A DNA stretch of 55,206 nt, from contig JAKAOO010000001.1 in assembly GCA_021812165.1 (NCBI GenBank), forward strand, positions 6,045 through 61,250, given 5' to 3'. The position numbers and the translations under genes were made by a program. The DNA is from Pseudomonadota bacterium. Lineage in GTDB: Bacteria > Pseudomonadota > Alphaproteobacteria > ATCC43930 > CGMCC-115725. Below the pieces are notes generated by a model. That model worked only from the letters and a program-made list of their open reading frames with translations, ran no database searches and was not told the DNA's origin. The first letter of the stretch is position 1. Each line of letters starts with the position of its first letter. This document shows, one piece after another, positions 1-55,206 of this stretch.

Positions 1-2
1 GC

Positions 3-371
3 ACGGTCGAAGCCTATAATGAAGGCGCCGCGAAGGGAGAGGATCCGGCGTTCGGCCGCGGCGGCAATGCCTATCAGCGCTACGTCGGCGACAGCGATCA
101 GAAGCCCAACCCCTGCGTCGCGCCGATCGAGACCCCGCCCTTTTACGCGGTCGCGCTTTATCCGGGCGATCTCGGCACTTCCGCCGGGCTTCAAACCGAC
201 GCCGCGGCGCGCGTTCTCGGCGCGGGCGGCACGCCGATCCGCCGCCTCTACGCCTGCGGCAACGATATGAGTTCGCTGATGCGCGGCGCCTATCCGGGCC
301 CGGGCATCACCTTGGGTCCCGCGCTCACTTTCGGCTATCTCGCCGCGCGCGACATCGCTTCCACCGGATAA
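3..371 (+). CDS. FAD-dependent oxidoreductase, C-terminal 122 codons (5' end outside window; KstD/fumarate-reductase-flavoprotein-like)
   Basis: Frame 3 is open from the window edge to TAA at 369-371. The translation ends ...RRLYACGNDMSSLMRGAYPGPGITLGPALTFGYLAARDIASTG, typical of the C-terminal FAD-contact segment of this flavoprotein class. It is absent from the ORF track because it has no start in the window. Confidence 0.6.
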   Translation, partial: TVEAYNEGAAKGEDPAFGRGGNAYQRYVGDSDQKPNPCVAPIETPPFYAVALYPGDLGTSAGLQTDAAARVLGAGGTPIRRLYACGNDMSSLMRGAYPGPGITLGPALTFGYLAARDIASTG

Positions 372-379
372 AGGCCCCC

Positions 380-745
380 TCACGCGTCGGCGGGAGGTGT
401 GGTGACGACGAGGAATACGAGGTCCTGGAGGCCCGAATTGTAGATCGCGTGCTCGACGCCGGGGGGAATATGGATGACGTCGTGGCGGCGCACCACGCGC
501 CGCTCGCCGTCGAGCTCCATCAGGCCTTCGCCTTCGAGCACATGATAGATCTGCTCCTGCACCTTGTGGCGGTGCGGCGCGACATGGCCTTTGGGCTGAT
601 AGGATGAGATCCGGTAATCGAGGCGCTCGCTTTTCGCGGTCTTGGGATTGATGAGCATCTTCGAATGCGCGTCATAGTGCTCGGGCGGCGTCTCCCAGAG
701 GATTTCGGCGATGTTGCGGATGCTGGCTGCGTTGCGTTCATACAT
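380..745 (-). CDS. cupin domain protein
   Basis: 121 aa. Cupin motifs are present: HRHKVQEQIYHVLEGEG...HIPPGVEHAIYN. Confidence 0.75.
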   Translation of the reverse strand: MYERNAASIRNIAEILWETPPEHYDAHSKMLINPKTAKSERLDYRISSYQPKGHVAPHRHKVQEQIYHVLEGEGLMELDGERRVVRRHDVIHIPPGVEHAIYNSGLQDLVFLVVTTPPADA

Positions 746-843
746 GGGGGCTTTCTCCGGGTCTGTTTGCGGGCAGGCGCCGCAAACGAATATGATAGAT
801 TGCGACCGGTCAACGGGCGACCGGCGAAGAGGGGAAAGGCGTC

Positions 844-2604
844 ATGGCAAAGAGTGCGGAGCTTGAGGCGCGTACCGAAATGCGCGACGGCATGCGGATC
901 ACCTGGAACGAGCCCATAAGGGTGGATGACGGCTTGGTCCTGCGCGCGGATGTCTATCGCCCCGTCGAGGAAGGCCGCTACCCCGTCATCCTCACTTACG
1001 GAATTTACGGGAAGGGACTCTCCTACCAGGAGGGCTACCCGCACCAATGGGAGAAGATGGTGGCCGACCACCCCGAGATCCTCATCGGCTCGACCAACAA
1101 ATACCAGAACTGGGAGGTGACCGATCCCGAGCGCTGGGTGCCGCACGGCTATGCGGTGGTCCGCGTCGATTCGCGCGGCGCCGGCTGTTCGCCGGGCTTT
1201 ATGGATCCTAATTCGGAGCGCGAGATCGCGGATCTATTCGCGTGCATCGAGTGGGCCGGCACGCGGCCGTGGTCCAACGGCAAAGTCGGCATGCTCGGCA
1301 TTTCCTATTACGCCAGCAATCAATGGCGCGCCGCCGCGAGGCACCCGCCGCACCTTGCCGCCATCATCCCATGGGAAGGGCAAAACGACCGCTATCGCGA
1401 CAGCGGATACCACGGCGGCATCCTCTGCGAGTTCCAAAAGCTTTGGGCGAAACATCAGGTGCGGAACGTTCAATACGGGCTCGGCGAGAGGGCGCGGAAA
1501 AGCCCGAATACCGGCGAAGGGATCGCCGGGCCGGTGACGCTTTCGGACGAGGAGCTCGCCCGAAACCGCGTCGACGCCTTCGAGGATCTCAAAAAGCACC
1601 CGCTCGACGACGCCTGGCACCGCACGCACTCCGCCGATCTTGCGAAGGTCGAGGTGCCGCTTCTCACCTGCGCCAACTGGGGCGGGCAGGGCATTCACCC
1701 GCGCGGCAACTTCAACGGCTTTACGGAAACCGCGTCGAAAGAGAAATGGCTCGAGGTCCACGGCGACTCGCATTGGTCGCTCTTCTCATCGGGCTACGGC
1801 GTCTCGCTCCAAAAGCGCTTTTTCGATCACTTTCTGAAGGGCGCGGACAACGGCTGGGAAAAGACCCCGCCCATCACCCTCAATATCCGCCATCCGGGCG
1901 AGAAATTCGTTCCGAGATACGAAAACGAGTGGCCGCTCGGCCGCACCCGTTGGACGAAATTCCATCTCGACCCAGGCGCAATGTCGCTCGGCCCGCAGCC
2001 TGTCGCGCGCGCCGGCAGGATCGAGTACGACGCCTTGGGCGAGGGCTTGACGTTCAGGATGGCGCCGATGGAGCGCGCGACCGAGATCACGGGGCCGCTT
2101 GCGGCGCGCCTCTTCATTTCGTCTTCGACAGAGGATGCCGACCTCTTTCTCATCGTTCGCGTGTTCGATCCCGAGGGCCAAGAACTCACCTTCATGGGCT
2201 CGACCGATCCCAACACCCCGATCGCCAACGGTTGGCTTCGCGCTTCGCACCGCCGGCTCGACCCGGAGCGAAGCAGGCCCTATCGGCCCTATCACCCCCA
2301 TGACCGGGTCGAGCCTTTGACCCCGGGAGAGATCTACGAGTGCGAGGTCGAAATCCTCCCGACCTCGATCGTGGTCCCCGCCGGTTGGCGGGTGGCGCTC
2401 AGCGTGCGCGGCAAGGACTACGAGTACACGGGGCCGCTCTCGGAGTTCGGCAAAAGGTTCCACTATGCGACGCGCGGCACGGGCGGCATGACCCACAACG
2501 ATCCCGAGAACCGGCCGCCGCAGGTTTTCGGCGGAAAGGTGACGCTCCACGCGGGCGGCCCGCACGACTCATACCTGCTCGTGCCGATCATCCCGGGAAA
2601 GTGA
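844..2604 (+). CDS. CocE/NonD family hydrolase (X-Pro dipeptidyl-peptidase S15-like)
   Basis: 586 aa. N-terminal LRADVYRP...YPVILTYGIYGKG, VDSRGAGCSPG, nucleophile elbow GISYYA, and the C-terminal beta-jelly-roll region typical of the family. Confidence 0.85.
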   Translation: MAKSAELEARTEMRDGMRITWNEPIRVDDGLVLRADVYRPVEEGRYPVILTYGIYGKGLSYQEGYPHQWEKMVADHPEILIGSTNKYQNWEVTDPERWVPHGYAVVRVDSRGAGCSPGFMDPNSEREIADLFACIEWAGTRPWSNGKVGMLGISYYASNQWRAAARHPPHLAAIIPWEGQNDRYRDSGYHGGILCEFQKLWAKHQVRNVQYGLGERARKSPNTGEGIAGPVTLSDEELARNRVDAFEDLKKHPLDDAWHRTHSADLAKVEVPLLTCANWGGQGIHPRGNFNGFTETASKEKWLEVHGDSHWSLFSSGYGVSLQKRFFDHFLKGADNGWEKTPPITLNIRHPGEKFVPRYENEWPLGRTRWTKFHLDPGAMSLGPQPVARAGRIEYDALGEGLTFRMAPMERATEITGPLAARLFISSSTEDADLFLIVRVFDPEGQELTFMGSTDPNTPIANGWLRASHRRLDPERSRPYRPYHPHDRVEPLTPGEIYECEVEILPTSIVVPAGWRVALSVRGKDYEYTGPLSEFGKRFHYATRGTGGMTHNDPENRPPQVFGGKVTLHAGGPHDSYLLVPIIPGK

Positions 2605-2637
2605 GCGCATGAGGCTTGTTGGTCTTCTCGGGCGGCG

Positions 2638-3072
2638 TTACGGATCGAGGGGAGGCTGCGGGCGATGCTTCTGCCGCCACGCCCGCACGAAAGTGGCCGG
2701 GGCTGCGATCGGGATGCCTCGGAACGGGTTGAGCGCGAGAAGATCGCCGTCCCCGGAAACGATCACATCGGCACGGCCGTTGACGGCCAGCTCCAGAAAT
2801 TTGTCGTCCTTCGGATCACGACAAGAAACGATGCGCTCGCCGACCGCAACCAGCTCGGCGGCCGCCATCAACCGAGCGAGCCAATCCCGGAACGACGGGG
2901 GGATCAACGGCGCAAGACGCGGGCGCGCAAGCGTGACGAACAGCTCCCGCTCAGTCATCGTCGATTTGAGAAGAGTGCCGCTCTCCAACACGATGCGAAC
3001 GGCGAGACCCGGAAGCGATCTCTCCTTCAGCGCCGCGCTGATGAGGACATTCGTGTCGACGACTGCCCTCAT
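2638..3072 (-). CDS. PIN-domain toxin (PIN_3-type TA toxin component)
   Basis: 144 aa starting MRAVVDTNVLISAAL, with later acidic residues (SGDGDLL). It shares a 4-nt overlap with the upstream small ORF. Confidence 0.8.
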   Translation of the reverse strand: MRAVVDTNVLISAALKERSLPGLAVRIVLESGTLLKSTMTERELFVTLARPRLAPLIPPSFRDWLARLMAAAELVAVGERIVSCRDPKDDKFLELAVNGRADVIVSGDGDLLALNPFRGIPIAAPATFVRAWRQKHRPQPPLDP

Positions 3073-3299
3073 CCGAGAAGCGGTTGCGCTTGCGTGCGGG
3101 CTTCCTCGATGATCCGGTCGATATCCTCATCGCTCAGCCCGGCAGCGATTACGCGCGCGCGCGCTTCCCGTCGGCCGGGGATCAATTCGCGAGGCTCGAT
3201 CGTAACGGTGACGCGGTCTTGCGGATCGAAGCCCCGGCGGATCAACTCTCGCGCAACCTTCTCCACTGTGGTTTCGATCACTTCGCTTTGGGACGGCAT
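3069..3299 (-). CDS. putative cognate antitoxin (small acidic protein)
   Basis: 76 aa from the ATG at 3299, preceded by GAGGAG. Its stop overlaps the PIN start (ATGA at 3069-3072). No recognisable RHH/AbrB motif, so the call rests on position only. Confidence 0.5.
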   Translation of the reverse strand: MPSQSEVIETTVEKVARELIRRGFDPQDRVTVTIEPRELIPGRREARARVIAAGLSDEDIDRIIEEARTQAQPLLG

Positions 3300-3428
3300 G
3301 GTGTTCGCTCCTCTGCCGCAGAATCTAGGCGGGCCCCGGCGCAGCGTCAAACTTGCCGGACGTCCGGGTGTATCTCAGTGTGCACCGCGCCCTCTTCGGG
3401 GGGATCACAGCGCCGATAAGGGGAGCGG

Positions 3429-4454
3429 ATGAGAGACCCACGGCCCACAATGCGGGCGCTCATCTGCCGAGAATGGGGTAGCGTCGATGGGCTGGAGCTT
3501 GGCGAAACGCCCGTTCCCGAGCCCGCCCCGAGCGAGGTGCTGATCCGCGTCAAGGCGACCGCGGTCAACTACGCCGACTCGGTCATGGTGGCGGGCCGCT
3601 ACCAGACGAAGCCGGCGCTGCCGTTCAGCCCCGGCCTGGAGACGGCGGGCGTGGTGGCGGCGTGCGGCCCGGATGCGGGCGGCTTCAAGCCGGGCGACCG
3701 GGTGATGGCGATCCTCGCCTATGGCGGGTTCGCCGAATTCGCGGTGGCTTCGGCCAAGGAGACTTGGCTCATTCCCGAGGGCATGAGCTTTGCCGAGGCG
3801 GGTGCGTTTCCCATCGCCTACCTTTCGAGCCATGCGGCGATCCGCTGGCAAGGGCGCCTCGAAGCGGGCGAAACCATGCTCGTTCTCGGCGCGGCGGGCG
3901 GCGTCGGCCTCGCCGCGGTGGAGATCGGCAAAGCCTTGGGCGCGCGCGTCATCGCCGCCGCCGGCACGACCGAGAAGCTGGCGGTGGCGCTCGCCCATGG
4001 GGCGGACGCGGGGATCGAGTATTCGCGGGAAAAGCTGGGCGAGCGGGTATTGGCGTTGACCGAAGGCAAAGGAGCCGATCTTTGCTTCGATCCGGTAGGC
4101 GGCGCGCTCTTCGACGCCGCGCTCTCCTCGCTCGGATGGGGAGGGCGCATCCTCCTCATGGGCTTCGTCGGCGGGGTGCCGCAGATACCGGCGAACCGGC
4201 TGCTCGTCAAACACCGCGCGGCGCTCGGCTCGTCGCTGCGCTATTTCCGCTGGTATGCGCCGGAGAAACTCAGGAAGTCGGCGGAGGAATTGTTGCGCTG
4301 GTACGGCGAGGGGAGCCTCAAGCCTCTCATCACCCATCGCCTGCCGTTGGAGCGGGGCGTCGAAGCGATCCGCCTTCTGACCGACCGCAAGGCGCACGGC
4401 AAGGTCGTCGTCGAGTTGGACGGTGTCCCGAGCTCGTCGAAGGAGCCTTCGTGA
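3429..4454 (+). CDS. NADPH:quinone oxidoreductase / zinc-type alcohol dehydrogenase family
   Basis: 341 aa. Motifs: EVLIRVKATAVNYAD, Rossmann GETMLVLGAAGGVGLAAVEIGKALGARV, and C-terminal HGKVVV. AAGGGGAG lies upstream of the ATG at 3429. An alternative start is at 3450. Confidence 0.85.
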   Translation: MRDPRPTMRALICREWGSVDGLELGETPVPEPAPSEVLIRVKATAVNYADSVMVAGRYQTKPALPFSPGLETAGVVAACGPDAGGFKPGDRVMAILAYGGFAEFAVASAKETWLIPEGMSFAEAGAFPIAYLSSHAAIRWQGRLEAGETMLVLGAAGGVGLAAVEIGKALGARVIAAAGTTEKLAVALAHGADAGIEYSREKLGERVLALTEGKGADLCFDPVGGALFDAALSSLGWGGRILLMGFVGGVPQIPANRLLVKHRAALGSSLRYFRWYAPEKLRKSAEELLRWYGEGSLKPLITHRLPLERGVEAIRLLTDRKAHGKVVVELDGVPSSSKEPS

Positions 4455-5209
4455 TGGAGATCCGCCTTTCCCACCATGGCCGGCACGTCGCCATCATCAC
4501 CATCGACAACGAGCGGCACCTCAACGCGATGACGCGTCAGATGTTCTTCGAACTCGGGCGCCTTTGGGACGCGCTGGAGCGCGACGATTGCCGCGCGATT
4601 ATTTTGACGGGCGCCGGCTCGCGCGCGTTCAGCGTCGGCGCCGACATGAGGGGCGACCTTTCCGCCGACTCGGAGACGGCGCGCATGGTCAACCACGCGC
4701 TCCTCAAAAACGACCCCTATTCGAAGCCGATCATCGCCGCCCTCAATGGCGACTGCATTGGCGGCGGCCTCGAGCTGATGCTCTCGACCGACATCCGCGC
4801 CGCCGTGCCGAGCGCGCGTTTTGGCCTCCCCGAAGTCAAATGGTCGATCTATCCGTTCGGCGGCTCGACCATCAAGCTCGTGCAGCAGATCGGCCACGTG
4901 CACGCCATGGACCTGCTTCTGACGGCGCGCTTGATCCGTGCCGAGGAGGCGCTGCGATTGGGCCTCGTCAACCGTCTGGCGGCGCCGGACGAGCTCCTGG
5001 GCTGGGCGATCGAGACCGCGGAGAGGATCGCCGCGAACAGCCCCTCGGCGGTGCAGGCGGTGAAGCGCCAGGTGAGCGCCACGATTGCCGATCACGGCCG
5101 CGCCCGCGAGGCTTTGGAGCAGGAACTCGGCGACGCGGTCAGAAAAAGCCCGCACTTTGCCGAAGGCGTCGCGGCGTTTCGCGAGAAGCGCGCGCCGCGC
5201 TACGAGTGA
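4454..5209 (+). CDS. enoyl-CoA hydratase/isomerase (crotonase) family
   Basis: Starts MEIRLSHHGRHVAIITIDNERHLNAM. Crotonase oxyanion segments are present: GAGSRAFSVGADM, and NGDCIGGGLELMLSTDIR. TGATG overlap with the upstream stop. AAGGAG lies 8 nt upstream. Confidence 0.85.
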   Translation: MEIRLSHHGRHVAIITIDNERHLNAMTRQMFFELGRLWDALERDDCRAIILTGAGSRAFSVGADMRGDLSADSETARMVNHALLKNDPYSKPIIAALNGDCIGGGLELMLSTDIRAAVPSARFGLPEVKWSIYPFGGSTIKLVQQIGHVHAMDLLLTARLIRAEEALRLGLVNRLAAPDELLGWAIETAERIAANSPSAVQAVKRQVSATIADHGRAREALEQELGDAVRKSPHFAEGVAAFREKRAPRYE

Positions 5210-5239
5210 GGGCGCGGGAAGGCGACTGCTTCCTGCCTC

Positions 5240-7093
5240 TCACCCGGGAGCCGCGGCGTCTTGGGGAGCGATGACACTCTCCGAGAAGGGCGGGCGCAGG
5301 AGAGCCTCGCAATCCCGAGCCAGCATCAGATTGCCGAGGAAGAGGACGTCCATCCGCGTGCGCAAGAAACAATCGAGCGCCTCTTCAGGGCGACAGACTA
5401 CCGGCTCGTTTTCATTGAACGAGGTGTTGAGCACCATCGGCACACCGGTCAGATCGCGGAAAGCGCCGATGAGGCGGTGGTAGAGCGGATTGGCGTCGCG
5501 GGTGACGGTTTGCAGGCGGCCGGAACCGTCGACATGGGTGACGGCCGGGATAAGGGTCCGCTTTTCTTCGCGGATCTGGAAGACCTGCATCATAAAGGGC
5601 ACCGCGTCGTCTTCCTCGAACCATTCCGCGGCCGCCTCGGCGAGCACCGAGGGAGCAAAGGGGCGAAAGGACTCGCGCCGTTTGATCTTGGCGTTGAGGA
5701 CCCTTTTCATATCGGCCCGTCGCGGATCGCAGAGGATCGAGCGGTTGCCGAGTGCTCTCGGGCCCCACTCCATGCGGCCCTGGAACCAGCCGACGACCTT
5801 GCCTTCGGCGATGGCTTCGGCGGCCGTTCGGCAAAGCTCACGCTCGGTTTCGATCCCGGTGAGGACGCAGCCCGAAGCGTCGATTTCTCCGCGCTGCGCG
5901 GCGATGAGGGTCGCAATCTCGGAAGGGCCAAACCCCGGGCCCCAGAACGCGTGGTCCATGACAAAAGACCGCGCGCCGCCCTGCCGGTGCCAAAGAGAGT
6001 AGGCGGCGCCGATAGCGCCTCCGGCGTCGCCTGCCGCCGGCTGCACGTAAACGCGGCGAAACGGCGTCATCCGCCGGATCTTGCCGTTGGCGACGGAATT
6101 CATCGCGCAACCGCCGGCAAGCGCGATGTCGGTGAGGCCGAGGCGCCGGTGCACGGCGCCGAGGAGATGAAAGAACGCCTCTTCGTACATCGCCTGGAGC
6201 GAGCGGGCGATGTCGCGGTGCCGCGCTTCGAGCGGGGCTTCCGGCCTGCGGCGCGGTCCCAAAAGCACTTCGAGCGCGGGCGAAAAAAGATCTCCGAAGG
6301 AGGGAGAGCCGCCGTTCCAGGAAAAGGCGATGCGCTCTCGATGATGCCGAAAATAGGCAAGATCGAGCGTAAAGGCGCCGTCGGCTCCGAGCCTCACGAT
6401 CCGGCGCATGGCGTCCAAATGGGACGGCGTACCATAAGGGGCGAGACCCATCACCTTGTATTCGTCGCCGTAATGGGAAAACCCGAGATACTGGGTCAGA
6501 GCCTGATAGAAGAGGCCGAGCGAATGCGGGAAATAGACGCGCCCCTCCATGTCGATGCGACTGCCATGGCCCCGCCCCCAAGCGGCGCTTGCGAAATCGC
6601 CGAAACCATCGACCGATACCACGGCGGCTTCCGCAAAGGGCGAGACGTGGAAGGCCGAGGAAAGGTGGGAGAGGTGATGCTCGACATGATGAAAGGCGCC
6701 GCGGAAGGGTTCGCCTGGAAACGCCTGGCGGAGAAGAGCGGGGATCGCTTCGCGCTTTTGCCGATGTTGCAGCCGTCCGCGCAGAAGAGATAGACCGGAC
6801 GGATGCGCGAGAAGATAGGCAAGGCGCCGCAATCGGTGAGCGCGGCTATCCTGATTGACTGCGACATGGTCGACGTCGCTGAGGCGCACCCCTGCTTCCT
6901 CGAAGCAATACCCGATGGCCCGCGAAGGAAACCCCGCCCAGTGCTTGATCCGACGAAACCGTTCCTCCTCGGCCGCCGCAACGAGCCGTCCATCGCGGAT
7001 GATTGCGGCCGCGCTGTCGCTATGAAAGGCGTTGATGCCGAGAATGATCATGGGTCTCGCCATGCGTGGTGTTGCCAGCACGGCCGAGCTCAT
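5240..7093 (-). CDS. carbamoyltransferase (NodU/CmcH family)
   Basis: 617 aa. ILGINAFHSDSAAAIIRDGRLVAAAEEERFRRIKH N-terminus and conserved C-terminal LNTSFNENEPVV. Confidence 0.9.
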   Translation of the reverse strand: MSSAVLATPRMARPMIILGINAFHSDSAAAIIRDGRLVAAAEEERFRRIKHWAGFPSRAIGYCFEEAGVRLSDVDHVAVNQDSRAHRLRRLAYLLAHPSGLSLLRGRLQHRQKREAIPALLRQAFPGEPFRGAFHHVEHHLSHLSSAFHVSPFAEAAVVSVDGFGDFASAAWGRGHGSRIDMEGRVYFPHSLGLFYQALTQYLGFSHYGDEYKVMGLAPYGTPSHLDAMRRIVRLGADGAFTLDLAYFRHHRERIAFSWNGGSPSFGDLFSPALEVLLGPRRRPEAPLEARHRDIARSLQAMYEEAFFHLLGAVHRRLGLTDIALAGGCAMNSVANGKIRRMTPFRRVYVQPAAGDAGGAIGAAYSLWHRQGGARSFVMDHAFWGPGFGPSEIATLIAAQRGEIDASGCVLTGIETERELCRTAAEAIAEGKVVGWFQGRMEWGPRALGNRSILCDPRRADMKRVLNAKIKRRESFRPFAPSVLAEAAAEWFEEDDAVPFMMQVFQIREEKRTLIPAVTHVDGSGRLQTVTRDANPLYHRLIGAFRDLTGVPMVLNTSFNENEPVVCRPEEALDCFLRTRMDVLFLGNLMLARDCEALLRPPFSESVIAPQDAAAPG

Positions 7094-7310
7094 GCCGGCT
7101 CGGATGGTTGTTTCGAGCGAACGGGTATCCCAAAGGGAGACGGATTTTCGGCCTCAGGCGGCCGGCGCGCGACGGCAATCAGTGACTTCGCAAAGGGATC
7201 AATCCGCCCCACCCGAAAAAATCGGATCGCGACGAAACCGCCCTCCCTCAGCAACGTGGCAAGCGCCCGCTGCGACCAAAACTTGATATGTCCATGGTCC
7301 CAAAACGGCT
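7090..7310 (-). pseudogene. class I SAM-dependent methyltransferase, 3' fragment only (5' part replaced by IS630 remnant)
   Basis: The last ~70 codons read ...WDHGHIKFWSQRALATLLREGGFVAIRFFRVG, a typical methyltransferase C-terminus. The stop overlaps the carbamoyltransferase start (ATGA at 7090-7093). Upstream of ~7310 the frame is antisense to an IS630 transposase fragment. Confidence 0.5.
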
Positions 7311-7626
7311 TTTGGTCAATGCCACCGCACCGATCTTCCTCATCGTCGATCGGCATCCGACCCATCGGGCGAAGTCGGTAGCGTGCTTCCTCGCCGGGCA
7401 AGCCGGCAAGCTGGCGCTGTTCTTCCTCCCGCCCTATTCGCCGGAATTGAACCCTGACGAGCTGGTGTGGAACGATCTCAAGACCCACAGCCTCGGACGC
7501 CGGGCCATCACTTCGCTGGCGCAGATACGGCAGATGGTGATCTCGCATCTCCGGCAGTTGCAGAAGATGCCTGGACTGGTGCGCAGCTTCTTCCTTGCGC
7601 CGACGACACGCTATGCGTGCACGTGA
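7288..7626 (+). mobile_element. IS630-family transposase, C-terminal fragment (remnant)
   Basis: IFLIVDRHPTHRAKSV...LFFLPPYSPELNPDELVWNDLK is the DDE C-terminal signature of IS630/Tc1-mariner-type transposases. No N-terminal DNA-binding or first-Asp region is present. An AT-rich tail follows at 7627-7660. Confidence 0.7.
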
Positions 7627-7662
7627 TTGCAACTATTATGGAACGGTTAATATTTTTTCGCA

Positions 7663-8715
7663 TTGAAGTCGCGAGCCCTGGCGAAAGGCGCGCTGAAGGT
7701 CATTGACGAGGCTTCCTATCTGCACGACAAACAGCAGGTCATCCTCGACCACGAGCTCACCTTGGCGTCCCGGCTCCGTGCTCTGGGGTTCTCGACCGGG
7801 GTCGCGTTCACTTGTCCGCAGGCAGACTCGGCGTCGAAAAACCCGACGGTCCATTTCTGGCGCCCGCTCGTCGACGCGGGGTTCCCGTTCGTGAAGGTGT
7901 CGCTGGTCACGGCTGGATTTGTCGCTATCGACGACCCGGAGCTCGCCAAGGTTCTCGGTGCCGAGTGGACCGAACTCCTAAAGGATCACCTTCGGCGTCG
8001 CCGGCCCTCCGATGGTTACCGTGCGGCAGATACAAATCTGCCGGCGCAGCCCGCGATAAGCATCGAAGCCCGATTCGGGGACAACGGCGCTCTCCAAGCC
8101 TATAATCCGACGTGGGCTCAGGCTCTGCCGGTTGTCGTCCCTCTCGACGACCTCGACGACACCGGACCGAAGGATCCTCTTGGTCCGGCGGTCTTGGCGG
8201 CCATCCACTGCTTCTATCTGGATGAGGCGGAGAGAATCCTGGCGAACCTCGCCAGACTGCCATTGAATCTACGCGCGCTTCTGACGACCGACACGCAGGA
8301 TAAGGCCGCCCGCATCGAGGCTTTTCTGGTCCGTTTCGGCCTTCGCGGAGAAGTGGTCGTCGCCCCGAACCGAGGCCGAAACCTGGCGCCGTTCCTCGTT
8401 GAAATCCCGCGTCGTCTCCGCAGAGAAGGGATCGTCCTCCACCTTCACACCAAGAAGTCGCCGCATGACGTCGGTCTGGCTGACTGGGCGCGCTTCGTGC
8501 GCCGGAACCTTGTTGGCTCACCAGAGATCGTGCGCTCGATTTTGCACTTGCTGGAGCAGCAGGAGATCGGCGTCGTCTATTCCGAGCATTTCGGTCCCGT
8601 CGAGGGTCTCAGGAACTGGGGCTTCGATTTTCTGCATGCGCGCCGCCTAATGAGGAGGCTCGGGGTAACATCGTCCGCGGACTTCCTGTTGGATTTCCCG
8701 ACCGGGTCGATGTTT
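7663..8715 (+). pseudogene. rhamnan-synthesis-F (RgpF)-type glycosyltransferase, part 1 (5'-truncated, interrupted at 8715/8716)
   Basis: IHCFYLDEAERILANL...APNRGRNLAPFL...LHLHTKKSPH...FPTGSMF matches RgpF-family motifs. The frame leaves the family sequence directly after GSMF, at an insertion. Confidence 0.7.
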
Positions 8716-8823
8716 AGGTCAAAGAGGCTTATCCCTGTGCGTCCGGGGCCGCAAAATGTTGTGGTGGGTGGGGTTGGTTTGTGATAGAACAAAGCACGAA
8801 CATAATCGGTTTTGGGTGACAGG

Positions 8824-8913
8824 ATGACCGACTTTCCACGCTCCCTGATCGAGTTCCAGAAGCGCTTCCCGGATGAGGCGGCCTGCGTCGAATATCTGTT
8901 CGCGGCGCGCTGA
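8824..8913 (+). pseudogene. IS1595-family transposase, first 29 codons only
   Basis: MTDFPRSLIEFQKRFPDEAACVEYLFAAR then stop. This is the conserved N-terminus of IS1595-type transposases, cut before the zinc-ribbon. Confidence 0.55.
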
Positions 8914-9185
8914 CTCTCGACGATCTCGATGTGCCTTTTATCAGCGCGTTCCTCGCTGATCTCGAGACGCAGCGCGGCGCCAGCGCCAGGACGCGCAACT
9001 TGCGCCTGACGGCCGTTCGCTCATTCTTCCGGTTCGCCTCCTTCGAGGAACCGGCGCATAGCGCCCTGATCCAGAGAGTCCTCGCGATACCGAGCAAGCG
9101 CCACGACAAGTCTCAGGTCCACTTCCTGACACGGCCCGAAATCGAGGCGATCTTCGCCGCTCCCGATCGCACGACATGGCTTTGA
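8910..9185 (+). pseudogene. tyrosine recombinase/integrase, N-terminal SAM-like domain fragment
   Basis: LTLDDLDVPFISAFLADLETQRGASARTRNLRLTAVRSFFRFA...VHFLTRPEIEAIFAAPDRTTW then stop. There is no catalytic domain. Confidence 0.6.
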
Positions 9186-9221
9186 ACCGCTCCGAGATTT
9201 TCGGAGGCGATTTTGCTTGAG

Positions 9222-10090
9222 TCAGGCGGCCATCGCCTGACCGGCGCTCTGGGCATAGTAGCGCGCCTCGGCTTTGGCGGGAGGAATATTGCCGATGGGT
9301 TCGAGCAGGCGCCGATGGTTGAACCAGTCGCCCCATTCGAGGGTGGCAAATTCCACCGCCTCGTGGGCCTTTAGCCCGCGGGCTTGACCCGCGGGATGGC
9401 GCCAGGGACCACGCCGACGGATCACCTCGGTCTTGAACAGCCCAATCACTGTCTCGGCCAGAGCATTGTCGTAGCTGTCGCCGACGCTGCCGACCGATGG
9501 CTCGATGCCGGCCTCGGCAAGCCGCTCGGTATAGCGGATCGAGACGTACTGGCTGGCGCGATCGCTATGGTGCACCAAGCCGGGAAGGAAGCGGCGCCGG
9601 TCATAGAGCGCCTGTTCCAGGGCATCCAAGACAAAGCCGGTCTCGGCCGATCGCGAGACCCGCCAGCCAGAGCCTGTCCTCGGGCGGGCGAAAGCCCGAC
9701 CCGTGGGATGCGGCGGGCGAAGACATCGATGACAAAGGCGACGTAGACAAACCCCTGCCAGGTCGCGACATAGGTGAAATCCGCCACCCACAGCGCCTTC
9801 GGTCGCGCCGCCTGGAACTGGCGGTTCACCTTGTCGCGCGGGCAGGGCGCGGCGGGATTGCCGATCGTCGTCTTCACTGCTTTGCCGCGGATCGCGCCCG
9901 ACAGCCCCATCTGCCGCATCAGCCGGTCGGTCGTACAGCGCGCCACCGCGATCCCCTCCCGGCCGAGCTGCCGCCAGACTTTGCGCACGCCGTAGACCCG
10001 GAAATTACCCTCCCAGACCCGGCGGATCGCGGATCGCAGGATCTCGTCCCGCCGCGCTCGGCATGCCGCTTTCCGCTCCTTGCTCGGCAT
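9222..10090 (-). pseudogene. IS3-family transposase OrfB, frameshifted; OrfA missing
   Basis: Two overlapping minus-strand frames cover the gene: 9446-10090 (NFRVYGVRKVWRQLGREGIAVARCT...LWVADFTYV...FVIDVFARRI) and 9222-9791 (VHHSDRASQYVS...DSYDNALAETVIGLFKTE...ATLEWGDWFNHRRL). An IS3-type terminus TGAACCGCTCCGAG lies at 9183. Only ~60 bp lie upstream of OrfB. Confidence 0.8.
9367..9395. repeat. 29-bp palindromic repeat unit GCCTTTAGCCCGCGGGCTTG(A/G)CCCGCGGG (copy 1, inside IS3 OrfB)
   Basis: A second copy lies at 25025-25053. The unit contains two self-complementary CCCGCGGG octamers. Confidence 0.8.
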
Positions 10091-10156
10091 CGCCGCCGGC
10101 CACCCGCCCCTTACCTACAAAATGTTGATTTCACCGGACCCAGAGGGATAAGACTT

Positions 10157-11602
10157 TGGGCCAAGACCGAAGCGCTCAGTCCCCTCTTCGATCTGGGGCT
10201 CGGCTATGAGGACTTCGAGACCGAGGCAGAACGGGTCGACGGGACGCTCGCGCACGCGATCGAGCGTTGGCCCCTTTATGTCGCCGAGCTCCAGGGATTT
10301 CGGCACCTGAAGGTGATCGCGCGCGACCGGTCCTGTGCGGCCGCGGCGATTTTGGCGAGCACTCGGGACATCTCCTACATGCTGCGTCGGCACGGGCCGC
10401 GCCTTCTCGGAGGGACCGGCGCCCGGCCTGCGTTCTGCTCGGAGATCGGCGAGATTTATCCCGTGAACGTGGCGCGCTCCTCTCGCCCCGGGCGCAGGCT
10501 CAATATCGTCATTCCGACGACGAAGCCGGCCGAGGTCTACGGAGGCGTCGCCACGGCAATCCGATGCGGGCGAGCCCTCTTCGAGGCCATGCGCGACACC
10601 TCTGAGACGCGGGTGATCGTGACCTCGGACGACGTCGAAAGGGGATCGATGTGCGAGATTGCGACTCGTTTCGAAAGCGCGTTCGCCTTGGCGGAGCCGA
10701 ACGACGAGGTCGACGGGATGGTCGTGGTGGATCTCCATAACCGGCGCTATTTGCCTCTCGCTTTGCGCGCAGGCGATGTGTTTTTTGCGACCGCTTGGTG
10801 GACGGCGGACCTCGCCTTTCGCTTGCGCGACCGCCAGAGGCAGATATTCGGGGCCGCGCCGAAGATCGTTTACCTCATCCAGGATTTTGAGCCCGGTTTC
10901 TACCAATGGTCCGCAAGGTACGCCCTCGCCGAGGCCACTTATTCTCGGGGCGGCGACACCGTCGCGCTGCTCAATAGCGAGGAGCTCGCGAATTTCCTAA
11001 CCGCCCGCTACCACCTCCCTTACGCCTTCCACGTTCCCTACGCCATCGATCCGGAAATCCTGGCCCATCTGAAACCCACGACGAAAGAAAAGAAGGTTCT
11101 GGCTTACGGGCGGCCAAGCGCCGTGCGCAATCTCTTTGAAACGCTCGTCGAGGGAATTCGCATCTGGCAGGGCCGGAACGCCCAGGCGAACAGCGCCTAC
11201 GAGGTCGTGTTCGCGGGAGAGGAGTTCGATCCCGGCCGCCTCGAACAGATCGAGCACGCGCGCTGCGCGGGCAAGCTCCCCCTCGGGGAGTACGCGGGGC
11301 TCCTCAACGAGACGGCAATTGGGATATCGTTGATGGTCAGCCCTCACCCGGGTTACTCTGCTCTCGAGATGGCGGCGGCGGGGTGCGTCGCGATCACCAG
11401 CCGCTATGAGGCAAAGGACCTCTCTCGTCGCGCCGAGAATATCCTCTCGCTCGATGTTGTCACGCCCGAGGGACTCGCCGACGCGCTCGACGCCGCCGCC
11501 GGTCGCGTCCGGTTCGACGCGCCCACCCCGCTCGCACCGATACGCAACGTCCCATGCAAAGTTCCGGCCGTCGAATATGCCGCAGCCGCGGAGCATTTGT
11601 AG
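10157..11602 (+). pseudogene. RgpF-type C-terminal remainder fused to WsaF-like glycosyltransferase domain, part 2 of interrupted gene
   Basis: WAKTEALSPLFDLGLGYEDFETEAERVDGTLAHAIERW completes the RgpF motif. The downstream YLIQDFEPGFY...GRPSAVRN...MVSPHPGYSALEMAAAG resembles the WsaF/GT4-like fold. Stop at 11602. Confidence 0.7.
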
Positions 11603-12302
11603 AACCGCCGGACGGTGCATACCGCTAGCCAAATAAGGCCTGTCATAGTATAGGTAGCGGTCTGAGTCCGTGCCTGAGCCAATAAAACGAGGCCGAGCCC
11701 GACGGCCGTCGCCGCGGCGATCAGGGATCATCCGATGTGTCTTTTCGAGAAAGGCCTATCAATCGGGTGATCCGTTTCGTCGAGCGGTAATTATGCGCTT
11801 GCCTCCTACTTAGAGGTTGGGCCGCGCGAGGTCGCACCCGATCCGCGACGCAGCAGGCTAATGACGCGGCCCTATACCGGTCATCGCCGAGCCACGTCAC
11901 GTCGTGCCGTGAGCACGGCAACGGTCATGCCGAACGGGTTCGAGGCCAGGACCCAGCAGCAGGCGGCTGATCTCCAGTGCCCCGCGGAAATAAGGGAGTT
12001 GTTGGGACCTCCAAAAGCGGGAGATTCTGCCCGCCGATAGGGGCAAAGTTTCCCGCCGATAGAGCCGCAAGCACGCCGCGAGGACTTCAGGCTCGCCGTT
12101 CGCCGGGTCGCGGCATCGGATGACGGATCTCGCGGGGCACTCCTGCGAAAAATAGAGGCCGCACCGGCGGCAGAGGCAAGGCGCCGGTCATTGATGAATA
12201 CGCCGGAGCGTGCGGCGGCATCGACGGCGCCACGCGATCCGGCCCTTCGACGAGCCCATTCGGAACTTGACATTCATATTTCTTCCTGCTGAAACTTCTA
12301 TC

Positions 12303-13037
12303 ATGGATGTGAAAAGCGCCAGGCGGACGGTCGATTTGTTCGAAGCCTTCGCGCGCTCGCAAGGGCCGCTGTCGCTCTCCGAACTGGCGCGGGCGCTCGC
12401 GATGCCGCATTCGAGCTGCTTCAACCTGGTGCGGGCGCTCGAGGGCCGGGGCTATCTTTATGCCGTGGGCGAGCGGCGGCGGCTTTATCCGACGCGACGG
12501 CTTTATCACGTGGCGAGCGCCATCGTTGCGGCGGAGCCGGTGGTGGCGCGGCTCGAACCGGCGCTCGCCCGGCTCAGGGACGCGACGCGCGAGACGGTCC
12601 TCCTCGGCAAGCGCCAAGGCGACCGCGCCCTCTATCTCGCCGTCCTCGAAGGGCCGCAGACCGTCCGCTACACGGCCGAGGTCGGCGCGCTCAAGCCGTT
12701 GCATTCGAGCGCCATCGGCAAGGCGCTGCTTTCGGCCCTCGGGCCTTCCGAGCGAGCCGAGACGGTGGCGCGCCTGCCGCTCGAAGCGATGACCGCGGCG
12801 ACCATCACCGATCCCGCTCTTCTTCTCGCCGAACTCGAAAGGGCGGCCGAACGCGGGTACGCCGAGACGCGGGGCGAGAACATCGCCGACGTCTCGGCCG
12901 TCGCGAGACCGGTTCGGATCGACGGCTCGCTCTACGCGGTCGCCGTTGCGGGGCCGATGCACCGCATGGCCGCGGACGTACCCTCGCACACGGCCGCGCT
13001 CGAAAAAGCCTGCGGGTCTCTTGGAGACGCGCGATGA
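12303..13037 (+). CDS. IclR family transcriptional regulator
   Basis: MDVKSARRTVDLFEAFARSQGPLSLSELARALAMPHSSCFNLVRALEGRGYLY is a winged HTH, followed by an IclR effector domain. Start ATG at 12303. The stop overlaps the next gene (ATGA). Confidence 0.85.
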   Translation: MDVKSARRTVDLFEAFARSQGPLSLSELARALAMPHSSCFNLVRALEGRGYLYAVGERRRLYPTRRLYHVASAIVAAEPVVARLEPALARLRDATRETVLLGKRQGDRALYLAVLEGPQTVRYTAEVGALKPLHSSAIGKALLSALGPSERAETVARLPLEAMTAATITDPALLLAELERAAERGYAETRGENIADVSAVARPVRIDGSLYAVAVAGPMHRMAADVPSHTAALEKACGSLGDAR

Positions 13038-13813
13038 GCGGTCTCGTTTCCGCCGCCCTGGAGAAGGGCGTGCTCTGGCTCACCTTGCGGCGGCCGCAGA
13101 AGCGGAACGCGCTGTCGCGCGCGCTCCTCGCAGAGTTGGCGGCGAGCTTCATGCGCTGGAGGGAACGGCAAGACCTCTGCGTCGCCCTGCTGACGGGCGA
13201 AGGGGAAAAGGCGTTTGCTTCGGGCGGCGACCTCGACGAGCTGAGCCTTCTCAGGGATGAGGCCGAGACGCTCCAATTCGCCAAAGAGACCCGCGGCGCG
13301 CTCGACACCATCCGCCGCTTTCCGGTTCCCGTCGTCGCGGGTTTGAACGGCGACGCTTTGGGCGGCGGGGCGGAGCTGGCGATGGCGTGCGACCTGCGGA
13401 TTGCGGCGCCGCACGCGCGGATCGGCTTTTTGCAGGGCCGGCTCAATATCGCGACCGCCTGGGGAGGCGGCACCGATCTTCTGCGGCTTTTGGGCTCGGC
13501 TCGCGCGCTTCTTCTGCTCGGGACGGCGGAAGCGCTCGACGCCAAACGCGCTCTCGAATTGGGTCTCGTCGATGGGGTGGCGCCCGAAGGCGAACCGTTC
13601 CGCGATTTTGTCGCCGCTTTTGCCTCCCGCCTTGCCGCCCGCAGGCCCCAAGTCATGCGCGCCTTCAAGGCGCTCGCGATCGCCCACCGCTTCGGGGCGG
13701 CGAACGCCGAGATGGCGGAAATCGAGAGTCGCGCCTTTACGGGCACCTGGGTTCATAGCGACCACTGGGCTGCGGCGGAGGCGATGTTTTCCCGTACCGG
13801 ACCGCAGAGGTAG
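13034..13813 (+). CDS. enoyl-CoA hydratase/isomerase family protein
   Basis: 259 aa. LLTGEGEKAFASGGDL, and NGDALGGGAELAMACDLRIA. Confidence 0.85.
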   Translation: MSGLVSAALEKGVLWLTLRRPQKRNALSRALLAELAASFMRWRERQDLCVALLTGEGEKAFASGGDLDELSLLRDEAETLQFAKETRGALDTIRRFPVPVVAGLNGDALGGGAELAMACDLRIAAPHARIGFLQGRLNIATAWGGGTDLLRLLGSARALLLLGTAEALDAKRALELGLVDGVAPEGEPFRDFVAAFASRLAARRPQVMRAFKALAIAHRFGAANAEMAEIESRAFTGTWVHSDHWAAAEAMFSRTGPQR

Positions 13814-13823
13814 GGAGGGATCG

Positions 13824-15455
13824 ATGTCGGTTGCCGAAAAGAGGTTCGAGTTCGTCGAATTGGAAAAGGCGCCGCCGACCCCTCTAGCGGTCACGCCCTC
13901 GGGCATCCCGCTGCCGGTGGTGGCGACGGCGGCCGACCATGATCCGAGAAGCGAGGGGCTTCCGGGGCAATTTCCCTTTACCCGCGGCGTCTTTGCCGAC
14001 GGCTATCAGGGCCGCCTGTGGACGATGCGCCAATACGCCGGGTTTGCGAGCGCGAAGGAATCGAACCGGCGCTACAAATTCCTCCTCGAAAGCGGCCAGA
14101 CCGGGCTCTCGGTCGCGCTCGATCTGCCGACGCAGTGCGGCTACGACCCGACGGATCCCATGGCGCGGCCGGAGGTCGGCAAGGTCGGGGTGTCTCTCGC
14201 AAGCCTTGCCGATATGGAGATCCTCTTCGACGGGATCGATCTCGCGCGCGTTTCGACCTCTTTCACCATCAACGGCACCGCGGCGATGATCTATGCGATG
14301 TACCTCGCCTGCGCCGACAAGCAGGGAGTGCCGCGGGAAAAGCTCACCGGGACGATCCAGAACGACATCCTCAAAGAGTATGTGGCGCGCGGCACCTGGA
14401 TCTTTCCGGTGCGGCCCTCGCTGCGCCTCATCGCCGACACCGTCCTTTATGCCAATGACGCGACGCCGCGCTTCAACCCGATCTCGGTCGCGGGCGCCCA
14501 TGTCCGCGACGCCGGATGCACGGCCGTCGAGGAGATGGCGTACACGCTCGCGAACGGCCTTGCCTATGTCGAGGAGCTGATCCGGCGCGGCGGCGACATC
14601 GAGAAATTCGCGAAACGCATGAGCTTTTTCTTTTACGTGCACATGGATTTCTTCGAGGAGGTGTGCAAATTCCGCGCGGCGCGGCGGCTTTGGGCGCGGC
14701 TTTTGAAAGAGCGCTATGGCGTCAAGGACGAAATGGCGCTCATGTTCCGCTTCGGCGTCGTCTGCGGCGGCTCCTCGCTCACGGCCGCCCAGCCCTACAA
14801 CAACATCGTCCGCGTCGCCGTCGAGCTGATGGCTGCCGTGATGGGCGGCGTGCAATCGGTCTTTACCGCGGCCTTCGACGAAGCCTTCCAGATTCCGACC
14901 GAGTTCTCCGCGGAGCTCGCGCTCAGAACGCAGCAGGTCATCGCCTATGAAAGCGGCATCGCCAAATCCGTCGATCCTTTGGGCGGAAGCCACCTCGTCG
15001 AATTTCTGACCGACCGCATGGAGGAGGAGATCCGGAAAGTGATGGGCGAGATCGACGCTTATGGAGGCGTCGTCAAGGCGATCGAGGAGGGGTGGCTGCA
15101 GGCGCGCCTTGCCGCTCGCGCGCTCGAACGCAAAATGGCGATCGACGAGCGGCGGAATATCGTCGTCGGGGTCAACGCCTTTCAAACCGAGGGCGAGAAG
15201 ATGGCCGGCGAGACCTTCAGGCTCGATCCCAATGCGAGGCGGAGCGTATTGGAGGCGTTTGCGGCGCTTCAGGAACGGCGCGACGCCGCGGCCGTCGAGA
15301 CGTCTCTGTCGCGTCTTTCCGAAGCGGCGGCGGGCGAGCGCGAGAACCTTCTGCCCTACCTCGTCGATTGCTGCCACGCCTATGCGACCATCGGCGAGAT
15401 GGCGGGCCGCCTCAAAAAGGAGTGGGGCAGCTTCCGGGAGCCGATCCGGTTATGA
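13824..15455 (+). CDS. B12-dependent acyl-CoA mutase, large (substrate-binding TIM-barrel) subunit; methylmalonyl-CoA mutase family, specificity unknown
   Basis: 543 aa from the ATG at 13824, preceded by GGGAGGGA. FPFTRGVFADGYQGRLWTMRQYAGFASAKESN, GQTGLSVALDLPTQCGYD, TGTIQNDILKEYVARGTWIFP, PYNNIVRVAVELMAAV. Confidence 0.9.
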   Translation: MSVAEKRFEFVELEKAPPTPLAVTPSGIPLPVVATAADHDPRSEGLPGQFPFTRGVFADGYQGRLWTMRQYAGFASAKESNRRYKFLLESGQTGLSVALDLPTQCGYDPTDPMARPEVGKVGVSLASLADMEILFDGIDLARVSTSFTINGTAAMIYAMYLACADKQGVPREKLTGTIQNDILKEYVARGTWIFPVRPSLRLIADTVLYANDATPRFNPISVAGAHVRDAGCTAVEEMAYTLANGLAYVEELIRRGGDIEKFAKRMSFFFYVHMDFFEEVCKFRAARRLWARLLKERYGVKDEMALMFRFGVVCGGSSLTAAQPYNNIVRVAVELMAAVMGGVQSVFTAAFDEAFQIPTEFSAELALRTQQVIAYESGIAKSVDPLGGSHLVEFLTDRMEEEIRKVMGEIDAYGGVVKAIEEGWLQARLAARALERKMAIDERRNIVVGVNAFQTEGEKMAGETFRLDPNARRSVLEAFAALQERRDAAAVETSLSRLSEAAAGERENLLPYLVDCCHAYATIGEMAGRLKKEWGSFREPIRL

Positions 15456-15865
15456 GCGGGGAACAGCGGGCGCCGCTCAAAGGTAAGCGCATCCTCGTCG
15501 CGAAGCCGGGGCTCGACGGCCACGACATCGGCGCCAAGGTCGTGGCGCTCGCGTTGCGGGACGCGGGAGCGGAAGTCGTCTATACCGGTCTTCGCAAGAG
15601 CCCCCAACACATCGCGCGCGTCGCGGTCGACGAAGACGTCGATGCGGTGGGGTTGAGCATCCTCTCCGGCAGCCACCGCGAGCTGGTGGCGGAGACGATG
15701 GCCTCCCTCGAAGCCCTCGGCGGCGGCGACATCAGGGTCTTTGTCGGCGGCACGATTCCGCCGGAAGACCAGGGCGAACTTCTCGCCATGGGCGTGCGGC
15801 GCATCTTTACGAGCGAGATGACGCTCGCCCGCGTGATCGCCGAGCTCGCGCAGGCGCTCTCGTGA
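15452..15865 (+). CDS. cobalamin-binding small subunit of the acyl-CoA mutase
   Basis: 137 aa. DxHxxG base-off/His-on motif in GLDGHDIGAKV, then SILSGSH. ATGA overlap with the large subunit. Confidence 0.9.
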   Translation: MSGEQRAPLKGKRILVAKPGLDGHDIGAKVVALALRDAGAEVVYTGLRKSPQHIARVAVDEDVDAVGLSILSGSHRELVAETMASLEALGGGDIRVFVGGTIPPEDQGELLAMGVRRIFTSEMTLARVIAELAQALS

Positions 15866-17057
15866 CGGGGCCGCGTCCTGAGCTTGTCGAAGGGCGCCGT
15901 CCTGAGCCTGTCGAAGGGCGCCGTCCTGAGCCTGTCGAAGGGCCTCTCGCCGGCATCCGCATTCTCGAAATCGGCCACATGCTGGCGGGCCCTTACGGCG
16001 GGCTTCTCCTCGCCGATCTCGGGGCCGACGTCGTCAAGATCGAGCCGCCTTCGGGCGATATCGCGCGGCGCGTCGGACCGCATTCCTTGGGGCCGCACAA
16101 CCTCTATTTCGCGAGCCTCAATCGCAACAAGAGAAGCGTCGTCATCGATCTCGCGACCGAAACGGGCCAAGGCGAGCTGCACAGGCTTTGCCGCGGCGCC
16201 CACGCGCTCCTCGTCAACCTTCGCCCGTCGGCGATCAAGAAGCTCGGCCTCACCTACGAGGCGCTCAAATCCGTCAACCCGCGTCTCGTCTGCGTCGCTT
16301 TGACTGGGTTCGGCCTCGACAGCCCATTCGCGGAGCGGCCCGCTTACGATTACGTCATCCAGGCAATGACGGGGATCATGGAGCTGACGGGCGACCCCGG
16401 AACCCCGCCTACCAAAACCGGCTATTCCGCCGTCGACAATTCGGCGGGGATCATGGCGGCGCTGGGGCTTCTCGCGAAGATCGTCGAAGGCAAGGGCGGG
16501 CAGGTCGATATCGCGATGTCCGACGTGATGCTTTCCCAGCTCAATTATCTCGCCTCGGCTTCGCTCAATGCCGGCGAGAAGAGCCGCCGGTACGCCGGCT
16601 CGGCCCATCCCTGGATCGTGCCGGCGCAGACCTTCCGCACGCGCGACGGGTGGCTTGCCCTCTTCATCACCCACGACGAATTCTGGCGCCGCTTTTGCAC
16701 CGAGATCGGCCGGCCGCAATGGATCCGGAAGGAAGCGTTTGCCACCATGGCGGCGCGCAACGCCAACCGCGAAGAGGTGGTTGAGAGGATTGCGGCGGTC
16801 ATCGCCGAGCGCGACACGAAGGAGTGGGTTCGCCGCCTCGCGCCCGTCGGCGTCGTCGTTGCCGGCGTCGAGACGCTCGAAGACGCGCTCGCAAGCGAGC
16901 AGGCGGCCGCGCGCTCCATGGTCGTCGAAATCCCGGTCGAAGGCGGGATCCTCCGCGCCGTCGGCAATCCGATCAAGGTGGACCGGGAGGAGAGCCGGTA
17001 CGCGCCGCCGCCGCTGCTTGGCGAGCATGACGGCATCCTGATCGAGGAGGGGGCGCG

Positions 17058-17061
<4 letters not shown>
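15862..17061 (+). CDS. family III (CaiB/BaiF) CoA-transferase
   Basis: GIRILEIGHMLAGPYGGLLLADLGADVVKIE and the downstream family III pattern. The GTG start overlaps the upstream stop (GTGA). The N-terminal 27 codons include a 3x 24-bp tandem repeat. Confidence 0.85.
15874..15943 (+). repeat. in-frame tandem repeat, 3 units of 24 bp (CGTCCTGAGC[C/T]TGTCGAAGGGCGC)
   Basis: Read directly at 15874-15897, 15898-15921 and 15922-15943. It encodes RPELVEG RRPEPVEG RRPEPVEG in the CoA-transferase frame. Confidence 0.95.
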
Positions 17062-17951
<890 letters not shown>

Positions 17952-17994
17952 AGACGAAGCCCTGCGGACGGGCGCTTGGCCCGCCGCCGGCCGG

Positions 17995-19431
17995 TTGACC
18001 CGCAAAGAGAGACTGAGAGTGCCGATTACGCTCGCCGTCGATTTCGGAAGTACCTATACCAAGGTCGTTGCAATCGACTGCGACGACGAGGTTTTGATCG
18101 GGGTGGCGCAGTCGCCGACGACCGTCGGCGACGGCGTCATGGTCGGATTGGATCGCGCTCTTCTGCGTCTTGAGGAGAGAAGCGGCGTCAAGCGCGGCGA
18201 CATTGCCGTGCGCGTTGCCTCCTCGAGCGCCGCCGGCGGATTGCGCATGGTGGCGATCGGGCTCGTTCCCGATCTGACGGCGGAGGCGGCGCGGCGGGCG
18301 GCGCTCGGCGCCGGCGCCAAGGTCCTGCGCGCATTCGCTTACGAGCTGTCGCGGCGCGATCTCGAGGAGATCGCGCGCATTCAACCCGATATCATCCTGC
18401 TTTCCGGCGGGACCGACGGCGGCGAGCGCAAAACCATCCTCAAGAACGCGGCGGCGCTGGCCTCGGCCCGGCCGAAAGCGCCGATCGTCGTCGCGGGAAA
18501 CCGCGCGGCCGAAGACGAAGTCGAGGCGATCCTCTGCGGCGCCGGCCTCGAATACACGATCGTCGAGAACGTGTTGCCCGAGCTCGACCGCCTCAACGTC
18601 GAGCCGGCCCGCGCCGCCATTCGCGCGATTTTTATGAATCGCATCACCCACGCCAAAGGGCTTGATCGGGCCGAAGCTTTCGTCGGCCGGATCGCGATGC
18701 CGACGCCGATGGCGGTGCTCGAAGGCGCAAGGCTGCTTTCGACCGGCGGCGGCGCTTGCGGAATGGGGGATCTCGTCGTCGTCGATGTCGGCGGCGCCAC
18801 CACCGACGTGCACTCGATCGGCAGCGGCGCGCCGTCAACGCCCGGGCTCGTCCCTCGCGGCTTGCCGGAGCCGTTCGCCAAGCGCACCGTCGAAGGCGAT
18901 CTCGGCATCCGCGTCAATGCGCCGACGATCGTCGAGACGGCGGGCGCCGAGCGCGTCATGGGCGCTCTCGAGGGCCGGCTCCAAAGAGACGCCCTTCTTG
19001 CGCGCGTGCGGCAACTGGCGGCAGAAGTCGACCGGGTGCCGCGCGACGACCTCGATCACGATCTCGACGCCGCGCTCGCGACAATCGCGATCGATGCGGC
19101 ACTCGAGCGCCATGCCGGTCGGGTCAGCACCGTCTATACGCCAATGGGCGCGGTGCAGCTTCTCCACGGCAAGGATTTGTCGGCGGCTGCGAGCGTGATC
19201 GGCACCGGCGGGGTGTTCGCATACGGCCGCAACCCGCGAAGGATCCTCGAAGCCGCCTGTTACGACCCGCATTCGCCGACGTCTTTGCGCCCGCGTGACC
19301 CGAGGCTCCTCGTTGACCGGCGCTACATTTTCTTTGCCGTCGGCCTGCTGGCGCCGGTGGCGCCGCGCGCGGCGGCCAATGTAATGCGGTGCCATCTTGC
19401 GGAAGCGGAAGATAGGAGCGGGGTCGTCTAG
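17995..19431 (+). CDS. GlmL/MutL-like protein (glutamate mutase component L family, ASKHA fold)
   Basis: ITLAVDFGSTYTKVVAID, SSSAAGGLRMVAIGL, ILLSGGTDGG and VVDVGGATTDVHS are actin-like ATPase phosphate motifs in the GlmL arrangement. The start is uncertain (TTG 17995 or GTG 18019). Confidence 0.7.
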   Translation: MTRKERLRVPITLAVDFGSTYTKVVAIDCDDEVLIGVAQSPTTVGDGVMVGLDRALLRLEERSGVKRGDIAVRVASSSAAGGLRMVAIGLVPDLTAEAARRAALGAGAKVLRAFAYELSRRDLEEIARIQPDIILLSGGTDGGERKTILKNAAALASARPKAPIVVAGNRAAEDEVEAILCGAGLEYTIVENVLPELDRLNVEPARAAIRAIFMNRITHAKGLDRAEAFVGRIAMPTPMAVLEGARLLSTGGGACGMGDLVVVDVGGATTDVHSIGSGAPSTPGLVPRGLPEPFAKRTVEGDLGIRVNAPTIVETAGAERVMGALEGRLQRDALLARVRQLAAEVDRVPRDDLDHDLDAALATIAIDAALERHAGRVSTVYTPMGAVQLLHGKDLSAAASVIGTGGVFAYGRNPRRILEAACYDPHSPTSLRPRDPRLLVDRRYIFFAVGLLAPVAPRAAANVMRCHLAEAEDRSGVV

Positions 19432-19439
19432 AGCAGGGT

Positions 19440-19800
19440 GTCGAAAAACTCTGCTGTCGTTCCGGGACGGCCCTTGAGAGCCGGGCCCGGAACCCATGAA
19501 CACCGGCCAAGCCATTGATTTCTCGGGCCTGTGTTTATGGATTCCGGGCTCGCGGCCTGCGACCGCGCCCCGGAATGACGACGTTCCGCCGTTTCTCCGT
19601 AGCCTCCTAGTGGTGAGAATCTGACGATTGGTACCGCGGCGGCTCCCGCCGAGATTGCGTCCCCCCGGAACGCCCGCGAGGGCGGTCGTCCGGGGGTCGC
19701 AATGACATCGTAAATCGTTGTCATTGCGAGGAGCCCACGGGTCCGCGCTTCGCGCGGCCCGAGGATAAACTCCGCGACGAAGCAATCCCGACACGGCAGG
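19440..19800. repeat. array of REP/MITE-like palindromic units, non-coding
   Basis: Contains a unit at 19528-19583 with termini GTGTTTATGGATTCCGGGCTCGCG...CGCGCCCCGGAATGACG, whose inverted partner lies at 55078-55203. Also a hairpin GCAATGACA-11 nt-TGTCATTGC at 19699-19727, and a CATTGCGAGGAGC...GACGAAGCAATCC unit. Confidence 0.8.
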
Positions 19801-19856
19801 CGACAACGGCTCCATCCGTGTGATTTTTACCACTAAAGCAAGCGCGAGGCGGTTGC

Positions 19857-19933
19857 CGGGCGCAGCACCTCGAAAGCCTTCAGAGCCGCCGCGTCGGCGA
19901 GGGTTTGCGGGCGCTTCCCAGAGACGCATTGAA
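19857..19933 (+). pseudogene. 3'-terminal remnant of a second meaB-like gene
   Basis: A 77-nt hand alignment to 17811-17887 has about 10 mismatches. The in-frame translation RAQHLESLQSRRVGEGLRALPRDALN compares with RAQHVESLLSRRVGEVLRALPRDALK in the intact gene. Confidence 0.75.
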
Positions 19934-20064
19934 CCGCGTCGATTTGACATCGGTTCTCGATCGGCGTTTGATGCCTCACGTCCGGATTTCGATGGGAGGC
20001 TCGATTTTCCAGGGCGCCCACAATGTTCCGGAGCAAGACCGGTCGCCCTCAGCAGGAGGAAAGC

Positions 20065-21261
20065 ATGAGAGTGAGCAGATCGCGGTTGGGGGCGCTCGGG
20101 AGCGCCGTTCTCTCCATCCTTGCAGGCGGGGTTGTGTTCGCGGCCGCGAGTGCCGCACACGCCGCCGGGGCGCCGATCGTTGTCGGCGCCACCGTCTCGG
20201 AAACCGGGCCTTTGGCTGCGGATGCGGTGTTTCAACTGAAGGGCGAAGCACTCGGCGTCGCGGTGGCGAATGCTCACGGCGGCTGGCTCGGACGCAAGGT
20301 CCTGCTCAAATATTACGACGACAAGAGCAGCCCCGGCACCGCTGTCCGCCTTTATCAAAGGCTCATCACCGAGGACAAGGTGAACCTCCTTCTGGGGCCG
20401 TATTCGAGCCTCGTCACGATCGGGATCGCGCCGCTCATCAACAAATACAAGATGGCGACCATCGAACCCGGAGCGTCGGTGCCGACGATCTATGTCAAAG
20501 GGAACAAGTGGAACATCCAGGGCATCGCCTCCTCGACCACCTATCTGAAACAGCTCTTGCCGCTCGCGCATAAAGCGGGAGCGAACAAGGTGGCCCTGGT
20601 CGGCCTCGAATCGGCGTTTACTCTCGCTTGCCTCGATGCGCGCGTCGCGCAGGCGAAACAGCTCGGCATGAAGGTCGTCTATCGCACGACTTATGCCCTG
20701 CCGATGCCGGATTTCTCGCCGATCGCGCTTGCGATCAAGAACGCGCATCCGGACGTCGTGCTCGGCTGCACCTATTATCCGGACGCCGTCGGCATCGCCC
20801 GCGCTTTGCACCAGCAAGGCTTCGCGCCCAAATATTTCGGCGAGACGGTGGGCCCGGTCGAACCCGCCTTTATCAAGGCGCTTGGGCCGCTTGCCAACCG
20901 CATCCTGTCGAACACCAGCTGGTGGCACAATTACAAGACCCCCGGCAACAAGGCTTTCATCGCCGCCTTTACCAAGAAGTTTGGGATTGCGCCCGACTAT
21001 CACGCGGCGGTCGGCTATTCCGGCATCGAGGTGCTGGGAGCGGCGGTCAAGGCGACGCACTCGCTCAATCAGGCAAAGCTGCGCGCCTATATCCTGAGCC
21101 ATACCGTGCCGACGATCCAAGGCCCGTTCAAAGTCAGTCGCTACGGGTTGATGCTCGGCGCCAGCCAAGAGATGGTGCAGATCCAGAATGGCGTCTTGAA
21201 GCTGATGACGCCGCCGTCTTTGGCGGAAGGAAAGGTGCTCGTCCCCTATACCGGGTCGTGA
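20065..21261 (+). CDS. ABC transporter substrate-binding protein (LivJ/Peripla_BP_6 type)
   Basis: Signal peptide MRVSRSRLGALGSAVLSILAGGVVFAAASAAHA, then IVVGATVSETGPLA...KYYDDKS...LLLGPYSS. AGGAGGA lies upstream of the ATG at 20065. Confidence 0.85.
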   Translation: MRVSRSRLGALGSAVLSILAGGVVFAAASAAHAAGAPIVVGATVSETGPLAADAVFQLKGEALGVAVANAHGGWLGRKVLLKYYDDKSSPGTAVRLYQRLITEDKVNLLLGPYSSLVTIGIAPLINKYKMATIEPGASVPTIYVKGNKWNIQGIASSTTYLKQLLPLAHKAGANKVALVGLESAFTLACLDARVAQAKQLGMKVVYRTTYALPMPDFSPIALAIKNAHPDVVLGCTYYPDAVGIARALHQQGFAPKYFGETVGPVEPAFIKALGPLANRILSNTSWWHNYKTPGNKAFIAAFTKKFGIAPDYHAAVGYSGIEVLGAAVKATHSLNQAKLRAYILSHTVPTIQGPFKVSRYGLMLGASQEMVQIQNGVLKLMTPPSLAEGKVLVPYTGS

Positions 21262-21357
21262 TTGCGGCAGGCGACAGGGGGGAGCCTAGTGGCCCAAAAC
21301 GTTTCTGACTTTTTTCCGCTCCGGCGCGGCACACCCCCATCCGCTCCCATTCGAGGA

Positions 21358-21382
21358 CCCCGCGAAGCATTGCTTCGCGGGG
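21358..21382. repeat. perfect 12+1+12 palindrome CCCCGCGAAGCA-T-TGCTTCGCGGGG in SBP-permease spacer
   Basis: Read directly. It lies in the 245-nt gap between the binding-protein and permease genes. Confidence 0.85.
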
Positions 21383-21506
21383 AACTCCGCTCGCGGCCTC
21401 CCCCGTCGAAGGGAAGGCGAGCGCAGCGCCCTCGGGGGGTGAAGCCTGGCGAACGAGACAGGGCACAGCTGGGGCAGCCCGCCAAAACCACCGGGACGAG
21501 AGGCTG

Positions 21507-22367
21507 ATGCTTCTTTTGCAGCTCCTCGTCAACGGCATTCTTTTGGGCGGGCTTTACGTTTTGATTGCACAGAGCCTCAACTTGATCTTCGGCGTCATGG
21601 GGATCGTCAATCTTGCCCATGGCGGCTTTATCGTGCTTGCCGGCCTTTTCACCTATTGGTTCGCGACGACGAGCGGACTCTCTCCGCTTTTCGTCTTGCC
21701 GCTTGCCTTTGTCGCGATGGGGCTCGCGGGCGCGCTCATCGAGCGGTTTCTCGTCGAGCCTTTGATGCTGCGCGAGCGGCGGGCCGATCTCGCGAGCCTG
21801 ATGCTGACCTTTGGCCTCTCCTTCGTTCTGGTCCAATTGGCCCTCAATCTATGGGGTTCGGACTTCGTCTCGGTGCCCTATCTGCAATCGAGCTATCGGT
21901 TCCGGGGCCTCAATTTCGACGCGGCGCTCTCGATTTCCGGCGTTTTTGCGGCCGTGATCTCGGCCAGCCTCTATGTCTGGCTCAACTACACGCTCTCGGG
22001 AAAATCGCTTCTCGCCGCCTCGCAAAGCCCGACCGGGGCACTCTCCTGCGGCATCGATGTGGGCCGGGTGCGGATGGTCGCCTTTGGCATCGGCGTCGGG
22101 CTGGCGGCGGCGGCCGGCGTTCTCGTCATCGTGGTGCTGGCTCTGGCGCCGCAAAGCGCCAATGACTTCACTCTCCTCGCCTTCGTCATCATCGCCTTGG
22201 GAGGTCTCGGCAACTATCTCGGGGTGGTCGCGGCCTCGCTTCTTTTGGGTCTCGCGCAGTCGGTTGCGGGCTACTTTTGGGGCGGCAATGCCGAGTACGT
22301 CCTGCCTTATCTGCTGCTGCTCCTGGTGATGGTTGCGCGGCCTCAGCGTTTTCGGCAGAGCCCCTAG
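21507..22367 (+). CDS. branched-chain-amino-acid-type ABC permease (LivH family)
   Basis: 286 aa polytopic protein. MLLLQLLVNGILLGGLYVLIAQSLNLIFGVMGIVNLAHGG. Confidence 0.85.
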   Translation: MLLLQLLVNGILLGGLYVLIAQSLNLIFGVMGIVNLAHGGFIVLAGLFTYWFATTSGLSPLFVLPLAFVAMGLAGALIERFLVEPLMLRERRADLASLMLTFGLSFVLVQLALNLWGSDFVSVPYLQSSYRFRGLNFDAALSISGVFAAVISASLYVWLNYTLSGKSLLAASQSPTGALSCGIDVGRVRMVAFGIGVGLAAAAGVLVIVVLALAPQSANDFTLLAFVIIALGGLGNYLGVVAASLLLGLAQSVAGYFWGGNAEYVLPYLLLLLVMVARPQRFRQSP

Positions 22368-24130
22368 TGACGGCCGAGGAAAAGACGGACGCGCTGGCGA
22401 GAGCCGCGGCGCGATTTCGGGGCGCGCACAAGAGCCGGATCGCCGCGGTCGCGGCGGGCCTCGCTGCGGCCCTGCTCCTCGCCCTCATCGCGCTCACCGG
22501 TTCCGGCTACACGCTGCAATTTTCGACCGACATCCTCGCCGCCGTCACCCTCGCTTATGGCTGGAACCTCATCAGCGGGTTCACCGGCTATTTGTCTTTC
22601 GGCCAGGTCTCTTTTTACGGTATCGGCGCGTATGCGACTTCCATCCTGGTGCTGCGCGCGGGGATGCCGTGGTATTTCGCCGTTTGCTGCGCCGGCCTCT
22701 TGGGCGCACTCGCCGCGCTCGTGCTCGGCCCGATCATGCTGCGTCTGCGGGGTATCCTCTTCGCGCTCGGAATGCTCGGGCTCGCCCGCATCCTCGAAGT
22801 CGTGTTCAACAACTGGAATTATGCGGGCGCCTCGCTCGGCCTCTCCTTGCCGCCCGCTCTGACGCCGGTGTCGGTTTATGCCGGCATGGCGCTCTTGGCG
22901 CTTCTCGGCTTTCTCTTGAACGCCTTTTTTGCGCATTCGGGCTTCGGGCTCGACGCCATGAGCCTCAATGAGGACGAAACCGCGGCCGTCGCGTTGGGCG
23001 TTCCGGCGACGCGGGTCAAGGTGATCGCCTTTGCCTTGAGCGCGCTGTTGCCGGCCGCGGCGGGCGGGCTCGTCGCCTGGAACCGCAGCTATCTCGATCC
23101 TTCGAGCGCCTTCGATCCGACGCTCGACCTCGAGACCATCGTGTTTGTCCTTTTCGGCGGGGTCGGCACGCTCTGGGGGCCGCTTTTCGGCGCGACGGTT
23201 CTGATGCTGGTCGCCGAGGAGTTTCTCGTCTATCTGCCGCATTTTGAACTCGCCCTTTACGGTCTCGTCGTGATCGCGACGGTGCTCGCTTTCCCCGGCG
23301 GGATTGTCGGCATCTTCAACCGCTTCGGCTATCTGCGGCGCCCGATCATCCTTGCCCCGGCGATCCTTCCGGCGGGTGAGCCGCCGCAAAAGCGCCCGCC
23401 GCGCGCCGACGAGGCGCCGGTTTTGGAAGTCAAGGATCTGGAGGTCCGGTTCGAGGGATTGACCGCTCTCGACGGCGTCTCCCTCGCTCTGAAGCGCGGC
23501 GAAACGGTGGCGATCATCGGCGCGAACGGGGCCGGCAAGACCACGCTTTTCAATACCATCGCCGGCTTTGTTCCCCCGAGCCGCGGAGAGATCCGTTTTT
23601 TCGGGCGGGACGTTACGCGCCTTCCAACCTTCCGCCGCGCCCAGCTCGGCATGGCGCGGAGCTTCCAGATCCCGCGATCGATGCCGATGCTTTCGGTTTG
23701 GGAGAACGTCGTGCTGCCCGCCCGTCACGGCAAAGAGAGGCAGCGCGCGGTCGAGCACACGGCGTGGGTGCTGCACGTGAGCGGGCTCGCCCCGATGTGG
23801 CGCGACCGCGCGGGCCGGCTCCCCCCGGGCCATCAGCGCCAGCTCGAATTCGCCCGCGTCTTGGCGCTCGCTCCCGAAATCGCGTTTCTCGATGAGGTGA
23901 TGGCGGGCATGACGGTGGAAGAGCGCGAAGTGGTGAGAGCGGCGATCCGCCGGCTTCCCGAGTTCGGGGTGGCCGCCGTCGTCTTGGTCGAACATGTGAT
24001 CAGCGCGGTCGCCGACCTCGCCGACCGCATGGTCGTTCTCGATTTCGGACGCAAAATCGCCGAGGACACGCCGCAGAGGGTGTTGCGCGATCCGGCGGTG
24101 GTCCGCGCCTATCTCGGGGAGCCGCGGTGA
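22367..24130 (+). CDS. fused LivM-type permease / LivG-type ATPase
   Basis: The GTG at 22367 overlaps the livH-like stop. The N-terminal ~330 aa are membrane-spanning (AYGWNLISGFTGYLSFGQVSFYGIGAY). The C-terminal ABC domain has GANGAGKTT, a Q-loop and a Walker B (FLDEVMAG). Confidence 0.85.
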   Translation: MTAEEKTDALARAAARFRGAHKSRIAAVAAGLAAALLLALIALTGSGYTLQFSTDILAAVTLAYGWNLISGFTGYLSFGQVSFYGIGAYATSILVLRAGMPWYFAVCCAGLLGALAALVLGPIMLRLRGILFALGMLGLARILEVVFNNWNYAGASLGLSLPPALTPVSVYAGMALLALLGFLLNAFFAHSGFGLDAMSLNEDETAAVALGVPATRVKVIAFALSALLPAAAGGLVAWNRSYLDPSSAFDPTLDLETIVFVLFGGVGTLWGPLFGATVLMLVAEEFLVYLPHFELALYGLVVIATVLAFPGGIVGIFNRFGYLRRPIILAPAILPAGEPPQKRPPRADEAPVLEVKDLEVRFEGLTALDGVSLALKRGETVAIIGANGAGKTTLFNTIAGFVPPSRGEIRFFGRDVTRLPTFRRAQLGMARSFQIPRSMPMLSVWENVVLPARHGKERQRAVEHTAWVLHVSGLAPMWRDRAGRLPPGHQRQLEFARVLALAPEIAFLDEVMAGMTVEEREVVRAAIRRLPEFGVAAVVLVEHVISAVADLADRMVVLDFGRKIAEDTPQRVLRDPAVVRAYLGEPR

Positions 24131-24849
24131 CGGAGGACCGTCCGGCGGCGCTCGCTGTCGAAGGCGTCGTCGCCGCTGTCGGTCCCCTCAAAATCCTGCA
24201 AGACGTCTCGCTCGTGGTAAACGCCGGCGAGGCGGTCGCTGTCCTCGGCGCAAACGGTGCCGGCAAGACCACCCTTCTGCGCACGATCGCCGGGCTCAAC
24301 ATTCCGCGCGAAGGAACGATCCGACTCCATGGCGAGGCGATCGAAGGCTTGCCGGCGCACCGCATCACCCGTGCCGGGATCGGCCACGTCCCGAGCGGGA
24401 GGGAACTCTTTCCCCGGCTTTCCGTCGGCGATCACCTGGAACTCGGGGGCCGGTTCTCTCTACCCGCCCGCCGCGCCCTTCTGCGCTCGCGCGTGCTCGA
24501 CATGTTTGCGGTCTTGAGAGAACGCATCGGCCAGAGGGCCGGCACGCTTTCGGGCGGCGAGCAGCAGATGCTGGCGATTGCGCGGGCGCTGATGACCGAT
24601 CCCAGGGTGCTTTTGCTCGACGAGCCCTCGATGGGCCTCGCCCCCAAAATCGTCCTTTCCGTTTTTGAGACCTTTCCCATACTGCGCGAGCAGGGCGTCG
24701 CCATCCTTCTCGCCGAGCAGAGCCTTTCCCTCGGCCTTGCCGCGGCCGACCGCGCTTACGTCATGGACCATGGGCGTATTGTGCTTTCCGGCACGGCTGC
24801 GGAACTCGCCTCCGACAGCCGGGTTGCGGACACCTATCTCGGCCGCTGA
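24127..24849 (+). CDS. ABC transporter ATP-binding protein (LivF type)
   Basis: GANGAGKTTLL, LSGGEQQMLAIARAL, LLLDEPSMGLAP. 4-nt overlap with the upstream gene. Confidence 0.9.
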   Translation: MTEDRPAALAVEGVVAAVGPLKILQDVSLVVNAGEAVAVLGANGAGKTTLLRTIAGLNIPREGTIRLHGEAIEGLPAHRITRAGIGHVPSGRELFPRLSVGDHLELGGRFSLPARRALLRSRVLDMFAVLRERIGQRAGTLSGGEQQMLAIARALMTDPRVLLLDEPSMGLAPKIVLSVFETFPILREQGVAILLAEQSLSLGLAAADRAYVMDHGRIVLSGTAAELASDSRVADTYLGR

Positions 24850-25024
24850 ACCGCCGCTGCGGCGCCCCGGCGCGCGAAGCGAACTCGTGGCGCTATTTCT
24901 GAAGGGCTCGATGTACGCCCGCAATCAGCCGATCTGGTTTCGGCCGCAAGACCACGCCGATTTGGTCGAGGGCCTGCGCAAAGCCGGCCGGCAGGGCTGA
25001 TTGGCGTCTCCCCCTGGCCGGTCG

Positions 25025-25053
25025 GCCTTTAGCCCGCGGGCTTGGCCCGCGGG
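25025..25053. repeat. second copy of the 29-bp CCCGCGGG-containing palindromic unit
   Basis: Identical to 9367-9395 except for one base (G/A). Confidence 0.8.
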
Positions 25054-25256
25054 CCGGGCCCGGCCAATCCACGATTTCTCCCCACCCGGCGCAGCATATC
25101 GCGAAGGCGCGGATGCCCGGATCACCCTCGAGCTTATCGACGGTAACGCTGGTGCCGTCTGTAGGCCCGAGGGCGGGCAAGGGGTGCTGCGCGCTCATGG
25201 GCTTGCGGCGGACGCCTCCTTCGACCAACATTCCGCGGTTTCGCCGAGGAGGACGG

Positions 25257-26372
25257 GTGGACGAGGTCGAATGCGTCGTCGTTGGAGCCGGGGTCGTGGG
25301 GCTCGCGATCGCGCGGGCGCTCGCGATGGAGGGGCGCGAGGTGATCGTCCTCGAGCGCGCCTCCCGCATCGGCTCTGAGACCTCTTCGCGCAACAGCGAG
25401 GTGATCCACAGCGGAATCTACTATCCGCAAGGGAGCCTCAAGGCGAAAACCTGCCTCGCGGGTCGCGAGCGGCTTTACCGTTATTGCCGCGAGCACGGCG
25501 TGCCTCACAAGAGGCTCGGCAAGCTCATCGTCGCTTCCAACAAGGAAGAGATTTCGGGGCTCGAAAAGATTGCGGCGGCGGCCGACGCGAACGGCGTCGA
25601 GGATCTTCTATGGCTGAGCGCGCAGGAAGCGCTCTCGCTCGAGCCGGAACTCTGCTGCGTGGCGGCGCTCCTGTCGCCTGCGACCGGCATCATCGACAGC
25701 CATGCGCTGATGCTTGCGTTCGAGGGTGAGGCGGAGGCGGCGGGCGCCGCAATCGCCTTCAAGAGCCCGCTGCTGCGCGGCCGGGCGCGGGGCTGCGGCT
25801 TCGAGCTTGCGATCGGCGGCGAGGAGCCCGCGCTGCTCTTTTGCCGCTTTCTCGTCAACTCGGCGGGGCTTTACGCGCCAGCGGTCGCGCGTTCGATCGA
25901 AGGGATCCCGAGAGAGAGCATCCCGCCCGCCTATTTCTGCCGCGGGAACTATTTCACGCTTTCCGCGCGCTCGCCCTTCCGGCACCTCGTCTACCCCGTG
26001 CCGCCGCCCGGAGGGCTCGGCATTCATGTGACGCTCGATCTCGCGGGGTGCGCGCGGTTCGGCCCGGATGTCGAATGGATCGACGGCGTCGATTACGACG
26101 TCGATCCCGGCCGTGCGCCCTCTTTTTATCGCGCCATCCGGGCGTATTGGCCGCATCTCAAAGAGGGCGCGCTCAAACCGGGCTATGCCGGGATCCGGCC
26201 GAAGATCAGCGGACCCGGCGAAGGCGCCGCCGACTTTGTCGTGCAGGGAAGAGAGAGCCATGGGCTCTGCGGCCTCGTCAACCTTTACGGGATCGAGTCG
26301 CCGGGCCTGACCGCGGCGCTCGCGCTTGCCGAGGAGGTCGCGGAGCGGCTCAATGGAGGCGAGCAATGCTGA
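25257..26372 (+). CDS. FAD-dependent oxidoreductase (LhgO / L-2-hydroxyglutarate dehydrogenase-like)
   Basis: The GTG at 25257 follows GAGGAGGA. Dinucleotide fold [30 protein letters not shown], then [15 protein letters not shown]. Confidence 0.8.
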
Positions 26373-27484
26373 TCGGCGTCCCGAAAGAGGTGAAGGTTCA
26401 CGAATATCGCGTCGGTCTCACCCCGGCCTCTGTGCGCGAGCTTGTCCATCGCGGCCACAAGGTGGTGGTCGAGACGGGGGCCGGCGCGGCGATCGGGTTT
26501 ACGGACGGCGCCTATGAAGCGGCCGGCGCCGGCATTCTCGCCCGCGCCGCCGATCTCTTCGCGGTCGCGGAACTCATCGTCAAGGTAAAGGAGCCGCAAC
26601 CGGAGGAAGTCGCGGCGCTGCGCGAAGACCAGGCGCTTTTCACCTATCTTCACCTCGCCGCCGACAAGAGGCTCGCCGAGGGGTTGTTGGCTGCCGGAGT
26701 GGCGGCGATCGGCTACGAGACGGTGAGCGACGGCAAGGGCGGCTTGCCGCTTTTGGCGCCGATGAGCGAGGTCGCCGGACGCATGGCGGTGCAGGTCGGC
26801 GCCCATTGCCTCGAAAAGGAGCAGGGCGGGATCGGCGTTCTCCTGGGCGGGGTTCCCGGCGTCCCGGCGGCCAAAGTCGTGATCCTCGGCGGCGGCGTCG
26901 CGGGCACCAACGCCGCGCGCATGGCGATGGGCATGGAGGCCACCGTCATCGTCATCGACCGCAACCTGGCGCGGCTTTACGAGCTCGACCTCCAGTTCGG
27001 GGCGCAGCTCCACACGCTCTACGCGACGATGGAAACGATCGAGCACGAGGTCAAAGCGGCCGATCTCGTGATCGGCGCGGTGCTGATCGCGGGAGCGGCG
27101 ACGCCAAAGCTCGTCAGCCGCGAACTCGTGCGCGCGATGAAGCCGGGCTCCGTCATCGTCGACATCTCGATCGATCAGGGAGGCTGTTTCGAGACGAGCC
27201 GGCCGACGACTCATGCGGCGCCCACCTATGTCGAGGAAGGGGTGGTGCATTACTGCGTCACCAATATGCCTGCGGCGGTGGCGCGGACCTCGACGGTGGC
27301 GCTCAACAACGCCACGCTGCCTTTTGTTCTGGCGCTTGCCGATCGCGGCTGGCGGCAGGCGCTTCTCGAAGACGCGAATTTGCGCGAGGGCCTCAACGTC
27401 TGCCGCGGGCGGGTGATCCACAAGGCGGTCGCCCGTGCCCTCGATCTGCCGGCGACCGAGGCGGCGAGGGTGCTCGAGGAATGA
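26366..27484 (+). CDS. ald: alanine dehydrogenase
   Basis: [20 protein letters not shown]..., NAD fold [17 protein letters not shown], and [19 protein letters not shown]. Confidence 0.9.
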
Positions 27485-28242
27485 AAGGGCAAGAAAATTC
27501 GTCTTTCGCCGCCCGTGCCCCAGATCTGCGCTATGGAACGGGAGAGCCGGCATACCTATCTCACCCAGAAGGAGAGCGAAGCGAGCGGCCCTTTGCGATG
27601 ATTGGTTACGTCGAGCTCGTGCGGCTGGCGGGTGAGAGCGAGGCGGCACGGCACGCCGCGCCGATGCAGATCGACGAGGCGGCTATCGCCGCGGTCACCG
27701 CCCTTTACCGGGAAGTCTTTCCGCCCGGAGGCGCGATCCTCGACTTGATGTCGGGCTGGTGGAGTCATTTGCCGCCCGAGGTTCCCTATCGCCGCGTCGT
27801 CGGGATCGGGACCGACGCCGCCGAGCTCGCCGAAAATCCGTTTCTCGACGAATGGCGGGTCCAGGATCTGAACCGCGATCCGCGCCTGCCTTTCGCCACC
27901 GCGGAGTTCGACGGCGCCGCGCTTTGCGTTTCGGTGCAGTATCTGACGCGGCCTTGCCAGGTGATCCGCGAGGTCGGGCGGGTGCTCAAACCGGGAGCGC
28001 CGCTCATCGTCACCTTTTCCATATGCTGCCGGCCGAACCCGCCGATCGCCTGCTGGCGGATCCTCGACGGCGAAGGCCATCTCTGCCTCGTCGCGCATTA
28101 TTTCGCCGAGGCCGGCAACTGGACCGATATCCGTTGCCTCGATCGCACCCCGCCCGCAGCGGGGGCGCCGCTTTATGCGGTGATCGGGAAAAGCCTCGGC
28201 CCCGCGCCTGCCGACGCGCCGGGCTGCGATCAGGAGTCGTAG
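27481..28242 (+). CDS. class I SAM-dependent methyltransferase
   Basis: [12 protein letters not shown]...[16 protein letters not shown]...[17 protein letters not shown] overlap with ald. An alternative internal start is at 27601. Confidence 0.7.
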
Positions 28243-28745
28243 GCGATCATCGAGGTGAAGGGGACATCGATTCGCCGGCGCCCCTCCAAAAAGCAAAGCT
28301 CGATGATGCAGGCGGCGGCGACGACGATCCCGCCTTGGCGGCGGACCAGCGAAATTGCGGCCTGCATCGTTCCTCCGGTCGCGAGAAGATCGTCGAGCAC
28401 GACGATCCTTTGCCCCGGACGGATCATGTCTTCCTGTATTTCGATGGTGTCGGTTCCGTATTCGAGAGCGTAGCTGAAGGCTGCCGTTCTGCCCGGCAGT
28501 TTCCCTCTTTTGCGGACCATCGCGAAACCGCGGCCGAGCTCGTAGGCGAGAGGGGCGGCGACGAGAAATCCGCGCGATTCGATGCCGACAAGAAGTTCGG
28601 GCTCTTGCGGTCGGAGCGCCGCGGCGAGGCGCCGGATCGTGGTGCGCCACGCCTCGGCGTGGGCGAGCAGGGTGGAGATGTCGTAAAAGAGGATCCCGGG
28701 CCTCGGGAAATCAGGGATCGACCGGATATGCTCTTTCAAATTCAT
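28230..28745 (-). CDS. apt: adenine phosphoribosyltransferase
   Basis: [28 protein letters not shown], and the PRPP loop [12 protein letters not shown]. Confidence 0.9.
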
Positions 28746-28800
28746 GACCCTTGACCTTTAGGGTCGCAGCGCCCTTGCTCTTTGCCGAATAACCATTTTT

Positions 28801-29994
28801 TTGCCGGATTGGAAAGGCGTCTTCGCGATTGTGAGCACGAAACTCAAAGCGGCGGTGGCGGCGGACGCTCCGAGGTTGAGTCTCACCGAGAAGGACGGGG
28901 CCTCTTTTCTGTGCGCGGGCGGAGCGTGGACGGTGAACGTCGCCGCCGAGCTTGACGGGCGGCTTTCTCGCCTCTCGCTGCCGAGCGGGGAGAGCGTCGT
29001 CCTCGATCTCTCCGCGATCGACAGCCTCGATACCGCCGGCGCCTGGCTTCTGCTGCGCACCGAGCGGGCTCTTTTGCGCCGCGGCAATCGGGTCGAGACC
29101 CGCGGCTTGTCGCCGGTCTTTGCACCGCTCTTGGCGCAGCTGCGGGCGGCGAGCGCGCAGGCTCCGGTCTTGCCGGAGCGCGAGGGCGCTCCTGCGGTTG
29201 CCGCGTTCCTCGCTCGAATCGGCGAGATGACGCTCGCGCTTCTCGGGCGCGGCCTCGGAATGATCGGTTTCTTGGGCCTCGTCGCCGCCACCGGACTCTC
29301 GCTTCTGCGCCATCCGCGGCGTCTGCGGCTCACCGCGACGATTGCCCAAATGGAACAAACTGGAGTGAATGCGCTGCCGATCGTCGGTCTCTTGTCGTTC
29401 TTGATCGGGATCGTCATCGCCTATCAGGGATCGGACCAATTGCGGCGTTTCGGCGCGGAAATCTATACGGTCAACCTGCTCGCGGTCGGCATTTTGCGCG
29501 AGCTCGGCGTGCTGATGACCGCGATCATCATCGCCGGCCGCTCGGGAAGCGCCTTTACGGCACAGATCGGGACGATGCGCGTCACCCAAGAGATCGACGC
29601 CTTGCACACGATCGGGCTCGACCCGATCGAGGTCCTGGTGATGCCGCGTCTTCTCGCGCTCTTCGTCACGCTGCCGTTGCTCACCCTTTTTGCCGATTTC
29701 ATGGGGCTTCTCGGCGGCTCTTTTCTCTCGGCCATCGCTCTCGGGATCCCGGCTCAGGAATTCATGAGCCAACTGCGTCTCGCGTTGAGCCCGTGGACCC
29801 TCTGGATCGGTCTCATCAAAGCGCCTTTTTTTGCCGTAATCATCGCGCTTATCGGCTGCTACGAGGGGTTTCAGGTCTCGCGCAGCGCCGAGAGCGTGGG
29901 GCGCCTGACGACCCTTTCCGTGGTCGAGGCCATCTTTCTCGTGATCGTGCTCGACGCCGCCTTTTCGGTTCTCTTCGCGGTGTTGAAGATATGA
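28801..29994 (+). CDS. MlaE-family ABC permease with N-terminal STAS-like domain
   Basis: The C-terminal ~260 aa read ...QMEQTGVNALPIVGLLSFLIGIVIAYQG...GRSGSAFTAQIGTMRVTQEIDAL. The start is uncertain (TTG 28801 or GTG 28831). Confidence 0.8.
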   Translation: MPDWKGVFAIVSTKLKAAVAADAPRLSLTEKDGASFLCAGGAWTVNVAAELDGRLSRLSLPSGESVVLDLSAIDSLDTAGAWLLLRTERALLRRGNRVETRGLSPVFAPLLAQLRAASAQAPVLPEREGAPAVAAFLARIGEMTLALLGRGLGMIGFLGLVAATGLSLLRHPRRLRLTATIAQMEQTGVNALPIVGLLSFLIGIVIAYQGSDQLRRFGAEIYTVNLLAVGILRELGVLMTAIIIAGRSGSAFTAQIGTMRVTQEIDALHTIGLDPIEVLVMPRLLALFVTLPLLTLFADFMGLLGGSFLSAIALGIPAQEFMSQLRLALSPWTLWIGLIKAPFFAVIIALIGCYEGFQVSRSAESVGRLTTLSVVEAIFLVIVLDAAFSVLFAVLKI

Positions 29995-30782
29995 GCGGGC
30001 GCAAAACGCGAGGCGAGAGGGTCATTCGCGTGCGCGGGCTCGTCAACCGGTTCGGCGCGGAGACGGTTCACGACGGCCTCGATCTCGATGTCTTTCGCGG
30101 CGAAGCTCTCGGGGTCGTCGGCGGGTCGGGGAGCGGAAAATCGGTCCTGCTGCGCACGATCATCGGGCTCAACCGCCCAGAGAAGGGCACGGTCGAAGTG
30201 TTCGGCGAGGATGTCTACCGGATATCCGAGCGCGAGAGGCACGAGCTCGAAAAGCGCTGGGGGGTGCTTTTCCAGGACGGCGCGCTCTTCAGTTCGCTGA
30301 CGGTCGCGGAAAACGTCGCGGTGCCGCTCGTCGAGCATCTTCGATTGCCGGAACCCCTCATCGCGGAGATCGTCGCGTTCAAGATCAGGCTCGCTCGGCT
30401 TCCCGCTGACGCCGCGACCAAATTTCCTGCCCAGCTTTCGGGAGGAATGAGAAAGCGCGCGGGCCTTGCTCGCGCGCTTGCGCTCGATCCCGAGATCCTC
30501 TTTCTCGACGAGCCCACTTCCGGGCTCGATCCGATTGCCGCGAGCGAGCTCGACAGTCTCATTCGCGATCTCAAATCGAGCCTCGGCCTCAGCGTATTCC
30601 TCGTCACGCACGATCTCGACAGCCTTTTCGCGATCTGCGATCGGATTGCGGTCCTCGTCGACAAGAGGGTGCGCGTCGGCACCCTCGATGAGGTCTCACG
30701 CGACGATCACCCATGGACCCATTCTTATTTCCACGGGCCTCGCGGACGCGCCGCCGAGTTGCAGAAAGCGCAGATCGGATAA
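29991..30782 (+). CDS. MlaF-type ABC ATPase
   Basis: GGSGSGKSVLL, LSGGMRKRAGLARAL, LFLDEPTSGLDP. ATGA overlap with the permease gene. Confidence 0.9.
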   Translation: MSGRKTRGERVIRVRGLVNRFGAETVHDGLDLDVFRGEALGVVGGSGSGKSVLLRTIIGLNRPEKGTVEVFGEDVYRISERERHELEKRWGVLFQDGALFSSLTVAENVAVPLVEHLRLPEPLIAEIVAFKIRLARLPADAATKFPAQLSGGMRKRAGLARALALDPEILFLDEPTSGLDPIAASELDSLIRDLKSSLGLSVFLVTHDLDSLFAICDRIAVLVDKRVRVGTLDEVSRDDHPWTHSYFHGPRGRAAELQKAQIG

Positions 30783-30802
30783 TGGAGACCGAGAGGAAAT
30801 AG

Positions 30803-31747
30803 ATGGAAAGACGAGCCCACTATGTCGCGGTCGGGAGCTTCGTTCTCGCCATAATTCTCCTCGGCTTTTTCGCGCTGTTGTGGCTCGGCCGGGTTCAGAT
30901 AGCCGAGAACATGCAACGCTACTACATCTTTTTCAGAGGCCCGGTAGCCGGGCTCAGCAAAGGCTCTGCCATCCAGTACAACGGCATCCCGGTCGGCCGC
31001 GTCACCGACATTCGCGTCGATCCCGAAAATATCGAGCAGATCCAGGTGACGGTTTCAATCGACCGCAATCTCGTTCGCATCAAAACGGATGCGCGCGCCT
31101 ATATCGACACCAATATCCTCTCCGGCGTCTCGACGGTCCAGATCCGCGGCGGAACGCAAGCGGCTCCGAATCTCGAACCAAAGCCCGGGCGTAGATATGC
31201 GAAGATTCCGCCCGGGGAAACCTCGCTGCAGAGAGTGTATGCGAGCGCGCCCCAGCTTCTCGAACGGTTCACCCTCGTCGCCAACGATCTGCACGCCCTC
31301 CTCAACAAGAAGAACCGCGAAGCGTTCAGCGCCAGCCTTGCCAATCTGCAGACCCTGACCGGGGCTCTGGCAACGCGCGGCAAAGAGCTGCACGCGGTGG
31401 TGGAGAACGCCAATGCGACCGTCCTCGCGCTCAGGTCTCTGATCGGCCACGTGGACGAGAGCTATGCCGAAAGAGGGGGCCTCAAAGACCGGCTCAACCA
31501 CCTCCTCGGCAACTACAGCGCGCTCGCTACGAACCTTGCAGACACGAGCCGTCAGTTGAATGCCATGTTGAAAGAGAGCCGGCCGAAGGTTCTCCATTTC
31601 ACGCAAGACACGTTGCCCAAAGCCGATGCGGTCCTTGGCGACGCACGCCGGCTCCTCGGTCGGCTCGATCGAGTGACGGCGAAGATCGAGAGCAACCCGT
31701 CGGTTCTCGTGTTCGGCGACCGGCGCGGCGGGTATCGCCCGCAATGA
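30803..31747 (+). CDS. MlaD/MCE-domain protein
   Basis: N-terminal TM helix, then the MCE core FRGPVAGLSKGSAIQYNGIPVGRVTDI. Confidence 0.85.
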   Translation: MERRAHYVAVGSFVLAIILLGFFALLWLGRVQIAENMQRYYIFFRGPVAGLSKGSAIQYNGIPVGRVTDIRVDPENIEQIQVTVSIDRNLVRIKTDARAYIDTNILSGVSTVQIRGGTQAAPNLEPKPGRRYAKIPPGETSLQRVYASAPQLLERFTLVANDLHALLNKKNREAFSASLANLQTLTGALATRGKELHAVVENANATVLALRSLIGHVDESYAERGGLKDRLNHLLGNYSALATNLADTSRQLNAMLKESRPKVLHFTQDTLPKADAVLGDARRLLGRLDRVTAKIESNPSVLVFGDRRGGYRPQ

Positions 31748-32397
31748 CCCCGCGCATGGGCGCTCGCAAGGCCCTCGCCTTCTCTCTGGCGCTGGCGCTC
31801 GGCGGCTGCGCCGGCCTCTTTGTGCAACCCCCTCCGCATCTTTATCGCCTGACCGCCGAGCACTCCTTCCCTGCCGGCCTTCCGCGCCGCGAGGTCCGGC
31901 TTCTCGTTCGGCGGCCCGAGGCTGCGCCCGGGCTCGACACGGAGCGGATCGCGCTTACCTCCTCACCGATCACGATCAACTATTTCGCCAGGTCGGCATG
32001 GACCGCGCCGCTGCCGGAACTGGTCCGAAGCGCTCTCATCGGAACATTCCAAAAGAGTGGCGCGCTGAGGGCCGGCGATCGCTCGCGGATCGGGCTCGAC
32101 CCGAATTTCATCCTCGACACCGAGATCGGCCATTTCGAAGCCGAATATCGTTCGCCCACGGGGCCGCCCGTGGCGCGGGTTACGCTCAAACTACAGCTGC
32201 TGCGCCGCAGCAGCGGGCGCCTCGTCGCCAGCGCCACCTTCGAAAGCCGCAAACGGGCGGCCGTTAACGACGTGCCCCATATCGTATTCGCCCTCGACGA
32301 GGCCTTCGACGCGGTTGCCGGGAAGATCGTCGTCTGGGTCGCGGAGGGTCCCGCCTTGCCGCCGCCGCGGTACCGATCGTCAGAGTCTCACCACTAA
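31744..32397 (+). CDS. ABC-transport auxiliary lipoprotein (PqiC/DUF330-like)
   Basis: Lipobox LALALGGC. 4-nt overlap with the MCE gene. Size and position match the auxiliary component. Confidence 0.65.
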   Translation: MTPRMGARKALAFSLALALGGCAGLFVQPPPHLYRLTAEHSFPAGLPRREVRLLVRRPEAAPGLDTERIALTSSPITINYFARSAWTAPLPELVRSALIGTFQKSGALRAGDRSRIGLDPNFILDTEIGHFEAEYRSPTGPPVARVTLKLQLLRRSSGRLVASATFESRKRAAVNDVPHIVFALDEAFDAVAGKIVVWVAEGPALPPPRYRSSESHH

Positions 32398-32424
32398 GCA
32401 ACATCTTGTTGATCGGTACACATG

Positions 32425-32452
32425 CCCTCTCCGCCCCCAAGGGCGGAGAGGG
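32425..32452. terminator. GC-rich hairpin between convergent genes
   Basis: CCCTCTCCGCCC-CCAA-GGGCGGAGAGGG gives a 12-bp perfect stem. The flanking T-tract is weak, so intrinsic-terminator function is not certain. Confidence 0.45.
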
Positions 32453-32544
32453 TTCATCGGGCGCTGCGAACGTATGTGCACCAACCATCGCAGCCTCCTA
32501 GGTCGGAGCGGCGTCCGCCGAAGCCCCGGCACCCATGGCCGCCG

Positions 32545-32802
32545 TCAGCGCGAGGCCGGAGAAAGAGGCGCGCGCGTCGGCAGATTGTGCTCTTCGAGGC
32601 AGCGGTTGAGCGCGGCATCACGCGCGGCGTTTGCGGCGGCGCTGAAATCGGGATGCTCTTTTTGCGCTTCGCTCGCGCAGCGATCGGCAACATCCCAATT
32701 GTTGATGGCTCGCAGTCCCATTTGCGTGTTCGAGGCGGGCGCCCTGAGCGTGCCGGCAAAAAAGAGGAGCGCAGCGAAGCAGAAGGAAAGAAGGACTTTC
32801 AT
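32545..32802 (-). CDS. small secreted hypothetical protein
   Basis: 85 aa from the ATG at 32802. Signal peptide MKVLLSFCFAALLFFAGTLRA. No family recognised. Confidence 0.45.
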   Translation of the reverse strand: MKVLLSFCFAALLFFAGTLRAPASNTQMGLRAINNWDVADRCASEAQKEHPDFSAAANAARDAALNRCLEEHNLPTRAPLSPASR

Positions 32803-32921
32803 CGGGTTCCCCCAGGGCGACGACGCCGCACGCAAGCATACACCTTTTTTCCGGCAAGACACTGTTGCGCCGGGCGCAAAACTGGGGCTCCATCACGCGA
32901 GAGACATGCGAGGAGCATCCG

Positions 32922-33542
32922 ATGCTGAAGATCTGGGGGCGCAAGACCTCGTCCAACGTCCAGAAGGTCCTTTGGTGCTGCAGCGAACTTGGCCTTGCCT
33001 TCGAGCGCATCGACCTCGGCGGTCCCTTCGGCGGCAACCGCGACCCCGCCTATCTGGCAAAAAATCCGAACGGCCGGGTGCCGACGGTCGAGGACGGCGA
33101 TCTCATCATCTGGGAGTCGAACACGATCTGCCGGTATCTTGCGGCGATGCATGGCGGCGAGAGACTCTATCCGAGGGATCCGGCCGGGCGCACCCATGTC
33201 GAGCGGTGGATGGATTGGCAGCTCGCAACCGCCGCGCCGCCGATGTCGACGCTCCTGCAACAGCTCGTCCGCACGAAGCCCGAAGACCGGAATGCGGCGG
33301 CGATCGAAGCCGCGCGCCAGCAGGCGGCCGCGGCCTGGACCATCGCCGAGGGCGCGCTCGAACGCCGCCCGTACCTTGCCGGCAACGCGCTGACGCTCGC
33401 CGAGATCACCCTTGGAACCCTCGTTTACCGTTGGCACGTTTTTTCCATAGAGCGGCCCGAACTCAAAAATTTGCGCGCCTGGTACGAGCGGATGCGCGAG
33501 CGCGAAGGCTTTCGCACGCATATCGAAATCGCCGTCGCGTGA
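32922..33542 (+). CDS. glutathione S-transferase
   Basis: MLKIWGRKTSSNVQKVLW...NPNGRVPTVEDGDLIIWESNTICRYL is the thioredoxin-like GST N-domain, followed by a helical C-domain. Confidence 0.85.
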   Translation: MLKIWGRKTSSNVQKVLWCCSELGLAFERIDLGGPFGGNRDPAYLAKNPNGRVPTVEDGDLIIWESNTICRYLAAMHGGERLYPRDPAGRTHVERWMDWQLATAAPPMSTLLQQLVRTKPEDRNAAAIEAARQQAAAAWTIAEGALERRPYLAGNALTLAEITLGTLVYRWHVFSIERPELKNLRAWYERMREREGFRTHIEIAVA

Positions 33543-33639
33543 AGCGATTCGGGGGTCGGCGAATTTGCCTCTACCGCTCGACGCGTTCGCGGGGTTATTG
33601 AGAGAGGGCGAGGGGGGCGTGCCGCAGGGTCGAAGGCAG

Positions 33640-34626
33640 ATGAGCTTGAAACGGTTCGCGAGGATCGGGTTCCTTTTGTCCGGCGGCGCGGCGCTCGGCG
33701 CGTATCAGGCCGGCGCCTCGGCGGCCCTCGAAGCGCGCGGGGTAGAGCCGGATTGGATCGCCGGCACCGAGATCGGCGCGATCAACGCCGCGATCATCGC
33801 CGGAAGTCCTCCCCAGGAACGCACGCTGCGCCTGCGCCGGTTCTGGCAAGATCTCTCCGCTCTCGTGGCGCACCGTCCCCGGCGCTGGGCGCGCCGCGCC
33901 TTCGGACGTCTGTTGCCGCGCTCGCCGAGCGAGGAGGCTCTCCTTTTGGAGGGCGAGTTGCGGGCCCTCATCGCCGGCGCGGTCGATTTCGAGCGCGTCA
34001 ATTCGGGTGGGGTGCGCCTCGTTTTGGGCGCGCTCAACCTTGGGACGGGGGGCGAAGCGTATTTCGACAATGACCGGCATGTTCTCGGGCCCGATCATGT
34101 GCTCGCGTCTCGTCCGCTGCCGGGCCTCTCGCCGGTCACGATCGATCGCCAGTTCTATGGCGGCGGAGTGATCCCGGTTGGCGCTCTCCTCGAAGCCCCT
34201 CCTGCCGATACCCTCCTCTTTGTGATCGACGGCTACGACCCGGTCCCGGAGAAGGCGCAAGCGATGACCCGCGCGGCGCGGGAAATCGAGGGCTTGAAGC
34301 GCAATCACGATCTGCGGCGCATGATCGCGCTTCTCTCGGAGCATGTGCCGCCCGCGGCGCGCCGCCACCGCGATGTGAGGCGCTGTCTCGATGCGGCGTC
34401 GAGCGCGACGATAACGATCTTGCACTTCGTCCATGAAGAAAGCGCCGGCGATCTTGCCGCCAAGATGGCGGATTTCTCGGAAGGCGCGGTGCTGCGGCGT
34501 TGGCAGGCGGGAGAAAACGACGTGGCGACGAGCTTCGCGCAGCCTCTGTGGCTTGAGCCGCCACCGCCTCTTTCGGGCGCCGTCGTTCACGAACTGCGCC
34601 ACGGCGTTCTGGCGCCGCCGAGATGA
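33640..34626 (+). CDS. patatin-like protein with DUF3734-type C-terminus, catalytic dyad substituted
   Basis: IGFLLSGGAALGAYQAG (glycine-rich loop) and WIAGTEIGAINAAIIAG, where GxSxG is expected. FYGGGVIPVGAL lies where DGG is expected. Confidence 0.7.
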   Translation: MSLKRFARIGFLLSGGAALGAYQAGASAALEARGVEPDWIAGTEIGAINAAIIAGSPPQERTLRLRRFWQDLSALVAHRPRRWARRAFGRLLPRSPSEEALLLEGELRALIAGAVDFERVNSGGVRLVLGALNLGTGGEAYFDNDRHVLGPDHVLASRPLPGLSPVTIDRQFYGGGVIPVGALLEAPPADTLLFVIDGYDPVPEKAQAMTRAAREIEGLKRNHDLRRMIALLSEHVPPAARRHRDVRRCLDAASSATITILHFVHEESAGDLAAKMADFSEGAVLRRWQAGENDVATSFAQPLWLEPPPPLSGAVVHELRHGVLAPPR

Positions 34627-34886
34627 ATGGCGATTCGCCTTCCTTTCCGGCCGATCGACCGTCGGGGCGGAAGCCTGGATGCGAGAAGCCTTACGAGTTT
34701 TCCGGATCTCTTTCGCGTCCTTGCCGTGGCGGCGAACGTTGTGGTTGAAAGAACGGGCAGGAGCATTATCGCCCGTGTGAGTTGATCTTTGCTGTTGACG
34801 ACAGACCGATAAGCCTCGCCTTACCCCCTGCCACCGGCTCTTCCGTTCATTTCCCGATCGGAACGGCCCTTACTCGATGAGGGCTC

Positions 34887-36122
34887 ATGCTCTATCACGC
34901 CTATCAAGCCCAAAGCGATGCGCTCGCCGCAATGCGGCTGATGGCGCGAGCCTTCCGCGGCTTTTTCCAGGAGCCTTGGCCATTCATCGCGGACCACCCT
35001 TTCGTGCGCGGCGCCTCGGCGGCGATGGAACTCGTCTCGCATGCCGGGATCGCCCATGAACGACCGGAGTTCGGGATCGCAAGCGCAAGGGTCGCGGGTG
35101 AGGAAGTGCCCGTTTCCGAAGATATCGCGGCGGTCCATCCCTTTTGCCGCCTTTTGCATTTCCGCAAAGGCGGGATGCGCGCCGAGCCGACGGTTCTGCT
35201 TGTCGCGCCGCTTTCGGGCCATTTCTCGACGTTGTTGCGCGACACCGTCGCAACGCTTCTCTGCGACCACGACGTCTACCTGACCGACTGGGTCAACGCG
35301 CGCAACGTGCCGCTCGCTTCCGGAGGTTTTGATCTCGACGATTTTGTCGAGGTCCTGATCCGCTTCATCCGCGTCATCGGTCCTCGCATTCATGTGGTCG
35401 CGGTTTGCCAGCCGGCGGTGCCGGTCCTGGCGGCGATCTCGCTTCTCGCCGCGTCCCACGATCCCTGCGAGCCCGCTTCGGCGACCCTGATGGGGGGTCC
35501 GATCGACACTCGCGTCAACCCGACCGAGGTCAACCGGTTTGCGGTCGCGCATTCGCTCGACTGGTTCGAGAAGAGCGTGATCGCGACCGTGCCGGCGCGG
35601 TATCGCGGCGCTTTTCGCAGGGTCTATCCGGGCTTCCTGCAGCTCGCCGGGTTTGTCGGCATGAACCTCGACCGTCATGTGAGAGCGCACTGGTCGATGT
35701 TTCGCCATCTCGTCAACGGCGACGAGGAGAGCGCAGGGGCGATCCGCGCCTTTTACGAGGAATACACGACCGTGATGGACCTGCCGGCCGAATATTACCT
35801 GGAGACGATCGAGCGGGTGTTCCAACGCCACGACCTGCCGCTCGGACGATTTCGCGTGCGCGGCATCCTCGTCGAGCCGGCGGCGATCGAAAGGAGCGCG
35901 CTTCTGACGATCGAAGGCGAGCGCGACGACATCTCCGGCCCCGGCCAGACCTTTGCCGCGCATGCGCTCTGCCGCGCTCTCTCAGACGCCAAAAAGGCCC
36001 ACCATCTGGCGCCCGCGGTCGGCCATTTCGGGGTCTTTCACGGCCGCCGCTGGCGCGGCGACATCTATCCTCGGCTCAAAGCCTTTATCCGCGCCCATGA
36101 TTCGCCCACCTCGATTGCGTGA
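34887..36122 (+). CDS. phaZ: intracellular polyhydroxyalkanoate depolymerase
   Basis: 411 aa. MLYHAYQAQSDALAAMRLMA... N-terminus and overall pattern of the PhaZ (TIGR01849-type) family. Confidence 0.8.
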   Translation: MLYHAYQAQSDALAAMRLMARAFRGFFQEPWPFIADHPFVRGASAAMELVSHAGIAHERPEFGIASARVAGEEVPVSEDIAAVHPFCRLLHFRKGGMRAEPTVLLVAPLSGHFSTLLRDTVATLLCDHDVYLTDWVNARNVPLASGGFDLDDFVEVLIRFIRVIGPRIHVVAVCQPAVPVLAAISLLAASHDPCEPASATLMGGPIDTRVNPTEVNRFAVAHSLDWFEKSVIATVPARYRGAFRRVYPGFLQLAGFVGMNLDRHVRAHWSMFRHLVNGDEESAGAIRAFYEEYTTVMDLPAEYYLETIERVFQRHDLPLGRFRVRGILVEPAAIERSALLTIEGERDDISGPGQTFAAHALCRALSDAKKAHHLAPAVGHFGVFHGRRWRGDIYPRLKAFIRAHDSPTSIA

Positions 36123-36178
36123 AGAGGGCGGCGCGTAGGCGCTCGGTGAAAGGCGAACGTTCCGAGGGCGATGGCGCG

Positions 36179-37402
36179 TCAGGAAGCCCGCGGCAGCGCC
36201 TGCCGGCGAGTGCCGAGGATCGCGGCCGCCGGCGGCAGGAGGCGGATCGCAGCGGTCGTCGCCCAGCTTGCGAGGAGGGTCCCGGTAAACACGGTCGCGG
36301 CCTTGACGATCCCCGGCCACGCAAAAGGCAGCAGCGCGTATTGCAGCCACACGACGAAAGGGTAGTGGACGAGATAGATGCCGTAGGCGTTCAATCTGAG
36401 GCTCTGCACCAGCCGCGAGTTGCTCCGCCCGAAGCGCAGGAACACAGCCAGTACCGCGAAGCAGCTGCCAAAGCAGGCGAGAGGAAAGCCTGCATAGGCG
36501 AGCGCGCGCAGAATGAGCGGCGGCGAGCCCGTCATCGTCAGCCAGGTCAACCCCATCCACAAGAGGAAGCTTGCGGCAGCGAACCCGAGCCAGAGAGGCC
36601 ACCTTCTTGCCAAAACTCCGTCGGGTGCGAAAAAAGGGCGCCCGATCCCGCCGGCGCCGAGGCCAACGCCTGCAAAAAAATAGAGCGCGTAATGGAGCGG
36701 CCGGCTTTCCTGAAACGAGAACGGCCCGAACTGGGCCCAGGGCCACGGCGTGAAGGCGAGCGCGAGCGGGACGTAAGCGAGAAGCGACAGGACGAGGAAA
36801 CCGGCGGCGAGCCGAGCGGGGCGGCTGGCGGCAATCCAGGCCCAAGCGCGGCCGGCTTGCGGCGCGAAACGATAGAGTGCCGCGGCAGCGATGCCGGCAA
36901 CGAGAAGCGGCCATAAAAACCACATCGGTCCCGCCGGCCAAAACGGCAGCGCGAGCCAGTGCCGCCAATAGGCCGCAACGCTCGGCGCCGCCGCCCCTTG
37001 CAGATAGGTCGGATAGTTCGCGACCGGCATCAGAAACAGCACCACGACCGCAAAGGGCAGGCCGATCCGCAGGAAGCGGTCGCGCAGAAACAATCCCGCT
37101 CCTTTGCGGTTGAGGCTCGGCCACACAAAGAGGCCCGAGACCAGAAGGAAGAGCGACATCAAGAACACGTCCTGCCAGGCGCAGTAGATTTCGAGACCGA
37201 ACGAACGCTCGGGATCGACGATCGGAAAGCTGCGCCACATGTAGGGCGGCTGATCGAAGGCAAACGGCGCGGACGGCAGGAAGGCGAGATAGGCGAGCGA
37301 GGAATGGAACGACAGCACGAGCAGGATCACGAAGGCGCGCAGATTGTCGAGCGCGAGGCTCGCGCGCGAGGCCGTCTCGTCGACGCTCTGCCGCGAGTTC
37401 AC
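36179..37402 (-). CDS. acyltransferase family 3 membrane protein
   Basis: LDNLRAFVILLVLSFHSSLAY followed by ~10 TM segments. The GTG at 37402 overlaps the upstream stop (GTGA). The longer track ORF to 38110 overlaps the transporter gene and is rejected. Confidence 0.8.
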   Translation of the reverse strand: MNSRQSVDETASRASLALDNLRAFVILLVLSFHSSLAYLAFLPSAPFAFDQPPYMWRSFPIVDPERSFGLEIYCAWQDVFLMSLFLLVSGLFVWPSLNRKGAGLFLRDRFLRIGLPFAVVVLFLMPVANYPTYLQGAAAPSVAAYWRHWLALPFWPAGPMWFLWPLLVAGIAAAALYRFAPQAGRAWAWIAASRPARLAAGFLVLSLLAYVPLALAFTPWPWAQFGPFSFQESRPLHYALYFFAGVGLGAGGIGRPFFAPDGVLARRWPLWLGFAAASFLLWMGLTWLTMTGSPPLILRALAYAGFPLACFGSCFAVLAVFLRFGRSNSRLVQSLRLNAYGIYLVHYPFVVWLQYALLPFAWPGIVKAATVFTGTLLASWATTAAIRLLPPAAAILGTRRQALPRAS

Positions 37403-40080
37403 GGATCGACCGGCTCGCCTTCCGGCTGATCGGTTGGCGGCCCTCCCCGCGCGATCCCCTCGGGCCGCTCCTCCTCTGCGAAGGGCATTTGCGGGGGGCG
37501 GGCACCCGCGCGCGGCGGGCCCATCAAGGCCGGCTGGAACAATACCGCCGCCAGCATCGTGCACAAGAGCGCGAGCGCCATCAATTGCCCCATGCTCGAC
37601 GTGCCCGGATCGGCCGACAGCCAGAGCGTGCCGAAGGCGGTGGCGGTCGTCATCGCGCTGAAGATGACGGCGCGGGTGAGAGTGGATTCGACGAGTCCCC
37701 TTTTGCCGCGCCGCCAGGCCATGATGTAATAGATCTTGAACGCGACGCCGACGCCGAGAAGCAACGGCAGGGCGATAATGTTCGCGAAGTTGAGCCGCAG
37801 GCCGAAAAGGACGGAGAGCTCCAGGGTGACGACCCCCGCCAGCAGAAGCGGCACCAGGGTCATGGCGACATCGCCGAGGCGTCGCAATGCGAGCCACAAC
37901 AGCACCGCGATCGCCGACAAGGCGAAAATGCCGGCGATGATAAAGGCATGCACGACGGTATTGGCGGCCTCGTACAAGAGGATGGCGGGACCGGTCGCCT
38001 GCGGCGCGGCCTTCAGCACGGCGCGCGCGAAATTGCGCAAGAGGGCCGTATTGTTGGGATCGCCCTTGGGCAACACCTGAACCCGGGCGCGCCCCTTCGG
38101 CGTCAGCCACAAACGCTTCAGAGCGGGCGGGATCGCAGCGATCGTCACCCGTTCTGGGTGGAGCGCCTTTTTGAGATCGGCGAGCGAGATCTTGAGAGGC
38201 ATCGCGACTGCCGTCTCGGCCGCGCGGAGCTTGGCCGTGGAGGCTGTGGCGAGCTGCCGGAGCAAACGGGAGAGCCGCCTTGCGGCCGCGGCGCCGGGGC
38301 CTTTGCGGGTCGCGGCGAGTTGCGCCAGAAGATTGCCCGCCGACCGGAGCGCTTCCCTATTCTGCCGATCGGTAGGCGCCGGTGCCGTCATTCGGGAACC
38401 GAGCGAAGGCCCGAGGGTCTTTGCCGCAACCGCAATAAGCCCCAACTTGGCCGTCTGATGGCGCGGCAGAAGGCTCTCCAACGTCGAAGCCTCTCTGACT
38501 TCGGGCAGCTTTTCGAAGCGGCGGGCGATGCGGCTTGCGGCAGCGAGGTTCGGCGCCACGATCTCGGCGGCGTTGGCACCGATCTCAGGATCTTTTCTGA
38601 GCTTGAGGAAGGTCGCAACCGATTGGCTCTTGGCGTTGCGCAGATGCAGCGGGTTGAAGTCGAACCTCAGATGCCGCAAAAGCGGCACGCCCGCGAGGAC
38701 GAGCAGCACGGCGATCGCGACGACCGGAATGCGCCAGCGCTCGAGGAAGCGATCGACGGGCGCGAGAAAGGCAAACCCCATCGGCCGCTCTTCCGGCGGC
38801 GGTTTGAAGACGGTGAGAAGCGCCGGCAACAGGGTGATGCTGCAAAGAAACGCAATGATCATGCCGGAGCCGGCGATCTCTCCCAATTCGGACAGCCCGC
38901 GATAGGACGTCGGCAGGAAGGACGAGAACCCGACCGCAGTCGCCGCGGCGGCGAGCGCCAACGGCGCGCCGGCCTTTCTTGCGGCGCTTCTGAGAGCGGC
39001 GGAAAGATCGCCGAGATCATGGCGCTCGGCGCGATAGCGCACGCTGAACTGAATGCCGAAATCGATGCCGAGCCCGACGAAGAGCACGAAAAAGGCGACC
39101 GAAATGAGGTTGAGCGCGGTGACGAGGATGAGGCCCCACGCGGCGGCGATCGAAAGCCCGACGGCGATGCTGACGGCGACCGGCAGGATGATCCGCCAGG
39201 AGCGCAGCGCCAGCCAAAGAATCGTAAAAACCGCCGCAAGCGCGAGGCTCACATTCAAAAGGAGGTGCTTCTCTATCGTTGCAAACTGGGCGTCGTCGAT
39301 CGGCACCAGCCCGGTTTGCCGCACCCGCGCCTGATAACGGCCGCCGAGATCGAGCTCCCGCGCGGTCGCCGCGATCGCATTCGTTGCTTTGCGGCCGGGC
39401 TCGAGCGCGTGATAATCGAGGACGGGATCGACCTCGATAAAATGCCGCAGCTCATTCTGCGCCGGCTTTGCCCCTTGAGCGAGCGCGCGCCAGGAAAAGG
39501 TGGCAGGTCTGCCATCGAGGAGGTCGCGGGCGGTATCGGCGGCCATCGTCATCGGGCGCGTGAGGGCGTCGAGCTTCACATAGCCCTCTCGCACCGCCAT
39601 CAAAGCGCCCGAGAGCGCCGAAAGGCTGCCTCTGAGGCTCGGATCGGCGCTCACCGTTTCGAGGACCGGTTTCGCGCGGGCAAGGCTCGTCGTGAACGCC
39701 GCGACCTCGTGGGTCGGCAAGAACAAGAGAGCGCTTCGCTCGAAAAAGTTGCCGCTGTCGAGAGGACGGACAGCGCGCGCGACCTTCTTCTTGGAGGCGA
39801 GAGCGTGGGCCAGGGTGTTGGTCGCCGCTTCGGCGAGTTCCGGCGTCGGCGCGTTGACGACAACAACGATGTCCTGTTGCGGAAATGCCTTCAGATATGC
39901 GAAGCCGCGCTGCGCCCAAGGCAGATTGGGTGAGAAGAGATCGGTGACGTCGGTCTTGATCGCGAAGTGCCTGGCGGTATAGACGGTCGACGCCGTCGCC
40001 AGAGCGAGCGCTGCCGCGATGACGACAAAGGGCCGGCGCGTGCAAAAAGCGACGACGCGAGCAATCGCGGATCTCAGCAT
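37399..40080 (-). CDS. hpnN: MMPL/RND-superfamily transporter, HpnN-like (hopanoid-associated type)
   Basis: 893 aa with two 6-TM bundles and two periplasmic loops. The N-terminus RRPFVVIAAALALATASTVYTARHFAIKTDVTDLFSPNLPW fits my memory of HpnN-type proteins. Confidence 0.7.
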   Translation of the reverse strand: MLRSAIARVVAFCTRRPFVVIAAALALATASTVYTARHFAIKTDVTDLFSPNLPWAQRGFAYLKAFPQQDIVVVVNAPTPELAEAATNTLAHALASKKKVARAVRPLDSGNFFERSALLFLPTHEVAAFTTSLARAKPVLETVSADPSLRGSLSALSGALMAVREGYVKLDALTRPMTMAADTARDLLDGRPATFSWRALAQGAKPAQNELRHFIEVDPVLDYHALEPGRKATNAIAATARELDLGGRYQARVRQTGLVPIDDAQFATIEKHLLLNVSLALAAVFTILWLALRSWRIILPVAVSIAVGLSIAAAWGLILVTALNLISVAFFVLFVGLGIDFGIQFSVRYRAERHDLGDLSAALRSAARKAGAPLALAAAATAVGFSSFLPTSYRGLSELGEIAGSGMIIAFLCSITLLPALLTVFKPPPEERPMGFAFLAPVDRFLERWRIPVVAIAVLLVLAGVPLLRHLRFDFNPLHLRNAKSQSVATFLKLRKDPEIGANAAEIVAPNLAAASRIARRFEKLPEVREASTLESLLPRHQTAKLGLIAVAAKTLGPSLGSRMTAPAPTDRQNREALRSAGNLLAQLAATRKGPGAAAARRLSRLLRQLATASTAKLRAAETAVAMPLKISLADLKKALHPERVTIAAIPPALKRLWLTPKGRARVQVLPKGDPNNTALLRNFARAVLKAAPQATGPAILLYEAANTVVHAFIIAGIFALSAIAVLLWLALRRLGDVAMTLVPLLLAGVVTLELSVLFGLRLNFANIIALPLLLGVGVAFKIYYIMAWRRGKRGLVESTLTRAVIFSAMTTATAFGTLWLSADPGTSSMGQLMALALLCTMLAAVLFQPALMGPPRAGARPPQMPFAEEERPEGIARGGPPTDQPEGEPVDP

Positions 40081-40309
40081 TTGGCCGCCGCGGCCCCGCC
40101 TTCGTCAGCCAAAGATCTTCCGCACATGACCCAACCTTTTTCGGGAGGCGCCCATGTACAACCGCGCAAAAACCGGTTGGTTCCCGAGCGCGCCGAGAGA
40201 GAGGGGTCGATCGCGGCCGTCGCCAAGCGGAGGCCGGCGTGATATTGCTTGTGGGCGATCCGGTTTCGAGCGAGCGCTTGGCGTCCTTCGACAGGCTCGG
40301 GAGGAAAAC

Positions 40310-41245
40310 ATGGCAAAGAGCGGCAAGGTCATCATCACATGCGCCGTGACCGGCTCCATCCATACGCCGACGATGAGCCCGCACTTGCCTCTTTCCCCGC
40401 ACGAGGTCGCCGCCGATGCGGTCCGGGCGGCGGAGGCGGGGGCGGCGATCCTCCACTTGCACGCGCGCGATCCGGGGGACGGGCGGCCGACCCCCGATCC
40501 CGGCGTCTTCATGGAGTTTCTGCCGCGGATCAAGCAGGCGACGGGCGCCGTCATCAACATCACGACGGGCGGGGGTCATGGAATGACGCTCGAAGAGCGG
40601 ACCGCTGCGGCGATGCGCGCCAAGCCCGAGATGTGTTCACTCAATATGGGCTCGATGAATTTCGGGCTTTTCCCGATGCTTGGCCGCTACAAGGAATGGA
40701 AATACGATTGGGAGCCGCGCTATCTCGAAATGACTCGGGATTTCATCTTCCGTAATACCTTCGCCGACATCGAGCGCATCCTGAAGGAACTGGGCGAAGG
40801 CTGCGGAACGCGTTTCGAGTTCGAATGCTATGATGTGGGGCATCTCTACAATCTCGCGCATTTCCTCGATCGCGGTCTCGTCAAGCCGCCGCTTTTCGTG
40901 CAGACGATCTTCGGCATCCTCGGCGGGATCGGCGCGGACCCGGAAAACCTCGTGCATATGAAGCGGATCGCCGACAAGCTCTTCGACGACAGCTATTACT
41001 GGTCGATCCTCGCCGCCGGGCGGCACCAACTGCCGCTCGTGTCGATGGGCGCGATCATGGGCGGCAACATCCGCGTCGGGCTCGAAGATTCGCTGTGGGC
41101 GGGACGGGGAAAGCTCGCCGCAAGCAACGCCGACCAGGTGAAGATGGCGCGCGCGATCGTCGAGAACCTGTCGCTTCAGGTTGCGAGCCCCGACGAAGCG
41201 CGGGCGATGCTTTCCTTGAAAGGCGGCGACGCCGTCGCCTTTTGA
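40310..41245 (+). CDS. beta-keto acid cleavage enzyme (BKACE/DUF849, 3-keto-5-aminohexanoate cleavage enzyme family)
   Basis: VIITCAVTGSIHTPTMSPHLPLSPHEVA...AILHLHARDP...NITTGGG...CSLNMGSMNF. ATG at 40310 after GGGAGG. Confidence 0.85.
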   Translation: MAKSGKVIITCAVTGSIHTPTMSPHLPLSPHEVAADAVRAAEAGAAILHLHARDPGDGRPTPDPGVFMEFLPRIKQATGAVINITTGGGHGMTLEERTAAAMRAKPEMCSLNMGSMNFGLFPMLGRYKEWKYDWEPRYLEMTRDFIFRNTFADIERILKELGEGCGTRFEFECYDVGHLYNLAHFLDRGLVKPPLFVQTIFGILGGIGADPENLVHMKRIADKLFDDSYYWSILAAGRHQLPLVSMGAIMGGNIRVGLEDSLWAGRGKLAASNADQVKMARAIVENLSLQVASPDEARAMLSLKGGDAVAF

Positions 41246-41263
41246 GGAGAAAGGCGCCAAGCC

Positions 41264-41932
41264 ATGATCGACAAGCGGGTCGGAAATCTCGCCGAGGCGG
41301 TTGCGGGCGTGCGCGACGGCGCGGTCGTCTTGTGCGGCGGGTTTGGCGAGGCGGGCCTGCCGAACGCGCTCTGCGAAGCCTTGATCGAAGAGGGAGCGCG
41401 CGATCTGACGGTCGTTGCCAACAATGCGGGAACGGGCCGCCGCGGGCTTGCCGCGCTGATGGCGGCAAGGCGGGTCAGGAAAATCATCTGCTCCTTTCCG
41501 CGCTCCTCGGGTTCGGTCGTGTTCGAAGAGCTTTACGCGAAAGGCGAGATCGAACTCGAACTCGTCCCGCAGGGCATCATCAGCGAACGCATGCGCTGCG
41601 CCGCGGCCGGTCTCGGCGGTTTTTATTCGCCGGTTTCGGTCGGCACCCGATTGGCCGAGGGCAAGGAGCACCGCGAGATCGACGGCCGCGTGTATGTCCT
41701 CGAAAAGCCGCTCAAAGGCGACGTCGCGCTCATTGCGGCCGATCGCGGCGACCGTTGGGGCAACCTCACCTATCGGAAATCGGCGCGCAACTTCAACCCG
41801 ACCATGGCGATGGCCGCCGATCTCGCGATCGCGCAGGTGCGGGAGATCGTGGAGCTGGGCGATCTCGACCCGGAGGTCATCGTGACGCCCGGGATCTTCG
41901 TCGATCGCCTGGTCGCGCTGCCGCGGGTTTGA
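41264..41932 (+). CDS. 3-oxoacid CoA-transferase subunit A
   Basis: LAEAVAGVRDGAVVLCGGFGEAGLPNAL...ELELVPQG...GDRWGNLTY. Confidence 0.9.
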   Translation: MIDKRVGNLAEAVAGVRDGAVVLCGGFGEAGLPNALCEALIEEGARDLTVVANNAGTGRRGLAALMAARRVRKIICSFPRSSGSVVFEELYAKGEIELELVPQGIISERMRCAAAGLGGFYSPVSVGTRLAEGKEHREIDGRVYVLEKPLKGDVALIAADRGDRWGNLTYRKSARNFNPTMAMAADLAIAQVREIVELGDLDPEVIVTPGIFVDRLVALPRV

Positions 41933-41942
41933 TAGGAGGGAC

Positions 41943-42614
41943 GTGATGCCGCTTACCCGCCGCCAGATTGCCTGGCGCGCCGCCCAGGATTTGAAAGACG
42001 GCGCCTACGTCAATCTCGGCATTGGTCTGCCGACCCTCGTTTCGGATTACATCCCTGAAGGCCGCGAGATCGTTTTCCAGAGCGAGAACGGGGTCCTGGG
42101 CGTCGGCCCGGCGCCCGGCGCCAACGCGGCCGATCCCGACCTCATCAATGCGGGTAAGCAGCCGATCACTCTCGTGACGGGCGGCAGCTACGTCCACCAC
42201 ACCGACTCCTTTCTGATGATCCGCGGCGGCCATCTCGATTGCGCGCTTCTGGGCGCCTTCGAGGTCTCCGACAAGGGCGACCTCGCCAACTGGACGACCG
42301 ACGACCCGCGGTTTCCGCCGGGGGTCGGAGGGGCGATGGATCTCGCGGTCGGCGCCAAGGAGATCCGCGTTCTCGTCGAGCACACGACGAAGGGGGGCGC
42401 GCCGCGGCTGGTGCGCCGCTGCCAATATCCGCTGACCGCGGAGCGCGTCGTCAAGCGCATCTACACCGATCTCGCGGTCATCGACGTGACGACGCAAGGC
42501 TTCCTCTTGCGCGAGATCGCCGAGGGGATCGACGTTTCGGGCTTGCAGGCGAAAACCGAGGCGCCTCTTCGCGCCGCTCCCGACTTGAAACCGCTGCGCG
42601 CTCCGGTCGTCTGA
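41943..42614 (+). CDS. 3-oxoacid CoA-transferase subunit B
   Basis: IAWRAAQDLKDGAYVNLGIGLPT...FQSENGVLG (catalytic Glu motif)...GGAMDL. Confidence 0.9.
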   Translation: MMPLTRRQIAWRAAQDLKDGAYVNLGIGLPTLVSDYIPEGREIVFQSENGVLGVGPAPGANAADPDLINAGKQPITLVTGGSYVHHTDSFLMIRGGHLDCALLGAFEVSDKGDLANWTTDDPRFPPGVGGAMDLAVGAKEIRVLVEHTTKGGAPRLVRRCQYPLTAERVVKRIYTDLAVIDVTTQGFLLREIAEGIDVSGLQAKTEAPLRAAPDLKPLRAPVV

Positions 42615-42626
42615 CCTCGCGCCCGC

Positions 42627-44747
42627 TCATCGCTTATGCGGCTGCGGCACCCAGGGGCGGCTGCCGCGGCTTTCGTTGGCGCTTTCGATCGCGACGCCCG
42701 AGCGCCCGAGCCATAACGCCACGGAGCCGAGCCGCCAATTGTCGCTGCGGTCGATTACGGGAATCCTCGCGCGGCAAAGAAAGCCCATCGGCACGGTCGC
42801 CACGATCGCGTCGAAACGCGCGCAGGCAAGAGGGAGCGGTTTCTCGCCGAGGACGATTCCGACGCGGCGCCCGTGGGCACGATAAGCGCAAAGTTCGCCC
42901 GAGCAGTCGAGACGCCCTTTTTTTCCGGCCGGCCAGGCTTGCAGCGTTGCGCCGGTGCTTTCGACAAGATAGGAACGCTCGAACTTCTCGCCCCAGCCCG
43001 CGCGCACGAAATACCCTCCGCTCGCCGCGCGCGCCGCAAGAAAGCGCCCGCCGTCGGTCATCACGATGTCGGGCGGCCGCGTCAGGAGCATCGTGAGAAG
43101 CCCCAAGACGATCCCCGCCGCGCCCCAGCGCCGCCACTTCCCGCGCCACAAGGCGAGCCACAACCCGCCGAAAACGATGAGCAGAAGACCGGCGAGGGGA
43201 AGATGCGGCATCGACCACACGTCTCCCGGAAGCGCCGAAACGAACTCGGCAATATGGATCGTCGCGTCGATCCCCCAGCCCATGGGGACGAGCGCCAAAG
43301 CCTCGAGCCTGAACGGCATCAAGAGGCAGGCGAGAAGACCCCAGGGCAGGGTCCAGACGGCGCTCAAAGGGACCGCGATGATGTTGGCGAGCGGCGAATA
43401 AAGGACGAGGCGGTGGAAATAATAGATCGCGAAAGGAAGGGTGCCGGCGGTCGCGAGCAGCGTCGTCACGACGACGCCGAGCGCGTAAGCGGAAATGCGG
43501 CCCCAGAGCTTGTCGCCGCGCCAAAGCCGCGAGAGGCGCTCGCCGTAGGCTTCATAGGCCGCGATCAGGGTGACGACCGCGCCAAACGACATCTCGAAGC
43601 TGACGCCGATGAGGTTTTGGGGGGCGATCGCCAGTACGAGGAAAGCGGCGAGCGCGCAGATCCGCATCGAAATCCTGAGGCGATCGATAAGGATCGCGCC
43701 GAAGACGACGCCGTCCATGACGAAAGCCCGCTGCGTCGGGATCCTCGCGCCCGAAATGAGGAGATAGCCGAGGAGCACGAGAAGGGCGGCGCCCGCGGCG
43801 ATCTTCTTGATCGGATAGCGAAGGGCGATCGGCCGAATGAGGGCGAGAAGAGCGCGGACGACGAGGAACACGAACGCGCCGATGAGGCCCATATGAAGCC
43901 CGGCGATCGACAAGAGGTGGGCGAGCCCGGAATTGCGGAAGGCCGCGACGACATTCTCGGCGATCGCACCGCGCTTGCCGGTAATGAGCGCCGAGGCGAC
44001 GCCTCCCGTCGATCCCGGAAGCACCGCGGCGATGCGCCGGGTCATTCGGCTGCGAAGACGCCGCAGAGCGAGGCGCCAGGCGCTGCCGCCGCTTCCCGCA
44101 ATCTTGCGCGCGGGGCCATAGGTGTAGCCGACGGCGCCGACGCGGGCGAAATAGGCGTCGCGCTGAAAGTCATAGCCGCCGGGGAGCGCCGGGCCCGGAA
44201 CCGGAAAAAGAGCCGCCGTCAAACGGACGCGGTCGCCCGGGTCGAGCCGGTCGCTCGTCGGCGGAACATAAAGGCGGATACGGGCCGGCTCATCGCCGGT
44301 GGCAAACGCCGGCGAAGGATCGGGCGCAATGACGATGCGCCAGCCTTTGCCGCGCCGGTTGACGTCGGTAACGACCCCCGAGAGGCGGACGGGGCCGAGC
44401 CGGCGCTGCAAAACGGGGGCTGCGACCTCGAGGCTCGCGAGACGCATCCAGGCAAAGCCGACGCCGAGAAGGAGGATCGCGAGCGCGGCCTCCCCCAGCA
44501 TCGGCCGGCGGCGCAAGGCGAAAGCGGCAAAGAGCGCCAGAAAAGCGAGAGCGAGGCCCGGCCAAAGCGGCGGCTCGAATTGGAGCCAGAAATAAAGGCC
44601 GACGCCGGCTCCGAACGCGACCGGAAGCCACAGGAGACGCCGCTCGCCTTCGGCGGCGAGCGCGCGCCGGAGAAAGGAGAGAAGCGCCCCCTCTTTCGTC
44701 GCGCGCCGGCCGAAGCTCGAGGCGGCTTCGCTCATCCCCCACCTCAT
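42627..44747 (-). CDS. comEC: ComEC/Rec2-family membrane protein
   Basis: 706 aa. DUF4131-like N-terminus, then the competence-domain TM core (LTAGLHMGLIGAFVF...). No metallo-beta-lactamase motif was obvious. Confidence 0.75.
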   Translation of the reverse strand: MRWGMSEAASSFGRRATKEGALLSFLRRALAAEGERRLLWLPVAFGAGVGLYFWLQFEPPLWPGLALAFLALFAAFALRRRPMLGEAALAILLLGVGFAWMRLASLEVAAPVLQRRLGPVRLSGVVTDVNRRGKGWRIVIAPDPSPAFATGDEPARIRLYVPPTSDRLDPGDRVRLTAALFPVPGPALPGGYDFQRDAYFARVGAVGYTYGPARKIAGSGGSAWRLALRRLRSRMTRRIAAVLPGSTGGVASALITGKRGAIAENVVAAFRNSGLAHLLSIAGLHMGLIGAFVFLVVRALLALIRPIALRYPIKKIAAGAALLVLLGYLLISGARIPTQRAFVMDGVVFGAILIDRLRISMRICALAAFLVLAIAPQNLIGVSFEMSFGAVVTLIAAYEAYGERLSRLWRGDKLWGRISAYALGVVVTTLLATAGTLPFAIYYFHRLVLYSPLANIIAVPLSAVWTLPWGLLACLLMPFRLEALALVPMGWGIDATIHIAEFVSALPGDVWSMPHLPLAGLLLIVFGGLWLALWRGKWRRWGAAGIVLGLLTMLLTRPPDIVMTDGGRFLAARAASGGYFVRAGWGEKFERSYLVESTGATLQAWPAGKKGRLDCSGELCAYRAHGRRVGIVLGEKPLPLACARFDAIVATVPMGFLCRARIPVIDRSDNWRLGSVALWLGRSGVAIESANESRGSRPWVPQPHKR

Positions 44748-44883
44748 TCCCGGTGAAGGCGAAACTAGCCTTGGAAGTTTTTAAATGACAACATTTTGTG
44801 AGGGCGCTGGTCGCGGCCGACCGAGTGGTGTAGCCTTCCCGATGCACCCTCTTCGAGAGAGGGAAAAGAGGGAGGGTTACCCG

Positions 44884-45204
44884 ATGCCAAAATATCTCAT
44901 CACGGCAACCTATAGTCCCGAAGGCCTTAAAGGCTTGCAAAAGGACAAGGCCTCAGGCCGCAGACGCGCGTGGATTGCGGCGCTTCAGAGTGTCGGCGGC
45001 AAACTCGAATGCGGCTACTATGCGCTCGGCGAAGACGACGTTTACATCATCGTCGATCTGCCGGACAACGCCGCTGCGGCTGGGTTCGGTGTCACGGTAT
45101 CGGCAACCGGTCTTGCGCGTACAAAGACGACGGCGCTCCTGACGGACGAAGAGGTCGATCGCGCCCTCGAAAAGAGCATCGCATACCGCGCGCCCGGCCG
45201 CTGA
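44884..45204 (+). CDS. GYD-domain protein
   Basis: MPKYLITATYSPEGLKGLQKD...GEDDVYIIVDLPDN. Confidence 0.75.
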   Translation: MPKYLITATYSPEGLKGLQKDKASGRRRAWIAALQSVGGKLECGYYALGEDDVYIIVDLPDNAAAAGFGVTVSATGLARTKTTALLTDEEVDRALEKSIAYRAPGR

Positions 45205-45326
45205 GCCGGGCGCGGACGCGGCGCCTTTGTCGTAGTTTGCCGCACGCAACGCGGCGGCGCGGGGCACGCCCTTGACGCGCCGGAAAGTTTCTTGCGCCTG
45301 TTTCAACCTGAGAAGGGAATGAGAGG

Positions 45327-45740
45327 ATGACGATTTCGCGCGAAAAAATTCAACCTGACGGGATGCATGTAAGAGTGATCGGCGGCCAGGCGATCTATTC
45401 GCATGTCATTAGGGTCACGGGAGGCGGGCGGCAGATCTATGTCTCGGGCCAGGTGGCTTCCGACGCGAACGGCAAGCCCGTCGGCAAAGGCGATATGCGG
45501 GCGCAGATCGAACAGGTCGGGAAAAACATCGAGACTTGCCTCAAGGCGGCTGGTGCGAGCCTTTCCGACATCGTCAAGACGGTCACCTACACGACCGATA
45601 TCGAGGAGTTTTTCAAGCATATGGACGTGCGGATGCGCTATCTCGGTGCGGCCTTGCCGACGAGCACGACGGTCGAGGTGAGCCGCCTCGCCCACCCCGA
45701 TTTCCTGGTCGAAATCGAGGCGATTGCGGTCGTCGATTAG
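45327..45740 (+). CDS. RidA/YjgF/L-PSP family protein
   Basis: IYVSGQVASDANGKPVGKGDMRAQIEQVGKNIETCLKAAGASLSDIVK...VEIEAIAV. Confidence 0.85.
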   Translation: MTISREKIQPDGMHVRVIGGQAIYSHVIRVTGGGRQIYVSGQVASDANGKPVGKGDMRAQIEQVGKNIETCLKAAGASLSDIVKTVTYTTDIEEFFKHMDVRMRYLGAALPTSTTVEVSRLAHPDFLVEIEAIAVVD

Positions 45741-45822
45741 CGTGCCGGTCGCGTCAGGGCAGCCTCGGGAGTGCGCGCGAGGGCGAGCGGGGCCGCTCCC
45801 AGAGGATCGCGCCGAGAAACAA

Positions 45823-46980
45823 TCACTCTTCGCGCCGGAACGGCGAGTATTCGGCGAGAGAGGCCATATTCAGCAGGGTCGTCTCGCGCTCGCGCTCGAG
45901 GAAGCTCGCAACGGCGCGGGCAAAGGCGGGGTCGGCAAGCCAGTGGGCGCTTCGCGTCGGCACCGGCAGATAGCCGCGCTGGAGCTTGTGCGGACCCTGC
46001 GCTCCCGCCTCGACGCGAGGCAGGCCGCGGGCGATGGCGAACTCGATCGCCCGGTAATAGCAGCATTCGAAGTGAAGGAACTTATAGTCGCCGCGGCTCC
46101 CCCAATTGCGCCCGTAGAGCGCTTGCGCGCCCAAGAGATGGAGCGCGCCCGCGACATAGTTCCTTCCGCGGCGGGCCATGACGAGGACGATCTTGTCGGG
46201 CATGCGCTCGCCGATGAGCGCGAAAAAGCGTCGCGACAGATAGGCCGATCCCCATTTGCGGTCGGCCGTCGCGAGATAGAATTCATAGAACGCATCCCAA
46301 TGGCGCGAGGTGAGTTCGCCCCCGCTCAGAACCTCGATTTCGATCCCGGGAAGAAGGGCTTCGCGGCGCTCTTTTTTGACCGCCTTTCTCTTGCGCGAGT
46401 TGAGCGCGGCAAGGTAGTCCTCGAAATCGCGATAGCCGGGGTTCGTCCAATGAAACTGCTGGCCGAGACGCTCCAGAAACCCCGCCTCCGAGAGGGCTTT
46501 CACATCGTCTTCCTCGGCGAAGTTGACATGGACCGAGGAGACGCGAAGGCGCCGCGCCAGCGCAACCATGCCCGCGACGAGGTGCGCTCGCGCCTCGTTC
46601 GGCGCGCCCGCCCGCAGCAACAGGCGCGGCCCCGGCACCGGCGTGAACGGCACGGCCGAGACGAGCTTTGGGTAATAGCGCCCGCCCGCCCGCTCATAAG
46701 CGTCGGCCCAGCCGTGATCGAAGACGTATTCGCCGTAGGAATGGCTTTTGAGATAAAGCGGCACGACCCCGGCGATAGCCCCGGCCTCGTCCTTGAGGAG
46801 GAGATGTTGCGGCAGCCAGCCGGTTCGGCCGGTGGCCGAACCGCTCTCCTCCAACGCGAGGAGGAACGCGTGCGAAAGGGCTGGATTGACGGCGCCGGCG
46901 CACGCATCCCATTCGCGGGCGGGGATCTCGGCGATCTCTCGATGCGCCCGGATGCTCACCATGCCGCGAGTGTCGTTCAT
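45823..46980 (-). CDS. GNAT-fold N-acetyltransferase (DUF482/FemAB-like)
   Basis: FLLALEESGSATGRTGWLPQHLLL...PLYLKSHSYGEYVFDHGWADAY...YYPKL. Confidence 0.8.
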   Translation of the reverse strand: MNDTRGMVSIRAHREIAEIPAREWDACAGAVNPALSHAFLLALEESGSATGRTGWLPQHLLLKDEAGAIAGVVPLYLKSHSYGEYVFDHGWADAYERAGGRYYPKLVSAVPFTPVPGPRLLLRAGAPNEARAHLVAGMVALARRLRVSSVHVNFAEEDDVKALSEAGFLERLGQQFHWTNPGYRDFEDYLAALNSRKRKAVKKERREALLPGIEIEVLSGGELTSRHWDAFYEFYLATADRKWGSAYLSRRFFALIGERMPDKIVLVMARRGRNYVAGALHLLGAQALYGRNWGSRGDYKFLHFECCYYRAIEFAIARGLPRVEAGAQGPHKLQRGYLPVPTRSAHWLADPAFARAVASFLERERETTLLNMASLAEYSPFRREE

Positions 46981-47087
46981 CGCCTCCCGCCCTTTTTCTC
47001 GGCAACCGAGTTCCCAAGATAAAGCGTAAAGGGCTCTTCTTCCAACCTGCCGCCAAACTGCCGCATTCTCGGGCGAATTTCGGCTCC

Positions 47088-47732
47088 GTGATGCGAAGGA
47101 CGGCGCTTTCCTTTCGAGGGCCGAGGATTGCCCTCGTTTTCGCCCTCTCTCTGGTCGGTGCGGCGCGAGCCGAAACGCTGACGCATGCCCGCGTCGGCTT
47201 TACGGCGGAGCGAATCCTTTTTCTCGACGGGCACCGCTATGTCGGCCGCATGTGGTATAGGCCCGGCGAAGAGCGGCAGGAACAGCAACTCGCGGGCTTC
47301 ACCCCGATCTTCATCCTCTCCGATAAAAGCGCCTTTGCCGATATCGTTCTGCCGCAGCTCCACACCGTCGCCGAACTGCCGCTTCCCAAAGGATTTTCGC
47401 TGTTGCGCGCTCGCGCCCTCTTGGGCCGCCCGCTCGCACATCAGGAAGTCGACGGGATGGCGGCGACGGTTTACCGGGTCGATGCGTCCTCCGCCGTTGG
47501 ACGTGCGCGCGGCCGCGTGTGGCTCTCGGCCGACGCCATCCCGCTCAAAGCCGAGGGCCGCTTCGTGAGCCCCGGCGGCAAGGTCACGCGAATCCGGTGG
47601 CTGTTGCGGGAGGTGAGGATCGGCCCGCAAGCGGCTTCGCTGTTCACGGTGCCGAAAGGGTTCGCGCGTTTGACCCCGCAAGCTCTGGCGCCGCTTCTTG
47701 GTTTGAGGCCGGCAAGGAAAGCCCCTCGCTAG
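47088..47732 (+). CDS. hypothetical periplasmic protein
   Basis: Signal peptide RIALVFALSLVGAARA. The composition is consistent with real coding. No family recognised. Confidence 0.5.
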   Translation: MMRRTALSFRGPRIALVFALSLVGAARAETLTHARVGFTAERILFLDGHRYVGRMWYRPGEERQEQQLAGFTPIFILSDKSAFADIVLPQLHTVAELPLPKGFSLLRARALLGRPLAHQEVDGMAATVYRVDASSAVGRARGRVWLSADAIPLKAEGRFVSPGGKVTRIRWLLREVRIGPQAASLFTVPKGFARLTPQALAPLLGLRPARKAPR

Positions 47733-47819
47733 CCCGCAGGCTCGGAGCGCGATGACAAGCGTGGGCGTCTTCGCGCGCGAGGCGCCGCATGCGCAGGCGA
47801 ATCCAGCCGTTGCTCCCTG

Positions 47820-48386
47820 TCACTCCGCCCCTTTGCCGGCGGAACGATGGAGGCTCTCCGGCTCCCCTTCGCCCGGATGCGGCGGGCGGGCGTGCACATG
47901 GATGTTGCGCCCTCCGGCGTTTTTCAGAATGCGTTTTGCTTTCGCTTCCTGTTGCGCGTCGCCGCAGCGCACCCAAAGCAGCACCGCTCCGGCCGCGAGC
48001 GCCGCCCCGAATTCCTCCCTGTGGCGCGGAGCGGCGGTGCTGTCGAAAAGTTCCTTGAGGGCGGCGGCGCCGAGGCCGGCGCCGATGAGCCCGGCGATCA
48101 CCGCCGCAATCGGTCCCGCCGACCACAGGATCAGTCCCGCAGCCGTCAGAGGCTCGATAAACCGGATCTCATCGGTGAGGCCGCCCGGTAGGATGTGCCG
48201 CTCGCCGCCGGCGGGCTCGCCTGCCGTCGCCAGCGCGTCATGGCTCGCAAGGACGCTGAGGTCGGTTGAGGCAAAGCCGGAAGCGAGCAGCGCCCGGACG
48301 GCGCGGTCAAAATGCTCGCGGTCGGGGAATGAGGCGACCGCCTCGCGCATAGTTGCAGAAGAGACTGCTCGCTCGCCCATAGCCAT
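47820..48386 (-). CDS. hypothetical membrane protein (general-stress/DUF1269-like architecture)
   Basis: Two small alpha/beta-like modules ([19 protein letters not shown]...; [20 protein letters not shown]) flank a glycine-zipper TM segment. The start is uncertain. Confidence 0.4.
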
Positions 48387-48475
48387 CCCGTATTGCCATC
48401 CCGAATTCGCGCTCGGCTTCGGCCTATGTTAGCCTCGAATGCCCTGCCGCGTCCTGCGACTTTGCGCTGCCGCCG

Positions 48476-51163
48476 ATGCCCTCCGAACCCCATCCCGCGA
48501 TCACGAGCGAGCCTTCCGGCGCTTACGGCCTCTCGCCCGTCATGGCTCAATATCACGAGATCAAGAAGGCGCATCCGGGTGCCCTTCTCTTTTTTCGGAT
48601 GGGCGACTTTTACGAACTCTTCTTCGAGGATGCGCTCGCAGCCTCCAAAGCGCTCGACATCGCGCTGACGAAGCGCGGAAAGCACGAGGGCGAAGACATC
48701 CCGATGTGCGGCGTTCCGGTGCACACCGCCGAATCTTATCTCGCTCGTCTCATCCGCGCCGGCTTCAAGGTCGCGATCTGCGAGCAGACGGAAGAGCCCT
48801 CTGCGCGAAAGAAGGGCCCGCTCGCGCGCGCCGTCACACGCACCTTGACCGCCGGAACGCTGACCGAAGAGGGGCTCCTCGACGCGCGCCGCAACAATTA
48901 CCTCCTCGGGATCGGCGATTCCGGGGGGCAGTTGGGGATCGCCTGGCTTGATCTCTCGACCGGCGCTTTTGCGCTCGGACCGACGAGCGAATCGGCGCTC
49001 GGAAGCGATCTCGGGCGTCTCAAGCCGGGGGAGATCCTGCTGCCCGAAAGGCTCCTTCTTCGTCCCTCCCTCGCTCCTCTTTTCGCGGAATGGAAAGCGG
49101 CTCTCACTCCTCTCGCCAATGCGCGGTTCGAGAGCGAGGGAGCGCGCCGGCGCCTCGAAAGCCTTTACGGGGTCGGCTCGCTCGAAGGCTTCGGCCACTT
49201 CGCCCGCGCCGAACTCGGAGCGGCGGGAGCGCTCATCGATTATGTCGGGGGGACGCAGCGGACGGAGGCACCTCTTCTTGCCCCGCCGCGGCGGGTGATG
49301 CCGGGCGCGATCATGCAGATCGACGCGGCGACGCGGCGCAATCTCGAGCTTTCGGAGACGCTTTCAGGAGAGCGCAAAGGGAGCCTCCTCTCCGTCATCG
49401 ACCGCACGCTGACCGCTTCCGGAGCCCGTCTGCTCACGGATCATCTCGCCGCCCCTTTGACCGACGCGCAAGCGATAGCGGGGCGTCTCGATACGGTTGA
49501 ATTCTTCCTCGAGCGCGAAGAGCTGCGCGAGGAAGTGCGCGAGCGCCTCAAACACTCTCCCGATATCGAACGGGCTCTCAGCCGGATCGCTCTCGGGCGA
49601 GGGGGTCCGCGCGACCTCGCGGCGCTGCGCGACGGGCTCTCGCTCTGCGCGGCGATCGGGTCGCTTTTGCGCGCTCCGGGGCTCGTTTTGGGCTCCCCGC
49701 GAAGTGATACTTCGCGGGGTCCCCGTCTGCCGCCTCTGCTCGCCGCGGCCGAAGCGGGGCTCGGCGAGCACGCCGCTCTCGTCGAGCGGCTCGGATCGGC
49801 GCTTTCTTCCGAACTGCCGCTTTTCGCTCGGGACGGAGGGTTTATCGCCTCCGGTTTCTCCTCCGCTCTCGACGAGTGGCGTTCGCTGCGCGACGAAAGC
49901 CGGCGCACGATCGCCGCCTTGCAAGCGCGTTATGCCGGCGAGAGCGGGGTCTCTTCCCTGAAGATCCGGCACAACAACGTGATCGGCTATTACATCGAGG
50001 TGCCGGCGGCGCAGAGGGAAAAGCTCGGCGCTGGGTTCATTCACCGCCAGACGATGGCGGGCGCGCAACGCTTTACGACCGCCAAGCTTGCGGAACTCGA
50101 AAGCAGGATCGCCAGCGCCGCAGAGCGGGCGCTTCGGCTGGAACTCGAGCTTTTCGCCGAGCTTGCGGCCGAAGTCATGGGCAGGAAGGGCGAGATCGCG
50201 CGAGCGGCGGGCGCGCTCGCGGCGGTCGATTGCGCCGCGGCGCTCGCCGAAAGGGCGGCCGAAGGGGAGTGGACGAGGCCCCGGCTCGAAGCTGGAACCG
50301 CGTTCGAGATCCGCGCCGGCCGCCACCCGACGGTCGAAGCGGCGCTCGCCGCGAACGCAGAATCCTTCGTCGCCAACGACTGCGTGCTCGACGAGCACCG
50401 GATCTGGCTCGTCACCGGCCCCAACATGGCGGGAAAAAGCACCTTCCTGCGCCAGAACGCGCTCATCGCCGTGCTCGCCCAGATGGGCTCCTATGTGCCC
50501 GCCGGGAGCGCGCGGATCGGGGTCGTCGACCGCCTCTTCAGCCGCGTCGGCGCCGCCGACGATCTCGCGCGCGGGCGCTCCACCTTTATGGTGGAAATGA
50601 TCGAGACGGCGGCGATCTTGAACCAGGCGGGCGAGGGCGCTCTCGTCATCCTCGACGAGATCGGGCGCGGCACCGCGACCTTCGACGGGCTTTCGATCGC
50701 CTGGGCGGCGCTTGAACACCTCTCAGAGGTCAATCGCTGCCGCACGCTTTTCGCGACCCACTATCATGAGTTGACGGCGCTCGCGGGGAAGCTGTCTTCG
50801 CTCGCCTGCCACACGATGCGGGTCAAGGAATGGCAGGGCGACGTCGTCTTTCTGCACGAGGTGGGGCCGGGCGCCGCCGACCGCTCGTATGGCGTGCACG
50901 TGGCGCGTCTCGCCGGCCTGCCGCGCGCGGTGACGGCGCGCGCCGAAGAGGTGCTCGGGATTCTCGAAAAAGGGGAGGGCGGAAGCGCGCTCGCCCGTCT
51001 CGTCGCGGATCTGCCGCTCTTCAGCGCCGCGCTGCGCCGCCCGCGCCCCGCGGAGCGCGAACCGCCGGCGCTCGCGCTCTTGCGCGAAATCCTCCCCGAC
51101 GAGCTTTCCCCGCGCGAAGCGCTCGAACTCGTCTACCGGCTGAAAGCGCTGCTCACCGAGTGA
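48476..51163 (+). CDS. mutS: DNA mismatch repair protein MutS
   Basis: [33 protein letters not shown], Walker [10 protein letters not shown], and [12 protein letters not shown]. Confidence 0.95.
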
Positions 51164-51196
51164 GTGGAGCGAAGTCGCCTTTTTGAGGAGAAGATC

Positions 51197-51661
51197 ATGC
51201 GATTGCCGGTTCGGTCTTTGGACAATTGGAGGCGGCTCGGCCCTTACGAAAAGTTCGAACAGGCGGTGTATGGGCTCCTCATTCTCTTTATCGCGCTGAT
51301 GGTCGTTCACTCGCTGATATTTCTCGCCCTCAAACTGTTCGAGGATATTCTTGCCGCGATCACGTTCGGCGAGGCGGCCCTTCTGAAGGATGCGTTCGGC
51401 GCCATTCTGACGGTCGTCATTCTGCTCGAATTCAACCGCTCGATCCTTGCGGCGATGCGAGGAGGCGCGGGGCTGCTCGAACTGCGCATCGTCGTCATGA
51501 TCGTGATCATCGTCATCGCGCGAAAGCTCATTCTCTTCGACTACAGCGCGGCGAACCTCAAAAACGCACTCTTCTTGGGCGCCCTCATATTGGCGCTCGG
51601 CGCGCTCTATTGGCTCATCGGCAACGCAGAACGGCAGCGTTCCGAGGCGCCTCCCGATTGA
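51197..51661 (+). CDS. PsiE-like small membrane protein
   Basis: 154 aa with 4 predicted TM helices. ...ILTVVILLEFNRSI...VIIVIARKLI pattern resembles the PsiE family. Confidence 0.5.
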   Translation: MRLPVRSLDNWRRLGPYEKFEQAVYGLLILFIALMVVHSLIFLALKLFEDILAAITFGEAALLKDAFGAILTVVILLEFNRSILAAMRGGAGLLELRIVVMIVIIVIARKLILFDYSAANLKNALFLGALILALGALYWLIGNAERQRSEAPPD

Positions 51662-51682
51662 GACGCCCCCGATTGAGACGCC
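51653..51682. repeat. 15-bp tandem duplication (CCCGATTGAGACGCC x2) spanning the psiE-like stop codon
   Basis: Read directly at 51653-51667 and 51668-51682. Confidence 0.9.
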
Positions 51683-51685
51683 CCA

Positions 51686-51765
51686 TCAGCGGGCGGCGAA
51701 CTGGGTCTGGCCGAAGAGGTTTTCCCGCTGTTCGGCGCTCATCGGACCCCGCCGCTGGTGCTCGG
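51686..51765. repeat. 80-bp direct repeat, left copy (displaced duplicate of GST 3' end)
   Basis: The 70-nt core 51696-51765 is identical to 53767-53836. The outer 10 nt differ at 3 positions. Confidence 0.95.
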
Positions 51766-52281
51766 ATCATCGTCCAAGCCTAGATCGCGGAGCAACGCCA
51801 CGGCGCGTTCCATGCGGTCGCGCTCCGCTTTAGCACCCTTGCGCCGCACAAGCTCCTCTTCCCAATCGGCCACCCTCTCGACGGCCCTGAGCCAATCGAT
51901 TGTGGCAGCCAGTTCGAGTATTATCGTTGGCTCCGCTCGCATGCGCGCGATCGCAGAGGACGCAGCACCACGCTCCAAGCCTCCGAGCGGCCCTTGGGTG
52001 GAAATCACCGGACTCTCGAAGATGCTGTAAGGAACACCGTCGGACATGCGCCGTTCAATTCGTTCGCTTACCAATCCGAAGGCCGCCGCGTCCTCAACTG
52101 CTTCGGCAAGATCTGAAGAATACGGCCCGTAATGGTGGTATTCGTAGGAGAAGTCGCTGTTAAGCCCGAGCTGATCCAAGATGTAGAATAGCTTTTGCAA
52201 GCGCACGCGTCCGACGATCTGTCCTCCTGCACTAGACACGACCTGCGCCACGAGCTGGTCACCTTCCCTCTGCCCGCTCAT
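51739..52281 (-). CDS. small Panacea/DUF4065-like (SocA/YwgA-like) protein, partner of the HD protein
   Basis: 180 aa. GRVRLQKLFYILDQLG...YEYHHYGPYSSDL resembles the KLQKLLY...W.YGPV signature of DUF4065. ATGA overlap with the upstream HD gene. The last 9 codons lie inside the left direct repeat. Confidence 0.6.
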   Translation of the reverse strand: MSGQREGDQLVAQVVSSAGGQIVGRVRLQKLFYILDQLGLNSDFSYEYHHYGPYSSDLAEAVEDAAAFGLVSERIERRMSDGVPYSIFESPVISTQGPLGGLERGAASSAIARMRAEPTIILELAATIDWLRAVERVADWEEELVRRKGAKAERDRMERAVALLRDLGLDDDPSTSGGVR

Positions 52282-53618
52282 TTTCCATCCCTCGCTCGAT
52301 CGCGCTCCGCGGAGCTCGAAAAATAGAAGCGTGTAAAGGACCGTCCCTTGGGGGAGACCAAAGAACTGATCGCTGGCGATAGTTCAGTGATCTCGCGGAG
52401 CCCGTTGCTCGTTCGGATCATCAGCCGGTTCTGGGCTGCGGCATCATCAGCGCCGACCACCCCGTATATGCTGATCGTCGCCGTGTCCTTGAGAACCATG
52501 CGGCCCATCTCGCCAGCGTAGTCTCGTTCGATTCGTCGGATCGCCCTCCGCTGAATCTCGGCAGACTGGTCGTACACGCTTTCGATGTCGAGAGCCTTGA
52601 ATAGCCGTCGGCCCCACAGCCTCTCGGCCATCGCTACGATGTAGGCATCCCCTGCCCTCCGAAACCCTTCTACTGCGCCCCAGAGCACCGCGTCGTCGAG
52701 TGCCAGGTAGGCCGCAGCGTCCTCGCCCCTGGATCCGAAGAACCGCGCCAACGGATGCTTTGGGTCAAGGCCGGCTTCCTCGAATCGGCCTTTGGCAGCG
52801 GCGGCTGCCACGGCGCGCAGGAGGGCCGCGAACATCTGCTCAACGCCGCGGATTGTTTTGTGAAGGTAGACTTGCGTGTAGAGGTGAAACCGAGCCAGCA
52901 GAAACGCCTCGGCGGACTGGAGGGCTTTGGCATCGAGACAAAAGCTTCTACGCTGGACTCCGCGCCCGTCGCCGTCCGGATCGACGTCGATCGGCTCTAT
53001 CCGGAGGTTCTCCAGAAGCCAGTCAAAATCAATCGCCCCCGCGCCAGAACCCGTCATGATGCGGTCTCGCTGCAGATAATCGAGCCGGTCTGCGTCGAAG
53101 GAGCTACGAACGATCGCGTCGTAAATATCGGTCGGTGTTTCAGCCACGAGCACGTCCGCCACCTTGTCGGCGAGCCCTCGCCTATACTCCTCAAGCAAAG
53201 GCTGGATTTGTCCCTTGGGGTCCCGGATTATCTGGGCGCTCCAGGCTTCATGCCGCTTCTTTAGACCCTGTGACCGTTGGACTTGCTCGAACGCATGGCT
53301 GAAAGGACCGTGGCCGATGTCATGGAGGAGCGCGGCGAGGGTGGCTTCCTCGGCTCGGTCTTCATCGACCTCGCCCGCCTGCCTCTTGATGATCTCCACA
53401 AGCCTTCGCGCGGTCTCAAAGACGCCGATACAATGAGAAAGCCTTGTGTGCGTGGCGCCCGGGAAAACGAACTCACAAAAGCCCAATTGCTTGATTCGGC
53501 GGAGGCGCTGGAGCTCGGAGGTGTTCAGCAACTTCCACGCGATCTGGTCGAGAGGCTCCGCTTCTCGAAACACGATTAGCCCGTGAATGGGGTCGCGGAT
53601 ACGCTGGGTACGAGCCAT
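52278..53618 (-). CDS. SAMHD1-like HD-domain dNTP triphosphohydrolase
   Basis: 446 aa. IRDPIHGLIVF, ELQRLRRIKQLG, HTRLSHCIGV, LLHDIGHGPFSH and FDADRLDYLQRD form the complete H...HD...D metal site in SAMHD1/EF1143 order. Confidence 0.85.
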   Translation of the reverse strand: MARTQRIRDPIHGLIVFREAEPLDQIAWKLLNTSELQRLRRIKQLGFCEFVFPGATHTRLSHCIGVFETARRLVEIIKRQAGEVDEDRAEEATLAALLHDIGHGPFSHAFEQVQRSQGLKKRHEAWSAQIIRDPKGQIQPLLEEYRRGLADKVADVLVAETPTDIYDAIVRSSFDADRLDYLQRDRIMTGSGAGAIDFDWLLENLRIEPIDVDPDGDGRGVQRRSFCLDAKALQSAEAFLLARFHLYTQVYLHKTIRGVEQMFAALLRAVAAAAAKGRFEEAGLDPKHPLARFFGSRGEDAAAYLALDDAVLWGAVEGFRRAGDAYIVAMAERLWGRRLFKALDIESVYDQSAEIQRRAIRRIERDYAGEMGRMVLKDTATISIYGVVGADDAAAQNRLMIRTSNGLREITELSPAISSLVSPKGRSFTRFYFSSSAERDRARDGK

Positions 53619-53756
53619 ATCTGGAACATATCAGGAACGGGCGCAGGCGACAAGTAGCTTCGACGCGAATTCCGCGAAAATTTTTTGGGCTACCCGGGCT
53701 GCTTCGCGCGATCAAGGGCAGCGCAGGACTGCCGTGACGTGCCCACTCTCAGTGGG

Positions 53757-53836
53757 TCAACGCGCCGCGAACTGGGTCTGGCCGAAGAGGTTTTCCCGCT
53801 GTTCGGCGCTCATCGGACCCCGCCGCTGGTGCTCGG
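53757..53836. repeat. 80-bp direct repeat, right copy (functional 3' end of GST gene)
   Basis: See the left copy. This copy overlaps the last 26 codons plus the stop of the GST gene. Confidence 0.95.
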
Positions 53837-54452
53837 CGAGAACGGCGACGCCCCGCACGACCGCCGGGCGCGCCGCGATCCTGTCATGCCAGCCCTTGAC
53901 CGCGGGGTAATCCGCGAGATCGATCCCGCGCCGCTCGGGATTGCGCACCCACGGGAAGGTGGCGATATCGGCGATCGAATATTCCTCGCCCGCGAGATAC
54001 GGCGCTTCTTCGAGACGATGATCGAGAACGCGGTGAAGACGCTTCACCTCGTTCGTATAGCGCGCGATCGCGTAGGGGATCTTCTCGACGGCATAATTGG
54101 CGAAGTGGTTGTACTGGCCGAACATCGGTCCCACGCCGCCCATCTGAAACATCAGCCATTGCAAAGAGAGATAACGCGCCGCCGGATCTTTCGGGATGAG
54201 CTTTCCCGTCTTTTCCGCGAGATAGACGAGGATCGCGCCCGATTCGAAGAGATTGAAACGCTTGCCGCCCGGCCCCTCGGGATCGACGATGGCGGGGATG
54301 CGGTGATTGGGGTTGATGGCGAGAAATTCCGGCTTGAACTGATCGCCGGCGCCGATGTTGATGGGGATTACCCTGTAAGGAAGCCCGATCTCCTCGAGCA
54401 TGATATGCACTTTGTGCCCGTTGGGGGTCGGCCAGGTCCAGGCTTCGATCAT
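53757..54452 (-). CDS. glutathione S-transferase (Nu-class YfcG/YghU-like)
   Basis: 231 aa from the ATG at 54452. MIEAWTWPTPNGHKVHIMLEEIGLPY...INPNHRIPAIVD...LFESGAILVYLAEK...QWLMFQMGGVGPMFGQ. Confidence 0.85.
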   Translation of the reverse strand: MIEAWTWPTPNGHKVHIMLEEIGLPYRVIPINIGAGDQFKPEFLAINPNHRIPAIVDPEGPGGKRFNLFESGAILVYLAEKTGKLIPKDPAARYLSLQWLMFQMGGVGPMFGQYNHFANYAVEKIPYAIARYTNEVKRLHRVLDHRLEEAPYLAGEEYSIADIATFPWVRNPERRGIDLADYPAVKGWHDRIAARPAVVRGVAVLAEHQRRGPMSAEQRENLFGQTQFAAR

Positions 54453-54622
54453 CGCTCTTCTCCCGAAAGCTGCGGTTCGATGCGGCGATCTTAAGGGCTC
54501 GGTCGCAGGAGCGCAAAAGGGCCACCGTTTTTGAGATTGCCGTTTCCGATTTCCACTATTGGTCAAGTAACTTGACCATCAAGCCCTGTGACGCCATATC
54601 CGCCCGCAGGGAAAGAGACGCC

Positions 54623-54904
54623 ATGCCGCTCCAGGTCAACATCGCCGAAGCGAAGGCCAAGCTGTCGTTTCTGCTGGATCGCGCTCTGGCGGGGGAAGAG
54701 GTTGTGATTGCGCGTGCCGGCAAGCCCGTGGCACGCCTCGTGCCGATGGCGAGTCGCGCGAAGCGCAAGCGCGGTGCTTGGCGCGGCTGGAAAATCGAGG
54801 CCGAGGCGTTGCTTGAGCCGATGGCTTCCATAGATCTGGACGCGGCAGAAGGCCGGCACACGGACGAGTGGGGCATTACCAAGCCACGCACGAGCGAGCC
54901 GTGA
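54623..54904 (+). CDS. Phd/YefM-type antitoxin
   Basis: MPLQVNIAEAKAKLSFLLDRALAGEEVVIARAGKPVARLVP. The stop overlaps the following PIN gene (GTGA). Confidence 0.75.
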   Translation: MPLQVNIAEAKAKLSFLLDRALAGEEVVIARAGKPVARLVPMASRAKRKRGAWRGWKIEAEALLEPMASIDLDAAEGRHTDEWGITKPRTSEP

Positions 54905-55206
54905 AGCTCCTCCTCGACACCCATGCGCTGCTGTGGTGGCTCGTCGACGACCCGCTTTTGTCTCACGCGGCGGAGGCGGCGATCGCGGACGGCGCGAACG
55001 ACGTGTTCGTGAGCGCCTGTGTTGGGTATGAAATCGCCTATAAGCAGCGTCCAGCAGGCTGCGGAAAAATGCTGGAACGTCGTCATTCCGGGGCGCGGTC
55101 GCTCCGCGGGCTATCCGCCTTGCGCGGCCTTCGCGGCGAACCTCTGACGGCCGTGCCCGGCACGTCGCCGGCGGACGCGAGCCCGGAATCCATAAACACA
55201 GACCCG
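54901..55206 (+). pseudogene. vapC: VapC-type PIN toxin, apparently disrupted after ~58 codons by a MITE-like repeat (frame runs to window end)
   Basis: VKLLLDTHALLWWLVDDPLLSHAAEAAIADGANDVFVSACVGYEIAYK is PIN-like. From ~55078 the sequence is the repeat element, and no further PIN motifs occur. Confidence 0.55.
55078..55203. repeat. MITE/REP-like element, inverted long copy of the 19528-19583 unit
   Basis: Termini are CGTCGTCATTCCGGGGCGCGGTCGC ... GCGAGCCCGGAATCCATAAACACAG. These are the reverse complement of the ends of 19528-19583, with about 75 extra internal nt. Confidence 0.8.

Follow-up and report, generated by a model that had tools for sequence, protein, structure and literature searches.

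Here, we found that a 1991-bp islet in a 55,206-nucleotide stretch of an alphaproteobacterial contig (the window) carries two overlapping genes, a SAMHD1-type HD phosphohydrolase and a small protein of the YwgA family, preceded by an exact match to the alphaproteobacterial LexA box. We propose, with a probability of about 45%, that an SOS-controlled, mobile dNTPase is restrained here by its YwgA partner, with toxicity and a phage phenotype presumed. Part of this best overall explanation, and to be taken at the same odds, is that the islet would be a self-contained operon of two genes, YwfO/YwgA in type, that moves horizontally.

The preliminary description of this DNA had reported a minus-strand gene pair overlapping by ATGA (52278-52281), within 1991 bp bracketed by 80-bp direct repeats. 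Indeed, the two genes share 4 nt, the repeats are identical at 77 of 80 positions, and the repeat copies enclose only the HD gene and the YwgA-like gene (Table 1), all other open reading frames inside the islet being antisense shadows of these two. As had also been stated, no integrase or transposase gene lies between the repeats, which sets the islet apart from integrase-mediated genomic islands, and no tRNA was found at the insertion site. The neighbouring Phd/VapC pair was recovered as an adjoining Phd/PIN pair. The islet is the lowest-GC 2-kb stretch of the whole window (60.3% versus a window mean of 65.1%, with a standard deviation of 1.9% for 2-kb windows), and its genes have a GC3 of 67-71% compared with 75-80% for mutS, psiE and GST. 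The compositional contrast is real, but smaller than earlier hand counts (45-58% inside versus 63-70% outside) had implied.

Table 1. Features of the islet and its flanks, in window positions.
Feature	Position	Strand	Remarks
psiE	51197..51661	+	Host gene flanking the islet opposite GST; Pfam PsiE, E 3.7e-20; gene call from L001
15-nt tandem duplication	51653..51682	.	CCCGATTGAGACGCC x2
Left repeat copy	51686..51765	-	Orphaned second copy of the GST 3' end that remains attached to the ancestral GST-psiE spacer
YwgA-family protein	51739..52281	-	180 aa; fold like that of the DarG C-terminal domain; predicted to bind or inhibit the HD enzyme
Inserted islet	51766..53756	.	1991 bp; holds the HD gene and the YwgA-like gene together with promoter region and LexA box
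EF1143/SAMHD1-type HD phosphohydrolase	52278..53618	-	446 aa; predicted dNTP triphosphohydrolase
Islet-borne upstream region	53619..53756	-	Putative -35 TTGTCG and -10 TATGTT, overlapping the LexA box
LexA (SOS) box, alphaproteobacterial	53624..53638	-	GTTCCTGATATGTTC, GTTC-N7-GTTC; exact match; 5 nt ahead of the HD start codon
Right repeat copy	53757..53836	-	3' end of the working GST gene, last 26 codons and stop
GST-like GSH-dependent disulfide oxidoreductase	53757..54452	-	Host gene, insertion target; Pfam GST_N and GST_C; NCBIfam PRK13972

Is the islet an insertion? A comparison at mutS-psiE-GST, as suggested in the preliminary description, revealed an empty site in two relatives (L087 and L088) in a base-by-base alignment, and GST orthologues with 84-90% identity are followed by psiE after 20 nt, with no islet in between. 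On the strength of these empty sites, we regard the islet as inserted. The three mismatches between the left and the right repeat are all synonymous third positions, located in the last three sense codons of the GST gene (Ala-Ala-Arg), and the left copy additionally holds the last 9 codons and the stop of the small open reading frame, whose last 27 nt it encodes. Similar duplications of a host-gene end were found at three further loci, making four different targets in all, where 41 of 59 mismatches fall on third codon positions; at L074, a by-eye count gave about 3 amino-acid changes among 31 differences. Both counts speak against the repeats having arisen by duplication in situ with subsequent decay. 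The flanking repeats of L119 and L147 were rejected as insertion duplications, since they are dispersed REP-like palindromic elements. We propose that the cassette, which lacks a recombinase, brought along a copy of the target gene's 3' end, probably through single-crossover (Campbell-type) homologous integration of circular DNA or through the action of a recombinase in trans; with either, the GST gene would stay intact.

Judged by its alignments, the first gene product is a full-length EF1143/SAMHD1-type enzyme (COG1078), in agreement with the SAMHD1-type HD motifs pointed out previously. It matches the Pfam families HD (E 1.7e-13) and HD_assoc_2 (E 1.8e-12), aligns with EF1143 (PDB 2o6i, E 1.3e-44) along the entire protein (residues 7-434 against 40-445) and reaches SAMHD1 with an E value of about 1e-17. 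The metal ligands of the H...HD...D site are intact, with RLSH, LLHDIGHGPFSH and DADRLDYLQRD aligning with the same EF1143 residues, and the regulatory-site segments RDPIHG (RDPxH) and QRLRRIKQLG are conserved. EF1143-type enzymes are general dNTPases, and a dNTP triphosphohydrolase activity is predicted for the islet protein.

The second gene product is, by sequence and modelled fold, a member of the YwgA family and homologous to the DarT-binding C-terminal domain of DarG. Many of its homologues are called 'YwgA' by JGI, and hhalign relates it to a 169-aa protein of Priestia with a probability of 97.8% (E 9.7e-13). The DarG models of PADLOC (E 6e-10, positions 166-302 of 329) and NCBIfam (E 6e-7, positions 184-309 of 338) match in their C-terminal part only, with a model score of 28.9 bits, far under the cut-off of 250; the N-terminal macrodomain and the adjacent DarT of a full DarG system are missing, the neighbour being the HD protein. 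An AF2 model (pLDDT 91) has 7yk3_B as its top Foldseek match (E 6.7e-5, TM 0.61), which is also reached by a profile search against the PDB (E 0.0028). The N-terminal half is acidic (pI 4.6), and its predicted fold resembles a winged helix. A 2026 paper describes DUF4065 proteins as homologous to this DarG domain (7YK3), with an E value of 1e-3, which is marginal, and quotes the domain as binding and inhibiting DarT; by analogy, YwgA is predicted to bind and inhibit the HD enzyme. The small protein had been called Panacea/DUF4065-like. We rejected membership of the Panacea family, since Pfam SocA_Panacea (PF13274) matched neither the window protein nor any of 70 family members (30 close ones, E up to 10, and 40 diverse ones, E up to 1). 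What survives of this likeness is a putative remote relationship via the DarG C-terminal domain, to which YwgA and, at the marginal E value given above, DUF4065 are both linked. A literature search on the function of ywgA returned nothing.

The two genes form a conserved pair, as had been anticipated. The HD gene lies directly upstream of the YwgA gene at 76 of 78 evaluable genome loci and 69 of 73 metagenome loci (about 145 of 151), and YwgA follows in all three loci that were chosen from the HD side. The 4-nt overlap recurs across related loci. With a YwgA family of about 2,300 clusters at 50% identity, the pair is spread over several phyla and found in varied neighbourhoods. Among its carriers are the isolates Bradyrhizobium ivorense CI-1B, Methylosinus sporium DSM 17706, Brevundimonas intermedia B-10, Labrys okinawensis DSM 18385 and Skermanella stibiiresistens SB22. 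An adjacency of ywfO and ywgA in Bacillus, raised in the preliminary description as a possibly related pair, proved correct: the Priestia locus is syntenic with the Bacillus yw region, both of its proteins are homologous to those of the islet (HD E 2e-49; YwgA with the 97.8% probability mentioned), and the pair has a fixed core-genome position in Bacillaceae. Carriage by phages or plasmids is essentially absent: a phage collection gave no hits, the one 'plasmid' match in a plasmid collection is a Bacillus-type chromosomal yw region, a single IMG/VR contig was matched, and PHROGs yielded weak matches only, to families of unknown function. At about 12 loci, nanopore assemblies excluded, the HD gene is frameshifted, truncated or deleted next to an intact YwgA gene, a count that is biased by the retrieval of the loci through YwgA. 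A home-made gene caller for the neighbourhood census was dropped as too noisy. The coupled bicistron, the antitoxin-like fold and the loss of HD with YwgA kept point indirectly to a toxin-antitoxin-like nature of the pair, which we hold no more firmly than the model as a whole.

The motif upstream of the HD gene is the published Caulobacter SOS (LexA) box, and it also precedes uvrA and uvrB in the related loci that were fetched. It is present as an exact match, at a fixed position and in a fixed orientation, in 75 of 129 related loci, compared with about 0.2 expected by chance (background rate 0.0017 per 180 nt); 46 of the 129 loci are without it. The operon is thus apparently under DNA-damage control, LexA binding being deduced from the box. 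The putative promoter that overlaps the box was assigned by reading the sequence, while a scan for consensus sigma-70 promoters and terminators found none; the HD/YwgA mRNA is likely leaderless or has a very short leader. Two hairpins (53717-53733 and 53742-53756) abut the GST stop codon. A second GTTC-N7-GTTC in the window, at 8787-8801, was dismissed, as it is expected by chance and no SOS gene adjoins it. A Cheo-type SOS box is absent upstream of the Priestia pair, and a literature search found nothing that links LexA to the HD family of the islet. Both the LexA box and the origin of the repeat from the GST gene end had been overlooked in the preliminary description.

How could such an operon work? 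In unstressed cells, the operon would be kept off by LexA bound to the box, which lies 5 nt from the start codon and overlaps the putative promoter. Upon DNA damage, RecA would be activated, LexA would cleave itself and both genes would be expressed together, with translation of HD and YwgA coupled via the ATGA overlap. The HD protein, as a dNTP triphosphohydrolase, would lower the dNTP pools, and the acidic YwgA protein, with the fold of the ssDNA-mimicking DarG domain, would bind the enzyme and restrain or tune it in an antitoxin-like manner; it might block the formation of the HD tetramer. The net result would be a damage-inducible brake on DNA synthesis, and induced prophages or infecting phages could run short of dNTPs as well. 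Against such a brake speaks that co-induction from one LexA promoter does not by itself explain how the inhibitor is released, that the Bacillaceae pair, in its fixed core region and without an SOS box, looks like housekeeping, and that many alphaproteobacterial copies lie among housekeeping genes. In addition, the box is missing from the loci counted above, and the motif could be an operator for YwgA itself, given its winged-helix-like N-terminal half.

Alternatively, the pair may be a non-toxic housekeeping or DNA-damage module, in which the HD enzyme trims or sanitises dNTPs during repair or acts at stalled forks like SAMHD1, and YwgA serves as a stoichiometric accessory or regulatory subunit or as the winged-helix transcription factor of the operon. 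Such a role would suit the core-genome ywfO-ywgA of Bacillaceae, the general dNTPase activity of EF1143-type enzymes and the winged-helix-like fold; moreover, its LexA box would make the operon a member of the SOS regulon alongside uvrA and uvrB, and copies adjoin mutS, priA, radA and uvrA in several genomes. However, the pair is patchy in Alphaproteobacteria, with empty sites in close relatives, its HD gene has been inactivated repeatedly while YwgA was retained, and some copies are accompanied by toxin-antitoxin islands, IS elements or defence genes. An acidic N-terminal domain suits DNA binding poorly, and a domain with inhibitor function is what the YwgA structure matches best. We consider such a non-toxic module rather unlikely.

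We are more doubtful still about a dedicated anti-phage system of the abortive-infection type, in line with the defence role raised in the preliminary description, in which YwgA would hold the dNTPase inactive until a phage cue triggers dNTP depletion. Precedents for dNTPase defence exist (dGTPase, Clover), the partner is related to antitoxin domains, and the pair is mobile and patchily distributed. One homologous pair is located between an MmeI-like type IIG restriction enzyme, an HNH gene and a TIR-STAND protein, and the pair of L053 follows a large open reading frame that is methyltransferase-like by eye only. Yet the sampled neighbourhoods are mixed, comprising housekeeping genes, toxin-antitoxin islands and one clear defence island, and most of them are not defence islands. 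The recommended search for defence systems did not bear out such a role either, as PADLOC gave domain-level matches only: on the HD protein, the defence models of PADLOC and NCBIfam (dGTPase, anti-phage dGTPase) hit the HD motif alone and well below their cut-offs, the PADLOC dGTPase model covering residues 56-112. Furthermore, the conserved signal is a DNA-damage operator that is not obviously tied to phages, the pair belongs to the core genome in Bacillaceae, and a phage trigger is not known. We treat a dedicated role against phages as a possibility. A mere artefact of assembly or a chance adjacency of functionally unlinked genes might be suspected as all four repeat-flanked islets stem from metagenome assemblies, but it is effectively refuted because the pair is conserved (about 150 loci in several phyla), and the same islet structure was found again on a second contig, the 77/80 match is beyond chance and the empty sites align base by base.

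The SOS-controlled dNTPase with a YwgA restrainer has relatives among known systems. EF1143 of Enterococcus faecalis and SAMHD1 share full-length homology, the H...HD...D site and the N-terminal regulatory-site segments with the islet enzyme, but have been studied alone, whereas the islet-type enzyme comes with a YwgA gene downstream and, in Alphaproteobacteria, with a LexA box upstream. The ywfO-ywgA pair of Bacillus and Priestia is homologous in both proteins and identical in gene order; it differs by its fixed core position, a 23-nt gap and the absence of an SOS box, compared with a mobile islet and a 4-nt overlap. With DarTG (PDB 7YK3), the islet has in common the sequence and fold of the toxin-blocking DarG domain, but neither macrodomain nor DarT, the partner being an HD phosphohydrolase. 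The pairing had been thought undescribed, which is partly right: HD(YdhJ)-Panacea (T34) is already among the predicted toxin|antitoxin pairs in Dataset S1 of Kurata 2022. In this PanAT system, too, the gene of a COG1078-type HD protein precedes that of a small, antitoxin-like one, and in one of the listed genomes the overlap is -4; however, the T34 cases come from thermophilic Clostridia and are prediction only, and the islet YwgA has no Pfam Panacea match. In Clover, the dGTPase CloA requires a partner, the nucleotidyltransferase CloB, for its restraint, and thus a dNTP-degrading effector is also paired with a restraining gene. The islet departs from Clover and from single-gene dGTPase defence in that its HD protein is of the EF1143 clade, not the Dgt clade, and its partner is a predicted binding protein, without a nucleotidyltransferase domain, rather than a signal-making enzyme. 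SOS-regulated toxin-antitoxin systems are established, for example HigBA of Caulobacter. Like higBA, E. coli yafNO and imuA-imuB-dnaE2, the islet is a small accessory operon with a LexA operator (putative in the islet), although the effector chemistry differs.

Animals (SAMHD1) and bacteria (dGTPase, Clover) alike use dNTP-depleting enzymes as antiviral effectors, and how these are kept harmless is an active question, to which the YwgA family would offer a different solution, a small predicted binder related to an antitoxin domain. The conserved LexA box would tie nucleotide depletion to the SOS response, and damage induction provides a cheap experimental handle. A still bolder version, in which a LexA-run SAMHD1-like dNTPase and its inhibitor form both a damage-triggered replication brake and an antiviral module that spreads without a recombinase, by bringing a functional copy of the target-gene end and inserting via homology, seems to us improbable, and would rank below each of the functional readings above. 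If true, a combined damage brake and antiviral cassette would echo the double role of SAMHD1 in virus restriction and DNA repair.

The imuAB-dnaE2 cassette is mobile, and some integrative elements bring a substitute for the end of the gene into which they insert, as prophage e14 does in icd. The islet resembles e14-type elements in its direct repeat, which equals the target gene end, in the mostly synonymous differences and in the intact host gene; it differs in that it has no integrase and that four related cassettes use four different target genes. These gene-end duplications suggest how two-gene modules without a recombinase colonise chromosomes and, if true, insertion at target-gene ends would be a previously unrecognised route for very small islets. 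An Rfam scan gave as its sole match a chance miRNA hit within psiE. Next to the islet, a 15-nt tandem duplication spans the psiE stop codon, 3 nt from the left repeat copy.

The islet holds two minus-strand genes, an HD phosphohydrolase gene (HD) and a small partner gene (YwgA), which are joined by an ATGA overlap in the ORF analysis of the window and enclosed by two copies of an 80-nt direct repeat. Both features had been noted in a preliminary description of this DNA and were borne out by the ORF coordinates and the repeat copies (see table). No other credible gene appears in the ORF listing between the repeat copies, and the remaining ORFs in the islet are antisense shadows of the kind common in high-GC DNA. 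The lower GC content reported earlier is real but far milder than the hand counts had indicated, with 60.3% in the islet, the lowest among all 2-kb windows, vs 65.1% on average across the window; at third codon positions (GC3), the pair has 67-71% and mutS, psiE and GST have 75-80%. A match to the animal microRNA family mir-598 (Rfam) at 51439-51508, inside psiE, scored only 28 bits (cut-off 69) and was rejected as a chance match.

Features of the islet, its surroundings and related loci outside the window
Locus	Feature	Position	Strand	Remarks
Window	Small (YwgA) gene	51739-52281	minus	180-aa ORF
Window	HD gene	52278-53618	minus	446-aa ORF
Window	Direct repeat, 80 nt	51686-51765 and 53757-53836		77/80 identical, encloses 1991 bp
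Window	LexA box GTTCCTGATATGTTC (predicted)	53624-53638	minus	five nt upstream of HD ATG
Window	Phd/YefM antitoxin	54623-54901	plus	upstream of GST
Window	PIN (VapC) toxin	54898-55206	plus	upstream of GST
L010	Duplicated radA 5' end (read from translation)	6318-6517 / 8602-8801		200 nt, 93% identical
L053	Duplicated 3' end of large methyltransferase-like ORF (read from translation)	6133-6335 / 8557-8759		203 nt, 95% identical
L074	Duplicated ubiD 3' part (read from translation)	5916-6313 / 8715-9087		at least 398 nt, 91% identical
L099	HD lost, transposase genes in its place	1-5113		YwgA intact
L083	HD frameshift	6662-8004		YwgA intact
L093	HD truncated	2791-3705		YwgA intact
L182/L183	Pair within TA cluster (Phd, YafQ/ParE, RelB, ParD, HTH)	1-8392		with IS element
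L184/L185	Pair overlapping end of 1339-aa MmeI/Eco57I-like type IIG restriction-modification gene	1-8380		operon-like; followed by HNH endonuclease gene, then TIR-STAND (nSTAND1) gene

The proposal that the large protein is a SAMHD1-type HD dNTPase held for this predicted enzyme. Besides the Pfam domains HD and HD_assoc_2, its residues 7-434 align with the E. faecalis dNTPase EF1143 (PDB 2o6i, E 1.3e-44), an alignment that preserves the metal ligands as well as two N-terminal segments, RDPxH and QRLRRIKQLG; the SAMHD1 match is weaker (E about 1e-17). The defence-specific dGTPase models (PADLOC, NCBIfam) recognised only the HD motif.

The small protein had been likened to the Panacea/DUF4065 domain, a membership that did not stand, as Pfam returned no match, Panacea included, for this protein or for 70 relatives. 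It matches the C-terminal part of DarG models (PADLOC E 6e-10, NCBIfam E 6e-7), and many of its homologues are named 'YwgA' by JGI. The sole significant structural neighbour in the PDB of its confident AF2 model (pLDDT 91) is 7yk3_B (E 6.7e-5, probability 1.0, TM 0.61), the C-terminal domain of DarG in the DarTG complex; the wider YwgA family profile retrieves 7yk3_B by sequence too (E 0.0028). Based on the model and these matches, YwgA is assigned to the DarG C-terminal-domain fold, an assignment that appears to be new. The N-terminal half of the small protein is acidic (pI 4.6), and nearly all of the 2,329 clusters of the family (50% identity, E ≤ 1e-3) are stand-alone proteins of 165-180 aa. 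A 2026 paper reported that the DarG domain binds and inhibits DarT and shares homology with DUF4065 proteins as well.

Is the pairing of both genes a common feature? Among 80 genome loci retrieved via YwgA, mostly from Alphaproteobacteria, HD immediately precedes YwgA on the same strand in 76, and for two of the other four a contig edge leaves no room; in a metagenome set of 80 loci, the same holds for 69 of the 73 with room. Loci chosen from the HD side gave a YwgA homologue downstream in 3/3, each with a 4-nt overlap. The expected co-occurrence was thereby observed, and the ywfO/ywgA pair suggested earlier for Bacillus proved correct: in the 'yw' region of Priestia megaterium (pta, rsfA, DUF1450, HD, 169-aa protein, tautomerase, YwhD, PBP1A), the HD protein is 30% identical to that of the window (E 2e-49) and hhalign aligns the 169-aa protein with the YwgA profile (probability 97.8%, E 1e-12). 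The pair belongs to the core genome of Bacillaceae, where its position is fixed. The pairing has a partial precedent in the predicted pair T34, marked 'notest', in which a Panacea antitoxin is preceded by an 'HD domain-containing protein (CDD YdhJ)' (Kurata et al. 2022, Dataset S1).

Close homologues of the pair occupy unrelated neighbourhoods: small unknown genes with NYN/Nudix genes, an adjoining transposase or terminase gene, a position between the atp operon and priA, or mutS and malic enzyme alongside. Some MAGs labelled Actinobacteria, Bacteroidota, Desulfobacteraceae and Comamonadaceae also carry copies; the phage and plasmid collections searched yielded practically none.

Directly upstream of HD lies a putative LexA box, GTTC-N7-GTTC, the SOS box published for Caulobacter crescentus. 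The exact motif is present on the coding strand in 75 of 129 related loci, about 15-40 nt ahead of the first aligned HD residue, and with one mismatch in eight more, at a background rate of 0.0017 per 180-nt window (consensus tGTTCwwkaTwTGTTCy). Elsewhere in the retrieved loci the motif is rare, and some of these other sites precede uvrA (L043, L055) and uvrB (L067), both no more than a few kb from the pair, which serves as an internal control. The box of the TA-cluster copy (L182/L183) is identical to that of the window and ends about 5-6 nt before the ATG. Because the window box coincides in part with a plausible -10 element, TATGTT, and nearly no leader remains, we infer that it would act by promoter occlusion on a leaderless transcript. 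Since it sits within the islet, the cassette is predicted to carry its own damage-responsive switch. Our literature search found no paper connecting LexA with this gene family, and the box appears to be new. For the Bacillus-type pair, a Cheo box was looked for and is absent. A second GTTC-N7-GTTC in the window (8787-8801) adjoins no SOS gene that could be recognised and can be explained by chance; transposase/IS-like ORF fragments were identified by eye at 7100-10100.

We propose that an EF1143/SAMHD1-type dNTPase works with a co-translated, DarG-C-terminal-domain-like partner, YwgA, which would bind and restrain it. Among 136 loci with room for HD, the best match covers essentially the whole query in 112, in about 6 more the ORF is long and seems intact but diverges at the C-terminus, about 14 carry a frameshift or truncation (six are nanopore MAGs, with possible sequencing errors) and 4 lack the gene entirely. 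YwgA is matched in all of these loci and intact where inspected (L099, L083, L093), which is the direction expected if HD is the harmful partner, but only suggestive because the loci were ascertained through YwgA. A strong competing reading is a non-toxic function in repair or housekeeping, favoured by the core-genome pair of Bacillus, by the predicted SOS regulon membership and by the DNA repair/replication genes mutS, uvrA, radA and priA near the pair in several genomes. A dedicated anti-phage role is possible, given the dGTPase and Clover precedents and the copy clearly within a defence island (L184/L185), which is without a LexA box. Taken together, the observation in the preliminary description was confirmed, and its interpretation is supported in part only.

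The restrained dNTPase unit would travel on a small mobile cassette. At mutS-psiE-GST, where comparison with relatives had been suggested, the site is empty in two loci with GST orthologues 90% and 84% identical to that of the window (L087, L088): in both, psiE lies convergent to GST across ~20 nt, with mutS beyond it. This identifies the islet as an insertion. The right repeat copy is the true GST 3' end (last 26 codons and stop), and the left copy is an orphan duplicate still attached to the ancestral spacer before psiE. All three mismatches are at third positions of the last three sense codons, and both copies encode Ala-Ala-Arg-stop. The left copy supplies the final nine codons of the small gene and its stop; close homologues terminate just short of this tail.

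Comparing flank with flank around other cassettes, we found direct duplications of a host gene end at three further loci (L010, L053, L074); repeats at L119 and L147 were discarded as dispersed REP-like elements. Across the four duplications, 41 of 59 mismatches fall at third codon positions (3/3 in the window, 24/31 in L074, 7/15 and 7/10 in the others), and L074 has about 3 amino-acid changes among its 31 differences, counted by eye. Had the segment been duplicated in place and the orphan copy then decayed neutrally, this pattern would not be expected. It fits a duplicate that evolved as part of the working gene in another lineage and arrived with the cassette, either on a circular molecule integrating by single-crossover homologous recombination or, as in some prophages, as a replacement end of the target gene. 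Such insertion without a recombinase and with a duplicated host gene end appears to be new, the mechanism being inferred from four cases that all come from metagenome assemblies. A perfect 15-nt tandem duplication (CCCGATTGAGACGCC x2, 51653-51682) spans the psiE stop, 3 nt from the orphan copy, and a 25-nt one lies within the orphan ubiD copy of L074; both may be scars of the insertion process. The Phd/VapC neighbours noted earlier were confirmed. L087 and L088 carry a Cupin_2 gene in their place, so this TA pair appears to have been inserted next to the GST gene in a second, separate event.
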